From positions 71,631 to 135,630 of the forward strand of contig DIWR01000024.1 in NCBI GenBank assembly GCA_002428495.1: a stretch of 64,000 bases of DNA, given 5' to 3'. The translations under genes and the position numbers were made by a program. Positions 1-64,000 of the stretch are shown here, piece after piece (position 1 is the first letter of the stretch; every line of letters starts with the position of its first letter). Source of the DNA: Synergistaceae bacterium UBA6101 (GTDB taxonomy: Bacteria > Synergistota > Synergistia > Synergistales > Synergistaceae). The notes beneath the pieces are model-generated. The model did not search any database. It was given only the letters and a program-made list of their open reading frames with translations, and was not told where the DNA came from.

Positions 1-636
1 AGAGAAAACTTGAAAGCATGGCCTGACCCGTTTGGAGTTGACAGGCGTGTGATACGTACAAAGGAAGATCTTTTCTGCAAATCGGGCGGTCTGGCAGTGA
101 TGCGGGGTAACCTTGCTCCGGGGACAGGCATAACAAAGCCCATCGCAATGGATCCGTCGATGTACCTTTTTTCCGGACCTGCAAGAGTCTTTGATTGCGA
201 AGAAGATGCGAACCGGGCGATCCTTGACGGGAATATAAAAGAGGGCGATGTCCTTGTCATCCGTTACGAGGGCCCGAAGGGCGGCCCCGGAATGCGTGAA
301 ATGTATTTCGCCATGAAACTGCTTTACGGCAGAGGCCTTGCAAAAAAGACCGCAATAATTACAGACGGCCGTTTCTCCGGAACCAACAACGGCTGTTTTG
401 TCGGCCATATCTCCCCCGAAGCCGCCGAAGGCGGCCCCATAGCCGCGGTCAGGGACGGAGACATCATCACTATAGATGTTGAAAATAAAAAACTCGATGT
501 CGACCTCTCCCCCGAAGAACTGGAAGCCCGCCTCAAAGACTGGAAAAGGCCCCCTCAGAAAGAACTGAAAGGCATCCTCGGCATATACGCAAAACTGGCC
601 GCCTCAGCAGCAGAAGGCGGAATGATGAAGGCCTAG
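1..636 (+). CDS. ilvD: dihydroxy-acid dehydratase, C-terminal part (5' end outside window)
   Basis: Frame is open from base 1. Translation carries IlvD/Edd signatures (VIRYEGPKGGPGMREM, ITDGRFSG, GHISPEAAEGGPIA). TAG stop at 634-636. Confidence 0.9.
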   Translation, partial: RENLKAWPDPFGVDRRVIRTKEDLFCKSGGLAVMRGNLAPGTGITKPIAMDPSMYLFSGPARVFDCEEDANRAILDGNIKEGDVLVIRYEGPKGGPGMREMYFAMKLLYGRGLAKKTAIITDGRFSGTNNGCFVGHISPEAAEGGPIAAVRDGDIITIDVENKKLDVDLSPEELEARLKDWKRPPQKELKGILGIYAKLAASAAEGGMMKA

Positions 637-649
637 GGTAATAGTAAAA

Positions 650-979
650 TTACAGGATCTCGATCTCTGAACAGATCACGTCGACGACCCTCTGCAGAAT
701 ATCCCGGGGCAGCTTCTCAACGATCCTGAAGTGTCTTCTGTTTATGTCGAGTGATTTGACATGTTCGCAAAGTATGACTCCGGCGGTTTGGGTCCTATCG
801 TCAAGCCTTATATGAAGGGGGAATTCATTGTCTGTGTTAGTTACGGGGCATACAATAGCCATGCTGGTCTTACTGTTGAAAAAGTTGTTGCTGACTACTA
901 ATGCAGGCCTGTACCCTGCCTGTTCGTGCCCGGCATGAGGATCAAAATTAAGCATAATGATATCGCCCTGGCTTACCAT
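650..979 (-). CDS. mazF: MazF/PemK-family type II toxin (endoribonuclease)
   Basis: 109 aa with GDII..NFDP..GHEQAGYRPALVVS and CPVT motifs typical of PemK/MazF. Overlaps the upstream antitoxin gene by 7 nt. Confidence 0.85.
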   Translation of the reverse strand: MVSQGDIIMLNFDPHAGHEQAGYRPALVVSNNFFNSKTSMAIVCPVTNTDNEFPLHIRLDDRTQTAGVILCEHVKSLDINRRHFRIVEKLPRDILQRVVDVICSEIEIL

Positions 980-1221
980 ACTTCCTTACCTACAGGTCCA
1001 CCCCAGTCGATCTCGGTCGGTTCGTACTCACCTTTATATCCCTCAAAAAGCTCAATTATATTCTGACGTTTTTTTTGAGGTTCAGCTTTCGTTATTACAA
1101 TGCAGTTGCCCTGTGCGGAAATATTGACGGTACTCTCCTTGTCAATTTCCGCTTCTCTCAGAATATCCAGAGGAAGCCTTATTCCCTGGCTGTTCCCCCA
1201 TTTTTTGATTATAGTAAGCAT
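973..1221 (-). CDS. mazE: MazE-like antitoxin (SpoVT/AbrB domain)
   Basis: MLTIIKKWGNSQGIRLP AbrB-type motif. I place the start at ATG 1221 (GAGGTG SD 6 nt upstream) rather than ORF-track 1266. Translationally coupled to mazF. Confidence 0.8.
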   Translation of the reverse strand: MLTIIKKWGNSQGIRLPLDILREAEIDKESTVNISAQGNCIVITKAEPQKKRQNIIELFEGYKGEYEPTEIDWGGPVGKEVW

Positions 1222-1233
1222 TCTCATCACCTC

Positions 1234-1255
1234 ATGTATATACAAGTATATACAT
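1234..1255. promoter_or_regulatory. 22-bp perfect palindrome, probable mazEF operator
   Basis: ATGTATATAC-AA-GTATATACAT lies directly upstream of the mazE SD. Confidence 0.45.
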
Positions 1256-1361
1256 AACTTGAACACGTGTCAAAATAAGCATTTATGCATATCGATGGAT
1301 GTCGATGTTATAGTATATTGTTCGTGGAAATTAAAAGCAGTTTTACGGGGGAGTGGTATAG

Positions 1362-1583
1362 ATGTGGTGGGGAACAGCAGCAAATGGATACGGAATGCCA
1401 TTTGGGATGTTTATGATGCCGTTGTTCTTTCTGATAATAGTCGTGATCCTCTTTTACGCATTCAGCCACAGAAAGAATGAGTTTGAGAGTCATCGGCCGG
1501 GAAGCTTCAGCGACAGTGATGATATCTTGAAGGAATTGCGGGAGATAAAAGAAGAGCTCCGTGATTTGAAGAAAGACAGCTAA
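1362..1583 (+). CDS. small membrane protein, function unknown
   Basis: 73 aa with a GGGGGAG SD about 8 nt before the ATG. One hydrophobic helix (MPLFFLIIVVILFYAF) and a charged C-terminal helix. Followed directly by a strong terminator. Confidence 0.6.
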   Translation: MWWGTAANGYGMPFGMFMMPLFFLIIVVILFYAFSHRKNEFESHRPGSFSDSDDILKELREIKEELRDLKKDS

Positions 1584-1627
1584 CAAAAAAGCGGCTTCAG
1601 GGGATCCATCCCGAAGCCGCTTTTTTG
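1584..1627. terminator. bidirectional intrinsic terminator
   Basis: GCGGCTTC...GAAGCCGC stem flanked by an A-run (1584-1590) and a T-run (1621-1626). Sits between convergent genes. Confidence 0.7.
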
Positions 1628-1665
1628 CCTCTTTGATATAGATCAACAGACTGAAATATTATCAT

Positions 1666-2793
1666 TTAACGATCTGGCACGAATGTAAGTTTTGTCCTTC
1701 GCGTACCTTGATTAGCCGTACTCCAGGAAATATGTCCGTCATTTGCCAGTCTTCCCCAAACAATTCCGGGGTGGATATCTATGTTTTTTGCAAATTTTGA
1801 TACACTTGCGTCAGAAAAATCAGAAGTGCCTCCGATAAAATATTTGTATTCGTCAGGCGGGATCAATGTGTCGGCGGAATATTGGTCGGCCTCTTTCTCC
1901 CTCTGCTTTTCTTCTTGAATCATGCTGATATCGTTTTCTCCGTGAGATATGTAGTTGATCAGGATATTCTTTTTTGTGTGACCGAGGATTATATGTCCGA
2001 TTTCATGGAAGAAAGAAAACCAGAAAATATCTGCATGTACACCCCTCGTGCTGAGGTTTATATGTACCTTCTCAGGGGAGAGCCATCTGGTCGAGCCATG
2101 TACATATGTCCCTTTGAGATGAGGCAGCAGCGTAACGGCAATCCCGGCAGATGCACATATCTCTCTTAGGTTTTTGTAAATATCCACTGTACATAAAGTA
2201 AGGGCTCTTAATTGGGGAATGATAGATTTCAAAGTTTTATGTGAAAATGGTTTTGTTTCGATCCTCCGACATATGTTTTCACCCTGCTGCAACCATGCAG
2301 CAAGAGCAATTACAGATGGATCAGCGATCACGGCATGACGAAAATTCGCCGCGTATGGGAGGTCAGGAAAATATTCTAAGGACCCAACATTAAAAAAATT
2401 TCTGAGATTAACAACTTTTTCTTCTTTTTTTCTTGTTGCAGGGACCCATCTATACTTTGCCATTTCAGCATAGCAGGAATATTGATCCAAAAGTTCCGTC
2501 TCTTTTGTTATCTGTTTTTTTTCTATTATCCTGGCAAGCTTTGCCTGGTAATTGGCCTCTAAATTTAACCAATAGCCAGCTTCAGGCTCGAAAATATTCT
2601 CCAGAGCCAAAGCGGTTTTGGGTGAGACAGGTGCCTTTCCCTTAATGATTTCGTTTACGGTTTTGCAGGTCATCCCAAGCCTTGCGGCCAGGTCTTTCTG
2701 TGTCATATGGTAATACTCAAGGAGTTCACTGAGAGTTTCTCCGGGTGGAACGGCATAATCAGATTCCCCATAAAATATTTTTTTATCAGCCAT
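1666..2793 (-). CDS. HigA-type HTH antitoxin fused to an ImmA/IrrE (COG2856) zinc-metallopeptidase domain
   Basis: N-terminal XRE/HigA HTH (VPPGETLSELLEYYHMTQKDLAARLGMTCKTVNEIIKGK) and C-terminal HEXXH motif (FFHEIGHIILGH). Overlaps the upstream toxin gene by 8 nt. Confidence 0.8.
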   Translation of the reverse strand: MADKKIFYGESDYAVPPGETLSELLEYYHMTQKDLAARLGMTCKTVNEIIKGKAPVSPKTALALENIFEPEAGYWLNLEANYQAKLARIIEKKQITKETELLDQYSCYAEMAKYRWVPATRKKEEKVVNLRNFFNVGSLEYFPDLPYAANFRHAVIADPSVIALAAWLQQGENICRRIETKPFSHKTLKSIIPQLRALTLCTVDIYKNLREICASAGIAVTLLPHLKGTYVHGSTRWLSPEKVHINLSTRGVHADIFWFSFFHEIGHIILGHTKKNILINYISHGENDISMIQEEKQREKEADQYSADTLIPPDEYKYFIGGTSDFSDASVSKFAKNIDIHPGIVWGRLANDGHISWSTANQGTRRTKLTFVPDR

Positions 2794-3127
2794 GATAATC
2801 TTTGACCTCCAGGATGAAAATTTCTGTTACCTTGCTCCAATCAAGGCCCCCGCTTGGCAGTTTCGGGACAGGGTCATGATTTGGCATAAAAATCAGCCTC
2901 ATTTTTCCATTTAGGACTACGCTTAACTGTCCTGCTCTGTTGTTGGAAAATTCGTGACACCTTGCCGGAGGTAGCTTGCTGATATCTTCAAGAGATAAGG
3001 CGGCTTCAAATTCTGTTATGCGCAATCTGACTTTATCTGCAATTGTTTTTCCCCATTTTTTATTGCCTTCAATGGTATTCAAACAGGTTTTGAGCAGTGT
3101 GTTCGTAGAGTAGTATACCTTCATCAC
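2786..3127 (-). CDS. higB: HigB-like toxin (plasmid maintenance system killer family)
   Basis: 113 aa. Pattern KKWGKTIADKVRLRITEFEAA..L.D......CHEFSNNRAGQLSVVLNGKMRLIF matches the HigB/killer-protein family. Toxin-first order as in higBA. GGAGG SD. Confidence 0.7.
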   Translation of the reverse strand: MMKVYYSTNTLLKTCLNTIEGNKKWGKTIADKVRLRITEFEAALSLEDISKLPPARCHEFSNNRAGQLSVVLNGKMRLIFMPNHDPVPKLPSGGLDWSKVTEIFILEVKDYHG

Positions 3128-3211
3128 AGTCCTCCGTCAAGATAATTATTAACCTATTATGTTAATAAAAATATTAATGACTTTTTGTCAATATATACCT
3201 ATTAAGTTAAT
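3128..3211 (-). promoter_or_regulatory. higB promoter region with two direct operator-like repeats
   Basis: ACCTATTATGTTAAT (3152-3166) and ACCTATTAAGTTAAT (3197-3211) are 45 bp apart in an AT-rich tract. They flank a TTGACA (reverse complement of 3185-3190) -35 box read on the minus strand. Confidence 0.4.
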
Positions 3212-3435
3212 TGTAATCAAACATCTGGGCATAAACGGTATTGCTGATCCCTGTAATTTCATTTCAGAAATGGCAGTTACAAGAATGCATCAATTTAGCT
3301 AAAAAGCAAACTTTATGCAACTTTTGTGCTTGTTGCGGAGAATTATGAGAATGAGTCATAGACAGTCGATGCGATGCATCGTAAGTGCGCCTTTTAAAAG
3401 GGCAAAGTTTGGCATTTGTCTGCCGAAATATGGCA

Positions 3436-3468
3436 ACAAAAAAGCTCCGCAGGATTCCCGCGGAGCTT
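3436..3468 (-). terminator. intrinsic terminator after the tRNA-Tyr/tRNA-Thr unit
   Basis: On the minus strand, AGCTCCGC-gggaatcct-GCGGAGCT is followed by a T-run. Confidence 0.6.
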
Positions 3469-3478
3469 GTATTATCGC

Positions 3479-3554
3479 TGGAGCCGCCTCCCGGACTCGG
3501 ACCGGGGACCCCATCCTTACCATGGATGTGCTCTACCTACTGAGCTAAGGCGGC
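3479..3554 (-). tRNA. tRNA-Thr (anticodon GGU)
   Basis: The reverse complement folds as a 76-nt cloverleaf: GCCGCCT acceptor, TAGCTCAGTAGGTAGAGCA D-arm, anticodon loop ATGGTAA, GGTCCGAGTCC T-arm, encoded CCA. Confidence 0.93.
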
Positions 3555-3592
3555 AACCAATAATGCGGTAAGGGCATTTTGGACAAAAATAA

Positions 3593-3678
3593 TGGTGGTA
3601 GGAGCTGGATTTGAACCAGCGTAGGCTCTCGCCGACAGATTTACAGTCTGTTGCCTTTGACCACTCGGCCATCCTACC
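3593..3678 (-). tRNA. tRNA-Tyr (anticodon GUA)
   Basis: 86 nt with GGTAGGA/TCCTACC acceptor, anticodon loop CTGTAAA, long variable arm, GGTTCAAATCC T-loop and encoded CCA. Confidence 0.93.
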
Positions 3679-3718
3679 ACTCACATGAACCCGCACAGAG
3701 CAGTATTCACGGGAAAAC

Positions 3719-3746
3719 ATTCTACATTATATCTCCAGTTTGTCAA
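3719..3746 (-). promoter_or_regulatory. sigma70-like promoter for the tRNA-Tyr/Thr unit
   Basis: Minus strand reads TTGACA (3746-3741), N16, TAGAAT (3724-3719), about 35 nt upstream of the tRNA-Tyr 5' end. Confidence 0.5.
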
Positions 3747-4012
3747 GCCAGCACTTGGGGCAGCTGCACTCGGGCCAGCCAGCACTTGGGCGAAAATGTC
3801 CCGCTTTCTGACTGCGCTTAAATAGCGTCCTGTGCCGCTAGATGTGATGTTTATGCCTGTGTAATAAAGATATCTGTTTATGAAGAATTAAAACAATCCC
3901 TGTCTCTTATGATAGAATATGCGCACATGATGCCGGCACGAGAATGGACACTAATATATAACAGTTCCTGTTTTTGAAGCGCAGCTCATTGATAAAAAAT
4001 GAATATCAGCGT

Positions 4013-4172
4013 CTTTTAAGGGGGAATCCGGTGCAAATCCGGAGCGGCCCCGCCACTGTTACCCTTGATGGGAAGTCAGGCGACCCGAGAAAAGATGATG
4101 GATGTTATGCGCGGGCGTTGTTCATCCTCATTGTGTAAATTTATTGAGGAAGCCGTTCGGCTTCCTTTTTTC
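4013..4172 (+). promoter_or_regulatory. cobalamin riboswitch, compact form, with terminator expression platform
   Basis: Core AAGGGGGAATCCGGTGCAAATCCGGAGCGGCCCCGCCACTGT plus B12 box GGGAAGTCAGGCGACCCG, with only about 9 nt between them. GGAAGCC-gttc-GGCTTCC plus a T-run at 4148-4171, upstream of the btuF-like gene. Confidence 0.8.
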
Positions 4173-4201
4173 GTTGCCATACATAGAAAAGAGGTATTTC
4201 C

Positions 4202-5098
4202 TTGAAGAGGTCAAAGCTTTTTTTGTCCATAGTTTTTATAATGCTGATATTGCCGCCTGCAGCCTGGGCTTCTCCCAAAAAGATAATCTCGATGACTCCT
4301 GTCGGAACGGAGATCCTCTTTGCTCTTGGGCAGGGAGACAATATAATCGGCGTGACAAATTTCTGCGATTATCCTCCAGAAGCTACGAAAAAGCCTAAGA
4401 TGGGGGATTTTGCAGCCTTAAACTTTGAGATGCTGATGTCTATGAAGACCGACCTGCTCCTTCTTCAGGACATGCATATGCAGTTTACCCCTCAGCTGGA
4501 CAGGCTTAAGATACCCTACATCGTCATGAAACAGAACACCATAGATGAGGTATGCGATTCCATAACCAGGCTTGGAAAGATATGCTCGGCACAGGCCAAG
4601 GCGCAAAAACTGGTCTCCGGGATACGTGCGGACGTAAAACTGGTGACGTCAAAAGTCAAGGGGCTGGATAAGCCCAAAGTCCTTCTCTGCGTATCAAGGG
4701 AGCTTTCCGAGCACCAGATCAACAGCTTTTACGTTGCGGGCAACAACAATTTCTACGGAGAGATGATCGCGCTGGCAGGAGGAGAAAATGCTGTAACAGA
4801 GAAAAAAATATCCTACCCGCAGGTCTCGCTTGAAGGGCTGATGACAATAAACCCGAACGTGATCATAGACCTTGTCGGAGACAAGACTTTCTATCATTCA
4901 AAAGACAAAATAGATGTGGATACGATCTTCAATGAAAAATACCTTAAGGGCCAGTGGCAGAGAAGCGCCAAGGTCGACGCGGTCAACAAGGGAAGGATAT
5001 ACATAATGCAGGGTACTGTCTATCTCAGGCCGGGCGCCAGGTCTGGCATGATATTGAAGGCATTCGCAAAAGCGATACATCCGGAGGTCAAATGGTGA
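4202..5098 (+). CDS. ABC transporter periplasmic binding protein, BtuF/FhuD-type (corrinoid or iron-chelate)
   Basis: TTG start after an AGAGG SD, with a signal peptide. IISMTPVGTEILFALGQGDNIIGVTNFCDYP resembles BtuF-like binding proteins. Lies downstream of a B12 riboswitch. Confidence 0.8.
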   Translation: MKRSKLFLSIVFIMLILPPAAWASPKKIISMTPVGTEILFALGQGDNIIGVTNFCDYPPEATKKPKMGDFAALNFEMLMSMKTDLLLLQDMHMQFTPQLDRLKIPYIVMKQNTIDEVCDSITRLGKICSAQAKAQKLVSGIRADVKLVTSKVKGLDKPKVLLCVSRELSEHQINSFYVAGNNNFYGEMIALAGGENAVTEKKISYPQVSLEGLMTINPNVIIDLVGDKTFYHSKDKIDVDTIFNEKYLKGQWQRSAKVDAVNKGRIYIMQGTVYLRPGARSGMILKAFAKAIHPEVKW

Positions 5099-5889
5099 AC
5101 GAGCCTGATTTTCTCCATGTTGAAAGACTCTCGCTTGAACTGGGAGGAGCTCACATACTTGAGGACATCTCCTTTTCCCTCGGAAAAGGCAGATACCTTG
5201 GCATAATAGGTCCCAACGGCGCGGGCAAGAGCTCACTTCTCAAATGCATCGGCCGCCTTTATAAAAACTTTACGGGCCGGGTCTCGCTTGAAGGCAGTCC
5301 GCTCTCTTCCATTTCTGAAAAGGCGCTTGCCAGGAGGATAGCCTGGGTGCATCAGACAGGCTCAGATTCGCTTCCCTTCACGGTCAGGGAGTTTGCGCTA
5401 ATGTCACGCTATCCGTGGCAGAAGGCGATAGGAGGCGAGACTGTCGAGGACAGGTCGATAATAGACAGATCCCTTGATACGGCAGGGGTAATGAACATTG
5501 CAGACCGTCAGCTCAACAGCCTCAGCGGAGGCGAACGCCAGAAGGCGCTTATAGCAGCGGCCCTGGCACAGAGCACTGATATCCTTTTTCTGGATGAGCC
5601 CACGAGCTTCCTTGATTACAGGCATCAGGTCGAGACACTGGAACTTATCGAGAGGGTCAACAGAGACCAGGGGATGACGGTCCTCCTGGTGACACATGAT
5701 ATAAATCTTGCCCTTCACGGAGCGGACGAGATACTTGCCATAAAGCGCGGGAAAATGGTCTGGCAAGGCTACAGCGCGGAGCTTCTTGAAAATGACCTCT
5801 TGTCGGAGATATTCGACACGGAATTTGAAGGCTTTCGTTCAGAGGGACAGCTTATGCCCTATGTAGCACCGAGGGGGTTTGTAAGATGA
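5092..5889 (+). CDS. ABC transporter ATP-binding protein (BtuD/FepC type)
   Basis: Walker A GPNGAGKSS, signature LSGGERQ, Walker B ILFLDEP. I place the start at ATG 5092, overlapping the preceding stop (ATGGTGA), rather than ORF-track 4954. Confidence 0.85.
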   Translation: MVNEPDFLHVERLSLELGGAHILEDISFSLGKGRYLGIIGPNGAGKSSLLKCIGRLYKNFTGRVSLEGSPLSSISEKALARRIAWVHQTGSDSLPFTVREFALMSRYPWQKAIGGETVEDRSIIDRSLDTAGVMNIADRQLNSLSGGERQKALIAAALAQSTDILFLDEPTSFLDYRHQVETLELIERVNRDQGMTVLLVTHDINLALHGADEILAIKRGKMVWQGYSAELLENDLLSEIFDTEFEGFRSEGQLMPYVAPRGFVR

Positions 5890-6872
5890 AGCGCATGGCC
5901 ATGCCCTTGCTCTTTATCTTCTCACTCGCGGTAGTTGCTGTTGCGCCCTTTATCGGCATGCAGCAGATAAACATCTACGACCTATTGGGCGGCGGAGACG
6001 AGAATATCATGCGGATCATGTGGGATCTGAGGCTGCCTCGAGTACTGCTGGGGTGGATCACCGGCTCGACTCTGGCCCTCTGCGGCCTGATCTTCCAGGC
6101 CCTTTTCAGAAACCCGCTTGCTTCTCCTGATATGCTCGGAGTTTCTACCGGAGCTGCATTTGGAGCTGTCGTATACATAAGGACCGGCATAGTATTCTCC
6201 CTCTTCAATGCAGTCTCGGGACTCTCACTTGCAGCCTTTGTGGGCGCGCTGGCAGCGACTTTTGCCATATATGCGGCGGGCAATCTGAGGCGGGGAGGCA
6301 TGTCCGAGGCTACACTCCTCCTTGCAGGAGTTGCGATGAGCTTCCTTTTTGGAAGCCTTAACATGATAATCCAGTTCACAGGAGGTTACATTGATACGTT
6401 CAGGATGATGAGATGGTCGATGGGAGGCATACAGGCTGTCGGGTTCGCCCCTGTCTTCGCCACATTGCCTGCACTGGCAGTCATCTTCGCGATAGCCTTT
6501 ATAACAGCACCTGAGCTGAACCTCTTTGTCTGCGGCGAGGACATTGCGGCAAGCCGTGGAGTCTCGGTGGTTAAGCTCAGAAGGCTTCTTTTCTTCTCTG
6601 TATCGATAGTTATAGGCATCAATGTCGCAACATGCGGCCCGATAGGATTTGTCGGACTTCTTGGGCCTCACATATGCAGAAAATTTGTGGGAACTGACCA
6701 CAGAAAGCTTGCAGTGGCATCCCTGCTCTTCGGAGGCGCATTTCTTGTGCTGTGCGACACGGCGGCCAGGATGCTCTGGGCTCCGGCGGAAGTTCCTGTC
6801 GGTGTCCTTACTTCGTGCATAGGATCCATATTCTTCCTGTGGCTTCTAGTAAGGGCTAAACGTAATTTCTGA
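5886..6872 (+). CDS. ABC transporter permease, FecCD/BtuC family
   Basis: 328 aa polytopic membrane protein with FecCD-type motifs (DLRLPRVLLGW, GPIGFVGLLGPHI). 4-nt overlap with the ATPase gene. Confidence 0.85.
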   Translation: MKRMAMPLLFIFSLAVVAVAPFIGMQQINIYDLLGGGDENIMRIMWDLRLPRVLLGWITGSTLALCGLIFQALFRNPLASPDMLGVSTGAAFGAVVYIRTGIVFSLFNAVSGLSLAAFVGALAATFAIYAAGNLRRGGMSEATLLLAGVAMSFLFGSLNMIIQFTGGYIDTFRMMRWSMGGIQAVGFAPVFATLPALAVIFAIAFITAPELNLFVCGEDIAASRGVSVVKLRRLLFFSVSIVIGINVATCGPIGFVGLLGPHICRKFVGTDHRKLAVASLLFGGAFLVLCDTAARMLWAPAEVPVGVLTSCIGSIFFLWLLVRAKRNF

Positions 6873-6906
6873 TCATCTGGATATGAAAAGACGGGAGAGA
6901 TCATAA

Positions 6907-7533
6907 TTGCTTGAGTACATGAGATCTGGCGGAATAATAATGTGGGTGATCGCGGCGCTTTCTGTAGTCGCTATGGCGGTAGTTGTGGAGAGGCTGCTCT
7001 TTTTCAGGAGCGCTTCCACAAACCCGGAGACGCTTGAGGAAGCCTTTGGGAAAGCAGTATCAGAGAAGAACATCGACGAGGCAAGAAAAGTTGTCAGGTC
7101 ATCGCAGAGTTCTCTTCACAGGCTTTTCTTCGCGGCCTTTGCACATTGGGGCGTTGGAAGGGAGGACATGAAGCTCCTTGTCGAGCAGCAGGTCCGCCGT
7201 GAGGTCTACCGGTGGGAAAAGCACCTATTCATCCTTGAGATAGTAGGGAAGACAGCCCCGTTGCTCGGACTTCTCGGAACAGTGCTTGGAATGGTCGAGA
7301 TGTTCCAGTCTCTGCATCTCGGAGGCCAGATAAACGCAGCGACTGTTACAGGAGGCATCTGGAAGGCCCTCTTTACGACTGTCGCGGGACTGACTGTTGC
7401 GATCCCTGTGATATTTGCTCACGGACTCCTGCTGTCCCGCATAGACAGCGAAGAAGAAACGCTCAACAGAGGAGCCGACTATCTGATAAGGGAACACTTC
7501 ACAAGTCATGGTGGGGAAAGTGCGAAGGCGTAA
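6907..7533 (+). CDS. exbB: MotA/TolQ/ExbB proton-channel protein
   Basis: Conserved C-terminal TAPLLGLLGTVLGMVEMF and LFTTVAGLTVAIP helices. Followed by exbD and tonB. Confidence 0.85.
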   Translation: MLEYMRSGGIIMWVIAALSVVAMAVVVERLLFFRSASTNPETLEEAFGKAVSEKNIDEARKVVRSSQSSLHRLFFAAFAHWGVGREDMKLLVEQQVRREVYRWEKHLFILEIVGKTAPLLGLLGTVLGMVEMFQSLHLGGQINAATVTGGIWKALFTTVAGLTVAIPVIFAHGLLLSRIDSEEETLNRGADYLIREHFTSHGGESAKA

Positions 7534-7903
7534 ATCAGGGCGTTTTGCAGACATAGATGTTACGCCCCTCATAGACATACTGTTTATGCTTATAATCTTT
7601 TTTGTCCTGACTGCAACATTCATTCAGGGCAAACTTGATATTGACCTCCCATCGGGAGATGGAGAGACCTCAGATTTGAAGCGTGCCCTGACCCTTACTG
7701 TGGAAAAGGACGGGGCGATATTTTGGGACGGGGTCAAGGTCTCGAAGGAAGAACTGCCGCAACTTGCCAAAGCTGCAGGAGAGCGGGAGATACTTATTGC
7801 AGGGGATAAAAACGCTCCTTACGGCAGAGTTGCAGAAGTACTCTCCATACTCCGAAAAGTAGGTATAACTTCAGCAGGTCTTCTAATGGAGGGCGAAAAC
7901 TGA
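7508..7903 (+). CDS. exbD: biopolymer transport protein ExbD/TolR
   Basis: N-terminal IDVTPLIDILFMLIIFFV motif and a periplasmic domain. 131 aa. Confidence 0.85.
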   Translation: MVGKVRRRKSGRFADIDVTPLIDILFMLIIFFVLTATFIQGKLDIDLPSGDGETSDLKRALTLTVEKDGAIFWDGVKVSKEELPQLAKAAGEREILIAGDKNAPYGRVAEVLSILRKVGITSAGLLMEGEN

Positions 7904-7905
7904 TA

Positions 7906-8592
7906 ATGAACGAGTCCAGTGAGAGGTTTTTCTGGGTCATAGCGCTCACATTGAGCATTACAGCGCATGCCGCATTTGTGCTGCTGATGCCCGGTGCCGC
8001 TGCGAAGCCCGATATAAAGCCGATCATGAGAGTCCGCCTGGCAATGGCCGAGAAAAAGAGTGCACCGGCTCCTGTACCGGTTCCGATAAGGGAAGAGGAT
8101 CCGGCTGAGAAAAAGACCGTCCTCAAAAAAGAGGCTGTCCCCAAAAAACAGCCTCAAAAAAAGCCGGAGCCTGTAAAGGCAGTAAAAACACCGCCTGAAA
8201 AGGCTCCCGTGCAGGAAGTTCAGGCAGTTGCAGGGACCGCAGACAGCAAGGCGGGGACTCCTGTAAATGCAACGAACGATGCAGTCCTTACAGATAACCT
8301 TCCGGCGTCGCCTCCTCAGGCTCGGCCGGAAAGGGTCGTCGAACTGGATACCCTCGAAGTCGTAAAAAAAGTCCTGCCGGACTACTCATCTTTTTCAAGA
8401 AAACGTAAAGAAGAGGGAACGGTAAAAATAATAGCAACTGTGACAGGCGGGAGAGTCGTAAACGCAGAGATCGAGAGTTCAAGCGGCTTCCAAAGGCTTG
8501 ACGAAAGCGCACTGCGCGCCGTCAGGCAGTGGCTGTTCAAAAACAGCGGCACAGTCCGTGTCAGAGTGCCCGTGACCTTTAGACTTAAGTAG
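7906..8592 (+). CDS. tonB: energy transducer TonB
   Basis: N-terminal anchor, Pro/Lys/Glu-rich spacer (PAPVPVPIREEDPAEKK...KKPEP), and C-terminal TonB domain (EGTVKIIATVTGGRVVNAEIESSSGFQRLDESALRAVRQW). Confidence 0.8.
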   Translation: MNESSERFFWVIALTLSITAHAAFVLLMPGAAAKPDIKPIMRVRLAMAEKKSAPAPVPVPIREEDPAEKKTVLKKEAVPKKQPQKKPEPVKAVKTPPEKAPVQEVQAVAGTADSKAGTPVNATNDAVLTDNLPASPPQARPERVVELDTLEVVKKVLPDYSSFSRKRKEEGTVKIIATVTGGRVVNAEIESSSGFQRLDESALRAVRQWLFKNSGTVRVRVPVTFRLK

Positions 8593-8602
8593 ATGGCGAG
8601 GT

Positions 8603-8862
8603 GCAGGACGCGGTCCTGCCGGGGAGTCTATTGGGAATCGTTGGGAATCAATTGCAAATCGGTAGTTTAAAAATCGTGACTGAGCAATTGCTAAGATTTT
8701 AGAGCATGTCAAACGATCGTTAAAATTAAGGTACTTCTTCTTAACCGTCGTCCCCGGACGATCCTTAACGGGGGCCCAGTGTCTTCGGTTCAAGTCTATC
8801 ACCGGCTTTAGGGCCAATACCCAAGCCGCTGGGCCCCCGATGAGAGCATTCGAGGGTGACGG
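8603..8862 (+). repeat. composite intergenic repeat, copy A (11-nt array plus hairpin block)
   Basis: GCAGGAC-gcg-GTCCTGC hairpin, then units ATTGGGAATCG TTGGGAATCAA TTGCAAATCGG ..., hairpin CCCCG(8752-8756)/CGGGG(8769-8773), and a tail CTGGGCCCCCGAT..GCATTCGAGGGTGACGG alignable to copies at 60433-61024 and 62845-63216. Confidence 0.6.
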
Positions 8863-8901
8863 GGCGGGGCCAGGATCAAATGCAAGAATGGTGGATATTT
8901 T

Positions 8902-9696
8902 ATGATAAAAAAAGTTCTTGAAGGCAACGGTCTCCGCCTGGGCGGAACATCATGGGTCACTCCCGGGACATTTGCCGACAATCTGCGCTACCTTTCGAAT
9001 GACGTAAGCGATATGGAAATCGTCCTTTTTGATACCCCTGAACACTCAAACATGCCCAAAAAGGATGAAGTCGGTGTTCTGAGGGACCTCTGCAGCGAAC
9101 TGGGGATGTCCTGCACAGTGCATTTTCCTGCCGACATATGTGTCACAGCCCCGTCTGAGGAGTTAAGGGAGAGGGAAGAAATGTGTCTGAGGACCTTGGA
9201 TATTTTTGAGGATCTCGATCCATTTGCCTGGATTATGCACATCGTCGGTGAAAAGAGGGGCGATCCGCCAAGCCCCGATATCGATGCCTGGTTTGAAAAA
9301 AGCCTTCTCTCGGCAGAAAAGATTGCCTCTGCTGTAGATGACAGGAGAAAGATATGCATAGAGACACTGGACTTCGATCCGCGCTATATTGAGTACCTCG
9401 CAGATTCTGTGGGAACTTCGATATGCCTGGATGTGGGACATCTCATCAAATGCGGCCGCCCCGTTTATGAGACAATGCTCAGGTCGGCAGATTCCGTACG
9501 GGTCCTCCATGTCCACGGAGTTATGCAGGACGGGACCGACCACAGGGACCTCTCATACATTGATCCGGAGCTCTTCAGGTCTGTCAGGGAGATGATGTCC
9601 GGAGGCAGAGAGAGGGTAATGACTATCGAGGTCTTTGAAGATGACTACGGTCGTTCTTTAAATGCGATAAAAGAGATGTTTGATGAAACTTTTTGA
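8902..9696 (+). CDS. xylose-isomerase-like TIM-barrel protein, possible cobamide-remodeling phosphodiesterase CbiR
   Basis: 264 aa. The N-terminus LRLGGTSWVTPGTFADNLRYLSNDVSDMEIVLFDTPE resembles my recollection of CbiR-family N-termini. Embedded between two B12-riboswitch units. Confidence 0.5.
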   Translation: MIKKVLEGNGLRLGGTSWVTPGTFADNLRYLSNDVSDMEIVLFDTPEHSNMPKKDEVGVLRDLCSELGMSCTVHFPADICVTAPSEELREREEMCLRTLDIFEDLDPFAWIMHIVGEKRGDPPSPDIDAWFEKSLLSAEKIASAVDDRRKICIETLDFDPRYIEYLADSVGTSICLDVGHLIKCGRPVYETMLRSADSVRVLHVHGVMQDGTDHRDLSYIDPELFRSVREMMSGGRERVMTIEVFEDDYGRSLNAIKEMFDETF

Positions 9697-9814
9697 TGGA
9701 CCTTTATTAACAAAGAAAGGCTAAGTGCCCCTGCCCCGGATATTCATGCATCATCATCCGACCCAAATGCAAATATCTTTGCTTGACATTGGCTGAGGCA
9801 TGAGGTAAAACTTA

Positions 9815-10100
9815 GTGACAATAAAATAACGTCATTGGGAGTTCAGTCAAGGGAATCCGGTCAGATGCCGGAGCAGCCCCGCTACTGTGACCGCGACGAA
9901 ACCGTATTAAGCCACTGTCTGAGGATGGGAAGGCACGGGAGTAGGATGAACGGGAGCCAGGAGACCTGCTGAAAAACCGGATTGTTGATCATCGCGCGGG
10001 CGAAAGGCGGCAAACTGTATCCTGACAGGCATACCTGCCTGAGGATACGAAATATGTTTGTCACAGAGGGACCCCCGATATCAGGAGGTCCCTCTTTTTT
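9815..10100 (+). promoter_or_regulatory. cobalamin riboswitch, long canonical form, with terminator
   Basis: AAGGGAATCCGGTCAGATGCCGGAGCAGCCCCGCTACTGT, a peripheral segment with GCCACTG...GGGAAGGC, and B12 box GGGAGCCAGGAGACCTGC. Terminator AGAGGGACC...GGTCCCTCT plus a T-run at 10065-10100. TTGACA at 9783-9788 upstream. Confidence 0.85.
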
Positions 10101-10186
10101 ACAGGGTTTTTAAGGAGTGAGGAATAACGGAACAAACCAGACATTATTATTCAGAAGACCTCATAGCATAGTTTTATATTTAAGGA

Positions 10187-12166
10187 GTGTTGATAGTGTT
10201 TTATAAGATAAAGCATAGCATAGTTATTCCAACGATCGTCTTTCTGCTGGTTTTTTCCGCATCCGCTTTTGCCGATACAGGAACAGGTGTGACAAGCGGA
10301 GATGCCGTAAGCGAGGACAAAAAAGAAAACGTAAAAGAGGTGGCAAGAGTAGAGGTCACCGGTTCACGTCTTGCTGAAGACATCCGTGAAGTCCCCGCTC
10401 CGGCTTACGTCATAACAAAAGAAGAAATTGAGATGAGCGGGGCAAGGAGCACACAGGAAGTTCTTGACAGAGTGCCCGGAGTCAACGGACTGAGGAACAG
10501 TTCTGCCTCAGCTCTTGACAAAAGCGTTGTTGTAAGGGGGCTTACCACGGAAGTCCTTCTTCTTGTCGACGGAATACCCTTCAGGACTTCCAGCTATGGT
10601 ACCGGGGTATCCATGGGATCACCATTTGACCTCAGGACGATCCCTCTTGAAAATATCGAGAGAATAGAAGTGGTCAAGGGCGCAAGCTCTGCTGTCTACG
10701 GATCCAACGCGGCCGGCGGAGTCATAAATATAATTACTAAAAAAGGCATGGAAGAGTCGGGGGGAATGTTACTTATTGAAGGCGGCAACCACGGATGGTT
10801 CCGGGGCTCTGTCAGGGGTACGGCAGTGTTGAGCGATGATGTTAAAGTCACAGTCGGATATACCAAAACCCAGGAAACTTCCGAGATAAACATACGTAAT
10901 AAAGGTGACGGAACCTATGACAAAGCCACCGACTACCGCGGCAATGATTTCGCCTTTGGAATAGAAAAGGGAAGTTGGGCATTTTCCGGTGCATGGGGTG
11001 ACTTCGATTCAGACTGGGAAAATACTTACAACAATGATCTCTCGACTGTTTATAAAAATACTCAGGAGAACAAATACAGGCGTTTTGCCATAACCTATGC
11101 CGATGAATCGAACACGAGCAAAATATACTATAACGACAATGAGAAGGATTATTCATTCTACTCAGATCCGCTCTACATCAGCAGCTACGACTACAAAGAC
11201 AGTTCAATGGGGCTTATGTTCAACCGAAAGCAGGAGATATTCGGCCTGACCGGTGTCTGGGGCTTTGAGTGGCGGAGGGAACAGTCTGAGTACAAGGGCC
11301 TCTCTGATTCAGCCTGGGGAGAGACCAAAGACACCCCATACGACTTGAAAAGGGATGGCTTCTCACCCTATCTTGAAGTTTCAGTTCCGGTAGGTGATAT
11401 GGGTCTCGATATCGGACTCAGGTACGAGCATTGGAGCGTCGATGAGGGCGAGACTGTAAGCGAGCTTATACCCAGGCTTTCTCTCAACTGGGAGAGCCCG
11501 TCAGGGAAGATCTGGTACCTTACTGCGGGGCGCTTTTTCGCAATGCCCAGTTTTTACCAGATATTTATGCCGGACAGGAATTACGGCACACCAAATCCTG
11601 ATCTAAAACCGGAAAAGGGCTGGACTTACGACATAGGCGTGAAGGATGAAAAGGCCTCCAATCCCTGGAGTTTCGGAGTCTTCTATATGGACATGGAGGA
11701 CAAAATAAAGTATGAATCAGACCCGATAACATGGGTAGGTCAGTACGTAAACCTCGACCAGTACAGAGCATGGGGTATAGAGGCGGAGATAAAGTTAAAC
11801 TTTCACGAAAACTGGAGCTACACACAAGGCATATCCTGGACAGACGCAGAAGAGAAAACAGCGGGCACAGACAACTGGACAAGGTCTAACATGCCAAGAC
11901 TCGATCTTAGCGGAAGCCTCAATTACGCAAAGGGCCCCTGGGCCGGGGAGCTAAATGCCCATTTTTACGGAGACAGGAACATTGACGGCGGCGTCTACAA
12001 GGATGACGGCATCTTCCTTATGAACGCTTCTGTCTCATGGAAAGAGGGGGACCATAAACTGGTCCTCTCCTGCACCAACATCTTCGACAGGGAGTTTGTG
12101 CTTGACGATCAGGGATATATCAACCCCGAGCGCAAGTTCATCCTCTCCTGGCAGTATGAATTCTAG
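10187..12166 (+). CDS. TonB-dependent outer-membrane receptor (BtuB-like)
   Basis: Signal peptide, plug domain (VTGSRL..VPAPAYVITKEEIE..QEVLDRVPGV), beta-barrel, and terminal aromatic (..SWQYEF). The true start may be GTG 10196. Immediately downstream of a B12 riboswitch. Confidence 0.85.
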   Translation: MLIVFYKIKHSIVIPTIVFLLVFSASAFADTGTGVTSGDAVSEDKKENVKEVARVEVTGSRLAEDIREVPAPAYVITKEEIEMSGARSTQEVLDRVPGVNGLRNSSASALDKSVVVRGLTTEVLLLVDGIPFRTSSYGTGVSMGSPFDLRTIPLENIERIEVVKGASSAVYGSNAAGGVINIITKKGMEESGGMLLIEGGNHGWFRGSVRGTAVLSDDVKVTVGYTKTQETSEINIRNKGDGTYDKATDYRGNDFAFGIEKGSWAFSGAWGDFDSDWENTYNNDLSTVYKNTQENKYRRFAITYADESNTSKIYYNDNEKDYSFYSDPLYISSYDYKDSSMGLMFNRKQEIFGLTGVWGFEWRREQSEYKGLSDSAWGETKDTPYDLKRDGFSPYLEVSVPVGDMGLDIGLRYEHWSVDEGETVSELIPRLSLNWESPSGKIWYLTAGRFFAMPSFYQIFMPDRNYGTPNPDLKPEKGWTYDIGVKDEKASNPWSFGVFYMDMEDKIKYESDPITWVGQYVNLDQYRAWGIEAEIKLNFHENWSYTQGISWTDAEEKTAGTDNWTRSNMPRLDLSGSLNYAKGPWAGELNAHFYGDRNIDGGVYKDDGIFLMNASVSWKEGDHKLVLSCTNIFDREFVLDDQGYINPERKFILSWQYEF

Positions 12167-12290
12167 AGAACAGAAACAATAGATCATCCGTTCCTCCCAT
12201 AGGGCTCCCGGACTGCACACCGGGGGTCCTCAATATTTTCCCGCCTGTGCTTTTTTGTGATATAGTTTGGAGGATCAAAGGAAAGGCGGC

Positions 12291-13097
12291 ATGATAGAGA
12301 CCATGATCATAGATTTTCATACACACATTTTCCCTGACGGTTTCGCGGACCGCGCAATGACCGTTTTGTCGGAGAACGCACAGGTGGGGTATTCTGCCCC
12401 TGCGACTCTGAACGGACTGATCTCAGCAATGGATGAATGCGGCGTGGACAGGTCCGTCGTACTCAACGTCGTTACCAAGGAGAGCCAGCATGAGAACGTT
12501 CTCCGCTTTGCAAAGGAGACTGATTCAGAGCGGATCATATCCTTCGGCTCCGTTCTGCCAAGCTCGGTATACGCACTTGAGTATGTCTGGAAGATCTCTG
12601 ACGAAGAGCTCAGGGGGATAAAGTTCCATCCTGCGCTCCAGAGGATATATCCTGACGATGAGAAGTACTTCCCAATTTACGACCTGGCACGGGCGCTAAA
12701 CCTGATCGTTGTTTTTCACGTTGGTTTCGACCCATCGTTTCCAGGCGAACTGAACGCTTCGCCTGAGTCGATGGTAAAGATAGCAAGGAATTTTCCGGGA
12801 CTCAGGATAGTCGCAGCCCATCTGGGGGGACTGAAGATGGCTGAAGATGTTCTCGAAGCAGTGGCAGGACAGGCGGACATCTACATGGATACTGCTTACT
12901 GCGCGGATCCCTGGCTTGACAAGGGGCTTCTCAAAGAGATCATAAGAAAGCACGGAGCCGAGAGGGTACTCTTCGGGAGCGATTATCCGTGGCATCTGCC
13001 TTCTCAGGAAATAACACTGATAAGATCACTCGATATATCGGAAGAGGAGAAAGAGATGATACTTGGAGGAAACGCCAAACGGCTGCTAAGGATATGA
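12291..13097 (+). CDS. metal-dependent amidohydrolase (TIM barrel, amidohydrolase_2-like)
   Basis: MIIDFHTHIFP start motif and later HLGG and GSDYPW motifs. ATG 12291 with an AAGGAAAGG SD is preferred over ORF-track TTG 12267. Confidence 0.75.
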   Translation: MIETMIIDFHTHIFPDGFADRAMTVLSENAQVGYSAPATLNGLISAMDECGVDRSVVLNVVTKESQHENVLRFAKETDSERIISFGSVLPSSVYALEYVWKISDEELRGIKFHPALQRIYPDDEKYFPIYDLARALNLIVVFHVGFDPSFPGELNASPESMVKIARNFPGLRIVAAHLGGLKMAEDVLEAVAGQADIYMDTAYCADPWLDKGLLKEIIRKHGAERVLFGSDYPWHLPSQEITLIRSLDISEEEKEMILGGNAKRLLRI

Positions 13098-13121
13098 TCA
13101 AAGAACCCGGCCTCCATCAGT

Positions 13122-13838
13122 ATGCAGACCGGTCACTTTGGACCGGAGGTGTGTGATTTGATCCACAACGGACCGCTGATATCCCTCCTGGAAGAGAGCT
13201 TCTCTTTCTGGAGTAAGATGAGTGACCTCGAAAAGGAGGCTCTCATGGACAATATCTCCGACATAAGATATGAAAAGGGGACCTGTCTCAGCGGAAGTGA
13301 TGATTCCTGCGCAGGCGTCTTCCTGATAAGGTCTGGGACGCTCAGGGTCTATATGCTTTCCGAGGATGGTAAGGACCTGACACTTTTCCGCCTTAATCCC
13401 GGAGAGCTCTGTATCCTCTCCGCGTCATGCGTGCTGAAGCTGATCCGTTTCGAAGTATTGATCGAGGCTGAGACAGAGTGCAGGATCCTTGTAGTTAACG
13501 CAAATTTCTTCTCCGATCTGGCAGCAAGAAATGTATGGGTGGAGAATTTCTCATACAAAGTGGCGGCTGAACGTTTTTCCGACGTGATGGAAGCCATACA
13601 GCGAATATTCTTCCTGAGCGTGGACGAGAGGCTTGCCAATTTCCTTCTTGAGGAGATGGAGAGGAATAACGGTGATGTCGTTCCTGTCACTCATGAACAG
13701 ATAGCAAGATATATAGGAAGCGCCCGTGAGGTGGTATCAAGGACTCTTAAATCTTTTTACGTTCTTGGGGCAGTAGAACTCTCCCGAAAGGGCATAAAGA
13801 TCGTCGACAAAAAACTTCTCCAAAGCATGAGTAAATAA
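13122..13838 (+). CDS. Crp/Fnr family transcriptional regulator
   Basis: cNMP-binding-like beta-roll plus C-terminal HTH (THEQIARYIGSAREVVSRTLKSF). The start is uncertain; a TTG at 13158 follows a GGAGG. Confidence 0.8.
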   Translation: MQTGHFGPEVCDLIHNGPLISLLEESFSFWSKMSDLEKEALMDNISDIRYEKGTCLSGSDDSCAGVFLIRSGTLRVYMLSEDGKDLTLFRLNPGELCILSASCVLKLIRFEVLIEAETECRILVVNANFFSDLAARNVWVENFSYKVAAERFSDVMEAIQRIFFLSVDERLANFLLEEMERNNGDVVPVTHEQIARYIGSAREVVSRTLKSFYVLGAVELSRKGIKIVDKKLLQSMSK

Positions 13839-13841
13839 TAG

Positions 13842-14429
13842 CTAAAGCCTCTCTTCCTCTCTTATCTTACAGATCATCTGAGTTGCCGTTCCCATGGGGC
13901 AGTAGACGCACCACGACCGCGGTTTGTAAATGATCATGCTCAAAAGTCCCAGTATCAGTGATGTAAGCATGAGGCTGTAAAACCCGTAGGCGAACTGTAT
14001 CGCCCAAAGAGGGACGCTTTCCCCGGTCCTGTTTGCCCACTCCCATGGCACATCAAATGTCCAGAAAAGCCTGACCGATGCATTCAGGCTTCCGCTTCCC
14101 GAAAAGATGGCCCAGGTTGCAAATAGCATATTCACGAACATGATCATAAAGAATATGAAAAATCCATAGCGAAACCATCTGCTCTTCAAAAATGCCGGCA
14201 GGTTCCTGTTGAGGGACATCTTTTTTCCCGAGCCAAGAAGCGTGAAGAGCTGTCCCCTTCCGCAGTAGCTGTTGCAGAACGCCTTCTCTTTGCCGAAGAT
14301 GGACATCAGTATCGGTGTGATAAAACAGAGCATGCCCAGCCAGGCGAAGATGATGTTGAAAAAGCCCAGGGAGAAGTAGATGACCGAGAAGATCCACATT
14401 TTGTCCTTCCAGCTTTTGTTCATGCTCAT
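13842..14429 (-). CDS. polytopic membrane protein with Cys motifs (4Fe-4S-binding membrane protein family)
   Basis: 195 aa with several TM helices and Cys clusters FCNSYCGRGQ and WCVYCPMG. Overlaps the ferredoxin gene by 4 nt. Confidence 0.55.
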   Translation of the reverse strand: MSMNKSWKDKMWIFSVIYFSLGFFNIIFAWLGMLCFITPILMSIFGKEKAFCNSYCGRGQLFTLLGSGKKMSLNRNLPAFLKSRWFRYGFFIFFMIMFVNMLFATWAIFSGSGSLNASVRLFWTFDVPWEWANRTGESVPLWAIQFAYGFYSLMLTSLILGLLSMIIYKPRSWCVYCPMGTATQMICKIREEERL

Positions 14430-14740
14430 TCCGGGACCTCCATCGTTATTGCGGAGGCAGGGCAGATTTTTTCACATTTAGAGCATCCGATGCACTTTTC
14501 TGGGTCAACATCAGCCCATATTCCCTTATATATGGAAACTGAGTTGACCGGGCATACATTTACGCAAGCCCCGCAGGCCACACAATTGTCCCGCAAGATT
14601 CTCGCCTTTTTCCTTTTTTCGATTGATGTTGCCATATGATCACATCCTATATCTGCCGTTTCACATTTTATAGCACCGATAAGACCGTATGTCCGTGACC
14701 TGGTCACATACGGGACCGGAAATAAAACAGAGAGGGTCAT
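14426..14740 (-). CDS. 2x[4Fe-4S] ferredoxin
   Basis: CVACGACVNVCP and CIGCSKCEKICP motifs. The true start is possibly ATG 14635 (MATSIEK...). Confidence 0.7.
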   Translation of the reverse strand: MTLSVLFPVPYVTRSRTYGLIGAIKCETADIGCDHMATSIEKRKKARILRDNCVACGACVNVCPVNSVSIYKGIWADVDPEKCIGCSKCEKICPASAITMEVPE

Positions 14741-14801
14741 AAAATGATCCTCTCTGTACAGGATAAGAAATACTAAAGATAAATTATTGCCGGAGCAGTT
14801 T

Positions 14802-15773
14802 TTATCTCTCGGACAGGCCCCTTAAAAACCAGAAAATGGATGAGGCTGCAAGTGATGCGGTACGGTGGTCCTGGTCCAACGGCGGGGAGACCTCCATTAT
14901 GTCCAGGTATCGTATCTGGGGGCTCCTTCCCGCAAGGTATGCTATTTTGTCCAGCTCAGGCGCCTTCAGTCCGCTCGGATTGCTTGCGGATGCTCCCGGT
15001 GCCTCGGTGCTTCTGACCGCGTCTATGTCAAGAGAGAGGGCTACGGTGCGTCCCCTCTTGCTGACCATGCTCAGTGCCTGTATAAAGGACTCCATCACCC
15101 GCTCGGAGACCTCTTTGAGCGTAAAGACGCTTCCTCCCTGCTTCTTCACCCAGTTGTAATAGTGAGGGGAGTTGTACGGTTCCTGTATAGCGAATTCAAC
15201 GAATGCGCTTCCGGAGAGAGCCTTGTCGGGAAGCTGAGTCAGGGCCCTATAGAACGATGTTCCGCTGTTTATCCCGTTTTCGTCAGTCCTTACATCAAGG
15301 TGTGCGTCGACGTTGATCAGTCCGAGGGAATCTTTTTTGAGGCCCGCACCCTGGACCAGCCCGGCAATACCGGGGTAAGTAAGGTCGTGCCCGCCGCCTA
15401 TTACCAGAGGGATGCCGCCTCGCGAGACTGCGTCGGCTACAGCTTCCTGCAGGGCAAGATGCACCTCTTCCAGTGTCAGCCCCTTTGTAGATATGTTGCC
15501 CGCATCGACGACACTTATCCTGTCGAGATCCATGTTGAACCCGGGGGTAAGTTTATATAGGCGGCGCCTGACGTCATCGGGGCCCTTCGCTGCGCCAGCA
15601 CGACCTTTGTTTGCAAGTATGCCCCTGTCTTCAGGCACGCCGATGATCACCACATCAGAATCCCGGACTGACGACATCTTTCCCCTGTGGACAAGTTCCC
15701 CGAGCCTTCTGTCCTTTGGGTCGTTTCTGCTGTAAAAAAGGTCCCTGTCTGTCTTTTCCAGAATATATCTCAT
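14802..15773 (-). CDS. arginase-family hydrolase (formimidoylglutamase/agmatinase-like)
   Basis: Ureohydrolase metal-ligand motifs GGGHDLTYP, NVDAHLDV and SLDIDAV. Confidence 0.75.
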   Translation of the reverse strand: MRYILEKTDRDLFYSRNDPKDRRLGELVHRGKMSSVRDSDVVIIGVPEDRGILANKGRAGAAKGPDDVRRRLYKLTPGFNMDLDRISVVDAGNISTKGLTLEEVHLALQEAVADAVSRGGIPLVIGGGHDLTYPGIAGLVQGAGLKKDSLGLINVDAHLDVRTDENGINSGTSFYRALTQLPDKALSGSAFVEFAIQEPYNSPHYYNWVKKQGGSVFTLKEVSERVMESFIQALSMVSKRGRTVALSLDIDAVRSTEAPGASASNPSGLKAPELDKIAYLAGRSPQIRYLDIMEVSPPLDQDHRTASLAASSIFWFLRGLSER

Positions 15774-16028
15774 GTGATCTCCCCCGTTGTAGATGCCGAT
15801 CGTTCATACATACTGATTGTAGCTAAACAGCACTCCGGCGCATAGTATTTTTGGCTGATTGAAAATTTATTAAATTATATCGGTGCTTATTGAAATTTTA
15901 AAAGTCCGCAAAAGTGTTTGGAGGTTTTGTCTTTTGCTGTCTTTTGCTTTGATATTTGTAATAATTAAGGGCCTGTTTCCCATTTGAGATACAGGCCCTA
16001 TTATCCGGTTTTCAGATTGATTCTGCTC

Positions 16029-16775
16029 TTACTTGCTTTTGCCCTGGTTCGCCACTGCAGCCTGTGCGGCAGCTATTGCTTCTTCATCGCCAAGGTAGTA
16101 ATGCTTAAGGGGGTCAAGTTCCCCGTCCAGTTCGTAGACAAGAGGCACTCCTGTCGGGATATTAAGCTCCAATATATCTTTCTCGGAAATTTTGTCCAGG
16201 TATTTTACGAGGGCCCTAAGGCTGTTTCCGTGTGCCGCTATTACCAGTTTTTTGCCTGCCCTGATATCCGGTGCGATATGATCTTCCCAGTAGGGGACTA
16301 CCCTTGCGACCGTGTCGGCAAGGCATTCTCCTGCAGGGAGTTCGTCTTCGGCAAGTCCGGCGTATCTCGGGTCTTTTCCGGGGTAACGTTCGTCGGTCTT
16401 TTCGAGAAGGGGCGGGCGGGTTGCGTAACTGCGCCTCCATATCTTGACCTGTTCGTCTCCGTATTTCGCGGCGGTCTCTGACTTGTTGAGCCCCTGCAGT
16501 CCTCCGTAGTGGCGTTCGTTCAGCTTCCACGAGTTCTCTACAGGGATCCACATCAGGTCCATCTCTTCAAGTACGCACCAGAGTGTCTTTATGGCTCTTT
16601 TGAGAACGGATGTATATGCTTTGTCAAAAGCGAAGCCCTTTTCCTTCAGGACATTGCCTGCGGACTGCGCTTCGAGGAGTCCTTTTTCAGAAAGCGGAAC
16701 GTCTGTCCATCCGGTGAACCTGTTCTCTTTGTTCCATTCACTTTCCCCGTGTCTGAGCAATACTATCCTGTACAT
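16029..16775 (-). CDS. gpmA: 2,3-bisphosphoglycerate-dependent phosphoglycerate mutase
   Basis: [27 protein letters not shown] and [12 protein letters not shown] motifs. 248 aa. Confidence 0.92.
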
Positions 16776-16787
16776 CCAAGATGCCTC

Positions 16788-18032
16788 CTATTCAGGTTTA
16801 TCCTTATTATTGTTTTCTCCGCTCACAGTGACCTTGTCTCCGTCATTGAGGGTGCTCCCTCCGAAGATTATAACCCTGTCGCCCGGCTTTAGTCCCTCTT
16901 TGATGTGGATCAGAGGTCCCTGCCTTGTGCCTGTTGAAACGACACGGAGCTTCGCAGTTCCTTCCTCTTCAAGCAATACATAATATCCCGTCTCACTTTC
17001 ATGGAGAGCGTTTTCCGGTATGAGCACCGCATTTTTGATCTCTCTTTCCACTATTGAAGCCTGTCCGAACATCCCCGGCCTCAGCTGTCCGCCTGTCTCT
17101 CTGTTGTCCAGTTCGATATCTACATTGCTGGTCCTGGTCGAGGGGTCTACATACTGGTCCACCCTTGTCACTTTTCCAACAAACTCTTTATCCGGAAGAG
17201 CGTCGAATTTAAGGAATACAGGCATGCCGCTTTTTACAACAAAAATTTTTGACTCGGGCACTTTCAGTGTGGCTTTTAACCTGCTCAGATCAGCAATATC
17301 CATTATCGGAGAATTAGGGGATATCATTGCGCCTGTAGTAAGTGAAAAATCATTGAGCACTGTGCCGTCTATCGGAGCGACCATGATATAGTCCGCTTTT
17401 GCCGAACTTACCCGCTCCAGCTCCGCGGCAGCCTGTCTTTCCTTTGCGATCGCCGCGTTGTAGGAAGCCCTGGCGCTTGAGTAAGCCGTCTCTACGGAAT
17501 CATACTGCTGCTGGGTACTGAATCCTTCCTTGACGAGCCTCTCGTACCTGTCAAGGGTCGTCTTTGCGTTCATCATCTCAGCTTTTGCTCTTTCGGTGTC
17601 GGCTTTTGCCGATGCCGCCTGGGCGCGTACTGATCCTATCAGGGCGTCCTGCTGGTCGTGTTCGAGGGTAGCTATTATCTGTCCCTTACTGACCCGGTCC
17701 CCCTGCCTTACGTGGAGTTTCTCGAGTCTTCCTGTCACCCTCGGCAGCAGTTCTACCCTGTCAACCGCATCTATGGAGGTGTTCTGTACTATGTTCTCCC
17801 TGACGGTCTTGTCTGCTTTGACCGTTTCGATCTTCACAGCCGCCGCCTGCTTGCCGTTCCCGTTTGAGGACTGTGAGAAGAGAGCTTCTCTCCTGCTGAA
17901 TATCCCTATTGCCGCCAGCAGTATGACTGCCGCAGCGACTATGATCATCAGCCTCTTTTTGTCTGATATCCTCTTTGAATAAGTGCCATAGTTGTTTTTG
18001 TCAGTCATGGTCATTTTCTCTCCCCGGTCCAT
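16788..18032 (-). CDS. RND efflux periplasmic adaptor (membrane fusion protein)
   Basis: HlyD/AcrA-type architecture: lipoyl, coiled-coil hairpin and beta-barrel. Last gene of an RND-TolC-MFP operon. Confidence 0.85.
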   Translation of the reverse strand: MDRGEKMTMTDKNNYGTYSKRISDKKRLMIIVAAAVILLAAIGIFSRREALFSQSSNGNGKQAAAVKIETVKADKTVRENIVQNTSIDAVDRVELLPRVTGRLEKLHVRQGDRVSKGQIIATLEHDQQDALIGSVRAQAASAKADTERAKAEMMNAKTTLDRYERLVKEGFSTQQQYDSVETAYSSARASYNAAIAKERQAAAELERVSSAKADYIMVAPIDGTVLNDFSLTTGAMISPNSPIMDIADLSRLKATLKVPESKIFVVKSGMPVFLKFDALPDKEFVGKVTRVDQYVDPSTRTSNVDIELDNRETGGQLRPGMFGQASIVEREIKNAVLIPENALHESETGYYVLLEEEGTAKLRVVSTGTRQGPLIHIKEGLKPGDRVIIFGGSTLNDGDKVTVSGENNNKDKPE

Positions 18033-19309
18033 TCTATGACGGTACCTTCAGTAACTTTTAATGCAACTATTGTAAGAAGGTGGTTGTACTGCGAACGTGC
18101 ATGATCAAGCCTTGCAGAGGTCAGCGAGGTCTGGGCGTTCAGCAGGTCCAGCTGGGGTGTTACCCCTTCACGGAAGCCGACTTCAGCAAGCCGGAGGGAT
18201 TCCTTTGCCAGCTCAAGGGCCTTCTCCGAAGCCTTCAGATGGTTCAGGGTGCTCTCGATCTCTGTCCATGCAGTTTCGACCTCTGATTTTATATCCAGTT
18301 CCTTCTGTTCGAGTGCTATCTTGTCCTGTTCGAGTACAGCTCCCGCCCTTATCGTATTTCCACGGGCGGTGTTTCTGTCAAAGATGGGAACTGTGACGGA
18401 CAGTTCCGCCCTCCACGTGTCGTCGGCTCTGTCATCCTTGAGATATGGGTTTAAATATCCTGCGGATGCTCCAAATGTTATTTTGGGCCTTGTACCGCTT
18501 TTTTCGATCAATATCTGGTTTTTCTGGTATCCAAGCTGCTCCTCAAGTTTTTTAAGGTCAGCTCTGTTTGCCTGTGCCATCTCAAGCGATGTCTGCCTGG
18601 AGCCCTCCGCTTCAGGAACGCTGAGCTCGCCTGTTACCTGACGCCTTTTCTCGGGAGGGATGCCCATGTAGTTCATTAATGATATGTGAGCTGACTCATA
18701 AAGCCCCTTCGCAGTGCTAAGGTTGGCCGTGTTGGTCGCAAGCAGCTGTTCTGCCCTTATCACCTCGAGGCTGTTTGCCAGTCCGAGTTCCCTCATCTTA
18801 CTGACCTCTTTGAGGTGCTGCTCGGATGTATTCATGGCAGACTCCTCCGCTTTTATCCTTTCACGCTGGAGAAGCACATTGTAAAACCTTGCATAGAGCT
18901 CTCCGACAGCACTGTTTTCCCCGTTTGCTATTATCATCCCGGCGATATTATTCACCTGTTTTGACTGGCTTCTTATCGCGGAATTTTTGCCTCCGGAGTA
19001 AACGACCTGTTCGAGGGTAGCCCTTGCGCCTTTGTTGTCGTTTCTCTCCCCGTCATTTGTAGTGCTCTCCTTCTGCCTGTCCAGATATGCGTTTGCAGAA
19101 AGGCTTGGAAGGAGCGTTCCGTCAGCCTGGATCTGGAAGGCGTATGCCTTTATCGTCTCCTGCCTCAAAGATCTCAGACCGGAATTATTTGTCAGTGTCA
19201 GTTCGATAGCCTCATATATGTCGACGTCACCGGCCTCTGCACCTCTTCCTGAAGCTGTAAGGAACAGGACGAAAGCTATGCTGAAAAGGATCATTCTCTT
19301 TTTTGTCAT
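18011..19309 (-). CDS. TolC-family outer-membrane efflux protein
   Basis: Signal peptide and two tandem OEP repeats with long coiled-coil segments. 432 aa. Confidence 0.85.
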   Translation of the reverse strand: MTKKRMILFSIAFVLFLTASGRGAEAGDVDIYEAIELTLTNNSGLRSLRQETIKAYAFQIQADGTLLPSLSANAYLDRQKESTTNDGERNDNKGARATLEQVVYSGGKNSAIRSQSKQVNNIAGMIIANGENSAVGELYARFYNVLLQRERIKAEESAMNTSEQHLKEVSKMRELGLANSLEVIRAEQLLATNTANLSTAKGLYESAHISLMNYMGIPPEKRRQVTGELSVPEAEGSRQTSLEMAQANRADLKKLEEQLGYQKNQILIEKSGTRPKITFGASAGYLNPYLKDDRADDTWRAELSVTVPIFDRNTARGNTIRAGAVLEQDKIALEQKELDIKSEVETAWTEIESTLNHLKASEKALELAKESLRLAEVGFREGVTPQLDLLNAQTSLTSARLDHARSQYNHLLTIVALKVTEGTVIEWTGERK

Positions 19310-19329
19310 GTTATGTTTGTCACGCTCCT

Positions 19330-22300
19330 CTATTTGGAGTTAAGCGCCCTTGACTGAGCAGTTCTGTTGAAGCGTCTGTAAGCGCGGTATCTGTTTATTG
19401 CTGCGCTTGCCTTGTCTTTTATGTCGTCGAGCAGGAGGTATACAACAGGGATAACGATGAGTGTCAGCATGGTCGAGGTGAAAAGGCCCCCGATAACTGC
19501 TACCGACATAGGCTGCCGCGTCTCTCCTCCCTCGCTGAGAGCCAGTGCGACAGGCAAGGAACCGAACATTGTTGAAACGGTGGTCATCAGGATAGCCCTC
19601 AGACGGAGCGGTCCCGCTTCCAGCACTGCTTCTATCTTATTCATTCCTTTTGCCCTCAGCTGATTAATAAAATCGACCAGCAGTATTGCGTTATTAACTA
19701 CGACTCCGACAAGCAGGATTATACCCATGAAGCTCATTACGCTTATCCTGAGCCCCGCCAGTGCCAGGAGTCCGAAGGACCCCGCAGTCATCAGGGGAAG
19801 AGAGAACATAACTGTGAACGGATGGATAAAAGATTCGAACTGTATGGCCATTACCATGTAGACAAGTATTATGGCAAAGACGAGGGCAATGGACATATAG
19901 TAGAAGCTTTCCTTCATGTTTTCTGAATCCCCTGCGGGTGTGATGGTAAATGTCCCATCCTGAGGGGCGTACTTCCTGAACATTTCCTCCATGACCAGGA
20001 TGCCCTCGCCGGGAGAGACGCCTTCGACATTGGCTCCGAGCTGGAGCGACCTCTGTCTGTTGTAGCGTTTTATTACGTTCGGCGACATGCCTATAGAGCT
20101 TGATAAAAGCCCTTCCGCCCTTATCAGCTGCCCGTCGTTTGTCCTGACGAGCGTGTTTTTCAGTTTTTCAGGATCGTCCCTTCCGCTTTCTTCAGCCCGG
20201 ACTCTTATGTCATACCTGTACCCGTCCTGGTTGAAAGAACCTGCATCGTCTCCCCCGAACCAGGTGAGAAGCTCATCGGAGAGATCCCTTATGTTGATGT
20301 TGAGGTCATCTGCAAGTGCGCGGTTCAGTGACAGGTTTATCCTTGGCTTGTTCATCTGAAGGTCTGTCGTTATGTCAACAAGTCCTCTTGCATTTTCTGC
20401 CAGGTCTTTTTTTATAAGTTCACCGATCTCCGCCAGGGCCTCGCTTGTTGGTCCCTGGATGACTAGGGTTATGTCTGATCCGCCCCATGTCCCCATTTTT
20501 ATGTCGACATCCCGGAATACAGAGAGCTTACCGCGCAGCTGCTTCATCACCACGCTCGCAGCAGGCCTGCTGCCCCTGTCTATGAGTTCCATGTTTATGG
20601 AGGCCTTGTAGACCTCTTCGCCTCCGCCGCTGCCCACTATCCCGTAAGTGTAAGCGACTCTCTCGTCAGCCTGTATCATGTCGACCATGTCTTTTACGAC
20701 GCTTTCGGTCATTTCAAGGGATGAATCAGCCGGCAGCTCTATCTGGACCCTCAGCCGTCCCTGGTCTTCGCTTGGGAAAAATTCAGTTCCGAGGGTCAAT
20801 GCGAATCCTATACCGAGGAGGAAAAGGGCAATGGCTCCGATAAGCACTGATTTACGGTGAGTCACTGCATATCTTAATACTCTGCTGTATTTATCCTCTA
20901 TCCATACAAATGGTTTTTCCAGTTTTTTCTGCACAGGGCCGTATATCTTCTTCCCAAGGATCCTTGAGCATAGGAACGGAGTAAGCGTAAGTGATATTAT
21001 CAGTGATATGGTTATAGTCGTAGCTACCGTGACGCCGAAAGAGTTAAAGAAACGTCCCATGATCCCGCCCATGAAGGCAACAGGAACAAAGACAGCAAGG
21101 GTAGTCGCTGCTCCGGCGAGGACCGCGAAGGCAACTTCTCCTCCCCCGTCCTGAGCCGCTCTGTATGGGGTCTTGCCCATATCTCGGTGTCTTGTTATGT
21201 TTTCCATTACGACAGTGGTAGCGTCAACGACCATTCCAACCGACAGAGAAAGTCCCATCATGGACATGTTGTTAATTGTTATTCCCATCCAGTAAAGGAC
21301 CGAAAGGCTTCCCAGAAGACAGACGGGAATGGTGATGACAGCAACTATCGTTGCCCTTATCGTTTTAAGGAAGATGAACATTATCATGGATGTGAGCATT
21401 ATCGAGGCCAATATGTCCCAGAAGACCCCGCTCATCGAACGCATGATGAATTTCGCGTTGTCCTGCATGACTGCAAGGCTGGTCCCCGGCGGAGCGGTCT
21501 GGTTGAGCTCCTTTATCCTCTCGTTGACCATGCGTGAGAGAAGGACCTCGTTTGCTCCCTTCTGCTTGCGGATCTGGACCATTACAGTAGGCCTGCCCTC
21601 ATAAATGGCGCCGCTCCGTTTGTCCTCAAGGCCGTCTTCGATCCTTGCAACGTCCCTGAGCCTTATGACCGCACCGTTCCTTACAGCGATCGGAAGGTAT
21701 TCAAGTTCAGCGACAGAGGAATACTCCCCTTCAAGCCTGATCCCGTATTCTTTGGTAGCTGTCTCTATTCGTCCGGCCGGAAGCTCAACATGTTTTGTGT
21801 AGATCGCCGATTTTATCTCTTTTGCCGTTATGTTGTAGGCTTCCAGGCTGTCAGTATTTATCCATATCCTTATCTCCCTGTCACGGAAGCCGGCAAGCTG
21901 GACTCCGCCGACGCCCTTGACAGTCTGCAGGCGTTCCGTGACGACTTTGTCAACGTACCTGGCAAGCGTTTTCATGTCAGTCCTGCCGTCGTTTTTGACT
22001 GCAACATTCATGATCGGTCTGTCAGCCGGATCGTATTTATCGACCTGAGGGGTATCCGCGTCATCAGGAAGACGCCCGGCCGCCATGCTGACTTTCCCCC
22101 GGACATCAGCGGCCGCGTCATCCACGTCCCTGTCCAGGTCGAACTCGATGACGATTATCGAACGGCCTTCGTAGCTGCTTGAGCTGAGGTTTTTGATGCC
22201 CTCTATCGTGTTTATCCTTGCCTCAAGCACGTCTGTAACATCGTTGTCGATAATTGCCGGGCTGGCGCCCTCCATTATCGTTCTCACCACAACGATGGGG

Positions 22301-22425
22301 AATTCGATGTTTGGCATTCGCTCTACGCCCATATTCATGTATGAATAGGACCCGAATACGATCAGAGCTATTGTGCAGATAAGGACTGTAACAGGTCTTC
22401 GGAGAGAGACTTCAATAATTTTCAT
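19330..22425 (-). CDS. RND efflux permease (AcrB/HAE1 family)
   Basis: 1031 aa with 12-TM AcrB topology, two large periplasmic loops and typical N-terminus (RRPVTVLICTIALIVFG). Confidence 0.92.
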   Translation of the reverse strand: MKIIEVSLRRPVTVLICTIALIVFGSYSYMNMGVERMPNIEFPIVVVRTIMEGASPAIIDNDVTDVLEARINTIEGIKNLSSSSYEGRSIIVIEFDLDRDVDDAAADVRGKVSMAAGRLPDDADTPQVDKYDPADRPIMNVAVKNDGRTDMKTLARYVDKVVTERLQTVKGVGGVQLAGFRDREIRIWINTDSLEAYNITAKEIKSAIYTKHVELPAGRIETATKEYGIRLEGEYSSVAELEYLPIAVRNGAVIRLRDVARIEDGLEDKRSGAIYEGRPTVMVQIRKQKGANEVLLSRMVNERIKELNQTAPPGTSLAVMQDNAKFIMRSMSGVFWDILASIMLTSMIMFIFLKTIRATIVAVITIPVCLLGSLSVLYWMGITINNMSMMGLSLSVGMVVDATTVVMENITRHRDMGKTPYRAAQDGGGEVAFAVLAGAATTLAVFVPVAFMGGIMGRFFNSFGVTVATTITISLIISLTLTPFLCSRILGKKIYGPVQKKLEKPFVWIEDKYSRVLRYAVTHRKSVLIGAIALFLLGIGFALTLGTEFFPSEDQGRLRVQIELPADSSLEMTESVVKDMVDMIQADERVAYTYGIVGSGGGEEVYKASINMELIDRGSRPAASVVMKQLRGKLSVFRDVDIKMGTWGGSDITLVIQGPTSEALAEIGELIKKDLAENARGLVDITTDLQMNKPRINLSLNRALADDLNINIRDLSDELLTWFGGDDAGSFNQDGYRYDIRVRAEESGRDDPEKLKNTLVRTNDGQLIRAEGLLSSSIGMSPNVIKRYNRQRSLQLGANVEGVSPGEGILVMEEMFRKYAPQDGTFTITPAGDSENMKESFYYMSIALVFAIILVYMVMAIQFESFIHPFTVMFSLPLMTAGSFGLLALAGLRISVMSFMGIILLVGVVVNNAILLVDFINQLRAKGMNKIEAVLEAGPLRLRAILMTTVSTMFGSLPVALALSEGGETRQPMSVAVIGGLFTSTMLTLIVIPVVYLLLDDIKDKASAAINRYRAYRRFNRTAQSRALNSK

Positions 22426-22645
22426 ATATATATTTCATCCTTATGTTAAGTTTTGATCATGCCGAACATCGATACTATAACCCTAAATTGTGTATTTTTT
22501 GTGTTATGCGTAAGATACAGCTCAATTTTATAATAATTTTAAAATGATCTTGTTTTATGCCTAATAAAGAGGCGTGGGAATCAATATCCCAGCGCCTTTT
22601 CAGTTCTATTTGCCTTTTTTGCCGGCCGGATCTCTTTGAGCTCTT

Positions 22646-24583
22646 CTATATGTCAAGATTTCGGACTTCACGGCCGTAAGTCTCGATGAATTTCCTCCGG
22701 GGCTCTACGTTGTCACCCATAAGTATTCCAAAGAGTTCGTCGGCCTCGACCGCATCCTGGACCTCCACCCTGTTGACGATCCTGTTCTCAGGGTTCATGG
22801 TGGTATCCCAGAGCTGTTCCGCGTTCATTTCTCCAAGCCCCTTGTAGCGCTGTACGTCAACTTTTTTTCCAGCCGCGGCAGTCTGGATCTCTTTCATCTC
22901 TTTTTCTGAGAAGCAGTAGGTGACTTCTTTGCCGACCTGTACCCTGTAAAGTGGCGGCTGCGCCACATACAGATAGCCCCTATCTATTATCTGCGGCATG
23001 TATCTGAAGAAAAGCGTGAGCAGCAGGGTGCGTATGTGAGCTCCGTCGACATCGGCGTCTGCCATTATGAATATTTTGTGGTAGCGCAGCTTGTCCTCGT
23101 TGAAATCATCTCCGACCCCGGCCCCAAGAGCGAGTATTATGTTCCTGATAGTCTCGCTTCCCAGGATCTTTTCAAGGCGTGCCTTCTCAACGTTGAGGAT
23201 CTTTCCCCTGAGGGGAAGGATAGCCTGGAATTCGCGGTTTCTTCCCTGTTTGGCGCTGCCTCCGGCGCTGTCTCCTTCAACTATGTACAGCTCGCAGTCA
23301 GCGGCGTTCCTGTTGGAGCAGTCTGCGAGCTTGCCGGGCAGGGTCAGCCCGTTCATGACAGATTTTCTGCGTACAAGGTCTTTTGCCTTCTTTGCCGCCT
23401 CTCTTGCCTGTCTTGCCCTTATAGCGCTCTCAACTATGGGCTTGAGGATCTCAGGCCTCTCATCGAGAACTTCTTTCAGACCCTCGTATACGAGTGAGTC
23501 AACGATCCCTTTTACGTCACCGTTGCCCAGTTTGGTCTTTGTCTGACCTTCGAACTGAGGCTCCATAACTTTTACGGAAATTACCGCGGTCAGGCCTTCC
23601 TTGAGGTCGTCCCCGGTAAGGTTTGTGTCTTTTTCTTTGAGTATTTTTAGTTTTCTTGCCTCGTCGTTCACTGCCCTTGTAAGGGCTGTCCTGAATCCGG
23701 CGACATGTGTTCCGCCTTCGATCGTATTTATGAGGTTTACAAAACCATAAAGCCGCTCCATATAAGTATCGTTGTACTGTATGGCGACCTCTATCTCGGT
23801 TTTATCTTTCTCCCCGAATATTACTACAGGTTCCTTAAAAAGGACCTCTTTGCCCTTGTTAAGGTACTCAACGAAGGTCGAGATCCCTCCGGGGTAGTTG
23901 TAAGTGCGTTCCTGAGGTTTCTCCGCTCTTTTATCGGCGAAATTGATCGTTATATGCGAGTTCAGGAATGCAAGCTCACGCAGCCTTGATTTCAGGACAT
24001 CGGCCTGGAATTCGATCGAGGAGAAGATCTCCTCATCCGGCATGAACTGGACACGCGTGCCTCTCATGTCGGTATCGCCTGTCACGCAAAGGGGCGTTAC
24101 CGGGATCCCGCGTTCATAGCGCTGATGGTGTTCCTTTCCGTTTCTCCAGATAGTCAGTTCGAGCCATTCGGAAAGGGCGTTGACTACAGATACGCCTACT
24201 CCGTGGAGTCCTCCGGAGACCTGATATGCGCTTTTGTCGAACTTGCCGCCCGCGTGCAGGATAGTCATTACCACTTCTGCCGCCGATTTTCCGGACTCAT
24301 GATCTTCTGTTGGTATCCCGCGTCCGTTGTCTACAACTGTTACGCTTCCATCCCCGTTTATCGTTACGTTGATAGTGTCGCAGAAACCTGCCAGGGATTC
24401 ATCGATGGCATTGTCTACTACCTCGTATACCAGATGGTGCAGACCTCGCGGTCCCTGGTCTCCTATATACATCCCGGGCCGTTTTCTTACGGCCACGAGA
24501 CCTTCAAGCACATGAATATCCTTTGCTGAGTACTCGGAATCTTTTGTCAGCATTGAGTTGTTTGGAATGCACATATTATCCAT
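22646..24583 (-). CDS. gyrB: DNA gyrase subunit B
   Basis: GHKL ATPase (LHHLVYEVVDNAIDE), TOPRIM (EGDSAGGSAKQGR, PLRGKILNVE) and a C-terminal tail. The preceding remB-like gene favours gyrB over parE. Confidence 0.87.
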   Translation of the reverse strand: MDNMCIPNNSMLTKDSEYSAKDIHVLEGLVAVRKRPGMYIGDQGPRGLHHLVYEVVDNAIDESLAGFCDTINVTINGDGSVTVVDNGRGIPTEDHESGKSAAEVVMTILHAGGKFDKSAYQVSGGLHGVGVSVVNALSEWLELTIWRNGKEHHQRYERGIPVTPLCVTGDTDMRGTRVQFMPDEEIFSSIEFQADVLKSRLRELAFLNSHITINFADKRAEKPQERTYNYPGGISTFVEYLNKGKEVLFKEPVVIFGEKDKTEIEVAIQYNDTYMERLYGFVNLINTIEGGTHVAGFRTALTRAVNDEARKLKILKEKDTNLTGDDLKEGLTAVISVKVMEPQFEGQTKTKLGNGDVKGIVDSLVYEGLKEVLDERPEILKPIVESAIRARQAREAAKKAKDLVRRKSVMNGLTLPGKLADCSNRNAADCELYIVEGDSAGGSAKQGRNREFQAILPLRGKILNVEKARLEKILGSETIRNIILALGAGVGDDFNEDKLRYHKIFIMADADVDGAHIRTLLLTLFFRYMPQIIDRGYLYVAQPPLYRVQVGKEVTYCFSEKEMKEIQTAAAGKKVDVQRYKGLGEMNAEQLWDTTMNPENRIVNRVEVQDAVEADELFGILMGDNVEPRRKFIETYGREVRNLDI

Positions 24584-24590
24584 TTATAGA

Positions 24591-24830
24591 TTAACTCCTT
24601 CCACTGATCGTCCTTTTGCTGAGGAAATCAAGCTGTCGTTTTTTTAGGGTAGTCGGGGTGAATCCGGTCCTGATGACAGAGCCGTCTCTTTTGAGTATCT
24701 CTGTTCCGTTTTCTGTCTTATAAATGGCTACTGTGTTGGCAAGGCAAATGATACTTTCGCCTTCAAGAGGAATAAACAATGACCAGGTCCCCAATCTGTA
24801 ATTTTTAACCTTATAATTATACCATCTCAT
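24591..24830 (-). CDS. small DUF370/RemB-like protein
   Basis: 79 aa with a GGAGGA SD. It sits 8 nt upstream of gyrB, as remB does in Bacillus. The C-terminal ...TPTTLKKR resembles my recollection of the DUF370 C-terminal motif. Weak assignment. Confidence 0.4.
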   Translation of the reverse strand: MRWYNYKVKNYRLGTWSLFIPLEGESIICLANTVAIYKTENGTEILKRDGSVIRTGFTPTTLKKRQLDFLSKRTISGRS

Positions 24831-24891
24831 TGCTCAATGTTCCTCCGTTACATTACGTGAGATTGAAAGTGGAAAGAGTGGTATTGGAAAA

Positions 24892-26088
24892 ATGGACGAA
24901 CTTTTTATTTTGACTAATTCGCCCGGAGAAGTATCCGGATGGGTAAAGCCGGTAGTATCGGAACTTGCCTCAAAAGATTTTCCAGCGAAGGTCTCTCTTG
25001 TTGTCCTTCCCTGCCAGTATGCCAGCGGAATGGAGGCGGAGTATGGAAAAGAGATCGAAGGTATAGACTCCGTATCCGCCTTTAAAGAGTTATGGAATAC
25101 CTCCGTGGCGTTGAAGGGAACAAAAAGGCTGGTCCTGCAGCTAGGGGGAGATCCCTTCTTCGGCGCCATACTATCAGCGAAACTGAGATGTGTATGGATG
25201 ATATACACGGCAAGGCCGAGGTGGAAATCTCGCGTCGGCCATTATTTTGTGCCGGATGAAGCCGCTGAAAATAGATTTGCACTTCAGGGAGTCAAAAGGG
25301 ATCATGTGACCAGGGTCGGGAACCTTATATTTGACAGCGCTCCTGAATGTGAAGATACAGATGAAGCAAGGAAGATAATGGATCTATCCGGGGATGAGGA
25401 AGCTGTCTCTTTTTTGCCGGGCAGCAGGCCATTCGAATACCGGGATGGATTTCCCTTTTTTTCATGCGCTGCAATGGATTTTTTGAGAAAACACCCAAAC
25501 TACCATGCCTTTTTGCCTGTTGCTCCTACAGTTGATGAAAAACTGCTCATCGAAGGCCTTGATGAAGCCGGTCTGAATTGGACAGGCGGATCGGCTGCGG
25601 AGGAAATATTATGGGATGGGCCGGGAAGGATAAGGTTTATACGCGAAAAAAATTTTGAGGCTATCAAAGCCTCTACGCTTGCTGTTGCTTTTCCGGGCAC
25701 AAACAACCTGCAGATAACCTCGCTCTGTGTGCCCCTCCTTATTGTAGTTCCTTTGAACCAGGCTGAGAACATACCCCTTGACGGGATCCCGGGGATGATA
25801 CCTATGTCTGTTCCGGGAGCGGCGGCACTTAAGAAAAAGCTGGTCTACTGGTATAGCGGGAGACATAAATATGTGTCGCTTCCGAACAAAATGGCAGGGA
25901 AAGAGATCGTTCCTGAACACAGAGGAGTCATGACTCCGTCTATGGTCGCAGGGCTTGTTGAAGAGCTTGTTTCTGATCCCGAAAGGCTGAGTGAGATAGT
26001 GATGGGATACTCAAATATCGTTCCTGAACGGGGTGCGGCTTCAAAGATAGCAGATAAGGTCTGTGACTATTTCTCGTCAGTAAGCTGA
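24892..26088 (+). CDS. lipid-A-disaccharide synthase-related glycosyltransferase (LpxB-like)
   Basis: 398 aa. The N-terminal ILTNSPGEVSGWV resembles the LpxB GEVSGD motif. Family-level call only. Confidence 0.4.
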   Translation: MDELFILTNSPGEVSGWVKPVVSELASKDFPAKVSLVVLPCQYASGMEAEYGKEIEGIDSVSAFKELWNTSVALKGTKRLVLQLGGDPFFGAILSAKLRCVWMIYTARPRWKSRVGHYFVPDEAAENRFALQGVKRDHVTRVGNLIFDSAPECEDTDEARKIMDLSGDEEAVSFLPGSRPFEYRDGFPFFSCAAMDFLRKHPNYHAFLPVAPTVDEKLLIEGLDEAGLNWTGGSAAEEILWDGPGRIRFIREKNFEAIKASTLAVAFPGTNNLQITSLCVPLLIVVPLNQAENIPLDGIPGMIPMSVPGAAALKKKLVYWYSGRHKYVSLPNKMAGKEIVPEHRGVMTPSMVAGLVEELVSDPERLSEIVMGYSNIVPERGAASKIADKVCDYFSSVS

Positions 26089-26336
26089 GGCTGCTCTTTT
26101 GGGGAATCATTTTCAGCCCGTAGTTTTGCTTCTTTGTTTTCTCTGTCGATGTCGTTGAGGTAAGTCCTCCATATTTTAAGAGCGAGAATGGCCGATACGA
26201 TCCCTCCGGTTAGACCGGCAGCTATCACCAGCGGTTTGCCCTGATCGAACATGTAGCCGCCAAGGCCGCCCAGGGCATAGCCAAAGGCAATTATCGTTCC
26301 AAATGAAAGAATAAGGACCAAAAGTCGTTTGCACAT
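26067..26336 (-). CDS. small membrane protein, function unknown
   Basis: 89 aa with two predicted TM helices and a charged tail. Confidence 0.45.
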   Translation of the reverse strand: MCKRLLVLILSFGTIIAFGYALGGLGGYMFDQGKPLVIAAGLTGGIVSAILALKIWRTYLNDIDRENKEAKLRAENDSPKEQPQLTDEK

Positions 26337-26464
26337 GGGATAATTCTAGTCATAAAACGATATATGTCAAACTTGCCATAGTATAAATATATGTTAAGAT
26401 GAGACGTTGTTGAGCTGAGGTATAGAGTTTCATTTTGAAGATATATGTTTCAGGGGGAAAATTA

Positions 26465-27181
26465 GTGATACATTATTCAAGCTATTATAATACTTCATCA
26501 GACTTCGTATATCTTGAGCTGCGGTCCAGAATTGTTAATAAGCAGCTTAAGCCCGGGGAAAGGCTTCCCGAAGTTAAGATATCCAGTGAGATGGGAGTCA
26601 GCCGGACTCCTGTCAGGGAGGCTCTCAGACGTCTTGCAAGCGAGGGGCTTGTAAAGATCATTCCCAACAGCGGGGCAAGAGTCGCAGCTCCCAGCGCAGC
26701 AGAGGTAGAGGGAGCTTACGATGTACGGGGGTACCTTGAGGCTTTGAGCGTTCAGCTGGCGTGCAGAAACGGCATCGACAGGCGAACTGCGGAACGGTTC
26801 GAAGAGGTGCTTAAGGACGAGGAATCAGCCTTCCTCGCCCGTGATCTGGAGGCAAATCTCGAAGCGAACAATAATTTTCACAGGCTGATAGCTGACGCAA
26901 GCAAAAACATCGTCCTCATTGAATACGTTGAAAATATAATTCTTCGAACGAATGTATATATTCTTTTCTACGATCCGTTCACAGAGGAAAAAAATTACAG
27001 CACAGAGGAACACAGAAAAATACTGGCATCGATCATGTCCCGGGACGAAGAATCAGCGGACAGATTAATGAGGGACCATCTCCGCCACTCTCATGCGCTC
27101 CTTGAAAAACCATACGAGAGAAGAAATCTTTTGGCAAACATGAATGGTCTTGCTCAGCAGAATAAAGCATTTTCATCATAG
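26465..27181 (+). CDS. GntR family transcriptional regulator (FadR/FCD subfamily)
   Basis: wHTH motif (GERLPEVKISSEMGVSRTPVREALRRLASEGLV) plus an all-helical FCD domain. GTG 26465 after an AGGGGGA SD is preferred over ORF-track 26435. Confidence 0.8.
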   Translation: MIHYSSYYNTSSDFVYLELRSRIVNKQLKPGERLPEVKISSEMGVSRTPVREALRRLASEGLVKIIPNSGARVAAPSAAEVEGAYDVRGYLEALSVQLACRNGIDRRTAERFEEVLKDEESAFLARDLEANLEANNNFHRLIADASKNIVLIEYVENIILRTNVYILFYDPFTEEKNYSTEEHRKILASIMSRDEESADRLMRDHLRHSHALLEKPYERRNLLANMNGLAQQNKAFSS

Positions 27182-27195
27182 GGAGGAATTGGGTT

Positions 27196-28344
27196 ATGAC
27201 AGGACAGAAAAAAATACCGTCCTTTGATCTGACAAGAAATTACAACAGGGTAAAAGAAGAGGTCAGAGTTGCCCTCGACAGGGTGCTTGAGACGCAGCAC
27301 TTCATCCTGGGACCTGAAGTTGAGGCCTTCGAGAAGGAAGTAGCAGCATACCTGGATGTCGAAAGCACGGTAGGTTGCGCATCCGGTACTGACGCCCTCG
27401 TGCTGGCCATCATGTCGCTCGGCCTCAAAGAGGGGGACGAGGTAATAACTACTCCCTTCACCTTCTTTGCCACGGCAAGCTGCATAACAAGGAACGGCGC
27501 AAAACCTGTTTTTGCCGATGTCGAACCTGACACCTACAATCTCTCCATGGAATCAGTAATGGAAAAGATAACCCCCAGGACGAAGGCGGTCCTCCCGGCG
27601 CACCTTTTCGGGCAGACATGCAAACTGGAACTGATAAAGGACGAACTCAGCCAAAGAGGGATAGCACTTATAGAGGACTGTGCCCAGGCAATTGGAGCCC
27701 ACAGGATGATCGGCAAAAAGATCTGCAGGGCAGGGGCTATAGGAGATATGGGGTGTTTCTCATTCTTCCCGACTAAAAACCTCGGCTGCTACGGTGACGG
27801 AGGTATGGTATCCATACCTCACGGTAAGGAAAGCGCCGAACGCATAAAGAGCCTCAGGGTCCACGGTTCGGGCAAAACATATTTCCACGATGAAGTTGGG
27901 ATAAACAGCCGCCTTGATGCAGTCCAGGCAGCCATACTCAGAGTAAGGCTCCGCCATCTGGAGGAGTGGAACGAAGAGCGCAGGATAGTGGCCGAAAGAT
28001 ACATGATCCTCTTCAAAGAGAAGGGGCTTCTTGACAAGGTCACTCCCCCTGTCGAAGCTGCCGGCAACAGACATGTATATCACCAGTATGTAGTTAAGGC
28101 TGAGAGAAGGGATGATCTCCAGGCATATCTCGAAGAGCGCGGTGTTGTGACAAGAGTCTACTATCCGCTGCCCCTCCATCTCCAGCACTGCTTCTCATAC
28201 CTTGGATATAAAGAAGGGGACTTCCCTGTTTCTGAAATGCTGACGGGCACTGTTCTGGCGCTGCCCATTTTCCCTGAACTCCTGCCGGAGGAACAGGAAA
28301 GAGTCGTGGAGGAGATTGCGGGATTTTACGGAAGACACAATTAG
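27196..28344 (+). CDS. DegT/DnrJ/EryC1/StrS-family PLP sugar aminotransferase
   Basis: Family-typical N-terminus (FDLTRNYNRVKEEV), GTDALVLA, and the SFFPTKNLGCYGDGG Lys-containing motif. Confidence 0.85.
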   Translation: MTGQKKIPSFDLTRNYNRVKEEVRVALDRVLETQHFILGPEVEAFEKEVAAYLDVESTVGCASGTDALVLAIMSLGLKEGDEVITTPFTFFATASCITRNGAKPVFADVEPDTYNLSMESVMEKITPRTKAVLPAHLFGQTCKLELIKDELSQRGIALIEDCAQAIGAHRMIGKKICRAGAIGDMGCFSFFPTKNLGCYGDGGMVSIPHGKESAERIKSLRVHGSGKTYFHDEVGINSRLDAVQAAILRVRLRHLEEWNEERRIVAERYMILFKEKGLLDKVTPPVEAAGNRHVYHQYVVKAERRDDLQAYLEERGVVTRVYYPLPLHLQHCFSYLGYKEGDFPVSEMLTGTVLALPIFPELLPEEQERVVEEIAGFYGRHN

Positions 28345-28393
28345 TCTGACTAATATAGACTAACATAGTTTATTACAACGGAGGTGTCGTAAA

Positions 28394-29083
28394 ATGATGT
28401 TCCCATATTTAGATTCGACCATAGTTCTGTTGATACCTGCGATGCTCTTTTCTCTCTGGGCTCAGTTCAAGGTCAAGGGAGCTTTTTCAAGATACAGTGA
28501 AGTTAGGGCCGCAAGCGGTGTGACCGCGGACCAGGTCTCCAGGGTCCTGCTTGATAGGTTTGGGCTGAGCAATGTAAGGGTGGAGAGGATACAGGGCCAT
28601 CTTACAGACCATTATGACCCCAGGAGCAAAGTGCTTCGCCTTTCAGACGCCGTATCCGGAAATTCAAGCATAGCCGCGATAGGTGTTGCCGCACACGAGG
28701 TGGGGCATGCGATCCAGGACAAAGAGGGCTATGCGTTCCTCCGTCTCAGGAATTCCATCGTGCCTGCTGTAAGCATCGGTTCCACGATGTCCATGCCTCT
28801 TTTCTTCATCGGTCTGATAATGGGTTATACTCCGCTTCTCAATATAGGCATACTGCTCTTCTGCGGAGTCCTCATATTCCATCTTGTGACCCTGCCTGTA
28901 GAGTTTGACGCGAGCGCAAGGGCGCTCAAGCTGCTTTCGGAGACAGGCCTTCTGGCAGGCAACGAAGTGGGCGGCGCGAAAGCTGTTCTTGACGCGGCCG
29001 CGCTCACTTACATAGCGGCTCTTGTGATGACCATACTCCAGCTGGTGAGGCTCATTGCCCTCAGAGGGATGCGCAGAGACTAG
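28394..29083 (+). CDS. membrane zinc metallopeptidase (YugP-like, Zn_peptidase_2)
   Basis: HEVGHAIQ motif and TM segments. 229 aa. Confidence 0.8.
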   Translation: MMFPYLDSTIVLLIPAMLFSLWAQFKVKGAFSRYSEVRAASGVTADQVSRVLLDRFGLSNVRVERIQGHLTDHYDPRSKVLRLSDAVSGNSSIAAIGVAAHEVGHAIQDKEGYAFLRLRNSIVPAVSIGSTMSMPLFFIGLIMGYTPLLNIGILLFCGVLIFHLVTLPVEFDASARALKLLSETGLLAGNEVGGAKAVLDAAALTYIAALVMTILQLVRLIALRGMRRD

Positions 29084-29191
29084 GAAAATAGTGTAAAATA
29101 TCGGGAGGTAGCATATGGCTGCCTCCTTTTTTGTTATATTTGAAGCGTTCCATGAAAAAGCGGAAATCCGCACATAGAGGTGATCGGCCCG

Positions 29192-30511
29192 ATGAGAGGT
29201 ATTGAAGCGGCGCTCCAGGTGTATGGCGAGGTAAGTGAAGGCGCCTTCGCCGCTGAAGCGCTCAGGAAGTTATACACGGATATTGCTCCTTCTGACAGGG
29301 TGCTTGCTGCTACTTTGGTCTACTGTTCGCTCAGAAGGCAGGGACTCTGGAAGCATCTGCTCATGAAATACTGCAGACGAAACACAAAAGACATGTCGGC
29401 TCTTACGCATAACGCTCTTATCATCGGAATAGCAGGGATAGTGGAGCTTAAATATTTCGCACTTCCTGTTCTCATCAACGGCCTTGTACAGGCAATAAAA
29501 TCAAAGGGCGACGATCACGATATCGGACTTGTCAATGCGGTCCTGCATACAGTAGCTGATGAAGCCAAACCATATCTGGCAGAGCTTAAAAAAAGCAGCG
29601 CACTCAGGGACCAGGCACTTTACTGGGGTATACCCGGGTGGGCAGCCGCTCAGTGGGCCAAGGACATGTCTATATCGGAGGCAAAGCACCTTGTAAAGTC
29701 AAGCGGAATGAGAACATATCTTTCGCTCAGGCTTTCGCGTGGAGCAGACAGGGAAGAATGGCTGCAGGAGTACAGAGCTTCAGGGAAAAAAGCCTGGGCA
29801 TCCCCCTTTCTGGAGAGGTCTGTACGCACTCCTGCGAATCCTTACCCGCTTGAGATCCCCGGATTTTCAGAGGGCAGGATAACACCTCAGAGCGAGTCAT
29901 CAATGTTTGTTGCGGAGGCATTTTCCAGACGCTGGAAGGGTGAGCCTCTGCTTGATATGTGCTGCGGACGGGGCATCAAGACAGGTCAGCTTGCTGATAT
30001 GATGCCGGAAGCAAAGATCGAGGCATGGGACATATCTGAAGGCAGGATAAGGTCTGCAGAGTACGAAATGATAAGGATGTCCGCCCGTGACAGGGTCACT
30101 TTTTTCTGCGGGGATTCCCTCAGGCTTGAGCCTCAAACTGAACCGAAAGCGATACTGCTGGATGCTCCATGTACGGGAAGCGGTACATGGGGAAGGCATC
30201 CGGAGAGCAAATGGAGGATAACTCCCGAGATGGTCTCAGAAGCGGCGGATCTTCAGAGAAAACTCCTTGACAGGGCTGTTTCTCTCGTTGTGCCCGGAGG
30301 CATTGTTGCATACAGTACATGCAGCATGTTCAGGGAAGAAAATGAAAAGGTAGTGGCTGCGGTAATGGCTCAGCACCCCGAACTTACCGAAGTTCCTGTG
30401 GAAAGAAGCCATAAGCTCATGTCAAAGGGCAAACCGTACGGCACTGTGATCTGGCCGGGTCTTCCTTGGATCGACGGTTTCTATCTGGCGCTTCTTGTAA
30501 AGCGCAAATAG
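29192..30511 (+). CDS. rsmB: 16S rRNA m5C methyltransferase RsmB/Sun family
   Basis: NusB-like N-domain and SAM-MTase core (LLDMCCGRGIKT, DAPCTGSGT, YSTCS). ATG 29192 after an AGAGGTGA SD is preferred over GTG 29180. Confidence 0.8.
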   Translation: MRGIEAALQVYGEVSEGAFAAEALRKLYTDIAPSDRVLAATLVYCSLRRQGLWKHLLMKYCRRNTKDMSALTHNALIIGIAGIVELKYFALPVLINGLVQAIKSKGDDHDIGLVNAVLHTVADEAKPYLAELKKSSALRDQALYWGIPGWAAAQWAKDMSISEAKHLVKSSGMRTYLSLRLSRGADREEWLQEYRASGKKAWASPFLERSVRTPANPYPLEIPGFSEGRITPQSESSMFVAEAFSRRWKGEPLLDMCCGRGIKTGQLADMMPEAKIEAWDISEGRIRSAEYEMIRMSARDRVTFFCGDSLRLEPQTEPKAILLDAPCTGSGTWGRHPESKWRITPEMVSEAADLQRKLLDRAVSLVVPGGIVAYSTCSMFREENEKVVAAVMAQHPELTEVPVERSHKLMSKGKPYGTVIWPGLPWIDGFYLALLVKRK

Positions 30512-30531
30512 AGGGGAAGGAGATCGTATTT

Positions 30532-31686
30532 ATGGGAAAAGTTCATCGCTGGGGCATGGTAATAGCATTTATCGTGATAATAGCCAGTGCATATTTTGGT
30601 ATCAAGACAGTTTTTATTGAGGACAAAAGTGCCACCGTGCCAAACATGTTAGGCCTGCAGCTCGTGGATGCAGTAGAAGCCCTTCAGAAGGAAGGTCTCC
30701 TTGCAAAGGTCGATCAGGTCGATTCACCTGAAAGGGCTGACACCGTTATCTCCCAGAACCTCCCCGCAGGGGAGAGAGTATCAAAGGGAAAAGTCGTCAT
30801 TGTAAGGGTAAGCAAAGGCGGATCCATACTTCCTGTCCCGGATGTGAGGGGCCTGAAGTTTGAGGAAGGCGTAAAGAGGCTGAGCGAAGCCGGTTTCAAA
30901 GTGGATAAGACGATCAGAGTCACGGACAAGCTTAAACCCGCCGGATCGATAATCGCACAGAACCCTGCTGCACCACAGCAGGTAGCGGCGAACTGCATGG
31001 TAAGTCTGCTCGTCAGTTCAGGCGGAAGCGGCGGCAGCGCATTTGTAAGCGTCCCCGATCTAAAGGGCCAGGGACCGGATGTAGTGGCCCAGGTGCTAGA
31101 GCAGATAGGACTCACGGTGGGAAGCAGGACAGAGACACCCTCAGCGGAGGTCCCTGCAGGTACGGTATTGAGGACGAACCCCAGGAACGGGGCCAACGTT
31201 CCTGCCGGAACCCTGATCAACCTCACGATAGCAAGGGCTTTAAAGCCCGGCGAGGCATCCACTGAAACACCGCCGGCTGACGACCGGGACCCCGAGAGGG
31301 CTGCTGCTGTCAGGACTGTTGTGATCAAAAACACCGAACCATCTGACATACCGACGAAGCTGCCCAAAAATCCGGCGCCCGCTCCGTCACAAGAAGCAAA
31401 TAAAGTGGAAGTCAAAAACGAGGCAGAGCCTGTAAAAGCTTCGGAGCCCGCAAAGCCCTCCCCTGCACTGAATCAGAAGACGGCTAAACTGAGGTACCAG
31501 GTCCCGCCCCTGACTAAACCTCTCTCACTGAAGATAGAGCTTACAGATGATACGGGAACAAAGGTCATTAAGGATATCATGGCAAACGGCAGCGAGTATA
31601 TCTCGATAAATGTTCCATTCACCGGACAGGCCACGATTACCATTTATCTGGGAGGTGACTTCGTATGGCAGGATCGTTTCAAATAA
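30532..31686 (+). CDS. membrane-anchored PASTA-domain protein without a kinase domain
   Basis: One N-terminal TM helix, three PASTA repeats (VPNMLGL.., VPDVRGL.., VPDLKGQ..), a Pro-rich linker and a C-terminal beta-rich domain. Start at ATG 30532 after AGGGGAAGGAG. Confidence 0.8.
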   Translation: MGKVHRWGMVIAFIVIIASAYFGIKTVFIEDKSATVPNMLGLQLVDAVEALQKEGLLAKVDQVDSPERADTVISQNLPAGERVSKGKVVIVRVSKGGSILPVPDVRGLKFEEGVKRLSEAGFKVDKTIRVTDKLKPAGSIIAQNPAAPQQVAANCMVSLLVSSGGSGGSAFVSVPDLKGQGPDVVAQVLEQIGLTVGSRTETPSAEVPAGTVLRTNPRNGANVPAGTLINLTIARALKPGEASTETPPADDRDPERAAAVRTVVIKNTEPSDIPTKLPKNPAPAPSQEANKVEVKNEAEPVKASEPAKPSPALNQKTAKLRYQVPPLTKPLSLKIELTDDTGTKVIKDIMANGSEYISINVPFTGQATITIYLGGDFVWQDRFK

Positions 31687-31694
31687 AAAAAGAG

Positions 31695-32393
31695 ATGGAA
31701 GGCAGGAGCGTTATCATTTCGCCCTCACTGCTTTCCGCTGATGCCCTCAATATGGAGAGGGATATCGAGAAAATTGAGAAGGAAGCCGAATGGCTCCACC
31801 TCGATATCATGGACGGACATTTTGTGCCGAATCTTTCATACGGCCCCTCTCTTTTAAAGGCCCTGAGAAAGAGATACCCGGACAAATTTATTGATGTACA
31901 TATTATGGTCGAACCTCCGGAAGCCTTTACAGGAATGTTCCTTGCGGAGAAGCCTTCCGTGCTGACTGTCCATGCTGAAGCGACCCCGCACATACACAGG
32001 GTGCTCCAGAGCATACGGCACGAAGGTGTCCCATGCGGCGTTTCCGTCAATCCCGGTACCCCTGTTGAAGTGCTTTATCCTATCCTTCACATGGTAGACC
32101 TGGTACTGATAATGTCAGTCGATCCGGGATACGGAGGACAGTCTTTCATTCCGGAAACATTGAAGAAAGTCTCTGCTCTGGCAGAATGGCGCAGTTCAAA
32201 TGAAGGCGGCTATCTTATCCAGATGGATGGAGGCATCGGCCCTGACAACACTGAACTTGCCGTAAGGCATGGGTGTGACGTGCTGGTCACAGGCAGCGCG
32301 ATATTCGGAAAGCCGGATCCGGCAGCGGTGATAAGGGAGATGCGCGCCAATGCAGAAAGGGGGCGTCAGATTGGAAAAAAAAGAGACTCATAA
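31695..32393 (+). CDS. rpe: ribulose-phosphate 3-epimerase
   Basis: ISPSLLSAD, HLDIMDGHFVPN, MSVDPGYGGQ and DGG motifs. Confidence 0.9.
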   Translation: MEGRSVIISPSLLSADALNMERDIEKIEKEAEWLHLDIMDGHFVPNLSYGPSLLKALRKRYPDKFIDVHIMVEPPEAFTGMFLAEKPSVLTVHAEATPHIHRVLQSIRHEGVPCGVSVNPGTPVEVLYPILHMVDLVLIMSVDPGYGGQSFIPETLKKVSALAEWRSSNEGGYLIQMDGGIGPDNTELAVRHGCDVLVTGSAIFGKPDPAAVIREMRANAERGRQIGKKRDS

Positions 32394-33306
32394 CGAGGAG
32401 CAAAAGACTCAGATACAGATAAGGGAACTCGGGTCACGCCTGAAGAGCATAAGGGAAGCCCAGGGACTTTCAATAGCCGATGTTTCTAATGTGACCAAAA
32501 TACAGAAACACTACCTCGCTGCGATCGAAGAGGGAGATCTCGATCATCTGCCAAGGGGTCCTTACGTCAGGAGCTTCGTTCGTCAGTACTGTGAGCACCT
32601 GAGCGCTCCGGATATATGGAAAAGCTACGACGTCATCACCAAAAGGCAAAAAGCGGCAGAGCCGCCGATCCCTGCCGGGGACGAAACGAATTACAGTGAT
32701 TCTTGTAAGGTATTCAAACCAAGATCTTTTTTGTGGCTCTATCTTTTGATAGCCCTCTCTCTTGGGTCTGCCGGATGGATAACCTGGCAGTACAGGGGCG
32801 ACATAAAAACTTCCGCTACAAGCCCCATAGACGGAGGAACGACCGGCACTTCCATGGAGCAGAAGCCGGAAATACAGAAGACGCCCCTTTCGGCGGATGA
32901 AGCAGTGCCGCCTCTGTCGGGTGACGCGGTCAGCAAAGACGAGCAGACAGACCTTTCGTGGATGGACGGCAAACAGCCGCAGCCGGTGACAGCAGCAGCA
33001 AAAGCACCGGATCCTCAAGAGGCACCGGAGCAGGCAGCCGCCCCCAGATCCGTAAAGGTCACTGCTGAAAATGCCTATGTATGGATGAAGATAAGCAGGG
33101 GCGATAAAATACTCTTCGAGGGAACTATGAAGCCAGGTGAATTTAAAGAGTATGAGGTAAGCTCAGGACTGCCGGTAAGGGTCAGGATAGGAAAACCCGG
33201 CAGCACATCGATACTGTGGGAGGGCAAAAAAATATTTCCTGTAGGGCCCGGCAGCAGCCCGGCAACGAAATTCTTCTGGCCGGACGGTAAAATTTCAGAC
33301 AGTTGA
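32350..33306 (+). CDS. rodZ: RodZ-like cytoskeleton protein (HTH plus TM plus DUF4115)
   Basis: LGSRLKSIREAQGLSIADVSNVTKIQKHYLAAIEEGDLDHLP HTH, a mid TM helix and a C-terminal DUF4115-like beta domain. Confidence 0.72.
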   Translation: MQKGGVRLEKKETHNEEQKTQIQIRELGSRLKSIREAQGLSIADVSNVTKIQKHYLAAIEEGDLDHLPRGPYVRSFVRQYCEHLSAPDIWKSYDVITKRQKAAEPPIPAGDETNYSDSCKVFKPRSFLWLYLLIALSLGSAGWITWQYRGDIKTSATSPIDGGTTGTSMEQKPEIQKTPLSADEAVPPLSGDAVSKDEQTDLSWMDGKQPQPVTAAAKAPDPQEAPEQAAAPRSVKVTAENAYVWMKISRGDKILFEGTMKPGEFKEYEVSSGLPVRVRIGKPGSTSILWEGKKIFPVGPGSSPATKFFWPDGKISDS

Positions 33307-33401
33307 TCCTCTGGATCGTCTCTTATGGATATAAAAGAGGGAAGCCCCTGTTCTCAGGCAGGCTTCCCTCTTTTTTGCTGTTTATTTGGGGTCTTTAGGT
33401 G

Positions 33402-33752
33402 CTATGGGATCGTTATTTCAGATTCTGTTGAGCCCATAATGTTGCATACAAGCTGGACCCTTACATGTGAACCAGGTTTCAGTCCCTTTAAAATGACGCT
33501 GTCACTGAACCCGCCCGGAACTCCCTGTTTGTCATACTGTTTCAGAAGCAGCTGCTTGTTGCCCTCAAAGACTGTAAGGGTGAGGATGTAATGTTTGACA
33601 GGATCATTGACACTGTGCTCAGATGTTACTGTCAGGGTCTCAGACGATTTGTCCCAAACTGCATTTATATTTTTTGGGGGGTGTGCAAATGACGCAACTG
33701 CTGAGACCAGTATCAACAGCGCTGTTACGGCGTAGATCAATGTCTTTTTCAT
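33402..33752 (-). CDS. exported protein, function unknown
   Basis: 116 aa with a signal peptide (LLILVSAVASFA) and a beta-rich mature part. Downstream of copZ. Confidence 0.5.
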   Translation of the reverse strand: MKKTLIYAVTALLILVSAVASFAHPPKNINAVWDKSSETLTVTSEHSVNDPVKHYILTLTVFEGNKQLLLKQYDKQGVPGGFSDSVILKGLKPGSHVRVQLVCNIMGSTESEITIP

Positions 33753-33789
33753 TTCTATTCCCCCTTATCTAAAACCAATTCTATCATAC

Positions 33790-33993
33790 TTAACTCTTTA
33801 TTTCCGCTTTGTAACCGGCCTCGTCTATTTTTTTAAGCAGTTCTTCGGATGAGACCTCTGTTTCGACCACCGCGATCTTAGTTTCCAGATCAAGTGATAT
33901 TACGTTACCGCCAAGAGATGAAACAGCTTCACGTATGCGTTTTTCGCAATGGCCGCACATCATTTCCGGAACCAAAAGCGTAAATTTTTTCAT
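33790..33993 (-). CDS. copZ: copper chaperone, HMA domain
   Basis: 67 aa with an MMCGHCEKRI MxCxxC motif. Confidence 0.85.
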   Translation of the reverse strand: MKKFTLLVPEMMCGHCEKRIREAVSSLGGNVISLDLETKIAVVETEVSSEELLKKIDEAGYKAEIKS

Positions 33994-34009
33994 TTTAATG
34001 TCCTCCTTG

Positions 34010-36172
34010 TTATTTGTCTGCCGAGCCTGAGATGCGAAGCGAGTTCAAAATAACTGTTATAGAGCTTGCAGCCATTGCCAGCTCTGCGACGAGCGGATGT
34101 AGAAGCCCCAGCATCGCAAGCGGTATGGCGATTATGTTGTAGAAGAATGCGCCAAAAAGATTCTGGCGGATCACCTGCCATGTCTTATCAGATATTCTAA
34201 CAGCAGATACTATTTTTGAGATGCCGCCTTTAAGGATCACAATGTCCGCGCTGTCGACAGCAAGGTCCATTCCTCCGCCCATTGCTACTCCGACATGGGC
34301 GCCCTTCAGGGCTGCGGCGTCGTTTATCCCGTCTCCTGCCATAAGGACTTTTCTGCCCTTGCCCTGGGTCTCCCTCACTATTGAGAGTTTATCTTCGGGA
34401 CGTACTTCCCATCTAACTTCTTCTATACCGGCCTGTTCGGCTATTTCCAATGCTGCCTCCATACCGTCACCCGTGGCCATCATCGTGGTTATGCCAAGTT
34501 CCGCCAGTTCTGATACAGCATCTTTAGAGTCTTTTCTTATAGGGTCAGAGATGGCAAAAAAGCCAACAGGAAGACCGTTTTTTCTGACTTCAACAATAGA
34601 TCGTGCAAGAGCTGACCTGGCTGTCCACTTTGATCTGTTTAGAGGCCTGCCCACGAACCATTCGGCATCCCCCCATCTTCCTGTAACGCCCTCTCCGGGT
34701 ATCTCTTCAACACTTTCAGGCTTGTTGAAAACACGTGTGCCAAGGATCCTTACTACAGCTTTGGCCACAGGGTGTCCTGAATTGGATTCAAGGGCGAAGG
34801 CAAAAGGGATGGCCTCATCTTCAAGTTCCCATTCAAGCACTTCCGGTTCGCCAACGGTCAGTGTGCCTGTCTTGTCGAGGATGGCATGGTCAACTTCGTG
34901 CAATGTCTGGATGGCCTCCGCATTCCTTATCAAAAGACCGTTTTTTGAAGCCTCGCCGGTGCTGACTACAAGAGCAAGCGGGGTCGCAAGTCCAAGTGCA
35001 CAGGGACATGCTATCACCAGAGTTGCCACGAAGGAATATGCTGCTGCGGATACAGGCGAACTGAATGCCGTTGGCCATGGAAGATATGCCGCAAGCGGTG
35101 CAACATAGACAGAAAGCCTGTCGAAAAAGAAAAACCATGTCAAAGCGCTTATCACAGCCAGTGAGATCACGGCCGGAACGAATTTGAGAGTTATTCTGTC
35201 TGCAAGATCCTGAAGGGGCACCTTGCTCCCCTGGGCTTCCCTCACCAGATCCAGCATTTTTGAGAGGAATGTGTCCTCGCCTACTTTTGTTGTCCTGATC
35301 AGAAGCACGCCTGAGAGATTCATGGCTCCCCCTGTAACGTCAGACCCTGCATCCTTGACTGCAGGCTGGGATTCGCCTGTCAAAAGGGATTCATCAACAC
35401 CGGAGAGCCCTTCCTCGACTACGCCGTCAAGCGGTATCCTCTCTCCCGGGTTTACCTGGATGATCGTGTCAGGCTTTACTGCTTCTATTGGGACCATGAG
35501 AGTCATGCCGTCAGAGACGACACGGGCTTCCCTCGGCTGAATTGTCATAAGCGCCTTGACCTGTTTTGCAGCCTTGTCCCTGAGGTGTGATTCGATATAC
35601 CTGCCCGTCAGATGCAGCATAAGTATCATCACTCCTATTGTACCGAAGGAGGGTATGTCAAGGCCGTAATAGTTCATAAGGGCCGTCACCCACGAGGCCA
35701 CGGCGCTGATAGCTATTAGCGTGTCCATATTTGTGTGGGCATGCGCTAGTGCGATCCATGCCCCGCGGAGTGTTTTGCGCCCGCCCCAGAATATGGCGAG
35801 GCCTCCCGCAACGATCTCCATTATTCCATACCAGTGATAGTGGATACCCATCGCCATGTGCATGAACATCAGTACCGACATTGGGATGCCGATCAAAAGT
35901 ATGAAGAAGAGGTCTTTTCTGGCCTCGCGATATTTTATGTCGTCTATGTCTGCCGGAGCCTCTTTAAGTATCTTATACCCGCTTTTTTCAACAGCATTCT
36001 CAAGTATCTCAAAAGTAACGGAGCCGTCGGCTGCGACAAAGACGCTCTCTGTAGCAAGGTTGACGGAAGCATAAGATACACCCTCCACTTTCGAGAGCGC
36101 CCTTTCAACTATTTTCGAACAGGTAGTACAGGTCATACCTGTTACGCGAAAAGACATTTTTTGTTCTGACAT
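34010..36172 (-). CDS. copA: copper-translocating P1B-type ATPase
   Basis: N-terminal HMA (GMTCTTCSK), CPC (ACPCALGLATP), DKTGTLT and GDGINDA motifs. ATG 36172 is preferred over TTG 36178. Confidence 0.9.
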   Translation of the reverse strand: MSEQKMSFRVTGMTCTTCSKIVERALSKVEGVSYASVNLATESVFVAADGSVTFEILENAVEKSGYKILKEAPADIDDIKYREARKDLFFILLIGIPMSVLMFMHMAMGIHYHWYGIMEIVAGGLAIFWGGRKTLRGAWIALAHAHTNMDTLIAISAVASWVTALMNYYGLDIPSFGTIGVMILMLHLTGRYIESHLRDKAAKQVKALMTIQPREARVVSDGMTLMVPIEAVKPDTIIQVNPGERIPLDGVVEEGLSGVDESLLTGESQPAVKDAGSDVTGGAMNLSGVLLIRTTKVGEDTFLSKMLDLVREAQGSKVPLQDLADRITLKFVPAVISLAVISALTWFFFFDRLSVYVAPLAAYLPWPTAFSSPVSAAAYSFVATLVIACPCALGLATPLALVVSTGEASKNGLLIRNAEAIQTLHEVDHAILDKTGTLTVGEPEVLEWELEDEAIPFAFALESNSGHPVAKAVVRILGTRVFNKPESVEEIPGEGVTGRWGDAEWFVGRPLNRSKWTARSALARSIVEVRKNGLPVGFFAISDPIRKDSKDAVSELAELGITTMMATGDGMEAALEIAEQAGIEEVRWEVRPEDKLSIVRETQGKGRKVLMAGDGINDAAALKGAHVGVAMGGGMDLAVDSADIVILKGGISKIVSAVRISDKTWQVIRQNLFGAFFYNIIAIPLAMLGLLHPLVAELAMAASSITVILNSLRISGSADK

Positions 36173-36203
36173 GGCCAACCTCCAAAAAAAATCACATAAA
36201 GAC

Positions 36204-36231
36204 TTGCCTGAAATGAAAAGGTCGCTATAAT
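36204..36231 (+). promoter_or_regulatory. sigma70-like promoter of tRNA-Ser
   Basis: TTGCCT (36204-36209), N16, TATAAT (36226-36231), 13 nt before the tRNA 5' end. Confidence 0.5.
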
Positions 36232-36244
36232 ATTAACGTTGTCC

Positions 36245-36332
36245 GGAGAGCTGTCCGAGTGGTCTATGGTGACTGACTTGAAATCAGTTGGGTGTCACAG
36301 CCCCAGGGGTTCGAATCCTCTGCTCTCCGCCA
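36245..36332 (+). tRNA. tRNA-Ser (anticodon UGA)
   Basis: 88 nt with GGAGAGC acceptor, anticodon loop CTTGAAA, long variable arm, GGTTCGAATCC T-loop and encoded CCA. Confidence 0.93.
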
Positions 36333-36344
36333 GGCTTTATCTGG

Positions 36345-36380
36345 GCGGCTTCCTTCAAGGGAAGCCGCTTATTGTTTTCA
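36345..36380 (+). terminator. intrinsic terminator after tRNA-Ser
   Basis: GCGGCTTCC-ttcaag-GGAAGCCGC followed by TTATTGTTTT. Confidence 0.6.
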
Positions 36381-36460
36381 ATGATACGGTACTCCCCTTA
36401 ATGGATACAGGTTTTTTTGCTGATATAACTACTCGTAAAGAAACTGATAAGGTGACATAT

Positions 36461-36865
36461 ATGATAAAATTTAAACATTTAGAAAAGGAAGCGGGGTCGT
36501 CCGGATTGAAAAGAATAGCTATATCTATGATCCTGATACTGATCTTTGCCATGCCGGCCTTTGCCGTCTTCAGCTCAAAGGGACAGATACCCAACGGGGC
36601 TCCGGTAGAATACCGCGGACTCAAGGTCACTTCTGAGGGAGTGAACATCACTCTTGTGAACAAAGGCGAAGCTCCTGTCAAATTTTCAGCCGCCTGCAGC
36701 TTTGTAGGGGAGAACAGAAAAGAGATCGGCGATATCTTTATCGAGGAGACAGAACTGGCTCCCGGCGAGGATAAGCATTTCAAAGGCCTGTATCTCAAGG
36801 GGGATCTCAAACTGGCAAGAAAAGCAGCATCTCTCAAGTGGACGATCTATAAACTCGAACAGTAA
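36461..36865 (+). CDS. exported protein, function unknown
   Basis: 134 aa from ATG 36461, with a signal/TM segment (ISMILILIFAMPAFA). The ORF-track N-terminal extension overlaps tRNA-Ser and is discarded. Confidence 0.55.
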   Translation: MIKFKHLEKEAGSSGLKRIAISMILILIFAMPAFAVFSSKGQIPNGAPVEYRGLKVTSEGVNITLVNKGEAPVKFSAACSFVGENRKEIGDIFIEETELAPGEDKHFKGLYLKGDLKLARKAASLKWTIYKLEQ

Positions 36866-37014
36866 GGTCTACATTTTCCTATTGATTGAAAAAAAAGTAT
36901 TTGACATTTTTATTAAAGAGGATTATTCTTGGCCTCTAACCAAAAAATGACAGCTGAGAAAGCCGATATTTCGGCCATACACTGCATAAGCTGTCTGAGA
37001 AGGAGGTTAGAGGG

Positions 37015-37758
37015 ATGAAGACCCTTGCAGTGATCCCCGCAAGATTTGCAAGCACAAGACTTCCAGGAAAGCCACTCATCCCGATAGCAGGGGTGCCTCT
37101 TGTCATAAGAGTCCTCTCAAATGTCAGCAGATGCAGAAGTGTAGACAGGGTAGTCGTCGCCACAGACGATGAAAGGATAGCCGCGCTCGTCCGTGAAAAC
37201 GGCGGAGAGGCAATAATGACCCCTCCCGATCTTCCAAGCGGAGGAGACCGTGTCGCATGGGCCGCAGAGAGGATCCCCTCAGAATATGTAATAAACGTGC
37301 AGGTGGATGACCCCCTTGTCGGCAGTGACATGATAGACCCTCTCATTGAGGTGCTGAGCTCTGCCCCGGAGGTCTCACTAGCCCTTCTCGCAAAAAAGAT
37401 CGAACGTGATGAAGAGATAACATCTCCCGACATCGTTAAGATGGTTTTTGACAAAAACGGCAAAGGCCTCTACTTCAGCCGTTCACCCATACCGTTCCCC
37501 AGGAGTCCTGAAGGAAAATGGTACAAGCACATCGGACCCTACGCCTGGAGGCGTGATCTCCTCCTTGATTTTTCGAAATGGGAGCAGACCCCGCTTGAGA
37601 AGGCAGAGAGCCTTGAGATGCTCAGGGTCCTTGAAAGAGGCCATTCCATAAGGTGCATCGTCACGCAGCGTGACACTATTGAGATAGACACCCAGAACGA
37701 CCTGCTGAGGATCGAGGAATATCTTTCAGACCACTTGAACTCCCAGACCTTCCCGTGA
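37015..37758 (+). CDS. kdsB: 3-deoxy-manno-octulosonate cytidylyltransferase (CMP-Kdo synthetase)
   Basis: AVIPARFASTRLPGKPL N-terminus and a family-typical body. GGAGG SD. Confidence 0.9.
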   Translation: MKTLAVIPARFASTRLPGKPLIPIAGVPLVIRVLSNVSRCRSVDRVVVATDDERIAALVRENGGEAIMTPPDLPSGGDRVAWAAERIPSEYVINVQVDDPLVGSDMIDPLIEVLSSAPEVSLALLAKKIERDEEITSPDIVKMVFDKNGKGLYFSRSPIPFPRSPEGKWYKHIGPYAWRRDLLLDFSKWEQTPLEKAESLEMLRVLERGHSIRCIVTQRDTIEIDTQNDLLRIEEYLSDHLNSQTFP

Positions 37759-37858
37759 CGTTTCAGTAAGAGTTGGAAATACGCACACAGCTCAACGAAG
37801 CAGAAATGATCTGTTTTGATCGTGACAGCCGATAGAATCTAAAAAGGAGAAGTTAAAA

Positions 37859-38977
37859 ATGATAAATGTCCCAACGGATATAAAGGCTTTTGTAAATTCC
37901 TCACCCTGGTGGAAAACAAATTTTCCGACTGAAGTGATCTGTTCTGATGACGGAGTGGGAGATCTGATAAAAAAACTTGAATGCGAGTCAAGGAGACCAT
38001 ATTTTGTTCTCGACAGCGCTCTCCTTGAACAAGATACCTTTAGTCCACTGTTTAACGGATCCCCCGTATTTGTTTTTGATGCGTCAGCTTCAGAACCGAG
38101 GACAGAAGATGTTGACAGGCTGACTGAACTGATAAGGTCAGATCCCAGTGTTCCGGATCTGGCTGTGGCGGTGGGCGGCGGTTCTACAATGGATCTGACG
38201 AAGGCAGCTGCTATCTGTACCGCAAATCCGGGACCCTCATCCGGATATCAGGGATATGACATGGAAATGAACAAAGGGCTTGACATATGGGTACTTCCCA
38301 CGCTTAACGGTACCGGAGCGGAAATCACTCCCATAGCCGTGCTGAGAGGACCCGAAAAAAAACTTGGCATAAACAATAAATTTGTTGAGCCTGCCGTCGC
38401 TTTTATCGACCCGCAGCTTTCAGCAGGCGCAAAAAAATTCAATAGGTTCTTTACTCTTATGGACTGCTACTACCATCACTACGAGATCACAAAGAGCAAA
38501 ACAAGCTCGGGGGAAGCGCTTGCCGACGCGTCAAAGGGACTTACGCTCGCAAGAGATGCTCTTTCCCAAAAAATCGACGGATTTGATGCGGCAAAGGCAA
38601 TAAAGGCTGCAATGGCCTCTGTCCTGGGAGGCAGCAGCAGCATCGAAGGAAGGGTCGGCGCAGCACATGCCCTTTCTTACGGACTGAGCAACTCTTCTCC
38701 GACTCTGCCCCACAGCGTTGCCGTAACGATCTCGATGCTGGCCATGGAGGAGATATACCCCGACGGGTACTCGGATACCCTCACATTTCTTGAGCTGAAC
38801 GGTATAGGGGTCCCCCGTGCTTCAGACTATGGGATAAGCGAAAAAGATATATGGAAGATGACAAAAACAGCCCTTGGCATGGAGAAACTGTGGCAGAGCT
38901 GTTTTGGCAATAACTGGCAGGAGGAAGCAACTCCGGACTTTGTCAGAAGTGCCTACATGAAAATTACAAGTATATGA
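37859..38977 (+). CDS. iron-containing alcohol dehydrogenase-family protein (KdnB-like candidate)
   Basis: 372 aa with an Fe-ADH/DHQS-like fold signature (GGGSTMDLTKAAA, later HH/H ligand region). Sits between kdsB and a DegT aminotransferase. Confidence 0.6.
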   Translation: MINVPTDIKAFVNSSPWWKTNFPTEVICSDDGVGDLIKKLECESRRPYFVLDSALLEQDTFSPLFNGSPVFVFDASASEPRTEDVDRLTELIRSDPSVPDLAVAVGGGSTMDLTKAAAICTANPGPSSGYQGYDMEMNKGLDIWVLPTLNGTGAEITPIAVLRGPEKKLGINNKFVEPAVAFIDPQLSAGAKKFNRFFTLMDCYYHHYEITKSKTSSGEALADASKGLTLARDALSQKIDGFDAAKAIKAAMASVLGGSSSIEGRVGAAHALSYGLSNSSPTLPHSVAVTISMLAMEEIYPDGYSDTLTFLELNGIGVPRASDYGISEKDIWKMTKTALGMEKLWQSCFGNNWQEEATPDFVRSAYMKITSI

Positions 38978-38993
38978 CCGGGGAGGGATCATA

Positions 38994-40172
38994 ATGGCAG
39001 GAACGGAGATATTCGGCATTGAAGAAATTAAGGCGCTGACAGATGTCATTGAAAGAAAAATGATACATAGGTACGGTTCTCACTCTGTGAGAAACGGCAT
39101 ATACCGTGTGGAAGAATTTGAAGAAAAAGCAAAAAAAATAACGGGATCAAAGCACGCGCTTGCGCTGACAAACGGGACTGCCGCACTCATCACAGCCCTA
39201 AAGGGACTGGGAGTGGGGCCAGGCGATGAGGTGATCACGTCCCCCTTTACCTTCATCGCCACAATTGAAGCGATAGTTGCATGCGGAGCTGTTCCGGTCC
39301 TCGGGGAGATAGATGAAACTCTGGGGCTCGATCCTGTTTCAGCCGAAAAACTGATAACGAAAAAGACTAAAGCTTTGGTGCCCGTCCACATGTTCGGTGC
39401 AGCGGCCGATCTTGATCCTTTCATGGAGATAAGCATAATATACGGAATACCCGTGGTCGAAGATGCCTGCGAGGTCGTCGGAGGCACGTACAAAGGAAGG
39501 TATCTCGGATCGATAGGCAAGTGCGGGACCTGGAGCTTTGATCCCAACAAGACACTTACTGTCGGAGAGGGAGGCCTGATACTCACTGACGATGAAGACC
39601 TGTATTTCAAAATGGACTGTTACCACGACCATGGACATATCCACAGCAAGGCGCACGACAGGGGCGAAGAGGGCAAGTTCGGGCTTGGTGTCAATTATAG
39701 GCTGAGCGAGCTTCAGGGTGCGCTGGGCATAGTCGCGCTGGACAAGATGGATGCCACGCTCGAAAAAATAAGAAAGACCAAGAAAAGGATCATTAATTCA
39801 GTGAAAGATACCGGTATAAAGGTCCGTCCGATGCACGATCCCGAGGGTGATACGGCTTCCCATCTGATATTCATGCTGCCCTCACCGGAGGCCGCCGTGA
39901 ATTTCAGTCGTGCGGCCGGGGAGGCGGGGACCGGCTTCAGTATAATATCGCAAAACACATGGCACTACGCGAAACACTGGAAGGCGCTTGAGGAGATGGG
40001 AGAAAAGGATATCTTCGGCACTAAGGCGCCCTCCTATGCCGCTGAGACCATGGCAGCGACAGAAGCCATGCTCAGCAGGGCGGTAATGACCGGGCTTAAT
40101 ATAAACATGAGCGACGGGGAGATCGAGCGTATCATCAGATCTGTAAAGTGCGGGGCAAAGGCGTCCCTGTGA
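38994..40172 (+). CDS. DegT/DnrJ/EryC1-family PLP aminotransferase (KdnA-like candidate)
   Basis: GTAALITALKGLGVGPGDEVI and SFDPNKTLTVGEGG (PLP Lys) motifs. Confidence 0.7.
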   Translation: MAGTEIFGIEEIKALTDVIERKMIHRYGSHSVRNGIYRVEEFEEKAKKITGSKHALALTNGTAALITALKGLGVGPGDEVITSPFTFIATIEAIVACGAVPVLGEIDETLGLDPVSAEKLITKKTKALVPVHMFGAAADLDPFMEISIIYGIPVVEDACEVVGGTYKGRYLGSIGKCGTWSFDPNKTLTVGEGGLILTDDEDLYFKMDCYHDHGHIHSKAHDRGEEGKFGLGVNYRLSELQGALGIVALDKMDATLEKIRKTKKRIINSVKDTGIKVRPMHDPEGDTASHLIFMLPSPEAAVNFSRAAGEAGTGFSIISQNTWHYAKHWKALEEMGEKDIFGTKAPSYAAETMAATEAMLSRAVMTGLNINMSDGEIERIIRSVKCGAKASL

Positions 40173-40236
40173 TCGGCAGTGCCTCTGAGTAATGGAATAA
40201 AAAAGGGCCGCAGAGTGATCTGCGGCTCGCATTTTT

Positions 40237-41412
40237 TCAGGAACGGGGGCTTGACCGAAGTTCCTCTGCAAAACGGCCGAGCCGCTTCATCGCCTCTTTG
40301 AGCGTGTCGACCGAATAGGCGTATGAGATCCTCACATGTTTGTCTCCGCACTCACCGAATGCCGATCCCGGAACCACTGCAACGTTCTCAGCCTTCAGAA
40401 GTGCCGTGCAGAAATCTTCCGAAGTCATCCCGAACTCGGATATGTCGGGAAAAACATAGAAAGCGCCGTACGGCTCAAAACAGGGAAGTCCCATATCCCT
40501 GAACGCTTCCATGAGGAAACGCCTTCTCTGGTCGTATGATGCCTTCATCATCTCAATGTCTTTGTCTCCGTCCCTCAGTGCTGCTACGGCAGCGTACTGG
40601 CTGACAGTAGGGGCGGACATTATGGCGAACTGGTGGATCTTGAGCATGTATTCCATGATATGGGCCGGAGCCAGCGCATATCCGAGACGCCACCCTGTCA
40701 TGGCGTAGGCCTTTGAAAATCCATTGATAAGTATCGTCCGTTCCTGCATGCCGGGCATATTTGCGATGCTGACATGAGCTCCCTTATAAGAAAGTTCGCT
40801 GTATATCTCGTCCGTTATCACTATAAGGTCATGCCGAAGCGCCACTTCGGCGATCTTTTCAAGGTCTTCCCTCTCCATTATGGCTCCGGTAGGGTTGCTT
40901 GGGTAGGACATAAGAAGCGCCTTGGTCTTTTCTGTTATTGCGGCCTCAAGTTTTTCCGGTGTTAGGCGGAACTCTGTCTCGGCACTCAGAGGTATCGGCA
41001 CAGGCACCCCGTCAGAGAGCAGTATGCATGGCTGGTATGAGACGAAGCAGGGTTCGGGGCAGACGACCTCGTCACCGGGATCCAGAAGCGCCCTTAAGGC
41101 AATGTCTATAGCCTCGCTTCCGCCGATCGTCACAACTACCTCGTTTTTGCTGTCGTAATCAAGACCGTATTTTCTTTTTATATTTTTGCATATCTCGTCC
41201 CTTAGCTCGGGGAGTCCTGCATTGGAGGTGTAAAATGTGCGCCCCTTCTGGAGCGCGTACATACCCTCTTCCCTGACGTGCCATGGGGTGTCGAAATCAG
41301 GTTCACCGACCCCCAGGGATATTACGTCAGGTATCTCGTTGGCTATATCAAAAAGCCTCCGTATTCCTGAGGGCTTTATTTTTTTGATCTTTTCGCAGAT
41401 GAAGTTCCTCAC
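40237..41412 (-). CDS. class I/II PLP-dependent aminotransferase (aspartate/aromatic type)
   Basis: KPSGIRRLFD N-terminus and the FSKAYAMTGWRLGY Lys motif. 391 aa. Confidence 0.85.
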   Translation of the reverse strand: MRNFICEKIKKIKPSGIRRLFDIANEIPDVISLGVGEPDFDTPWHVREEGMYALQKGRTFYTSNAGLPELRDEICKNIKRKYGLDYDSKNEVVVTIGGSEAIDIALRALLDPGDEVVCPEPCFVSYQPCILLSDGVPVPIPLSAETEFRLTPEKLEAAITEKTKALLMSYPSNPTGAIMEREDLEKIAEVALRHDLIVITDEIYSELSYKGAHVSIANMPGMQERTILINGFSKAYAMTGWRLGYALAPAHIMEYMLKIHQFAIMSAPTVSQYAAVAALRDGDKDIEMMKASYDQRRRFLMEAFRDMGLPCFEPYGAFYVFPDISEFGMTSEDFCTALLKAENVAVVPGSAFGECGDKHVRISYAYSVDTLKEAMKRLGRFAEELRSSPRS

Positions 41413-41903
41413 GGCGTTACGACCATCCTCAGATCCTTGTGTGGTTCTATGAACAAAGTGCCGTGATCCTTGTACCTCACAAGCACTATATGTGTGGCAG
41501 TGCTCTGCACCTCATCTATCACCGCTAGCTTTGAGGAAACGAAGAAGGCTATCTCTTTCATAGTCGCTTTTTTCAGGATCACTGTGAAATCATATCCTCC
41601 CGACATGAGGTAGAGAGACTCTACCTCCGGGAACTGATATATCTTTTCCGCTATCTTGTCGAAGCCGTTGCCTCTCTGAGGTGTGACTTTCAGCTCGATA
41701 AGGGCGGAGATCTTTTCGTCGTCAGTCTTGTCCCAGTTTATAAAGGCATGGTATCCGCAGATGATATTTTCCTTTTCCATCGCATTTATTTCAGCAGCTG
41801 TCTCATCAGCGTCGCATCCCAGCATTGAGGCGATGTCTTTAGCGTTCAGCCTGGCATCCTTTTCAAGTATTTCGAGTATTTTTTTTCTTATCTCTTTTTC
41901 CAT
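41409..41903 (-). CDS. Lrp/AsnC family transcriptional regulator
   Basis: N-terminal HTH (KILEILEKDARLNAKDIASMLG) plus a RAM/ACT-like domain. 4-nt overlap with the aminotransferase gene. Confidence 0.85.
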   Translation of the reverse strand: MEKEIRKKILEILEKDARLNAKDIASMLGCDADETAAEINAMEKENIICGYHAFINWDKTDDEKISALIELKVTPQRGNGFDKIAEKIYQFPEVESLYLMSGGYDFTVILKKATMKEIAFFVSSKLAVIDEVQSTATHIVLVRYKDHGTLFIEPHKDLRMVVTP

Positions 41904-42020
41904 CTTCAGGTCCTCCCATACGTTAGTGCAGTGTGGATATTCATCACTTTACCGTAAATTGTTGAAAGTGTAATTTTCGTGCCTTTGCAAAGATCAGTCA
42001 AGGGCTTCTCAGTACATGAT

Positions 42021-42054
42021 AAATAAAAAAGATACGGGGCGATCGCCCCGTATC
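42021..42054 (-). terminator. intrinsic terminator after the Mop/TOBE gene
   Basis: Perfect GATACGGGGC/GCCCCGTATC palindrome followed by a T-run on the minus strand (A-run 42021-42030 on plus). Confidence 0.7.
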
Positions 42055-42099
42055 TTTGCGTTTAAAGTTTGATCAGCCGGTGCAGCCTCGTTTTTATAA

Positions 42100-42528
42100 T
42101 TATTCAGCTACGCCTACTATGATATGCGGTGCTTTTATTATCGCAGTGACTTTCTTTCCCGGGACCAGCCCAAGCTTCTTTTCGCTTTCGCAGGTAATGA
42201 TCGCCACAAGTTCGTCCCCGCCGTCGAGAGATACAACTACTTCGCTGTTCACGGAACCGGTCTTAACTTCCTTTACTTTTCCGCAGAGCTGGTTGCGGGC
42301 TGAGAGTTTGATGCCTTCCAGATCCGCCGCCAGTATCACCCAGGATGCTTTTACGAGTGCTATTACCTCTGTTCCCTCTTTGAGTCCAAGGGTCGTTGTG
42401 CTCGTCTCAGTGATTATCGATGTGAGTTCTGCGCCGCCTGGCAGCTTGATGACTATCTCGTCATTAACGGCACCCTTTTTTACCGATTTGACTGTGCCTT
42501 TAAACTGATTGCGTGAGCTTGTAAGCAT
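42100..42528 (-). CDS. tandem Mop/TOBE molybdate-binding domain protein
   Basis: Two repeats beginning SSRNQFKGTVKSV and SARNQLCGKVKEV. ATG 42528 after a GGAGGG SD. Confidence 0.8.
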   Translation of the reverse strand: MLTSSRNQFKGTVKSVKKGAVNDEIVIKLPGGAELTSIITETSTTTLGLKEGTEVIALVKASWVILAADLEGIKLSARNQLCGKVKEVKTGSVNSEVVVSLDGGDELVAIITCESEKKLGLVPGKKVTAIIKAPHIIVGVAE

Positions 42529-42669
42529 TAAAGATCCCTCCAAGTTATATTGTATTTTGCCGATATTTATTGTGTTTTATACCTTTGATACTAACATTGA
42601 ATTTTGTTCATTTCTATCGGCATTAAAGCGTAAAAATTTCATATTTGATCTTTATGCAGCTCATTAATA

Positions 42670-43026
42670 CTATTCTTTGAGAAATTTTTCTTCCCATACT
42701 CCCTCTCTGAAGCCGGTGATGACAAAATCATCTCCTACAAGAAGGGGCCTTTTTACAAGCATTCCGTCCGTTGCAAGCAGCTTTATCTGTTCACCTTGGG
42801 TCATATTCGGGATCTTATCCTTAAGTCCGAGGCTTTTATAAAGCTGTCCGCTTGTGTTGAAAAAATTTTTCAGCTCTGTCCCGCTCATTTTGTGCCATTT
42901 TGCAATTTCCTCTGCTGTAGGGTTATCAGTCTTTATATCGCGCTCCCTGTATTTGATCTTGTTTTTGTCAAGCCATTCCCGGGCTTTTTTGCAGGTCCCT
43001 CACGTCGGATAACATATGAACAGCAT
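42670..43026 (-). CDS. ArsC/Spx-family thioredoxin-fold protein with in-frame UGA (candidate selenoprotein)
   Basis: Reading through TGA at 43002-43000 gives a 118-codon product, MLFICYPT-U-GTCKKAREWLDKNKIKYRERDI...FNTSGQLYKSLGLKDK...VKRPLL, collinear with ArsC/Spx-family proteins. The UGA sits where the family's first redox Cys (CxxC) lies. SD AAGGGGG is 9 nt before ATG 43026. Confidence 0.65.
42970..42986 (-). other. candidate bacterial SECIS hairpin
   Basis: mRNA AAGCC-CGGGAAU-GGCUU starts 14 nt 3' of the UGA, with G residues in the apical loop. The stem is only 5 bp, so this is weak. Confidence 0.3.
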
Positions 43027-43185
43027 AAATTCCATCCCCCTTACATAAGAATTATTTGCAGCTTTTACTGATTATCCGTTATATGATGATCCTTGTACAG
43101 CGGGCAGAGGAATGATGTTAATATATTGCTGTGCTTATATTTTATTATGAAAAACATTCAACCTAACAAAAAGGGGGCAGCAAAA

Positions 43186-44856
43186 ATGAAGGTGCTGGCA
43201 ATAGGCGGAGTCGCAGGAGGAGCCACTGCAGCGGCGAGGCTGCGCAGGCTTGACGAGAAGGCTGAGATAATAATGTTTGAGAAGGGCCCTTACGTTTCAT
43301 ACGCTGCCTGCGGCCTGCCATACTTCCTCGGCGGCAGGATAGTCGATGACGCCAATAAGCTGATAGTGAGGACTCCTGAGCAGTTTGTGAAGAAGTATAA
43401 TATTGACGCAAGAGTGAATAACAGGGTGACTTCTATAGACAGGGAGAACAAAAAGGTAGAGGCCGAAGACCTCCTGACCGGGAAAAAATACACCGAGAGC
43501 TATGATAAACTGATCATATCTACCGGATCTTTTCCTTTCCGGCCAAACATTCCCGGTATAGATTCAGAGGGAGTCTTTACCCTTTGGAACATCCCCGACG
43601 CTGTGAAGATAAAAGAGTACATGAGCGAAAAAAAAGTGAAAAACGTAGTGATAGTAGGCGGAGGAGCCATTGGGCTCGAAGTTGCCGAAAACCTGACTGA
43701 GTCGGGTATAAAAATAACTGTCGTAGAGTTGAGCGACCACCTTATAGCTCCTTTGGATGCAGATATGGCGGCCCTTGTCAATAAATACGTCATGGAAAAA
43801 GGGATAAAGGTCATCCTCAATGACGGCGTAACAGCAATAGAGAAAAATGATGGTGGTTTTACGGTCAGACTCAAAGAAAACGGGGTAGAGGCGGATATGA
43901 TCCTGATGTCTGTCGGAGCGAAACCTCAGAGTGAGCTTGCTAAAGAAGCAGGACTCGACCTCAACGAGCGGGGCTTTATAAAGGTCGATGACCGGATGAG
44001 GACCTCCGATCCGGATATTTATGCAGTCGGCGATGTGACAGAGGTGAAAAACTTTATCACGGGAAAGCCTGCTTCCGCAGCTCTTGCAGGCCCCGCCAAC
44101 AAGCAGGGACGTATTGCCGCCGACAACATCGCCGGAATAAAGAGCAGGTACGGCGGGATACAGGGCACCGGGATACTGAAGATATTCGATATGACAGTTG
44201 CTTTTACGGGGCTGAGTGAAAAAGAGGCACAGAGGAATGGCCTTGATTTTGACAAGGTGCTGGTCTATCACCACCCCCATGCCGGCTATTATCCCGGCGG
44301 AGAGGAAATGGCCATGAAGATCGTCTTCGAGGTGCCGACAGGAAGGATCCTCGGTGCCCAGATAGTAGGCCGCACGGGAGTGGACAAGCGCTGCGACGTA
44401 CTGGCCGCCTCCATCCGCATGGGTGCAACTGCTTATGACCTTACAGAGCTTGAACTGGCATACTCGCCTCCTTTCGGGACCCCTAAGGACGCGGTGAACA
44501 TGGTTGGGTTCGTCATTGAGAACGTTCTGGCCGGAAGACTTGAAAAGGTTGAATGGAGCTCGATTGAAGGCATTCCTGCCGAAGAAGAGGCCATATTTAT
44601 AGATGTCAGGGGGGACGACGATATCTCTGTCTCCGAAATAAAGATAGACGGCTTCCGGCGCATACCGCTGGAGGAACTCCGAGGAAAACTCAGTCAGCTG
44701 GACAGGAACAGGCATGTGTATGTCCACTGCAGGAACGGAAAAGAGGGGTACTACGCTGCGTGCCTCATGAAGCAGGAAGGTTTCGATGTCTCCAACCTTG
44801 ACGGAGGATGCCTCTTCCGCGACTGCTCGATCTGTTCCTGTGAGACAAAGCCCTGA
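43186..44856 (+). CDS. CoA-disulfide reductase/NADH oxidase-type flavoprotein fused to a rhodanese domain
   Basis: MKVLAIGGVAGGATAA FAD motif, redox Cys in SYAACGLPYF, a second GGGAIGLE dinucleotide motif, and a C-terminal rhodanese loop VHCRNGKEG. ATG 43186 after an AGGGGG SD. Confidence 0.85.
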   Translation: MKVLAIGGVAGGATAAARLRRLDEKAEIIMFEKGPYVSYAACGLPYFLGGRIVDDANKLIVRTPEQFVKKYNIDARVNNRVTSIDRENKKVEAEDLLTGKKYTESYDKLIISTGSFPFRPNIPGIDSEGVFTLWNIPDAVKIKEYMSEKKVKNVVIVGGGAIGLEVAENLTESGIKITVVELSDHLIAPLDADMAALVNKYVMEKGIKVILNDGVTAIEKNDGGFTVRLKENGVEADMILMSVGAKPQSELAKEAGLDLNERGFIKVDDRMRTSDPDIYAVGDVTEVKNFITGKPASAALAGPANKQGRIAADNIAGIKSRYGGIQGTGILKIFDMTVAFTGLSEKEAQRNGLDFDKVLVYHHPHAGYYPGGEEMAMKIVFEVPTGRILGAQIVGRTGVDKRCDVLAASIRMGATAYDLTELELAYSPPFGTPKDAVNMVGFVIENVLAGRLEKVEWSSIEGIPAEEEAIFIDVRGDDDISVSEIKIDGFRRIPLEELRGKLSQLDRNRHVYVHCRNGKEGYYAACLMKQEGFDVSNLDGGCLFRDCSICSCETKP

Positions 44857-44875
44857 TCACCGATCAAGATGGCAT

Positions 44876-44920
44876 AAAAAGGCCGGCCCCGCTCTCTTCG
44901 GGGGGCCGGCGTGATTTTTA
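44876..44920. terminator. bidirectional intrinsic terminator
   Basis: GCCGGCCCC-N11-GGGGCCGGC flanked by A- and T-runs, between convergent genes. Confidence 0.7.
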
Positions 44921-44950
44921 TGCCTTCAGGTTTTGTTGCCGGCACAGAAG

Positions 44951-46930
44951 TTACGATTTTGATGCCCTTGTCGCGTTGAGGATCGCAAGCAGAGCGACTC
45001 CTACATCCGCAAAGACCGCTTCCCATAGGCCGGCTATCCCTGCCGCGCCGCCTATAAGGAATAGCCCCTTTACGCCCAGAGCCATGAAGACATTCTGCCA
45101 GACGATAGTCCTGGTCTTTCTAGCTATACGGAGAAGTTCAACAACTTTAAGAGGGGAGTCGTCAAGAATGACCGCATCTGCCACTTCGACCGCGACCTGC
45201 GAGCCGAACCCTCCCATGGCTATGCCCGTCTCCGAGGTCACGAGCACCGGGCCGTCGTTTATACCGTCTCCGACATAGAGGGTCTTTTCTGTCTCACCTT
45301 TGCAAAATTCCATCAATGCTTCAACCTTATCCTCTGGCATCAGCTCGGAACGATACCCGTCGAGTCCGAGTTCATCCGATATCAGGCGGGCTACGCTGTC
45401 ACGGTCTCCCGTAAGCATGTAGACCTCTTTGATCCCCTGCTCGCGCAGCTCTCTTATAGCTCTCCCCGATTCCTTTCTGAGGCTGTCCTGAAGGACTATG
45501 TATCCCATATAGAGGCTGTCTTTCATGACATGGACTACAGTCCCATGAGTTGATACTTCCTCCGGTGTGATGCCTAGATCCCTCATAAGGGCTGCGTTCC
45601 CCGCTGCAGTAACAGAATCCCCTTTTGTAAGGATCATCCCTTTTCCGGAGGACTGTGTGATGAGAGCATCAGGGTCGATCTCCGTCTCTCCCGCAGCTTC
45701 GATTATCGATGCCGCCACAGGGTGTGTAGATCCCACTTCCACAGATGCCGCGGTCTTCAGAAGATCTTCCCTGCTTATATCTTTGAACGTGACGACCTTT
45801 GTGACCTTGAAACGGCCGTATGTCAGTGTTCCTGTCTTATCGAATATTGCAGTCTTGACCTTGCTCAGAGCATCAAAGACATTGGCTCCCTTAACGAGTA
45901 TCCCTCTTTTTGAAGCGCTTCCGATACCCCCGAAATATCCAAGGGGTATCGATATTACAAGAGCACAGGGGCATGATATTACAAGCAGTACAAGTCCCCT
46001 GTAAAACCATTCCCTCAGTTCCCCGTGGCCGGTAAGCGGCGGGATGAATGCCACCATAGATGCCATGGCGAAAACAGCGGGCGTATACCATTTTGCAAAT
46101 TTTGTGATGAAGCGTTCTGTGGGTGATTTACGTGCTGCTGCGTTCTGTACCATCTCGAGCATCCTTGCGATAGTGGAATCTTCAAAGGGACCTGCCGCCT
46201 CTATTGTGAGAAGTCCGTCAAGTGCAAGCGTGCCTCCATGGACCGGATCTCCCTGGATCGCATGGACAGGGATCGACTCACCGGTCATTGAAGATGAATC
46301 GATATCCGAGGCCCCCGATCTTATAATGCCGTCGATAGGTATCATCTCTCCGGGCATGACCTGTATGATGTCGCCCTTTACTATCTCTTTCGGGTCCACA
46401 TCGATCAGCTCGCCATCTTTTATTACTCTTGCAGAGAGGGGTTTGGTAGCCAGAAGCGCTTTTATCGAACGCCTGGATCCGGAAGAGGCCCTCTCCTGGA
46501 AAGCCTCTCCCAACCTGTAAAAGAGCATGACTCCGACAGCTTCCGACATCTCCCCTATCGCTACAGCGGAGAGCGTGGCCGCTCCCATAAGGGTGAACTC
46601 GTTGAAAATATCAAACTTTGATATCGCACGCATTGCGGATCTAAGGACAGGGAGGCCGCAGACCAGGTACAGGACTATGAAAGCCGAACTCAGCAGGACT
46701 CCGTTGACCGATCCTGAATAGAATTCTTCTGTAACAAGCAGCAGGACAAAAAGCAGTGCTGCTGCTGAGAGAAATTTGATCTCCCTGGCAAAAACAGCCT
46801 TTTCTTCGTTCTCATCCTCATCGCATTCGCAAAAAATATTTTCATTTGCTGAGCATGAACAGCATGAGCATTCATGTTCATGCTGTTCGGTATCGTTGTA
46901 GTGCCCTTTTTCGTGTTCAGTACCGCTCAT
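44951..46930 (-). CDS. heavy-metal (Zn/Cd/Co-type) P1B ATPase
   Basis: CPC (ISCPCALVISIP), DKTGTLT and GDGINDG motifs. His/Cys/Glu-rich N-terminus (HEKGHYNDTEQHEHECSCCSCS..CECDEDENEE). ATG 46930 after a GGAGGA SD. Confidence 0.88.
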   Translation of the reverse strand: MSGTEHEKGHYNDTEQHEHECSCCSCSANENIFCECDEDENEEKAVFAREIKFLSAAALLFVLLLVTEEFYSGSVNGVLLSSAFIVLYLVCGLPVLRSAMRAISKFDIFNEFTLMGAATLSAVAIGEMSEAVGVMLFYRLGEAFQERASSGSRRSIKALLATKPLSARVIKDGELIDVDPKEIVKGDIIQVMPGEMIPIDGIIRSGASDIDSSSMTGESIPVHAIQGDPVHGGTLALDGLLTIEAAGPFEDSTIARMLEMVQNAAARKSPTERFITKFAKWYTPAVFAMASMVAFIPPLTGHGELREWFYRGLVLLVISCPCALVISIPLGYFGGIGSASKRGILVKGANVFDALSKVKTAIFDKTGTLTYGRFKVTKVVTFKDISREDLLKTAASVEVGSTHPVAASIIEAAGETEIDPDALITQSSGKGMILTKGDSVTAAGNAALMRDLGITPEEVSTHGTVVHVMKDSLYMGYIVLQDSLRKESGRAIRELREQGIKEVYMLTGDRDSVARLISDELGLDGYRSELMPEDKVEALMEFCKGETEKTLYVGDGINDGPVLVTSETGIAMGGFGSQVAVEVADAVILDDSPLKVVELLRIARKTRTIVWQNVFMALGVKGLFLIGGAAGIAGLWEAVFADVGVALLAILNATRASKS

Positions 46931-47016
46931 TTTGTATATCCTCCGTGACGCCTTCCTTATAAAAAAAGGCAGCAGGCGCATATAGCGCCCGGCTGCCTGG
47001 GGTCAGGCTGAATGAT

Positions 47017-47481
47017 CTAATTATCGAAACGGACAGTATCTCCTGTCTTTACTTTCCCGCCCTTGATGACACGGGTGAAAATTCCCTTTTTGGGCATTAT
47101 GCAGTCGCCGGTCTTTCTGAAGACCTCGCATTTCGTATGGCATTCCTTGCCTATCTGCGAGACCTCAAGGATCGTTTCTCCGACCCTGAGCCTGTCCCCG
47201 ACCTTCAATGCGGAAAGGTCAAAGCCCTCGGTCGTCAAGTTCTCTGCAAAGCTGCCGGGGACAAGATCCGGCAGTTTATCCATCATGGTCCTTATGTCTT
47301 CGACCGCGATCAGGCTCACCTGGCGGTGCATGAATCCGGCATGCGCATCTCCTTCTATCCCCAGTTCCTCAAGAAGGAGCCCTTCGCCGACGTCATGCTT
47401 TATCATCCCTTTTTCAGGGGATGTGCAGACCGCTATTATCTTCCCGACGGTCTCCTTATTCTGCAGCACGGTGGTCCTCAC
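47017..47481 (-). CDS. MOSC domain protein
   Basis: GDAHAGFMHRQVSL, ENLTTEGFDL and QIGKECHTKCEVFRKTGDCIMP match the MOSC family. The start is uncertain (GTG 47481 or 47469). Confidence 0.75.
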   Translation of the reverse strand: MRTTVLQNKETVGKIIAVCTSPEKGMIKHDVGEGLLLEELGIEGDAHAGFMHRQVSLIAVEDIRTMMDKLPDLVPGSFAENLTTEGFDLSALKVGDRLRVGETILEVSQIGKECHTKCEVFRKTGDCIMPKKGIFTRVIKGGKVKTGDTVRFDN

Positions 47482-47959
47482 TTACAAATGTCTCTTCTTC
47501 CTCTTCATGGTCATGGCCGGCATCTCCGCCGCAGGAGCCTCCGCATGCTGTGCAGGTCGCGTTGGCTTTAAATCCCTCCGGGGCCTTGCCTGTCTTGCGG
47601 ATAAAGTAGTCGGCCACAGCAGCCTCTATGCCTTCCTGTGCGAGGAGTGAACAGTGGAGCTTTGCAGGCGGCAGACCGCCTAAGGCCTCTGCCACGTCTT
47701 TGTTGTTTATCTTCAGCGCTTCTGTGATCGTCTTGCCCTTTACCATTTCGGTTATCATCGAGCTTGTCGCTATGGCTGCCGCGCAGCCGAAAGTTTCAAA
47801 CTTTATATCTTCGATTACCTCCTGGTCGTTGATCTTAAGATATATTTTCATGACGTCTCCGCATCTCGGATTTCCTACTTCACCTATCGCGTTAGCGTCA
47901 TCCATCTTGCCTGCGTTTCTGGGATTCATAAAGTAATCTACAACTTTTTCGGTGTACAT
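47456..47959 (-). CDS. nifU: Fe-S cluster scaffold NifU/IscU-type
   Basis: GNPRCGDVMKIYLKI, FETFGCAAAIATSS and LPPAKLHCSLLA motifs, plus a Cys/His/Glu-rich tail. Confidence 0.85.
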   Translation of the reverse strand: MYTEKVVDYFMNPRNAGKMDDANAIGEVGNPRCGDVMKIYLKINDQEVIEDIKFETFGCAAAIATSSMITEMVKGKTITEALKINNKDVAEALGGLPPAKLHCSLLAQEGIEAAVADYFIRKTGKAPEGFKANATCTACGGSCGGDAGHDHEEEEETFVSEDHRAAE

Positions 47960-47994
47960 GGTCCGACATCTCCTTCGTCAGGGATATTCAATAT

Positions 47995-49170
47995 TTATTG
48001 GTTTTTCTTGTAGAAAGGCGACATAGAGCGCAGCTTTTCTACGATCGGCGGGAATTTCTCCAGAACATAATCAATGTCCTCATCGTTTGTCTCTTTGCTC
48101 AGCGTCATCCTTACAGAGCCGTGCGCCGTCGGGTGGTCAAGTCCAAGTGAAAGCAGGACATAGCTTGGCTCAAGGCTTCCCGAGGTGCAGGCCGATCCGC
48201 TTGATACCCCTATACCGGCCGCGTCCATAAGGAGGAGCATCCCTTCGCCCTCGACATACTTCACGCAGATGCTGGCGTGGTATGGGAGCCTCTTTGTCCT
48301 GTGCCCTGTCAGAGTGATCTCCGGTATTCTTTCCATAAGGCCGTCGATCAGTTTGTCGCGCAGGCGTATCTCGTTGTCGATCTCGCCGCCCGCCAGACGG
48401 TTTGCAGCCAGTTCCGCCGCCATTCCGAAGCCTACCAGTCCCGGCGTATTTTCCGTGCCCGAACGGACTCCAAATTCCTGGCCGCCTCCGTGTATCACAG
48501 GGATAAGTTTGATGCCTTTTCTGACATAGAGGGCGCCTACTCCCTTGGGCCCGTACATCTTATGGGCAGCCATGGTCATCATGTCTATCGGGAGTTCCTT
48601 GACATCTATTTTTATGTGGCCCGCGGCCTGTACACCGTCTGTGTGGAATAGGACGCCATGCTTCCGGCAGACCTCACCAAGTTCGGCTACGGGTTCTATA
48701 GTTCCTATCTCATTGTTCGCGAACATTATCGAAGCAAGTATCGTATCGGGCCTTATAGCCGCTTCCAGTTCCTTCGGATCCACCATTCCGGTCTCGTCAA
48801 CGGGAAGGATAGTGTAGTCAAATCCGTTCTTCCCGAGCCATTTGACCGTGTCCAGAAGGGCGTGGTGCTCGATCGAACTGGTGATGATGTGTTTTCCTTT
48901 GTCCTTGAGGGCCCATGCCGCTCCCTTGATCGCCAGGTTGTCGGCTTCGCTTCCGCCTCCGGTAAAGATTATGTCCTTCGGCTGTGCTCCGATAAGTTCT
49001 GCCACCTGGGCGCGGGCTTTGTCTACTCCTGCCCTTGCCTGTCTTCCCCAGGCGTGGAGGCTGTTAGGGTTTCCGTAGTCTTCCGAGAAGTAGGGAAGCA
49101 TTGCTTCGAGAACTCTCTTGTCGACCTGAGTTGTTGCTGAGTTGTCCAGATAAACTTTACGCGGTGTCAT
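47995..49170 (-). CDS. nifS: cysteine desulfurase (NifS/IscS class)
   Basis: VYLDNSATT, the HKMYGPKGVG PLP-Lys motif and the SSGSACTS active-site loop. Confidence 0.9.
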   Translation of the reverse strand: MTPRKVYLDNSATTQVDKRVLEAMLPYFSEDYGNPNSLHAWGRQARAGVDKARAQVAELIGAQPKDIIFTGGGSEADNLAIKGAAWALKDKGKHIITSSIEHHALLDTVKWLGKNGFDYTILPVDETGMVDPKELEAAIRPDTILASIMFANNEIGTIEPVAELGEVCRKHGVLFHTDGVQAAGHIKIDVKELPIDMMTMAAHKMYGPKGVGALYVRKGIKLIPVIHGGGQEFGVRSGTENTPGLVGFGMAAELAANRLAGGEIDNEIRLRDKLIDGLMERIPEITLTGHRTKRLPYHASICVKYVEGEGMLLLMDAAGIGVSSGSACTSGSLEPSYVLLSLGLDHPTAHGSVRMTLSKETNDEDIDYVLEKFPPIVEKLRSMSPFYKKNQ

Positions 49171-49183
49171 AACAAGTCACCTC

Positions 49184-49654
49184 TTAATGGGATTTTGATT
49201 CTATCTTTTTTTTATTGCAGCTGCACTGTGGTATCCTGCAAATATTCGCTGACTGGTCGACGAGATCCTGAAAGGTGGTCCCGTCATAAACGCTTTCAAG
49301 TGCTGCCCTTGCTTTGTCCCAGAGAGGCCTGAAGACGCAGTCGCTGTAAAAATCGCAGTCGTCATCGACTCGGCTCGTACATTCAACGGGTCCTATGGGA
49401 CCCTGAACGAACCTTATCACTTCTCCGACAGTTATGCTGTCTGCCGGCTTAAGAAGATAATATCCGCCCTCTTTACCTCTCGCGGAATCGACAATGTCCG
49501 CACCTTTTAGGCTGTTGAGGATATTTTCAAGGAAACGGACCGGTATAGACTGTGCTTCGGCAATGGCCCCTATCTTGCAGGGACCCTCGTCCTGATGAAG
49601 CGCCAGCTCATATATTGCCCTAAGAGCGTATTGACATTTTTGTGAAATCGCCAT
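49184..49654 (-). CDS. Rrf2 family transcriptional regulator (IscR-like)
   Basis: MAISQKCQYALRAIYELAL HTH and Cys residues (C..C.....C) for a cluster ligand set. ATG 49654 after a GGTGAGGA SD. Confidence 0.85.
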   Translation of the reverse strand: MAISQKCQYALRAIYELALHQDEGPCKIGAIAEAQSIPVRFLENILNSLKGADIVDSARGKEGGYYLLKPADSITVGEVIRFVQGPIGPVECTSRVDDDCDFYSDCVFRPLWDKARAALESVYDGTTFQDLVDQSANICRIPQCSCNKKKIESKSH

Positions 49655-49733
49655 AATCCTCACCATCCCTACCAAGCTAGTGAAGATTACTATTATTTGT
49701 CCATGTTGTCAATACATAAAATACGTAAGATAT

Positions 49734-50040
49734 CGCGGAGAAGCTTCCGCGGGAGTCAGTTGGAAATCGGTTGCAAATCTGTGGGGAATCAGTTGGAAAG
49801 ACGGTCGCGAGAGGCTTCTGCGGGTAATTTGCAGCTTTTCAAGCTGCGGAGAATTGGTGATCAAACAAAAACGGGGAATCAAGATTCCCATCGTTCCCGA
49901 GCGTTTCAATCGGGAATCCGGGGATTGGGTATAATGTCTTGTAAACGCAGAAATAGCCTAAAACTCGAGACGCCGGGCCCCGGCTCACCGGCGTTTATCA
50001 TCGGGTTCAGCGGGTGAGCCGTTCTGGTCTGCCGGTTTTT
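49734..50040 (+). repeat. composite intergenic repeat, copy B (compact full copy)
   Basis: Contains hairpin CGCGGA..TCCGCG, 11-nt units TTGGAAATCGG TTGCAAATCTG TGGGGAATCAG TTGGAAAGACGG, hairpins CAGCTT-ttc-AAGCTG, GGGAATC-aa-GATTCCC and TTCCCGA-gcgtttcaa-TCGGGAA, block CTTGTAAACGCAGAAATAGCCTAAAAC, a terminal long hairpin and a T-run. Confidence 0.6.
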
Positions 50041-50133
50041 GTAAACCGTTTTCCCTCGTTTACCGCCTTGTCGAGATCTTTCTGTATGATCTTGCGATCC
50101 GATCCCTCCTCGTCGGAGGAGCCCCGGACCTAA

Positions 50134-51438
50134 CTAGAAACCTGTCTCATCGGGCGAACTGAAAAGCTGTTCATAGCTTCCGGGTATTATGAGTTTTTTT
50201 CTCAGCTGTATTTTGGGCATGCCCAGGACTACTATGCCCGAACTTGGGTCCAGATGATAATTCTTTGCGTCCTCGACAGGATCGAAGCCGATAGAGGTCC
50301 CCGGCTGGATAATGTTGTGCGCGTCGACTATTACCCTGCGCAGCCTGCAGTTCTCCCCGACCTCAACGTTCTGGCCAATTATGCATTCTTCAACCACAGC
50401 GCCGGGTTTTATGACGCAATTCCTGGAGAGTACGCTTTTTCGGACATATGCTCCGAGGACACGGCTCGCTTCTGCCCTGAGGCATCCGTCAACAGAACAG
50501 GAATGGTCTGCTGCGGGGTAGGTGAATCCCGGAGGGTCTGAAAAAGAGACAGTCCTTATCGGCCACTGCTGGTTGAAAAGGCTAAGCTCGGAGGGATGCT
50601 TGAGAAGGTCCATCTGGGCTTCCCAATAGGCCTTTATGCTTCCCACGTCTTTCCAGTAGGGCCTGTCTCCTCCGGGGAGCACGTTGGTGGAGAAATCATA
50701 GGCCATTACTTTTTGTTTTTTGTATAAGGATGGGATAATGTCCCTGCCGAAATCGTGGGAGCTCTCTTTTATTTCATTGTCTGAAAGAACAGATTCTTCC
50801 AGCATCTCACGTTCAAAAATGTAGTTTCCCATCGAAACGAAACTGAAGCCTGGCCTTCCGGGGATCTCAGGAGGTACGGCCGGTTTTTCTATGAAGTCGA
50901 TTATACGTCCTGTCTCATCTGTTGCTATGCAGCCGAACTGGTTCGCTTCAGAGGACGGGACCACATATGCGGAAACAGTTACATCCGCATTGTTGTCCAT
51001 GTGATACTGAAGCATCTGTTCGATGTCCATCTTATAGACATGGTCGGCCGCAAAAATGCATATCCTGTCTGCGTTGAAGAGGGTCACCAGATGGAGGTTC
51101 TGAAATATCGCATCAGCAGTTCCCTCGTACCAGCGTTCTCCGTCCCACATCTGGGCAGGCACGACATTGACGAAAAAGTCACGGCCGCGGAGGGCGCTTC
51201 CAAACTGCCATCCCTTTCCAATATGCTCATGGAGAGACTGGCTTTTGAACTGTATCATGCAGTAAATTGAAAAAAGGCCGCTGTTGACCATGTTGGAAAG
51301 CGCAAAATCTATGATCCTGTACTTTGCTGCGAACGGGACAGCGGGTTTAGCCCTGTATTTTGTAAGCGGCATCAGCCGTTCGCCCTTACCACCCGCCAGT
51401 ACCATGCCCAGGACACGGCCGTACTTGCCATGGATCAT
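50134..51438 (-). CDS. glgC: glucose-1-phosphate adenylyltransferase
   Basis: LAGGKGERLMPLT nucleotide-binding motif, FAAKYRIIDFALSN and a left-handed beta-helix C-domain. Confidence 0.9.
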   Translation of the reverse strand: MIHGKYGRVLGMVLAGGKGERLMPLTKYRAKPAVPFAAKYRIIDFALSNMVNSGLFSIYCMIQFKSQSLHEHIGKGWQFGSALRGRDFFVNVVPAQMWDGERWYEGTADAIFQNLHLVTLFNADRICIFAADHVYKMDIEQMLQYHMDNNADVTVSAYVVPSSEANQFGCIATDETGRIIDFIEKPAVPPEIPGRPGFSFVSMGNYIFEREMLEESVLSDNEIKESSHDFGRDIIPSLYKKQKVMAYDFSTNVLPGGDRPYWKDVGSIKAYWEAQMDLLKHPSELSLFNQQWPIRTVSFSDPPGFTYPAADHSCSVDGCLRAEASRVLGAYVRKSVLSRNCVIKPGAVVEECIIGQNVEVGENCRLRRVIVDAHNIIQPGTSIGFDPVEDAKNYHLDPSSGIVVLGMPKIQLRKKLIIPGSYEQLFSSPDETGF

Positions 51439-51666
51439 CTTAACCCCTCCTAAAAAATCTTTTTAACGTTACTTTGTCATTTTGGGACAAAAGTCAGTTA
51501 TTTTCAGATCACGCAGTGTTAAGGATCACATATGGAGCACTGATACTACAAAACAATTATAGCCTATAAAAAAACAATAATGAGATGTTTTTTATAACAA
51601 TTACAATTATTTTATTCTGTTTTTATAAAGAATTCGTCTCACCGAAGTTGCACATATCTAAAAAGA

Positions 51667-53148
51667 TCAGTCTGATGTGAGTATGTCCCTGTAGAGTTCG
51701 GCATATGCCTTTGCCGAGTTGTCCCATGAGAAATCGGAGTTCATCGCGTTTTTGACTATGTTTCCCCATCTTGCGCTGTCTTTTTTAGCTTCTATAGCTC
51801 TTTCGATGGCCTTTTCAAGTTCCTCCGAAGTGAAGTCCTTAAAGAGAAAGCCTGTGCCGTCATGTGATCCGTCAGCGTCTATGACAGTGTCGGCGAGACC
51901 TCCAGTTGCCCTTGCAACAGGTATAGTTCCGTAGGCGAAAGCTATCAGCTGAGATAGGCCGCATGGCTCGAAGAGGGAAGGCATCAGCAATATGTCCCCC
52001 CCGGCGTATGTCAGGTGAGCTTTGGTCTCGTTAAATTCGAGGATCGTGTGCACCGAGCCTGGGTTTTCCTTTTGAAACTCTTTTATCTTTCTGGTGTAAA
52101 GATCATTGCCGGATCCGACTATCACGCATCTGGCCTTTTTTGCCAGGAAGGGTTTGACAGCGTCAAGCATTATGTCAATGCCTTTCTGCTCCGTCAGCCT
52201 TCCGACAAATATGAAGATGGGCCTTTTGTCTTCCCTCCAGCCGCATTCTTTTAAGAGGGCCTTGCGGCATTCCTCTTTCCCAGACATGTCCTTCAGGCTG
52301 TAGTTGGCAGGGAGAAGGCTGTCTGTTTCAGGGTCCCAGATGTCGTAGTCTATTCCGTTGACTATCCCGCGCAGCTTATTCCTGTGGGCAACTATCACAC
52401 CATCAAGCCCCATGCCCCCGTTTGGGGTCTGTATGTCCCAGGAGTAGCTCGGGCTTACTGTGGTGAATGCTTCGGAGGTCGTTATCGCACCCTTCATCAT
52501 GTTGACATGTCCGTAGTACTCCAAGCTGTCCATATCAAGGTTGGAAAACGCCTTCGGGCTGAAGCCCCAGCCCTCAAGTACAGAAGGGTTTATTATTCCC
52601 TGGAACGCAAGGTTGTGGATCGTAAAGACGGTGTCGTAATCCCCGTTGAAGTATGAATAATACCTGTGCCACTTCAGCGCGGCGGACATGGGGGCAGTCG
52701 TCCAGTCATGGGCATGCAGGAACTGCGGTTTCCATCCGGTCAGCCTAAGCAGCTCGAAAGGGGCAAAAGAGAGGAATATGAATGGGAGCACAGTCTCAGC
52801 ATCCAGCTTTTCGGGATAGATGCACGGATCGGAGAAGAGCTCCGGCTGGTCGAGCAAGTATATATGAAGTCCGTTGACCTCTGCCTCCAGGACTGAAGCG
52901 GTATAGGCACGCCAATTCAGGGCGACGCTTATCTCTCCCAGCGGCACTCTGCTGAGCTTTCCCATCTCTTCGGCCTTCTCTTTTACGCCAGGCCATGCAG
53001 GCATCAGTACCCTTGCGTCTACGCTCTGTTTTTTGAGAGCCTTGGGAAGGGTGCCGACAACATCCCCAAGTCCGCCTTTTTTAGCGAGCGGAGAACACTC
53101 TGGAGAAATGTGGAGCACCTTGAGCGTAAAATGCTTATAGGCTATCAT
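51667..53148 (-). CDS. glgA: glycogen synthase (ADP-glucose type)
   Basis: KKGGLGDVVGTLPKAL (KxGGL) motif, a GT5 fold, and the C-terminal PSLFEPCGLSQL motif. Confidence 0.9.
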   Translation of the reverse strand: MIAYKHFTLKVLHISPECSPLAKKGGLGDVVGTLPKALKKQSVDARVLMPAWPGVKEKAEEMGKLSRVPLGEISVALNWRAYTASVLEAEVNGLHIYLLDQPELFSDPCIYPEKLDAETVLPFIFLSFAPFELLRLTGWKPQFLHAHDWTTAPMSAALKWHRYYSYFNGDYDTVFTIHNLAFQGIINPSVLEGWGFSPKAFSNLDMDSLEYYGHVNMMKGAITTSEAFTTVSPSYSWDIQTPNGGMGLDGVIVAHRNKLRGIVNGIDYDIWDPETDSLLPANYSLKDMSGKEECRKALLKECGWREDKRPIFIFVGRLTEQKGIDIMLDAVKPFLAKKARCVIVGSGNDLYTRKIKEFQKENPGSVHTILEFNETKAHLTYAGGDILLMPSLFEPCGLSQLIAFAYGTIPVARATGGLADTVIDADGSHDGTGFLFKDFTSEELEKAIERAIEAKKDSARWGNIVKNAMNSDFSWDNSAKAYAELYRDILTSD

Positions 53149-53151
53149 TTT

Positions 53152-56100
53152 TTACAGCCCTCTGAAAACTGTTCCGTAAGCTTTCTCGCAATATTCCCTG
53201 ACTACCCTGTGTGTGTTGAAATAGCTCGCGTTTATTGAAATTGCCAGTTTCATCATCCTTATCCACCTTGGCCTGTTGTTGTAATAGAGTGGCAGGATCT
53301 TATTCTGAAGTTTCCTGTAGAGATCATCCGCGTCCTCTGCCTCGTTGTAGCCTTTCATGTCATCGGGGCCCGGTTCAGGTCCTATGGCCCAGCCCGTATG
53401 GCCTTCAAGGCAGCCCTCGATCCACCATCCGTCCAGGACGGAGAAGTTCATTATCCCGTTGTGCACGCATTTCATGCCGCTTGTTCCTGATGCCTCCCTG
53501 GGCCTTACCGGTGTGTTTAGCCAAAGGTCGACCCCTGAAGTTATCAGCTTAGCCGGAGCGATGTTGTAATTTTCGATGAAGACCACTGGCATTGTTTTCC
53601 CCAGTTCCTTCGATATGTTGAATATTTTCTGAAGGATGTCCTTCCCGGGTTCGTCGTGGGGATGGGCTTTTCCGGAGAATATGAACTGTATCCTTCCGTC
53701 ACCTATTTCCAGAAGCCTCTTTATGTCGGTGAAGACCAGGTCGGCTCTCTTATAAGTTGCCGCCCTTCTTGCAAAGCCTATCGTAAGGATCTCCGGGTCG
53801 AGCTTTTGCCCGGTCTCCTCATAGACCATGTCCAGCAGCTTAAGCTTTGCAGTCTGGTGAGCCTCCCAGATCTCTTCATTCGTGATCTGTACCGCCTGCA
53901 TCAGCCTGCTCGTGTTTGTTCTCCAGCCGCTGATGTACTTGTCGTACAGCGCAGCGAATGATTCACATGTCCATGTTGTCGAGTGGACGCCATTGGTCAC
54001 CCAGTCAATCGAATCTGAGTTGAACATCGCCCTGCTCACCTCAGCGTGCTTCTTTGATACGCCGTTTACATACCTGCTGAACTTGAGCGCGAGGTCTGTC
54101 ATCGACAGTCCGCTGCCGCCTATGGTGCTCTTAAGTTCTTCGATGAAGGAGCTCTCAATGACCTCTTTTATGAGGTCATAAGAGAAGAAATCATGACCTG
54201 CTTCTACGGGGGTATGTGTTGTGAAGACGACCTGGCTGCGAACTTTCTGGAGGTCCGGGTATCCCTGCTCCCTCAACAGTTCAAGGGTGATAAAGCCCGC
54301 ATGCCCCTCGTTCAGGTGGAAGGTCTTCACATTACGGTATCCCAGGTCCCTAAGGATCCTCAGTCCGCCTATCCCGAGTATCAGCTCCTGGCAGAGCCTG
54401 TACCTGTTGTCGCCTCCATAGAGCACATCAGTCAGCGCTCTGTCCTCAGTTGTGTTTTCCGGGAGGTCTGTGTCAAGGAAGAGGATAGGGATGGGATGCC
54501 CCGAATTTCCGATTATAGTGTAGGACCAAACTCCGACAGAGACGCTCCTGCCGTTCATTACAATGGAGACCCTGTTTGGCAGCTGGGTAAGCAGCTCTGT
54601 CGGGTCCCAATCAACGGGTCTTTCCGTCTGTCTTCCCTCTTCGTTTATCTTCTGTGCAAAATAGCCTTTTTTGTAGAGAAGTGTTATACCGACCATTGGC
54701 ACGCCAAGGTCCGCCGCACTCTTAAGAATGTCGCCGGCAAGTATTCCCAGTCCGCCTGAATAGGTCGGGATCTCCGGAGTGAGTCCTATCTCCATCGAAA
54801 AATAGGCCACGTTTCTGAATGCAGGATCTCTTTCAAGTGTAGATAAGATCGATTGGGCAAGATTGCCTCCGTAACTCATATCTGTCATTTTTTCTCCTCC
54901 AAATTGGGCATCTTCGGCAAACTGGATCTGTCCGTTCCCGTTTGCTTTCAGCGCTCCGTTTGCCTGTTTTCCGTTTCTTCCGTTGCCGCCCGCAGGGATC
55001 TTTGAAATAATATCGCGTTCCGCTATTATTCCTGCGTTAGAATATTTTTTATCGTTGCCCCTGGCTTTTCGAAGATCGGTCAGGAGGTCTTTGAAATAGT
55101 CTTTTTCTGTCACTTTGCCGGCAAGTTCGGCAGCCCTCACAGCGAAGGAGATGACCTGTTTTGTCTCTACTCCCGAGATGTCATTGAAAAACCATCCGCA
55201 CGAAGTGAACATGAACATCCTCATCCGCTCTGCCTCAAGCATCGAGAGGATCGATGCCCCCTCTTTTTCACCTATGCCGCCCAGATGTTTTGAAAGGAAT
55301 TCCATCCCTTCCTCATACTCTTTTTTTCTGTCTGCCTTCGCCGAACGGTAGTGTTCGATCGATATGTTTCTCAGATCCCATGGATCGAAATAGGGCGAGA
55401 CTGTTTCGTAAAATACCTCGTCGATCTTGCCTGCCAGCCTGTCGAACGCTTCCCTTAACGGAGCTCTCCACGACTGATTCCAGCCCGGTTTACCGCCCGT
55501 GCTGCACCCGCAGTTGCTTCTCCAGCGCTCGATCCCGTGTACGCAGGACCATGATGAGTTCTCCCTTATGCGGCACTCATATTTGGCCGGATGGTTTTCG
55601 AGAAAGGTCCCTATGTCAGGAAGTAAAATTTCAGAGTCATGGTCAAACCTTTCAAAAAGACGGGCCAGCGCCATTTCTCCAAATTTATGGTGATGGCCGT
55701 AAGTCTCTCCGTCTGTTGCAACCACTAGAAGCCTCTCTTCAGAGCGCACCTTTACTGCGTCAACGAGCGCGTCCCGGAACCTGTCGCCGTTTTCAAGGAG
55801 GCCTCCGAAAGCGATGTCATGGGCAAGTCCCCCGTGGTAGAAGACTATGGTGATCGCCCTGCCTGAAGGGAGCCTGCACAGGTAGGGCAGGGTGACATCA
55901 AGGCCGTTTCCTTCAGGGGTCTCTTTCCAGACTCCATCCATAAATACGGCGCTGCACTGCCTTGGAGCAAGGATAGTAAAAGCGATCCCGTTTTCGCTCA
56001 GCACTTCCAGCGTCGCGGTGTCAACGGCTGTCTCAGGGAGCCACATCCCCTTAGGCCTTCTTTTGAACCTGTATTCGAAGTCTTTTATCCCCCATAAGGT

Positions 56101-56460
56101 CTGGGTCTTTTTGTCCTCTGCGGAAGCCAGGGGCATGATCATATGGCTGTAAGACTGGGATATGGCTTTTTTGCCAGATCCAGTAAGGATCAGGTCTAGC
56201 GTAGGGTCTTCCTTTTCTATCCATCTGTGAAGAGTCGGCCCAAAGTTGAAGCTGAGGTGTGAGTAGTTGTTTATCACAGATATGATGCGGCCGTCCGATC
56301 CAAGGATCTTGGCCGCACTGTTTGGCCTGTAGCACTCGTTTGCTATCTTTTGGTTCCAGTCATGGTCAGGTGCTGCCGTTGGGTCCTTTAACACCGCGTT
56401 CAGCCATGGATCTTCGCGCGGCGGTTGATAGAAGTGTCCATGAACAGCGATATTAAACAA
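53152..56460 (-). CDS. fusion protein: GH57-family glycoside hydrolase (N) plus alpha-glucan phosphorylase GT35 (C)
   Basis: The N-terminus HGHFYQPPREDPW and later GH57-like body run for about 500 aa. An Asn/Gly-rich linker follows. The C-terminal half starts YFSMEIGL...YSGGLGILAGD, with the phosphorylase PLP region GKAHP..K and EASGTSGMK. TTG start after GGAGGTG. Confidence 0.8.
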   Translation of the reverse strand: MFNIAVHGHFYQPPREDPWLNAVLKDPTAAPDHDWNQKIANECYRPNSAAKILGSDGRIISVINNYSHLSFNFGPTLHRWIEKEDPTLDLILTGSGKKAISQSYSHMIMPLASAEDKKTQTLWGIKDFEYRFKRRPKGMWLPETAVDTATLEVLSENGIAFTILAPRQCSAVFMDGVWKETPEGNGLDVTLPYLCRLPSGRAITIVFYHGGLAHDIAFGGLLENGDRFRDALVDAVKVRSEERLLVVATDGETYGHHHKFGEMALARLFERFDHDSEILLPDIGTFLENHPAKYECRIRENSSWSCVHGIERWRSNCGCSTGGKPGWNQSWRAPLREAFDRLAGKIDEVFYETVSPYFDPWDLRNISIEHYRSAKADRKKEYEEGMEFLSKHLGGIGEKEGASILSMLEAERMRMFMFTSCGWFFNDISGVETKQVISFAVRAAELAGKVTEKDYFKDLLTDLRKARGNDKKYSNAGIIAERDIISKIPAGGNGRNGKQANGALKANGNGQIQFAEDAQFGGEKMTDMSYGGNLAQSILSTLERDPAFRNVAYFSMEIGLTPEIPTYSGGLGILAGDILKSAADLGVPMVGITLLYKKGYFAQKINEEGRQTERPVDWDPTELLTQLPNRVSIVMNGRSVSVGVWSYTIIGNSGHPIPILFLDTDLPENTTEDRALTDVLYGGDNRYRLCQELILGIGGLRILRDLGYRNVKTFHLNEGHAGFITLELLREQGYPDLQKVRSQVVFTTHTPVEAGHDFFSYDLIKEVIESSFIEELKSTIGGSGLSMTDLALKFSRYVNGVSKKHAEVSRAMFNSDSIDWVTNGVHSTTWTCESFAALYDKYISGWRTNTSRLMQAVQITNEEIWEAHQTAKLKLLDMVYEETGQKLDPEILTIGFARRAATYKRADLVFTDIKRLLEIGDGRIQFIFSGKAHPHDEPGKDILQKIFNISKELGKTMPVVFIENYNIAPAKLITSGVDLWLNTPVRPREASGTSGMKCVHNGIMNFSVLDGWWIEGCLEGHTGWAIGPEPGPDDMKGYNEAEDADDLYRKLQNKILPLYYNNRPRWIRMMKLAISINASYFNTHRVVREYCEKAYGTVFRGL

Positions 56461-56504
56461 CTAACGATCACCTCCGTAAGGATACGCCGGTCTTCCCGAC
56501 AATA

Positions 56505-56695
56505 TGATTATACTATGATAAGAGGCAATTGCCACTGATGCCAAAAGCCTGATGATGCCTGTCCGTACTGGTACCCTTGTTTTTTTTATTCTTAAAGCTA
56601 TAATTGAGCTGTAATCTAAAATCGACCCTGCGGAGTACGTGGAATACGGGTTGTGTCTTGAGCCAACAATAAATCCCGGCTGAACTTTTTTCCCG
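56505..56695 (+). repeat. composite intergenic repeat, partial copy E
   Basis: TAAGAGGCAATTGCCACT aligns to 60552-60568. TTCTTAAAGCTATAATTGAGCTGTAATCTAAAATC ... CAACAATAAATCCCGGCTGAAC aligns to 60946-61010. No 11-nt array or central hairpin is present. Confidence 0.4.
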
Positions 56696-56836
56696 TTAGC
56701 GGCGGAGACCTCGTCGGTTGACCAAGCTTTGCGGGTGGGGTTCTAATCCTTTTTAAGGAGCGGGTCAAGACCTTCCGTACACGGCTCATGCGGGGTATTT
56801 TTGGCAACTTTGAAAACAATGGTAAGGAGCAAAGTC

Positions 56837-57817
56837 ATGAACATCAAACCACCGTTTTGGCACCCTTCAGGATCAAGAGGCTTCATCCTTGACTGGGATG
56901 GTGTAATAGCAGACACGAAGCTTGATTTCTCCGGACTGAGGGAGCGTTATTACGGGGGACGCAGGGCTATGCTGCTTGAAGATGCATCGACACTTTCTCC
57001 TGAAGACCAGTCCTCACTTATTAAAGAGCTGTGCGACCTTGAAATGGAGGGCGCAGCGAAAGCAGAGCCTATCCCCGGAGCTTTTGAGCTTATCGGCTGG
57101 CTTAAAAACAGAAACATCCCATATACCATAGTATCCAGAAATTGCAGGGAATCCATTGAACTTGCTGCAAAGACGATCGGACTGGAACTTCCGGATAAGG
57201 TATGGAGCAGGAATGAACAGAAAAAGGTAAAACCGCATCCGCGTTCACTCGCAGAGGCTGCCCGCTCAATTGGGCTCGAACCGGCTGAGTGTGTACTTGT
57301 CGGAGATTTTCTATATGATCTTCAGGGAGCCAGGAGAGCCGGCATGAGGGCAGTCCTTGTTGAGAGGGATGAGCCGGAGTGGGGCGCCTGGTCAGATGTC
57401 GCTTACCTCAAAATGACTGATTTTGTTGCAGATCTGGATGATCCGAAGCCCATAACGCCGTGGGAATATCGCGAGATATTTGCCAAGCGGGGCGAAAAGT
57501 GGCTCCATGCGGCATTCGAACTTGCCTTTGAACTTCCCGAAACGACATCGCCGACCCTTGACTGCTGGCTTGTAAGGGTAGCAGCCCTTTGTGTGGGAAC
57601 TATCACCGTATCCAGTGACTATATACTTGGACCAATGGAATGGAAGAACAATCAGTCCTTTGAGCCCTACTTCATGGGACTTACCATTTCTTCCATCGCA
57701 AAAAAATACCTTACATCCCGTTATCCCATGATAACTGTGACTACAGAAGAAGAGGGCATCAAGGCACCTAAAAACTCACTTGACCTGACGAGGTTCATAG
57801 AAAGAAAGATCTTTTAA
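56837..57817 (+). CDS. HAD-superfamily hydrolase with an unassigned C-terminal domain
   Basis: HAD motif I (LDWDGVIADT), motif III/IV region (KPHP.., VGDFLYDLQGARRAG), and about 130 extra C-terminal residues. ATG 56837 after a TAAGGAG SD. Confidence 0.7.
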   Translation: MNIKPPFWHPSGSRGFILDWDGVIADTKLDFSGLRERYYGGRRAMLLEDASTLSPEDQSSLIKELCDLEMEGAAKAEPIPGAFELIGWLKNRNIPYTIVSRNCRESIELAAKTIGLELPDKVWSRNEQKKVKPHPRSLAEAARSIGLEPAECVLVGDFLYDLQGARRAGMRAVLVERDEPEWGAWSDVAYLKMTDFVADLDDPKPITPWEYREIFAKRGEKWLHAAFELAFELPETTSPTLDCWLVRVAALCVGTITVSSDYILGPMEWKNNQSFEPYFMGLTISSIAKKYLTSRYPMITVTTEEEGIKAPKNSLDLTRFIERKIF

Positions 57818-59137
57818 ATGGAAGAAGGAAGCCTTTTCGGCCCGGAAAAAGATCATAAAATGCCAATTTATGAAATTCCGCTGGCTGAACGTATGCGGCC
57901 GGACAACCTTGATGATTACGCAGGGCAGGAGCACATCCTTGGTCCGGGAAAACCTCTCCGCATAATGCTTGAAGGGGGCAAAGTGCCCAGCTGCATCCTC
58001 TACGGCCCTCCAGGCGTCGGAAAGACGACGCTTGTCCGTATTATGTCCAAAACCACAGGCAGGGAACTGCTTGAGATCAACGCAGTAAGCGCGAAGGTCG
58101 AAACTTTGCGCACCCTTGTTGATAAAGCTAAAGCATCAAAAAGGACGTCAGGCAGATCCGCAATAGCATTTGTAGACGAGATATATCACTTCAACACAAA
58201 ACAGCAGAACGTGCTGCTGCCCTCTGTTGAGACAGGCGACATAATACTCGTCGGAACGACTACAGAAAACCCCTGGTTCGAGATAAACAAGACGCTCCTT
58301 TCACGCATGGTCGTCTACACGCTTAAACCCCTTGATGAGGAAAACATCGTATTATTGCTTGAAAAGGCGCTCTCTGACAAAGTGCGCGGGCTCGGTATGC
58401 TGGAAGTGACTGCCGACAAGTCAGTCATAGGAAAGCTTGCCTTGCTTGCCGGAGGGGATGCCAGGCAGGCTCTGACAAGGCTCGAAGCAGCTGCATCCTC
58501 GGTAGCCCTCGGAGGTGGCCGTGAGGTAACGCTCAAGATCATCGCTGAAAGCACCGGAATGGCGACACAGAGGTACGACAGGGTCTCAGATGACCATTAC
58601 GCGGTAATATCAGCCCTTATAAAAAGCCTCAGGGGATCAGACCCCGATGCCGCGCTCTACTGGCTTGCAAGGATGCTTGCCGCCGGGGACGACCTGCGTT
58701 TCATCTGCAGGAGGCTCTGTATATTCGCATCCGAAGATGTCGGGCTTGCAGATCCGATGGCTCTTGTTGTGGCGCAGAACGCAGCAGCGGCAGTTGACAG
58801 GGTCGGCCTGCCGGAAGCGGATATCATACTGGGCGAGGCAGTCGTCTATCTCGCCTCCGCTCCCAAGAGCAACAGCTCATACCTTGGCATAAGGGCTGCA
58901 ATGAAAGCAGTCGAAGAGGGAGACCTCATGGAAGTCCCATATCATCTAAGAAATGACGGTGAAGGCTATCAATATCCCCATGATTCACCCGGCCACTGGG
59001 TCCCTCAGACATACCTGCCCGAACAGAGAAGGTTCTACTATCCGGGAAAACTTGGTGCAGAGGCGCGGATAAAAGAGAGGCTCAAACTTTTCTGGAAGAG
59101 GTTCGCTGACGATCCGGCCGATGAGCAAAGATCATAA
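57818..59137 (+). CDS. rarA: replication-associated recombination protein A (AAA+ ATPase)
   Basis: GPPGVGKTTL Walker A, VDEIYHFN and MgsA C-terminal domains. The start abuts the preceding stop. Confidence 0.9.
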   Translation: MEEGSLFGPEKDHKMPIYEIPLAERMRPDNLDDYAGQEHILGPGKPLRIMLEGGKVPSCILYGPPGVGKTTLVRIMSKTTGRELLEINAVSAKVETLRTLVDKAKASKRTSGRSAIAFVDEIYHFNTKQQNVLLPSVETGDIILVGTTTENPWFEINKTLLSRMVVYTLKPLDEENIVLLLEKALSDKVRGLGMLEVTADKSVIGKLALLAGGDARQALTRLEAAASSVALGGGREVTLKIIAESTGMATQRYDRVSDDHYAVISALIKSLRGSDPDAALYWLARMLAAGDDLRFICRRLCIFASEDVGLADPMALVVAQNAAAAVDRVGLPEADIILGEAVVYLASAPKSNSSYLGIRAAMKAVEEGDLMEVPYHLRNDGEGYQYPHDSPGHWVPQTYLPEQRRFYYPGKLGAEARIKERLKLFWKRFADDPADEQRS

Positions 59138-59152
59138 CAGAAATTAATTGGA

Positions 59153-59176
59153 ACAAAAAAGGCGGCCTAAGCCGCC
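59153..59176 (-). terminator. intrinsic terminator after the pduO-type gene
   Basis: GGCGGC-ctaa-GCCGCC with a T-run on the minus strand (A-run 59153-59160 on plus). Confidence 0.55.
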
Positions 59177-59191
59177 CGAAGTTTATTAATA

Positions 59192-59704
59192 TCAGTTTTT
59201 CTTTTCCCGTTCTTCCTCGTCGACCTTTAGGGAAATAACATAAATAACGTCTGAAAGCCTGTTTAAAAAGGCGTAGCTTTTTTCGGTTATCTGTTTTTCC
59301 CTGAAAAGCGGAGTTGCTGTTCTTTCCGCCCTTCTTGCTATCGTTCTTGCAAGGTGCAGTGCCGCACCGCAGGAAGAATCTCCGGGTCTGACGAATATCT
59401 GTGCCTCTTTTATCGATGCTGCCACCCTTAAAGAGACGTTCTCCAGTATCTGAGGGTCCGGTTCGGGAAAATCGCATTCTGCAAAGTATGCCATTGCGTT
59501 GAAAAGATAATCTTCCAGGAAGAAGATATCCTCAGCTGTCTTCGGAGAGATGCATGCTGCCCTCGCGAGACCAAGCGCTGCCTGGCATTCATCCAGGGTC
59601 CCGTAAAGCTCCACCCTTCTGTCATCCTTTGCCACCCTCGTGCCGTTTCCGAGTGAAGTGGTCCCTTTGTCTCCGCCTTTAGTGGTGATTTTTATATCTG
59701 CCAT
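59192..59704 (-). CDS. PduO-type ATP:cob(I)alamin adenosyltransferase
   Basis: The N-terminus TKGGDKGTTSLGNGTRVAKDD..VELYGTLDE is the PduO-type signature. Confidence 0.85.
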   Translation of the reverse strand: MADIKITTKGGDKGTTSLGNGTRVAKDDRRVELYGTLDECQAALGLARAACISPKTAEDIFFLEDYLFNAMAYFAECDFPEPDPQILENVSLRVAASIKEAQIFVRPGDSSCGAALHLARTIARRAERTATPLFREKQITEKSYAFLNRLSDVIYVISLKVDEEEREKKN

Positions 59705-59724
59705 TTTATTCTCCTTCAGGCCCT

Positions 59725-60216
59725 TCAGTCTTTGTGGCGGATTCCCTGTTCCTCATCGCCGCATCCGCTGGCGCAGGAAGAACAGTCAGAGCAGCCGCAG
59801 CCTCCCTCATGCTGTGATTTGAAAGCGACGCGAAGTGTAGCATCCATGAAGAATTCTTCGGGGAGGACCATCCTCTCATTTCCGTCAAAATCCTTCAGCG
59901 TCCGGCATGGAAATCCTCCCCCGTCAGGCACCCTGCAGGAATCACAGTTGGCAAATCCGACTTCGGCCATAATGAGCTCCTCGATAGGAGTCTCTTCCAC
60001 TTCGATCTCCGGTGACTGGATAGTCACCATGTTGCCGGCCATCAGGGTCTCCTGTGTGATCTCGTCAAGGATCACCTTCCTGAGTTTCAGCTTTATGTTC
60101 ATAGGTTCAAGCTTGGGAGCCATCCTTTCGCCGAAATCGACGAGGTTGTCCCATGTCTCTTTCCACGGTTCGGGCTCGATATCTCTGACTGTATAGTGCG
60201 AAAGAATAATATTTTT
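59725..60216 (-). CDS. Cys-rich hypothetical protein
   Basis: 163 aa from ATG 60216 (AGGGGGA SD), with CDSC, PC and a C-terminal GGCGCSDCSSCASGCG cluster. It is 20 nt upstream of the adenosyltransferase gene. Confidence 0.5.
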   Translation of the reverse strand, partial: KNIILSHYTVRDIEPEPWKETWDNLVDFGERMAPKLEPMNIKLKLRKVILDEITQETLMAGNMVTIQSPEIEVEETPIEELIMAEVGFANCDSCRVPDGGGFPCRTLKDFDGNERMVLPEEFFMDATLRVAFKSQHEGGCGCSDCSSCASGCGDEEQGIRHKD

Positions 60217-60333
60217 CATCTTTTGTCCCCCTGATCGCCTCGTCTTTGTCACGCGTATATCTTACAACATTTTAACAGGTAAAGGCATTGCGGTTAACCA
60301 ATAATTCCGCTAGAATATCCGGGTCAGCATATT

Positions 60334-60419
60334 GCCGGGATGGCGGAATGGCAGACGCAGAGGACTCAAAATCCTCCGAGGTAACACTCGTGGGGGTTCG
60401 ACCCCCCCTCCCGGCACCA
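60334..60419 (+). tRNA. tRNA-Leu (anticodon CAA)
   Basis: 86 nt with GCCGGGA acceptor, anticodon loop CTCAAAA, long variable arm, GGTTCGACCCC T-arm and encoded CCA. Confidence 0.93.
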
Positions 60420-60432
60420 GATATAAATGCGT

Positions 60433-61024
60433 CTAAGCAATCGCTGAGCAGTAGCTGAGCAATAGTTAAGCGGTCGTAAAGGCGGGCGGAGTCAGCTTCC
60501 ACGGAAGTCGATCGTGGTTGCAAATCTATTGCGAATCGGTTGGATAGAACCTAAGAATATTGCCACTATTTTTCCCCAAACAAAAGAACAGGATCCGAAA
60601 GCCGAAGCTTTAGCGGATCCTGTCGACGAGATCGGTTACGGAAAACCGCAACTGTCTCAATGCTACATATTATACCGACTCTGTCTTTTTTTATCAAGTG
60701 GGCAATTGCGATTTTGATGACTATTAAGGGGCTGTGGCTTTTCAAGCTACGGGGAATTTACGAGAAAAACACTCGTGGGGAATTTGCTGAATGGACTATT
60801 CAACGGTGAATTAGGTCATAAAGCTTGAATTTTTTGCCTGTTGGTAATACCGGCAGATTCCTGCGTCGTCATCACTAGCTCTAAATCCCAATTGTGCACT
60901 CTCCTTCGTCCCCGAGTGCTTAAATCGGGGATCCGAGCGGCTTCTGTCTTAGAGGCTATAAATACAGTAATAATCTAAAACCACAAACAATGGATCCCGG
61001 CTCGAACGCATATTGGGATGACGG
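60433..61024 (+). repeat. composite intergenic repeat, expanded copy C
   Basis: About 12 degenerate 11-nt units (TAAGCAATCGC TGAGCAGTAGC TGAGCAATAGT ... TTGCGAATCGG TTGGATAGAACC), then an inserted segment with a 10-bp stem at 60588-60623, GGCTTTTCAAGCT, hairpin TCCCCGA-gtgcttaaa-TCGGGGA (60909-60931), and the block ..GCTATAAATACAGTAATAATCTAAAACC..GGATCCCGGCTCGAACGCATATTGGGATGACGG. Confidence 0.6.
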
Positions 61025-61213
61025 AGAAAGCCCAGGGCTCATAGGTTTTAACCATCGCTTGCCAGTACATTTCCTGCCCCCACAACCTCTTTCCGCCGGA
61101 GGCTCTTATCGGAGATGGAATCGCCACTTCGCGCGGCATTTTTACGACGCACTTCCTCCATAGGTTTATAATGTATCTGTATGGGGGTGACGGGGATTTT
61201 TGAGGAACTGAGG

Positions 61214-62035
61214 ATGGATATTGATGCGGGAGATAAGCTTGATGTTCTGGAGAAGTTCCAGAACCTTATTCTGTTGGGGCTTTCTGTCCATACAGATTTT
61301 TTCAAGCATGCCGCAATGTTCGGAGGGACAGCGCTTCGGATATTCCATAATTTGCCAAGATTTTCCGAAGACCTTGATTTCACTCTGGTATCACACGGTG
61401 CTGATTTTTCCCTTGCTTCCTACAGGGAACCGATGTCCCGTTTTTTTGCGGATATGGGTCTTGATGATGTGAAGATAAACATAAAGGAAGAGGGAGAAAA
61501 TGTTTTAAGAGGAAGCTTTGTTCTTTCAATTAAGAGATCTGAAAGCCTGAGAGTAATAATAGACGTCGAGAAGCCATCGACCGATGTCATGCCCCGAACT
61601 GAAACCCTGTACGGCTCCTATCCCTATAATTACTCTGCACGTTTATGCACCCTGTCCTCGTCCTTCGCGGGAAAAATGGACGCGATAATACATCGCAAGT
61701 GGGGAAACAAGCGAGTCAAGGGCCGCGACTGGTACGATCTCCTCTGGTACATGAGGAAGGATACGGAACTCGATATATATTGGCTAGAGGCGCGCCTGAA
61801 GGAGAAGGGTACCCTTGATCCTGACAAGAAACTGACGCCCGAACTTCTGGGAGAGATGTATGAAAAGAGGGCTGCGTTGGTCAATGTCAGCGAGATACTG
61901 CGCGATGTGCAGGTCTTCATGACGGAAGCGCTTGAAAAGAAGAGCTCGCTTTCGTGGACTCCCGAACTCTTTCTCCTCCAAAAAGACAAACTTGTCGACT
62001 CTGCGAGAAGGTACGTCCTTTCACACAGATCCTGA
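61214..62035 (+). CDS. AbiEii/AbiGii-family nucleotidyltransferase toxin (DUF1814)
   Basis: FGGTALRIFHNLPRFSEDLDF signature and the later GKMDAIIHR..GRDWYDL motif. Start at ATG 61214 after GAGGAACTGAGG. TATAAT at 61167-61172. Confidence 0.8.
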   Translation: MDIDAGDKLDVLEKFQNLILLGLSVHTDFFKHAAMFGGTALRIFHNLPRFSEDLDFTLVSHGADFSLASYREPMSRFFADMGLDDVKINIKEEGENVLRGSFVLSIKRSESLRVIIDVEKPSTDVMPRTETLYGSYPYNYSARLCTLSSSFAGKMDAIIHRKWGNKRVKGRDWYDLLWYMRKDTELDIYWLEARLKEKGTLDPDKKLTPELLGEMYEKRAALVNVSEILRDVQVFMTEALEKKSSLSWTPELFLLQKDKLVDSARRYVLSHRS

Positions 62036-62160
62036 CCAAGGCCTTGATTTTTGATCCATGGAAAATACTGCGCTTGAATATATGTTTTATGTATAGTAAA
62101 CTCTAATAACTAGATGTTATTATGCATAAATTAGAATATATATAGGCGAGGTGATGTAGC

Positions 62161-62808
62161 ATGACCGATATTGAGCTGCTCAAGGGACTGGATACAGAGA
62201 TCCCCGGCTGGGTACTGCAGAGCAGGCTGAGCGAGAGGGGCTACACAAATATATGGCAGAAGATAGAGGGGCTTGTCGCAGACGGCTGCATCGAAAGGAT
62301 AATGCGGGGCTGGTACTGCCTTGGTCCCCTTCTGCGAAAGAGGGAGCCCTCCCTTAAGCACCTTGCATGCAATGTTTACGGTCCCGCCGCAGTCTCGGGA
62401 AACCTCGTCCTCTTTGAAGCGGGACTGATACCAGATGCCGTTGCTTGTGTCACAGCGGTCACGCCAAAGAGAAGCCGAAACCTGAAGACACCCTACGGGA
62501 ATATCCAATGGCTTACAGTTCCCAGGTCGTCGGTATTCCCCGGCACATACGCCGTAAAAGACCCCCCGGGATACATAAGGGCTACAACCGAAAAGGCACT
62601 GCTGGACCAGCTCTACATCATCAGGTACACTCCGCAGAGCTATCGTCTCTGGAAGGATTTCATCCTTGAAGACCTCAGGATCGACGACGAGGCTTTAGAA
62701 AAGCTGGACTTCACAAGCATTCAGGAGTTGGGCAGGATATATAAGTCGCCAAAGATCATAAGGCACGTAAACTGGTTTCTGAAGTATTTCGGAATTCTTA
62801 ATAAATAA
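62161..62808 (+). CDS. AbiEi-like antitoxin/transcriptional regulator (wHTH)
   Basis: 215 aa. The N-terminal wHTH-like segment ending GCIERIMRGWYCLG resembles the AbiEi G.L.R..RG.Y motif. GAGGTGA SD. Family call is moderate. Confidence 0.55.
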   Translation: MTDIELLKGLDTEIPGWVLQSRLSERGYTNIWQKIEGLVADGCIERIMRGWYCLGPLLRKREPSLKHLACNVYGPAAVSGNLVLFEAGLIPDAVACVTAVTPKRSRNLKTPYGNIQWLTVPRSSVFPGTYAVKDPPGYIRATTEKALLDQLYIIRYTPQSYRLWKDFILEDLRIDDEALEKLDFTSIQELGRIYKSPKIIRHVNWFLKYFGILNK

Positions 62809-62844
62809 CCGTTTGCCGAGTGCTTGTCTGCCTTCGCAACCTCT

Positions 62845-63216
62845 GGCCAATAAGCTGTTGCAAAGCAGTCGTAGGGCCGCCAAACAGCAGTCAAACGTCG
62901 TGTCAAACAATGGCCAAACGATAGTTACGACCTGAGAATCGCCCTCCTGCCGTCGTTCCCGTATGCACCTGATTAGGAAGGAGCTGTTCCTCGAATGAGG
63001 GACATTTCAAATCACCATAGCGACTGAACTCTATTTCGAGTGCGTTTCGAGATCGGGAATCCAGGTCTGACCTTGCTTCAAGCTTCTTATAGTTGTCCCC
63101 GAATGCATAAATCGGGGATCCAGCGTCTTCTGTTTAAGGTCTTGTAAACACAGTAAAAAACTAAAACCAGAGCCACTGGACCCCGATCTCAAAACGCATT
63201 CGAAATGGTTCGAGCA
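62845..63216 (+). repeat. composite intergenic repeat, copy D1
   Basis: Degenerate 11-13-nt units (CCAAACAGCAG TCAAACGTCGTG TCAAACAATGG CCAAACGATAG), a degenerate hairpin copy at 63034-63062, TGCTTCAAGCTT, hairpin TCCCCGA-atgcataaa-TCGGGGA (63096-63118), and the block CTTGTAAACACAGTAAAAAACTAAAACC..GGACCCCGATCTC..GCATTCGAAATGG. Confidence 0.5.
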
Positions 63217-63294
63217 CTAAGGAAAATTAAAAAAGTTTTCCTGAAGGAAAACAGCACTCTCCCGATACAGGCGCTCGAGTGAGACGGTGGGGGT

Positions 63295-63372
63295 CAAGTT
63301 CTTAGATCCTAACCAACTGATTACCAACCGATTTGCTATTGACTCCCAATCCCGGCGGATGCTCTCTCCGCC
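63295..63372 (-). repeat. composite intergenic repeat, inverted array-only copy D2
   Basis: The reverse complement reads GGCGGA-gagagca-TCCGCC hairpin, then GGGATTGGGAGTCAA TAGCAAATCGG TTGGTAATCAG TTGGTTAGGATC TAAGAAC. It starts 6 nt after the aldolase stop codon. Confidence 0.5.
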
Positions 63373-63377
63373 TTCCC

Positions 63378-64000
63378 TTACCCCTTCGCCTCTTCTATCA
63401 TCTTCTTCATGGAGTTGATGAAAGTATCCACATCGGAAGATAAACATACCGCGGTTGCCCCCATATCGAAGAACTTTTTGCAGTCAGCGGGATCAAACGT
63501 GAATGCGAACAAGAACTTCCCGGCGTCCTTACATGCCTTGTATATTCGGCTCATCGCCGCCCGGAATTCCGGTGTATCAAATTTACCCGGAGCGCCAAGG
63601 CCGACTGACAGGTCATATGGGCCGATGAAGATCCCGTCGACTCCGTCGATCCCGACCACTTCTTCGATCACCTCAAGACATTCCTTTGTTTCACACTGCG
63701 GAATAATGAGAGTCTCCCTATTGCATATATCAAAGAATCCCTGCAGATCCCCTTTATCCACCCAATCCGCATAGCCGTAACCGCACTGTCCGGCAAACGC
63801 CACACCACGTTCTCCGACCGGGAAGTATTTCCCGTACCGGACAAGCTGCCTGACTTCCTCTACGGACCGGACATCCGGAATGATCAGAGCCTGTGCGCCG
63901 ACATCCAGCATTTTTAATACCGACGGGCGCGAGCAGTCTTTGATCCTTGCGCAGCAGGTCACCTCACCCTTCTGTGCCGCACGGATCATCGACTGTACAG
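63378..64000 (-). CDS. HpcH/HpaI-family aldolase, C-terminal part (5' end outside window)
   Basis: IIPDVRS.EE, PQCETKE and GIFIGPYDLS motifs of the HpcH/HpaI (citE-like) TIM-barrel aldolases. The frame stays open to the window edge. Confidence 0.8.
   Translation of the reverse strand, partial: VQSMIRAAQKGEVTCCARIKDCSRPSVLKMLDVGAQALIIPDVRSVEEVRQLVRYGKYFPVGERGVAFAGQCGYGYADWVDKGDLQGFFDICNRETLIIPQCETKECLEVIEEVVGIDGVDGIFIGPYDLSVGLGAPGKFDTPEFRAAMSRIYKACKDAGKFLFAFTFDPADCKKFFDMGATAVCLSSDVDTFINSMKKMIEEAKG

Follow-up and report, generated by a model that had tools for sequence, protein, structure and literature searches.

Mosaic palindromic intergenic repeats in Synergistaceae, with a CGTC-type REP doublet at the centre and arms of 11-nt repeats

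What kind of element occupies positions 49734-50040 of a 64,000-nucleotide stretch (the window) of the genome of Synergistaceae bacterium UBA6101? The earlier note, written from the sequence alone, had described this region as a composite noncoding repeat made of 11-nt arrays and a hairpin block, and had offered three roles for it: a non-autonomous mobile element, an sRNA gene family or phased protein-binding iterons. In a direct sequence check, every feature that had been listed for this copy was found where it had been placed or at most 1 nt away. Two profiles built from other genomes were then compared with the window: a REP-doublet HMM trained on other Synergistaceae genomes only, and an arm HMM trained on metagenome arms only, an arm being the outer GC hairpin with GGGAGTC and the 11-nt units. 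The REP-doublet HMM matched at 8721-8863 (nhmmer E 7e-22), 63089-63222 (E 2e-20), 60902-61048 (E 6e-19) and 49887-50005 (E 8e-13), and the arm HMM at 49734-49801 (+, E 8e-17), 63310-63372 (-, E 7.5e-12), 8603-8671 (+, E 1.5e-11) and 60491-60545 (+, E 1.4e-8).

Both profiles matched inside the four intergenic gaps that the copies had been said to occupy. The related copies proposed at 8603-8862, 60433-61024 and 62845-63216, and the inverted array at 63295-63372, were recovered in this way, whereas the partial copy proposed at 56505-56695 was matched by neither HMM at E<=10 and had no BLAST match to the other copies; we therefore count four composite sites in the 64 kb and not five or six. Three matches to the strict hairpin pattern lie in the window, where Markov shuffles lead one to expect 0.29. 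Arrays and hairpin block are indeed associated, as had been claimed: they were found together at 4/4 window sites, and 24 of 68 metagenome arms have a REP-doublet match within 700 nt. Among the other metagenome arms, several carry CGTC/TGTC-tagged hairpins of other stems, as judged by eye. Genes flanking the window copies are TonB-like, AP_endonuc_2 domain (xylose isomerase-like, AP-endonuclease-like), glgC-like, Rrf2, AbiE and HpcH. With profiles from other genomes matching at four sites, the region is one of four window copies of a real, non-coding, mosaic palindromic intergenic repeat (Table 1).

Table 1. Components of the four composite sites in the window.
Position	Strand	Feature	Evidence and remarks
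49734..49751	+	Outer GC hairpin of arm, CGCGGA-gaagct-TCCGCG	Stem sequence differs in other copies, pairing kept; arm as a whole 49734-49801, arm HMM E 8.3e-17
49751..49804	+	GGGAGTC, then four 11-nt units TTGGAAATCGG, TTGCAAATCTG, TGGGGAATCAG, TTGGAAAGACGG	Units at 49760-49804; TRF period 11, period-11 autocorrelation agrees
49831..49857	+	Module: 5-bp GC hairpin GCAGC-ttttcaa-GCTGC, then GGAGAATTGG	Equivalents at loci L008, L031, L060, L073, L106, L172
49873/49874..49889	+	Small palindrome GGGGAATCaaGATTCCC, GGGAATC-aa-GATTCCC, abutting REP tag	GGRGNTTCAAAATCNCC in other copies
49889..49920	+	REP unit type A: degenerate tag CATC, stem GTTCCCGA, 9-nt loop, stem TCGGGAAT, tail CCG	Hairpin TTCCCGA-N9-TCGGGAA at 49894-49916; repeat family D3
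49921..49972	+	Core between the two REP units, with TATAAT (49930-49935) and CTAAAAC	Alignment
49973..50012	+	Inverted degenerate partner REP unit CCGGGCCCCGG ... CGGGTTCAGCG, expanded loop	Alignments
49982-50019		GGCTCACC/GGTGAGCC hairpin	
8603..8671	+	Arm: hairpin GCAGGAC-gcg-GTCCTGC, GGGGAGTC, then three units	Arm HMM; begins 11 nt past stop codon of TonB-like gene
8746..8862	-	REP head-to-head doublet, core polarity on minus strand	nhmmer, minus strand; exact CGTC tag at 8746-8749, GACGG at right end; inverted arms within it at 8764-8789 and 8819-8844
60431..60480	+	11-nt array of another unit type (GCTGAGC/GTTAAGC + 4 nt), ending GGTCGTAAAGG	TRF 60436-60465, period 11; directly follows tRNA-Leu; unit type also at L050, L051, L106
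60488..60550	+	Arm: GGAGTC, short hairpin, then TTGCAAATCTA, TTGCGAATCGG, TTGGATAGAAC	Arm HMM; repeat family D2
60904..61025	+	REP head-to-head doublet GTCCCCGA-N9-TCGGGGATCC ... GGATCCCG-N-GGGATGACGG	nhmmer
62855..62932	+	11-nt arrays, GTCAAAC/GCCAAAC type, TTGCAAAGCAGTCGTAGGG in front	Unit type also at L051, L057, L073, L106
63033..63290	+	Cluster of four REP units X, Y, Z, W	nhmmer E 1.8e-20; X 63033-63066, Y 63091-63124, Z 63172-63208 (inverted), W 63258-63290 (inverted, degenerate); profile-detected doublet is Y to Z, weak extra match 63259-63310
63310..63372	-	Inverted arm: hairpin GGCGGA..TCCGCC, GGGAGTC, units	Arm HMM; ends 5 nt from stop codon of HpcH-like gene

The hairpin block had not been placed in any named REP family. 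CGTC REPs (Di Nocera, De Gregorio and Rocco 2013, BMC Genomics 14:522, PMC3733652) have a CGTC or TGTC tag (TGTC and CCTC being listed as variants), a stem of 8-9 bp with A-T pairs at its first two positions, a loop of 4-5 nt and a CCA tail; they form head-to-head dimers 20-100 bp apart without a linked transposase, and include the Neisseria dRS3 (family CGTC-1) and the Rickettsia RPE-6 and RPE-4. The block in the window has the tag, tail and head-to-head dimer layout of that paper (PMC3733652) and, to judge from these sequence features, makes up half of a head-to-head pair of CGTC-tagged REPs, an already described class.

In the genome collection, the pattern GTYCCCGA-N9-TCGGGRATCC was found at more than 116 loci in many phyla, and the exact hairpin, together with tag, tail and inverted partner, is also present in Nitrospirota, Planctomycetota, Betaproteobacteria, Synergistota and other phyla. 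Among 123 matches in other genomes, the 4 nt directly 5' of the stem are CGTC in 30 and TGTC in 13, and the TGTC of Nitrospirota copies sits one half-unit further out; the base after TCC is A in 95 of the 123. The tag is exactly CGTC in 13/16 Synergistaceae doublets; within the window this holds for the copy at 8746 only, the other three being degenerate (CATC, CTTC, AGTT), and the tails of the window copies are CCG, CCG, CCA and CCA. Those inverted partners that were read end ...GGGAA(C/T)GAC(G/A), and in each of the 16 aligned doublets CGTC...GACG lies outermost, around a core of about 55 nt. This core has a defined polarity that is common to the other Synergistaceae doublets.

Position 1 of the stem is a G/T (G:U in 14 of the 16 doublets), and seven Watson-Crick pairs make up the rest. 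A compensatory change between window copies, TTCCCGA/TCGGGAA versus TCCCCGA/TCGGGGA, had been pointed out before; it is real, and pairing statistics from other genomes accompany it. Over the 123 matches, the two variable stem positions read C-G 84 times, T-A 27 times, C-A 8 times and T-G 4 times. When the 16 doublets were aligned, 86% of cells were paired, as against at most 47% with the partners slid, and 9 pairs had changed on both sides, a number reached by 3 of 500 shuffles. The left hairpin was 98% paired, and two mid-helix positions were nearly always mismatched, marking an A/B heterodimer in which a type A unit (GTTCCCGA..TCGGGAAT-CCAGCGGCTT) and a type B unit (GTCCCCGA..TCGGGGAT-CCAGTGTCTT) are separated by the core.

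Common to the repeats and the CGTC REP superfamily are an unpaired CGTC/TGTC tag at one end, an (A/G)TYCCCG(A/C) stem of about 8 bp, the tail CCA, and an arrangement mostly as head-to-head dimers, often heterodimers, with tags outside, units 20-100 bp apart and no linked transposase. The repeats differ in the loop, which is 9 nt in all window copies (and fixed at 9 elsewhere by the search pattern) instead of 4-5 nt, making this a long-loop variant and not one of CGTC-1 to CGTC-4. They differ as well in the G/T, not A-T, at the first stem position, in their occurrence in phyla outside the published listing (Synergistota, Nitrospirota, Planctomycetota, Elusimicrobiota and others), and in that the Synergistaceae doublets are embedded between lineage-specific arms. 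Seven partner units were canonical short-loop units with loops of 3-6 nt under a permissive pattern, such as TGTC-ATTCCCGC-GAAA-GCGGGAAT-CCA at L094, and partner units in other phyla start ATTCCCGC...GCGGGAAT, matching the published A-T stem start. Genes at the REP sites were convergent in 19 cases, co-directional in 35 and divergent in 9, where about 13, 35 and 15 are expected from intergenic length, a trend only, given crude gene calls. A full-text literature search with the hairpin sequence strings returned primer noise alone, the RepRanger and HUH-phylogenomics papers name CGTC in their reference lists only, and a literature search on Synergistetes repeats found none.

The arms of 11-nt repeats, by contrast with this described class, appear to be undescribed so far. 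At least 24 of 33 self-matches were reached in the window at period 11 only (none at periods 9, 10, 12 or 13), and 149 kb of Synergistaceae DNA contained 26 runs of period 11, with no other period between 7 and 15 exceeding 3. The consensus of 48 dereplicated arms is gcGGGAGTCagTTGcaAATCgaTTGgaAATCAaTTG. Arms comprise a GC hairpin, GGGAGTC and three to four units of the 11-nt repeat RRTTG-SNAATC; GGGAGTC, TTG and AATC are invariant and the positions between them vary. Arrays with the same period use other heptamers as well (GTCAAAC, GGCAAGC, GCTGAGC, GGTGAAGC). The only sources of the arm module among the collections scanned were Synergistaceae genomes and metagenome contigs, the latter mostly from anaerobic digesters. 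A fold of <= -6 kcal/mol was reached by 62% of 45 dereplicated arm hairpins, as against 26% of shuffles, and the stably folding ones (MFE <= -6) have 22 distinct 5-nt stem starts. Per-sequence folds were used here because loops of variable length misalign in RNAalifold, which gave 4 pairs only on the arm alignment.

Between arm and doublet lie inner lineage-specific modules, tandem units of a GC hairpin with GGAGAATTTGC that point inwards on both sides of the doublet; with the arms outermost and inverted on the two sides, the whole becomes an imperfect palindrome of 300-700 bp. The module of GC hairpin and GGAGAATTGG stands in tandem, 1-4 times, in other Synergistaceae copies. Inverted module sets are present left and right in L073 and L031; in L073, complementarity is 81% for 43 nt across 407 nt and 71% for 56 nt. 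Units X and Z of the four-unit REP cluster show 92% complementarity over 25 nt. The copy at 49734-50040 is matched by nhmmer across 49874-49985 on both strands, and what had been listed there as a long hairpin overlaps in part with the partner REP unit.

The strict period and the invariant positions of the arms (GGGAGTC, TTG..AATC) look overconstrained for junk shaped by slippage only and would fit a protein-binding role. The arms would then be helically phased binding arrays for a DNA-binding protein and the composite a nucleoprotein site, with curved or wrapped DNA flanking a cruciform-prone centre; candidates are a nucleoid-associated protein, a ribbon-helix-helix protein (ParR-like), gyrase, an IHF-like wrapping protein or a recombinase. 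BIMEs, for comparison, bind IHF, gyrase or Pol I. Phased A-tracts bend DNA, so the phased AAAT and AA tracts of the arrays would do so too, and the arms of the inverted pairs examined point inwards to the doublet. We nevertheless regard this reading as unlikely. The heptamers differ within one genome (GSNAATC beside the four other types) and between orthologous arrays, which is hard to reconcile with a single sequence-specific reader, no neighbouring gene is recurrent, and the many chromosomal copies occur in any gene context. The arrays fit the AATCAA+TTGS of the IHF consensus WATCAANNNNTTR but not its TTR part.

A likeness to ParR-type centromeres such as R1 parC had also been raised. A ParR/parC centromere, of which a replicon has one, is built of direct 11-bp iterons that surround the promoter of a neighbouring parMR operon. 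Short repeats of 11-bp period, in two clusters around a central region, are common to both. The analogy breaks down on orientation, copy number and gene context: the clusters of parC are direct, whereas the arrays here are inverted on two sides and their units vary between arrays, copies on the chromosome are many (four sites in 64 kb), and the flanking genes include no partition gene.

The three roles offered at the outset had included an sRNA gene, a reading to which a TATAAT box and a downstream hairpin with T-run would belong. A promoter scan of 49600-50200 gave no sigma-70-like site, and the TATAAT together with the GGCTCACC hairpin is absent from the orthologous loci L060 and L073. Membership in an Rfam family, a check that the earlier note had proposed, came out negative: Rfam 15 gave no match at gathering score over the whole window and only noise at E<=10 in both regions. 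The REP-doublet HMM matches the element on both strands, that is, as a palindrome. Since Rfam is without a match, the hairpin stems pair equally well on both strands, and neither TATAAT nor the 3' hairpin is conserved, an sRNA gene is not supported, and we do not take the region for one that carries promoter and terminator of its own. A sigma-54 reading of TGGC..GCT / TGG..TTGT was set aside on a spacing that is off by 1-2 nt (by eye), and a CsrA-sponge reading of the GGA motifs on the many units that have no GGA (TTGCAAATC, TTGGTAATC) and on the position of GGA, where present, outside hairpin loops.

The composite or its arms could work as RNA in a wider sense, as cis-acting 3'-UTR or intergenic elements or as sRNAs whose hairpins would stabilise or process transcripts, for instance through RNase III cleavage of the long inverted structure. 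Correia and REP elements form hairpins that RNase III processes. Here the hairpins are conserved by covariation, the region 63025-63215 folds with an MFE z-score of -6.6, and 31 of 50 arms begin 11-261 nt past a same-strand stop codon (about half within 36 nt), a weak trend that would also fit a 3'-UTR function. The CGTC REP paper (PMC3733652) reports that REPs act in RNA. We judge this wider RNA reading distinctly improbable even so, in view of the Rfam result, the want of a conserved promoter or terminator, the profile matches on both strands and the 19 of 50 arms that face a gene start and not a gene end. An apparent G:U asymmetry (p=0.03) proved to be an artefact of the Gs of GGGAGTC and of G-richness; with a proper window and shuffles to control for composition, arm hairpins have no G:U strand excess.

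The composite is kept at orthologous loci across species, and its internal modules are gained, lost and homogenised. Upstream of Rrf2, it is present in the window, L060 and L073 with a differing array unit (GGAAATC vs GTGAAGC). At the locus that follows the TonB-like gene, outer hairpin and array are shared by the window, L172 and L147, and internal modules differ; orthologues of the arm at 8603..8671 lie at L147, L172 and L175. As a side observation, metagenome assemblies seem to be broken by the repeats: four contigs stop about 60-290 nt before the tRNA-Leu composite is reached.

At the loci examined, the composite is not accompanied by any protein gene of its own. ORF clustering over 116 loci, with about 8 kb per locus, revealed no recurrent transposase-like family, and the families that do recur near matches are ABC ATPases, response regulators and histidine kinases only, all of them common paralogous families; no mobilising enzyme was found at the loci examined. 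Exact-protein look-ups revealed no insertion polymorphism of filled against empty sites; contigs with identical flanking proteins all had the same content. Target-site duplications, which it had been suggested to look for, were not seen, nor were sharp ends: 11 arm pairs had no direct repeats beyond the outer hairpins, and their outer boundaries run on into further hairpin and unit modules. The defined terminal inverted repeats with target-site duplications of a MITE derived from a DDE transposon are thus not seen in these 11 pairs. By BLAST, the copy at 49734-50040 had no match in plasmids or phages, and viral contigs gave 4 matches to the hairpin pattern and 0 to the arm pattern.

These results bear on a reading that takes the inverted arms for the ends of a cassette-like mobile element, with terminal inverted repeats and sub-terminal 11-bp repeats, moved by a trans-acting recombinase and carrying usually a REP doublet and sometimes a small selfish gene. 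Inward-pointing arm pairs, mostly 94-552 nt apart, enclose REP doublets at L141, L165 and L196, a 23S_rRNA_IVP-family ORF at L138 (Pfam E 4e-32) and, in the window, an AbiEii gene next to tRNA-Leu together with a weakly AbiEi-like partner. Yet the target-site duplications and empty-site alleles of such an element were not found, the outer boundaries are fuzzy with further modules outside, no cargo contains a transposase or integrase, and the arms are absent from viral contigs and the copy from plasmids and phages. The pair at L178 encloses an ordinary PAS-GGDEF-EAL gene, which suggests two half-composites and not one element. We hold this reading to be the least probable of those weighed here.

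Of the three roles first proposed, a non-autonomous repeat of REP/MITE type fits best, and the sRNA-gene reading lacks support. In organisation the composite resembles the BIMEs of E. coli and NIMEs of Neisseria, which are likewise modular mosaics confined to intergenic DNA, with REP or dRS3 units in alternating orientation, accessory motifs and a module content that varies between copies and strains; the intergenic REP clusters described here have alternating orientation, other short motifs and variable composition. The accessory modules are unrelated (hairpin with GGAGAATTTGC units; hairpin with GGGAGTC and 11-nt arrays), and here they form a large palindrome around one doublet. REPINs are GTAG-tagged REP doublets moved by RAYT, a domesticated IS200-like tyrosine transposase whose gene is flanked by the REPs. 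With them the composite shares two inverted REP hairpins able to fold into one long hairpin, many copies and a non-coding nature, but the tag is CGTC/TGTC and not GTAG, and no RAYT-like gene lies beside any copy at the loci examined. BOX elements of Streptococcus pneumoniae, of structure boxA-boxB(n)-boxC with ends complementary to each other and, to our knowledge, no identified mobilising enzyme, are also modular non-coding repeats with variable internal tandem subunits, but these are 45-59 bp and not 11 nt, there is no REP core, and the sequences are unrelated.

Taken together, these data point to a copy that is probably a modular, non-coding, imperfectly palindromic, BIME/NIME-like mosaic of selfish DNA, vertically inherited and subject to rapid internal turnover. 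Its hairpins are preserved by compensatory substitution and pair equally well on both strands; the DNA itself would be selfish or structural. How the composite spreads is a matter that we infer: units would be duplicated and rearranged as DNA, by way of single-strand hairpin or cruciform intermediates, in slipped-strand and template-switch events, possibly with a trans-acting structure-specific enzyme, and arrays would evolve by concerted slippage or gene conversion. We know of no mobilising enzyme or function for CGTC REPs. Host effects, if any, would be a by-product: in transcripts, the nested hairpins would serve as barriers or protect 3' ends, and in the copy at 49734-50040 they would separate the glgC-like gene from the Rrf2-IscS-NifU operon.

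Going beyond this mosaic of selfish DNA, we offer as a speculation, and one to which we give little credence, that the arms serve as recognition ends for a DNA transaction system, so far undescribed, that depends on structure and phase, be it a recombinase, a transposase or a wrapping protein. Such a system may read three to four helically phased, half-conserved units beside a hairpin. If true, it would explain how CGTC-type REP doublets are installed and reshuffled, and how an AbiE toxin-antitoxin pair or a 23S-IVP-family ORF is occasionally captured between arms.

In annotation, this region does not belong among candidate sRNA genes or centromeres. The two HMMs and the short consensus provide a handle with which to seek a binding or mobilising protein and to annotate or mask the repeats. 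REP-type repeats are common; the present finding adds Synergistota to the range of the CGTC class and, through the shared hairpin, Nitrospirota, Planctomycetota and other phyla as well, and it defines a long-loop CGTC variant and a consistent A/B heterodimer. In one lineage, these doublets sit in a larger, strictly organised palindrome with 11-nt phased arms.

The repeat at 49734-50040 lies in the spacer (49676-50133) that separates a glgC-like gene from an Rrf2-family gene; identical flanking proteins also occur on contigs of methanogenic hydrocarbon-degrading cultures and in GCA_003452235.1. Every motif that an earlier note had read in this copy was found in the sequence, and the composite of arrays and hairpin block that it described is real and larger than described. 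Its related copies were also borne out with one exception, 56505-56695, which gave no BLAST match to the other copies and no match to the doublet or arm profiles introduced below. A repeat search of the window recovered the core common to the copies as family D1, the 11-nt arrays as D2 and the hairpin as D3. The strict hairpin occurs three times in the window, versus 0.29 expected. In a period self-similarity test of the window, 24 of 33 self-matches were reached by period 11 only, and 149 kb of Synergistaceae DNA contained 26 period-11 runs, with no other period between 7 and 15 giving more than 3.

Features of the window: genes flanking the 49734-50040 copy, repeat modules and riboswitches
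Feature	Position	Strand	Support or remark
glgC-like nucleotidyl-transferase gene	50134-51438	minus	
Rrf2-family regulator gene	49184-49675	minus	first gene of IscS/NifU-type operon
Doublet	8721-8863		profile E 7e-22
Doublet	63089-63222		profile E 1.8e-20
Doublet	60902-61048		profile E 6e-19
Doublet	49887-50005		profile E 7.6e-13
Arm	49734-49801	+	profile E 8e-17
Arm	63310-63372	-	profile E 7.5e-12
Arm	8603-8671	+	profile E 1.5e-11
Arm	60491-60545	+	profile E 1.4e-8
Period-11 array	8622-8661		TRF
Period-11 array	49759-49779		TRF
Period-11 array	60436-60465		TRF
Period-11 array	63312-63333		TRF
Cobalamin riboswitch	3955-4106	+	Rfam RF00174, 58.5 bits
Cobalamin riboswitch	9827-9987	+	Rfam RF00174, 101.8 bits

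The centre of each composite is a doublet, two tagged REP hairpins placed head-to-head. A profile made from 17 doublet sequences, exclusively from other Synergistaceae loci, detected four doublets in the window; each was matched on both strands, which is what a palindromic element should give. Pairing was counted for the named four-helix structure in an alignment (A3) of 16 distinct doublets: 86% of cells were paired, sliding the 3′ partners lowered this to 47% or less, and changes on both sides were seen at 9 pairs, a number reached by 3 of 500 shuffles. The left hairpin was 98% paired, with the stem variants TTCCCGA/TCGGGAA, TCCCCGA/TCGGGGA, TCTCCGA/TCGGAGA and CCCCCGA/TCGGGGG. Two mid-helix positions were mismatched in 14 and 16 of the 16 doublets; these consistent mismatches, together with the pairing, indicate a heterodimer of an A-type arm (..TCGGGAATCCAGCGGCTT) and a B-type arm (..TCGGGGATCCAGTGTCTT). 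The compensatory change previously reported in the central hairpin is genuine, and is the A/B difference between the two arm types. In the 49734-50040 copy the left REP unit is intact except for its tag, which reads CATC. Its right-hand partner (49973-50012) is degenerate and has an enlarged loop; the long GGCTCACC hairpin of the earlier note overlaps this decayed partner in part.

The hairpin is present in many phyla. Scanning one genome per species with GTYCCCGA-N9-TCGGGRATCC matched at least 116 stretches, and the matches listed included 41 loci from Nitrospirota, 15 from Planctomycetota, 13 from Synergistota and 9 from Betaproteobacteria, with others from Ignavibacteria, Elusimicrobiota, Latescibacterota and further groups. 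The flanks, which the pattern left unconstrained, are nevertheless conserved: among 123 matches listed, the 4 nt upstream are CGTC in 30 and TGTC in 13, and in 95 the pattern is followed by A, giving a tail CCA. The two degenerate pattern positions covary in the same 123 (C-G 84, T-A 27, C-A 8, T-G 4). Copies read individually have an inverted partner, ending in ...GGGAA(C/T)GAC(G/A), 40-100 nt downstream, and a permissive pattern found 22 such partners among the 123 matches listed; an example of a canonical partner unit, in locus L094, is TGTC-ATTCCCGC-GAAA-GCGGGAAT-CCA.

CGTC REPs have a tag, CGTC or TGTC, that is left unpaired, then a ~8-bp stem and a tail CCA; most occur as head-to-head dimers with 20-100 bp between the units, which are often unlike each other (heterodimers), and no transposase is associated with them; Neisseria dRS3 is family CGTC-1 (Di Nocera et al. 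2013, PMC3733652). The hairpin block, which had earlier been left without a family, shares the tag, the CCA tail and the head-to-head heterodimer with this superfamily, and its architecture is the same. Its loop is 9 nt, whereas that of the described CGTC families is 4-5 nt, and its first stem position is G/T, unlike theirs; we therefore regard it as a long-loop variant and not a member of CGTC-1 to CGTC-4. In Nitrospirota loci within the set L009-L121 (e.g. L017, L025, L091) the REP 5′ half is duplicated (TGTC-ATCCTCGA-CGCTT-GTCCCCGA-loop-TCGGGGAT-CCA), so that one 3′ arm can pair with either 5′ arm. In Planctomycetota (L007, L028, L047, L110 and L112; Sedimentisphaerales, Pirellulales, Phycisphaerae) the same hairpin has tandem short arrays of a different kind on its inner side (TTAACCAAA/TTAACCAAT, ATGAACT, GTATCGA), and the association of CGTC REPs with short tandem repeats may therefore extend beyond Synergistaceae.

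The 11-nt arrays are a module separate from the doublet. Elsewhere in Synergistaceae, modules of two kinds are placed symmetrically around the doublet: tandem units of a 5-6 bp GC hairpin with GGAGAATTTGC, and period-11 arrays, reverse complements of which lie on the doublet's opposite side. The heptamer is uniform inside an array and different between arrays (GTCAAAC, GGCAAGC, GCTGAGC, GGTGAAGC), with a 4-nt spacer of about RRTT and a terminus RGTCGTAAGG. A metagenome scan for the window unit type (GGAGTC NN TDGSDAATC N1-2 TTGSDAATC; ~3 chance matches estimated) brought up 67 loci, for the most part in anaerobic digesters. Once dereplicated, these defined an arm in strict 11-nt phase: a GC hairpin, an invariant GGGAGTC that is itself the first unit of the array, and 3-4 units TTG-SN-AATC-RR. 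The hairpin sequence is variable (22 distinct stem starts), and 62% of arm hairpins fold at ≤ -6 kcal/mol versus 26% of shuffles. In the collections scanned, these phased arms were found only in Synergistaceae genomes and metagenome contigs.

A profile of 27 arms, none taken from the window, recovered exactly four there, each sharing a spacer with a doublet less than 400 nt away and oriented toward it. In a set of 69 sequences, most pairs of arms that point inward are separated by 94-552 nt, and about half of the pairs enclose a doublet recognised by the strict profile; several others contain, by eye, CGTC/TGTC-tagged hairpins with other stems. Arms flanking doublets make the composite an imperfect palindrome of ~300-700 bp, one side of which is usually truncated or decayed in the window. 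Thirty-one arms lie 11-261 nt past the stop codon of a gene on the same strand, roughly half of these at no more than 36 nt, and 19 adjoin a gene start; REP sites show a weak bias toward convergent and against divergent spacers. A second, unrelated palindromic repeat of ~130 nt (ends GCAATTGGGG...CCCCAATTGC; internal strings GCGCTGACTTAGCAAC / GTTGCGTCGTCATCAC) also recurs in Synergistaceae spacers (L031 5517-5644, L090, L057), and its window copy, 60697-60900, has other modules inserted between the ends.

A small RNA gene, proposed earlier, finds no match in Rfam and no sigma-70-like promoter in 49600-50200, and the TATAAT box and 3′ hairpin with T-run of the 49734-50040 copy are absent in orthologues. 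The arm hairpin stems are Watson-Crick on both strands; an apparent G:U excess on the arm sense strand vanished without the Gs of GGGAGTC and with composition-matched shuffles. A classical MITE finds no support: 11 arm pairs had neither target-site duplications, raised earlier as a mark to look for, nor sharp ends. ORF clustering over about 8 kb at each of 116 loci revealed no linked enzyme. Plasmid and phage searches with the 49734-50040 copy gave no match; on viral contigs the hairpin pattern matched 4 times and the arm pattern 0 times. The comparison with parC-type centromeres fails, since the arrays are inverted on two sides, the copies are many and the flanking window genes include no partition gene. 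The phased arms may still be read by a protein.

Some arm pairs enclose genes. In L138 (~3731-4355) an ORF of 121 aa that belongs to the 23S_rRNA_IVP family (Pfam E 4e-32; bAvd-like match weak) sits exactly between two inverted arms, with no REP doublet between them, and the arrangement recurs in L140, L159 and L163. In the window (60334-63378), tRNA-Leu(CAA) is followed by an islet in which AbiEii (61181-62035) lies between inward arms at 60491 and 63310-63372, accompanied by a weak AbiEi-like ORF (62161-62808; NCBIfam E 8e-8, below cut-off); a small selfish cassette could have been captured here, within one composite or between two. The arm pair of L178 encloses an ordinary PAS-GGDEF-EAL gene, and all these cases may therefore be no more than a gene with a half-composite on each side.

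As a whole the composite is retained at orthologous loci, with turnover of what lies inside it. The Rrf2-upstream composite is common to the window and two Synergistaceae MAGs, L060 (JAAYHA010000156) and L073 (DAIRTK010000008), and was therefore inherited vertically; the promoter segment is near-identical and the intergenic repeat related, and on this ground the window is treated as Synergistaceae. All units of the composite's array changed alike between orthologues, GGAAATC to GTGAAGC, a case of concerted evolution. Downstream of the TonB-like gene, the window shares its outer hairpin and array with L172 and L147. The interior is not shared: it holds four hairpin+GGAGAAT modules and a doublet in L172, zero such modules in the window and a single decayed REP in L147. 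The higher-scoring riboswitch lies just downstream of this composite (8603-8862) and its neighbouring gene. In the 63033-63290 cluster, inverted REP units at 63033-63066 and 63172-63208 are 92% complementary and carry the same stem-breaking substitutions (TTTCGA in place of TCCCGA), which suggests homogenisation or copy correction across the palindrome, not independent decay. In L106 (3666-3917) a ~135-nt block of GCTGAGC-type and GTCAAAC-type array is duplicated in tandem, and so shows amplification of array blocks as units of a higher order. The composites also seem to break short-read metagenome assemblies: four independent assemblies with a DUF2703 gene (L205-L208) end ~60-290 nt before the tRNA-Leu composite, as expected of a multi-copy repeat.

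Taken together, these data describe a modular, palindromic, non-coding repeat whose centre is formed by long-loop CGTC-type REP units in a head-to-head heterodimer and whose flanks are 11-nt-phased arms, a variant within the REP/BIME/NIME kind of element. We infer that the repeat is DNA of a selfish or structural character, whose modules would be reshuffled via hairpin and slippage intermediates and whose effects on transcripts would be by-products. Its interest lies chiefly in the CGTC class being one with no known enzyme, for which the arms offer a defined handle to search.
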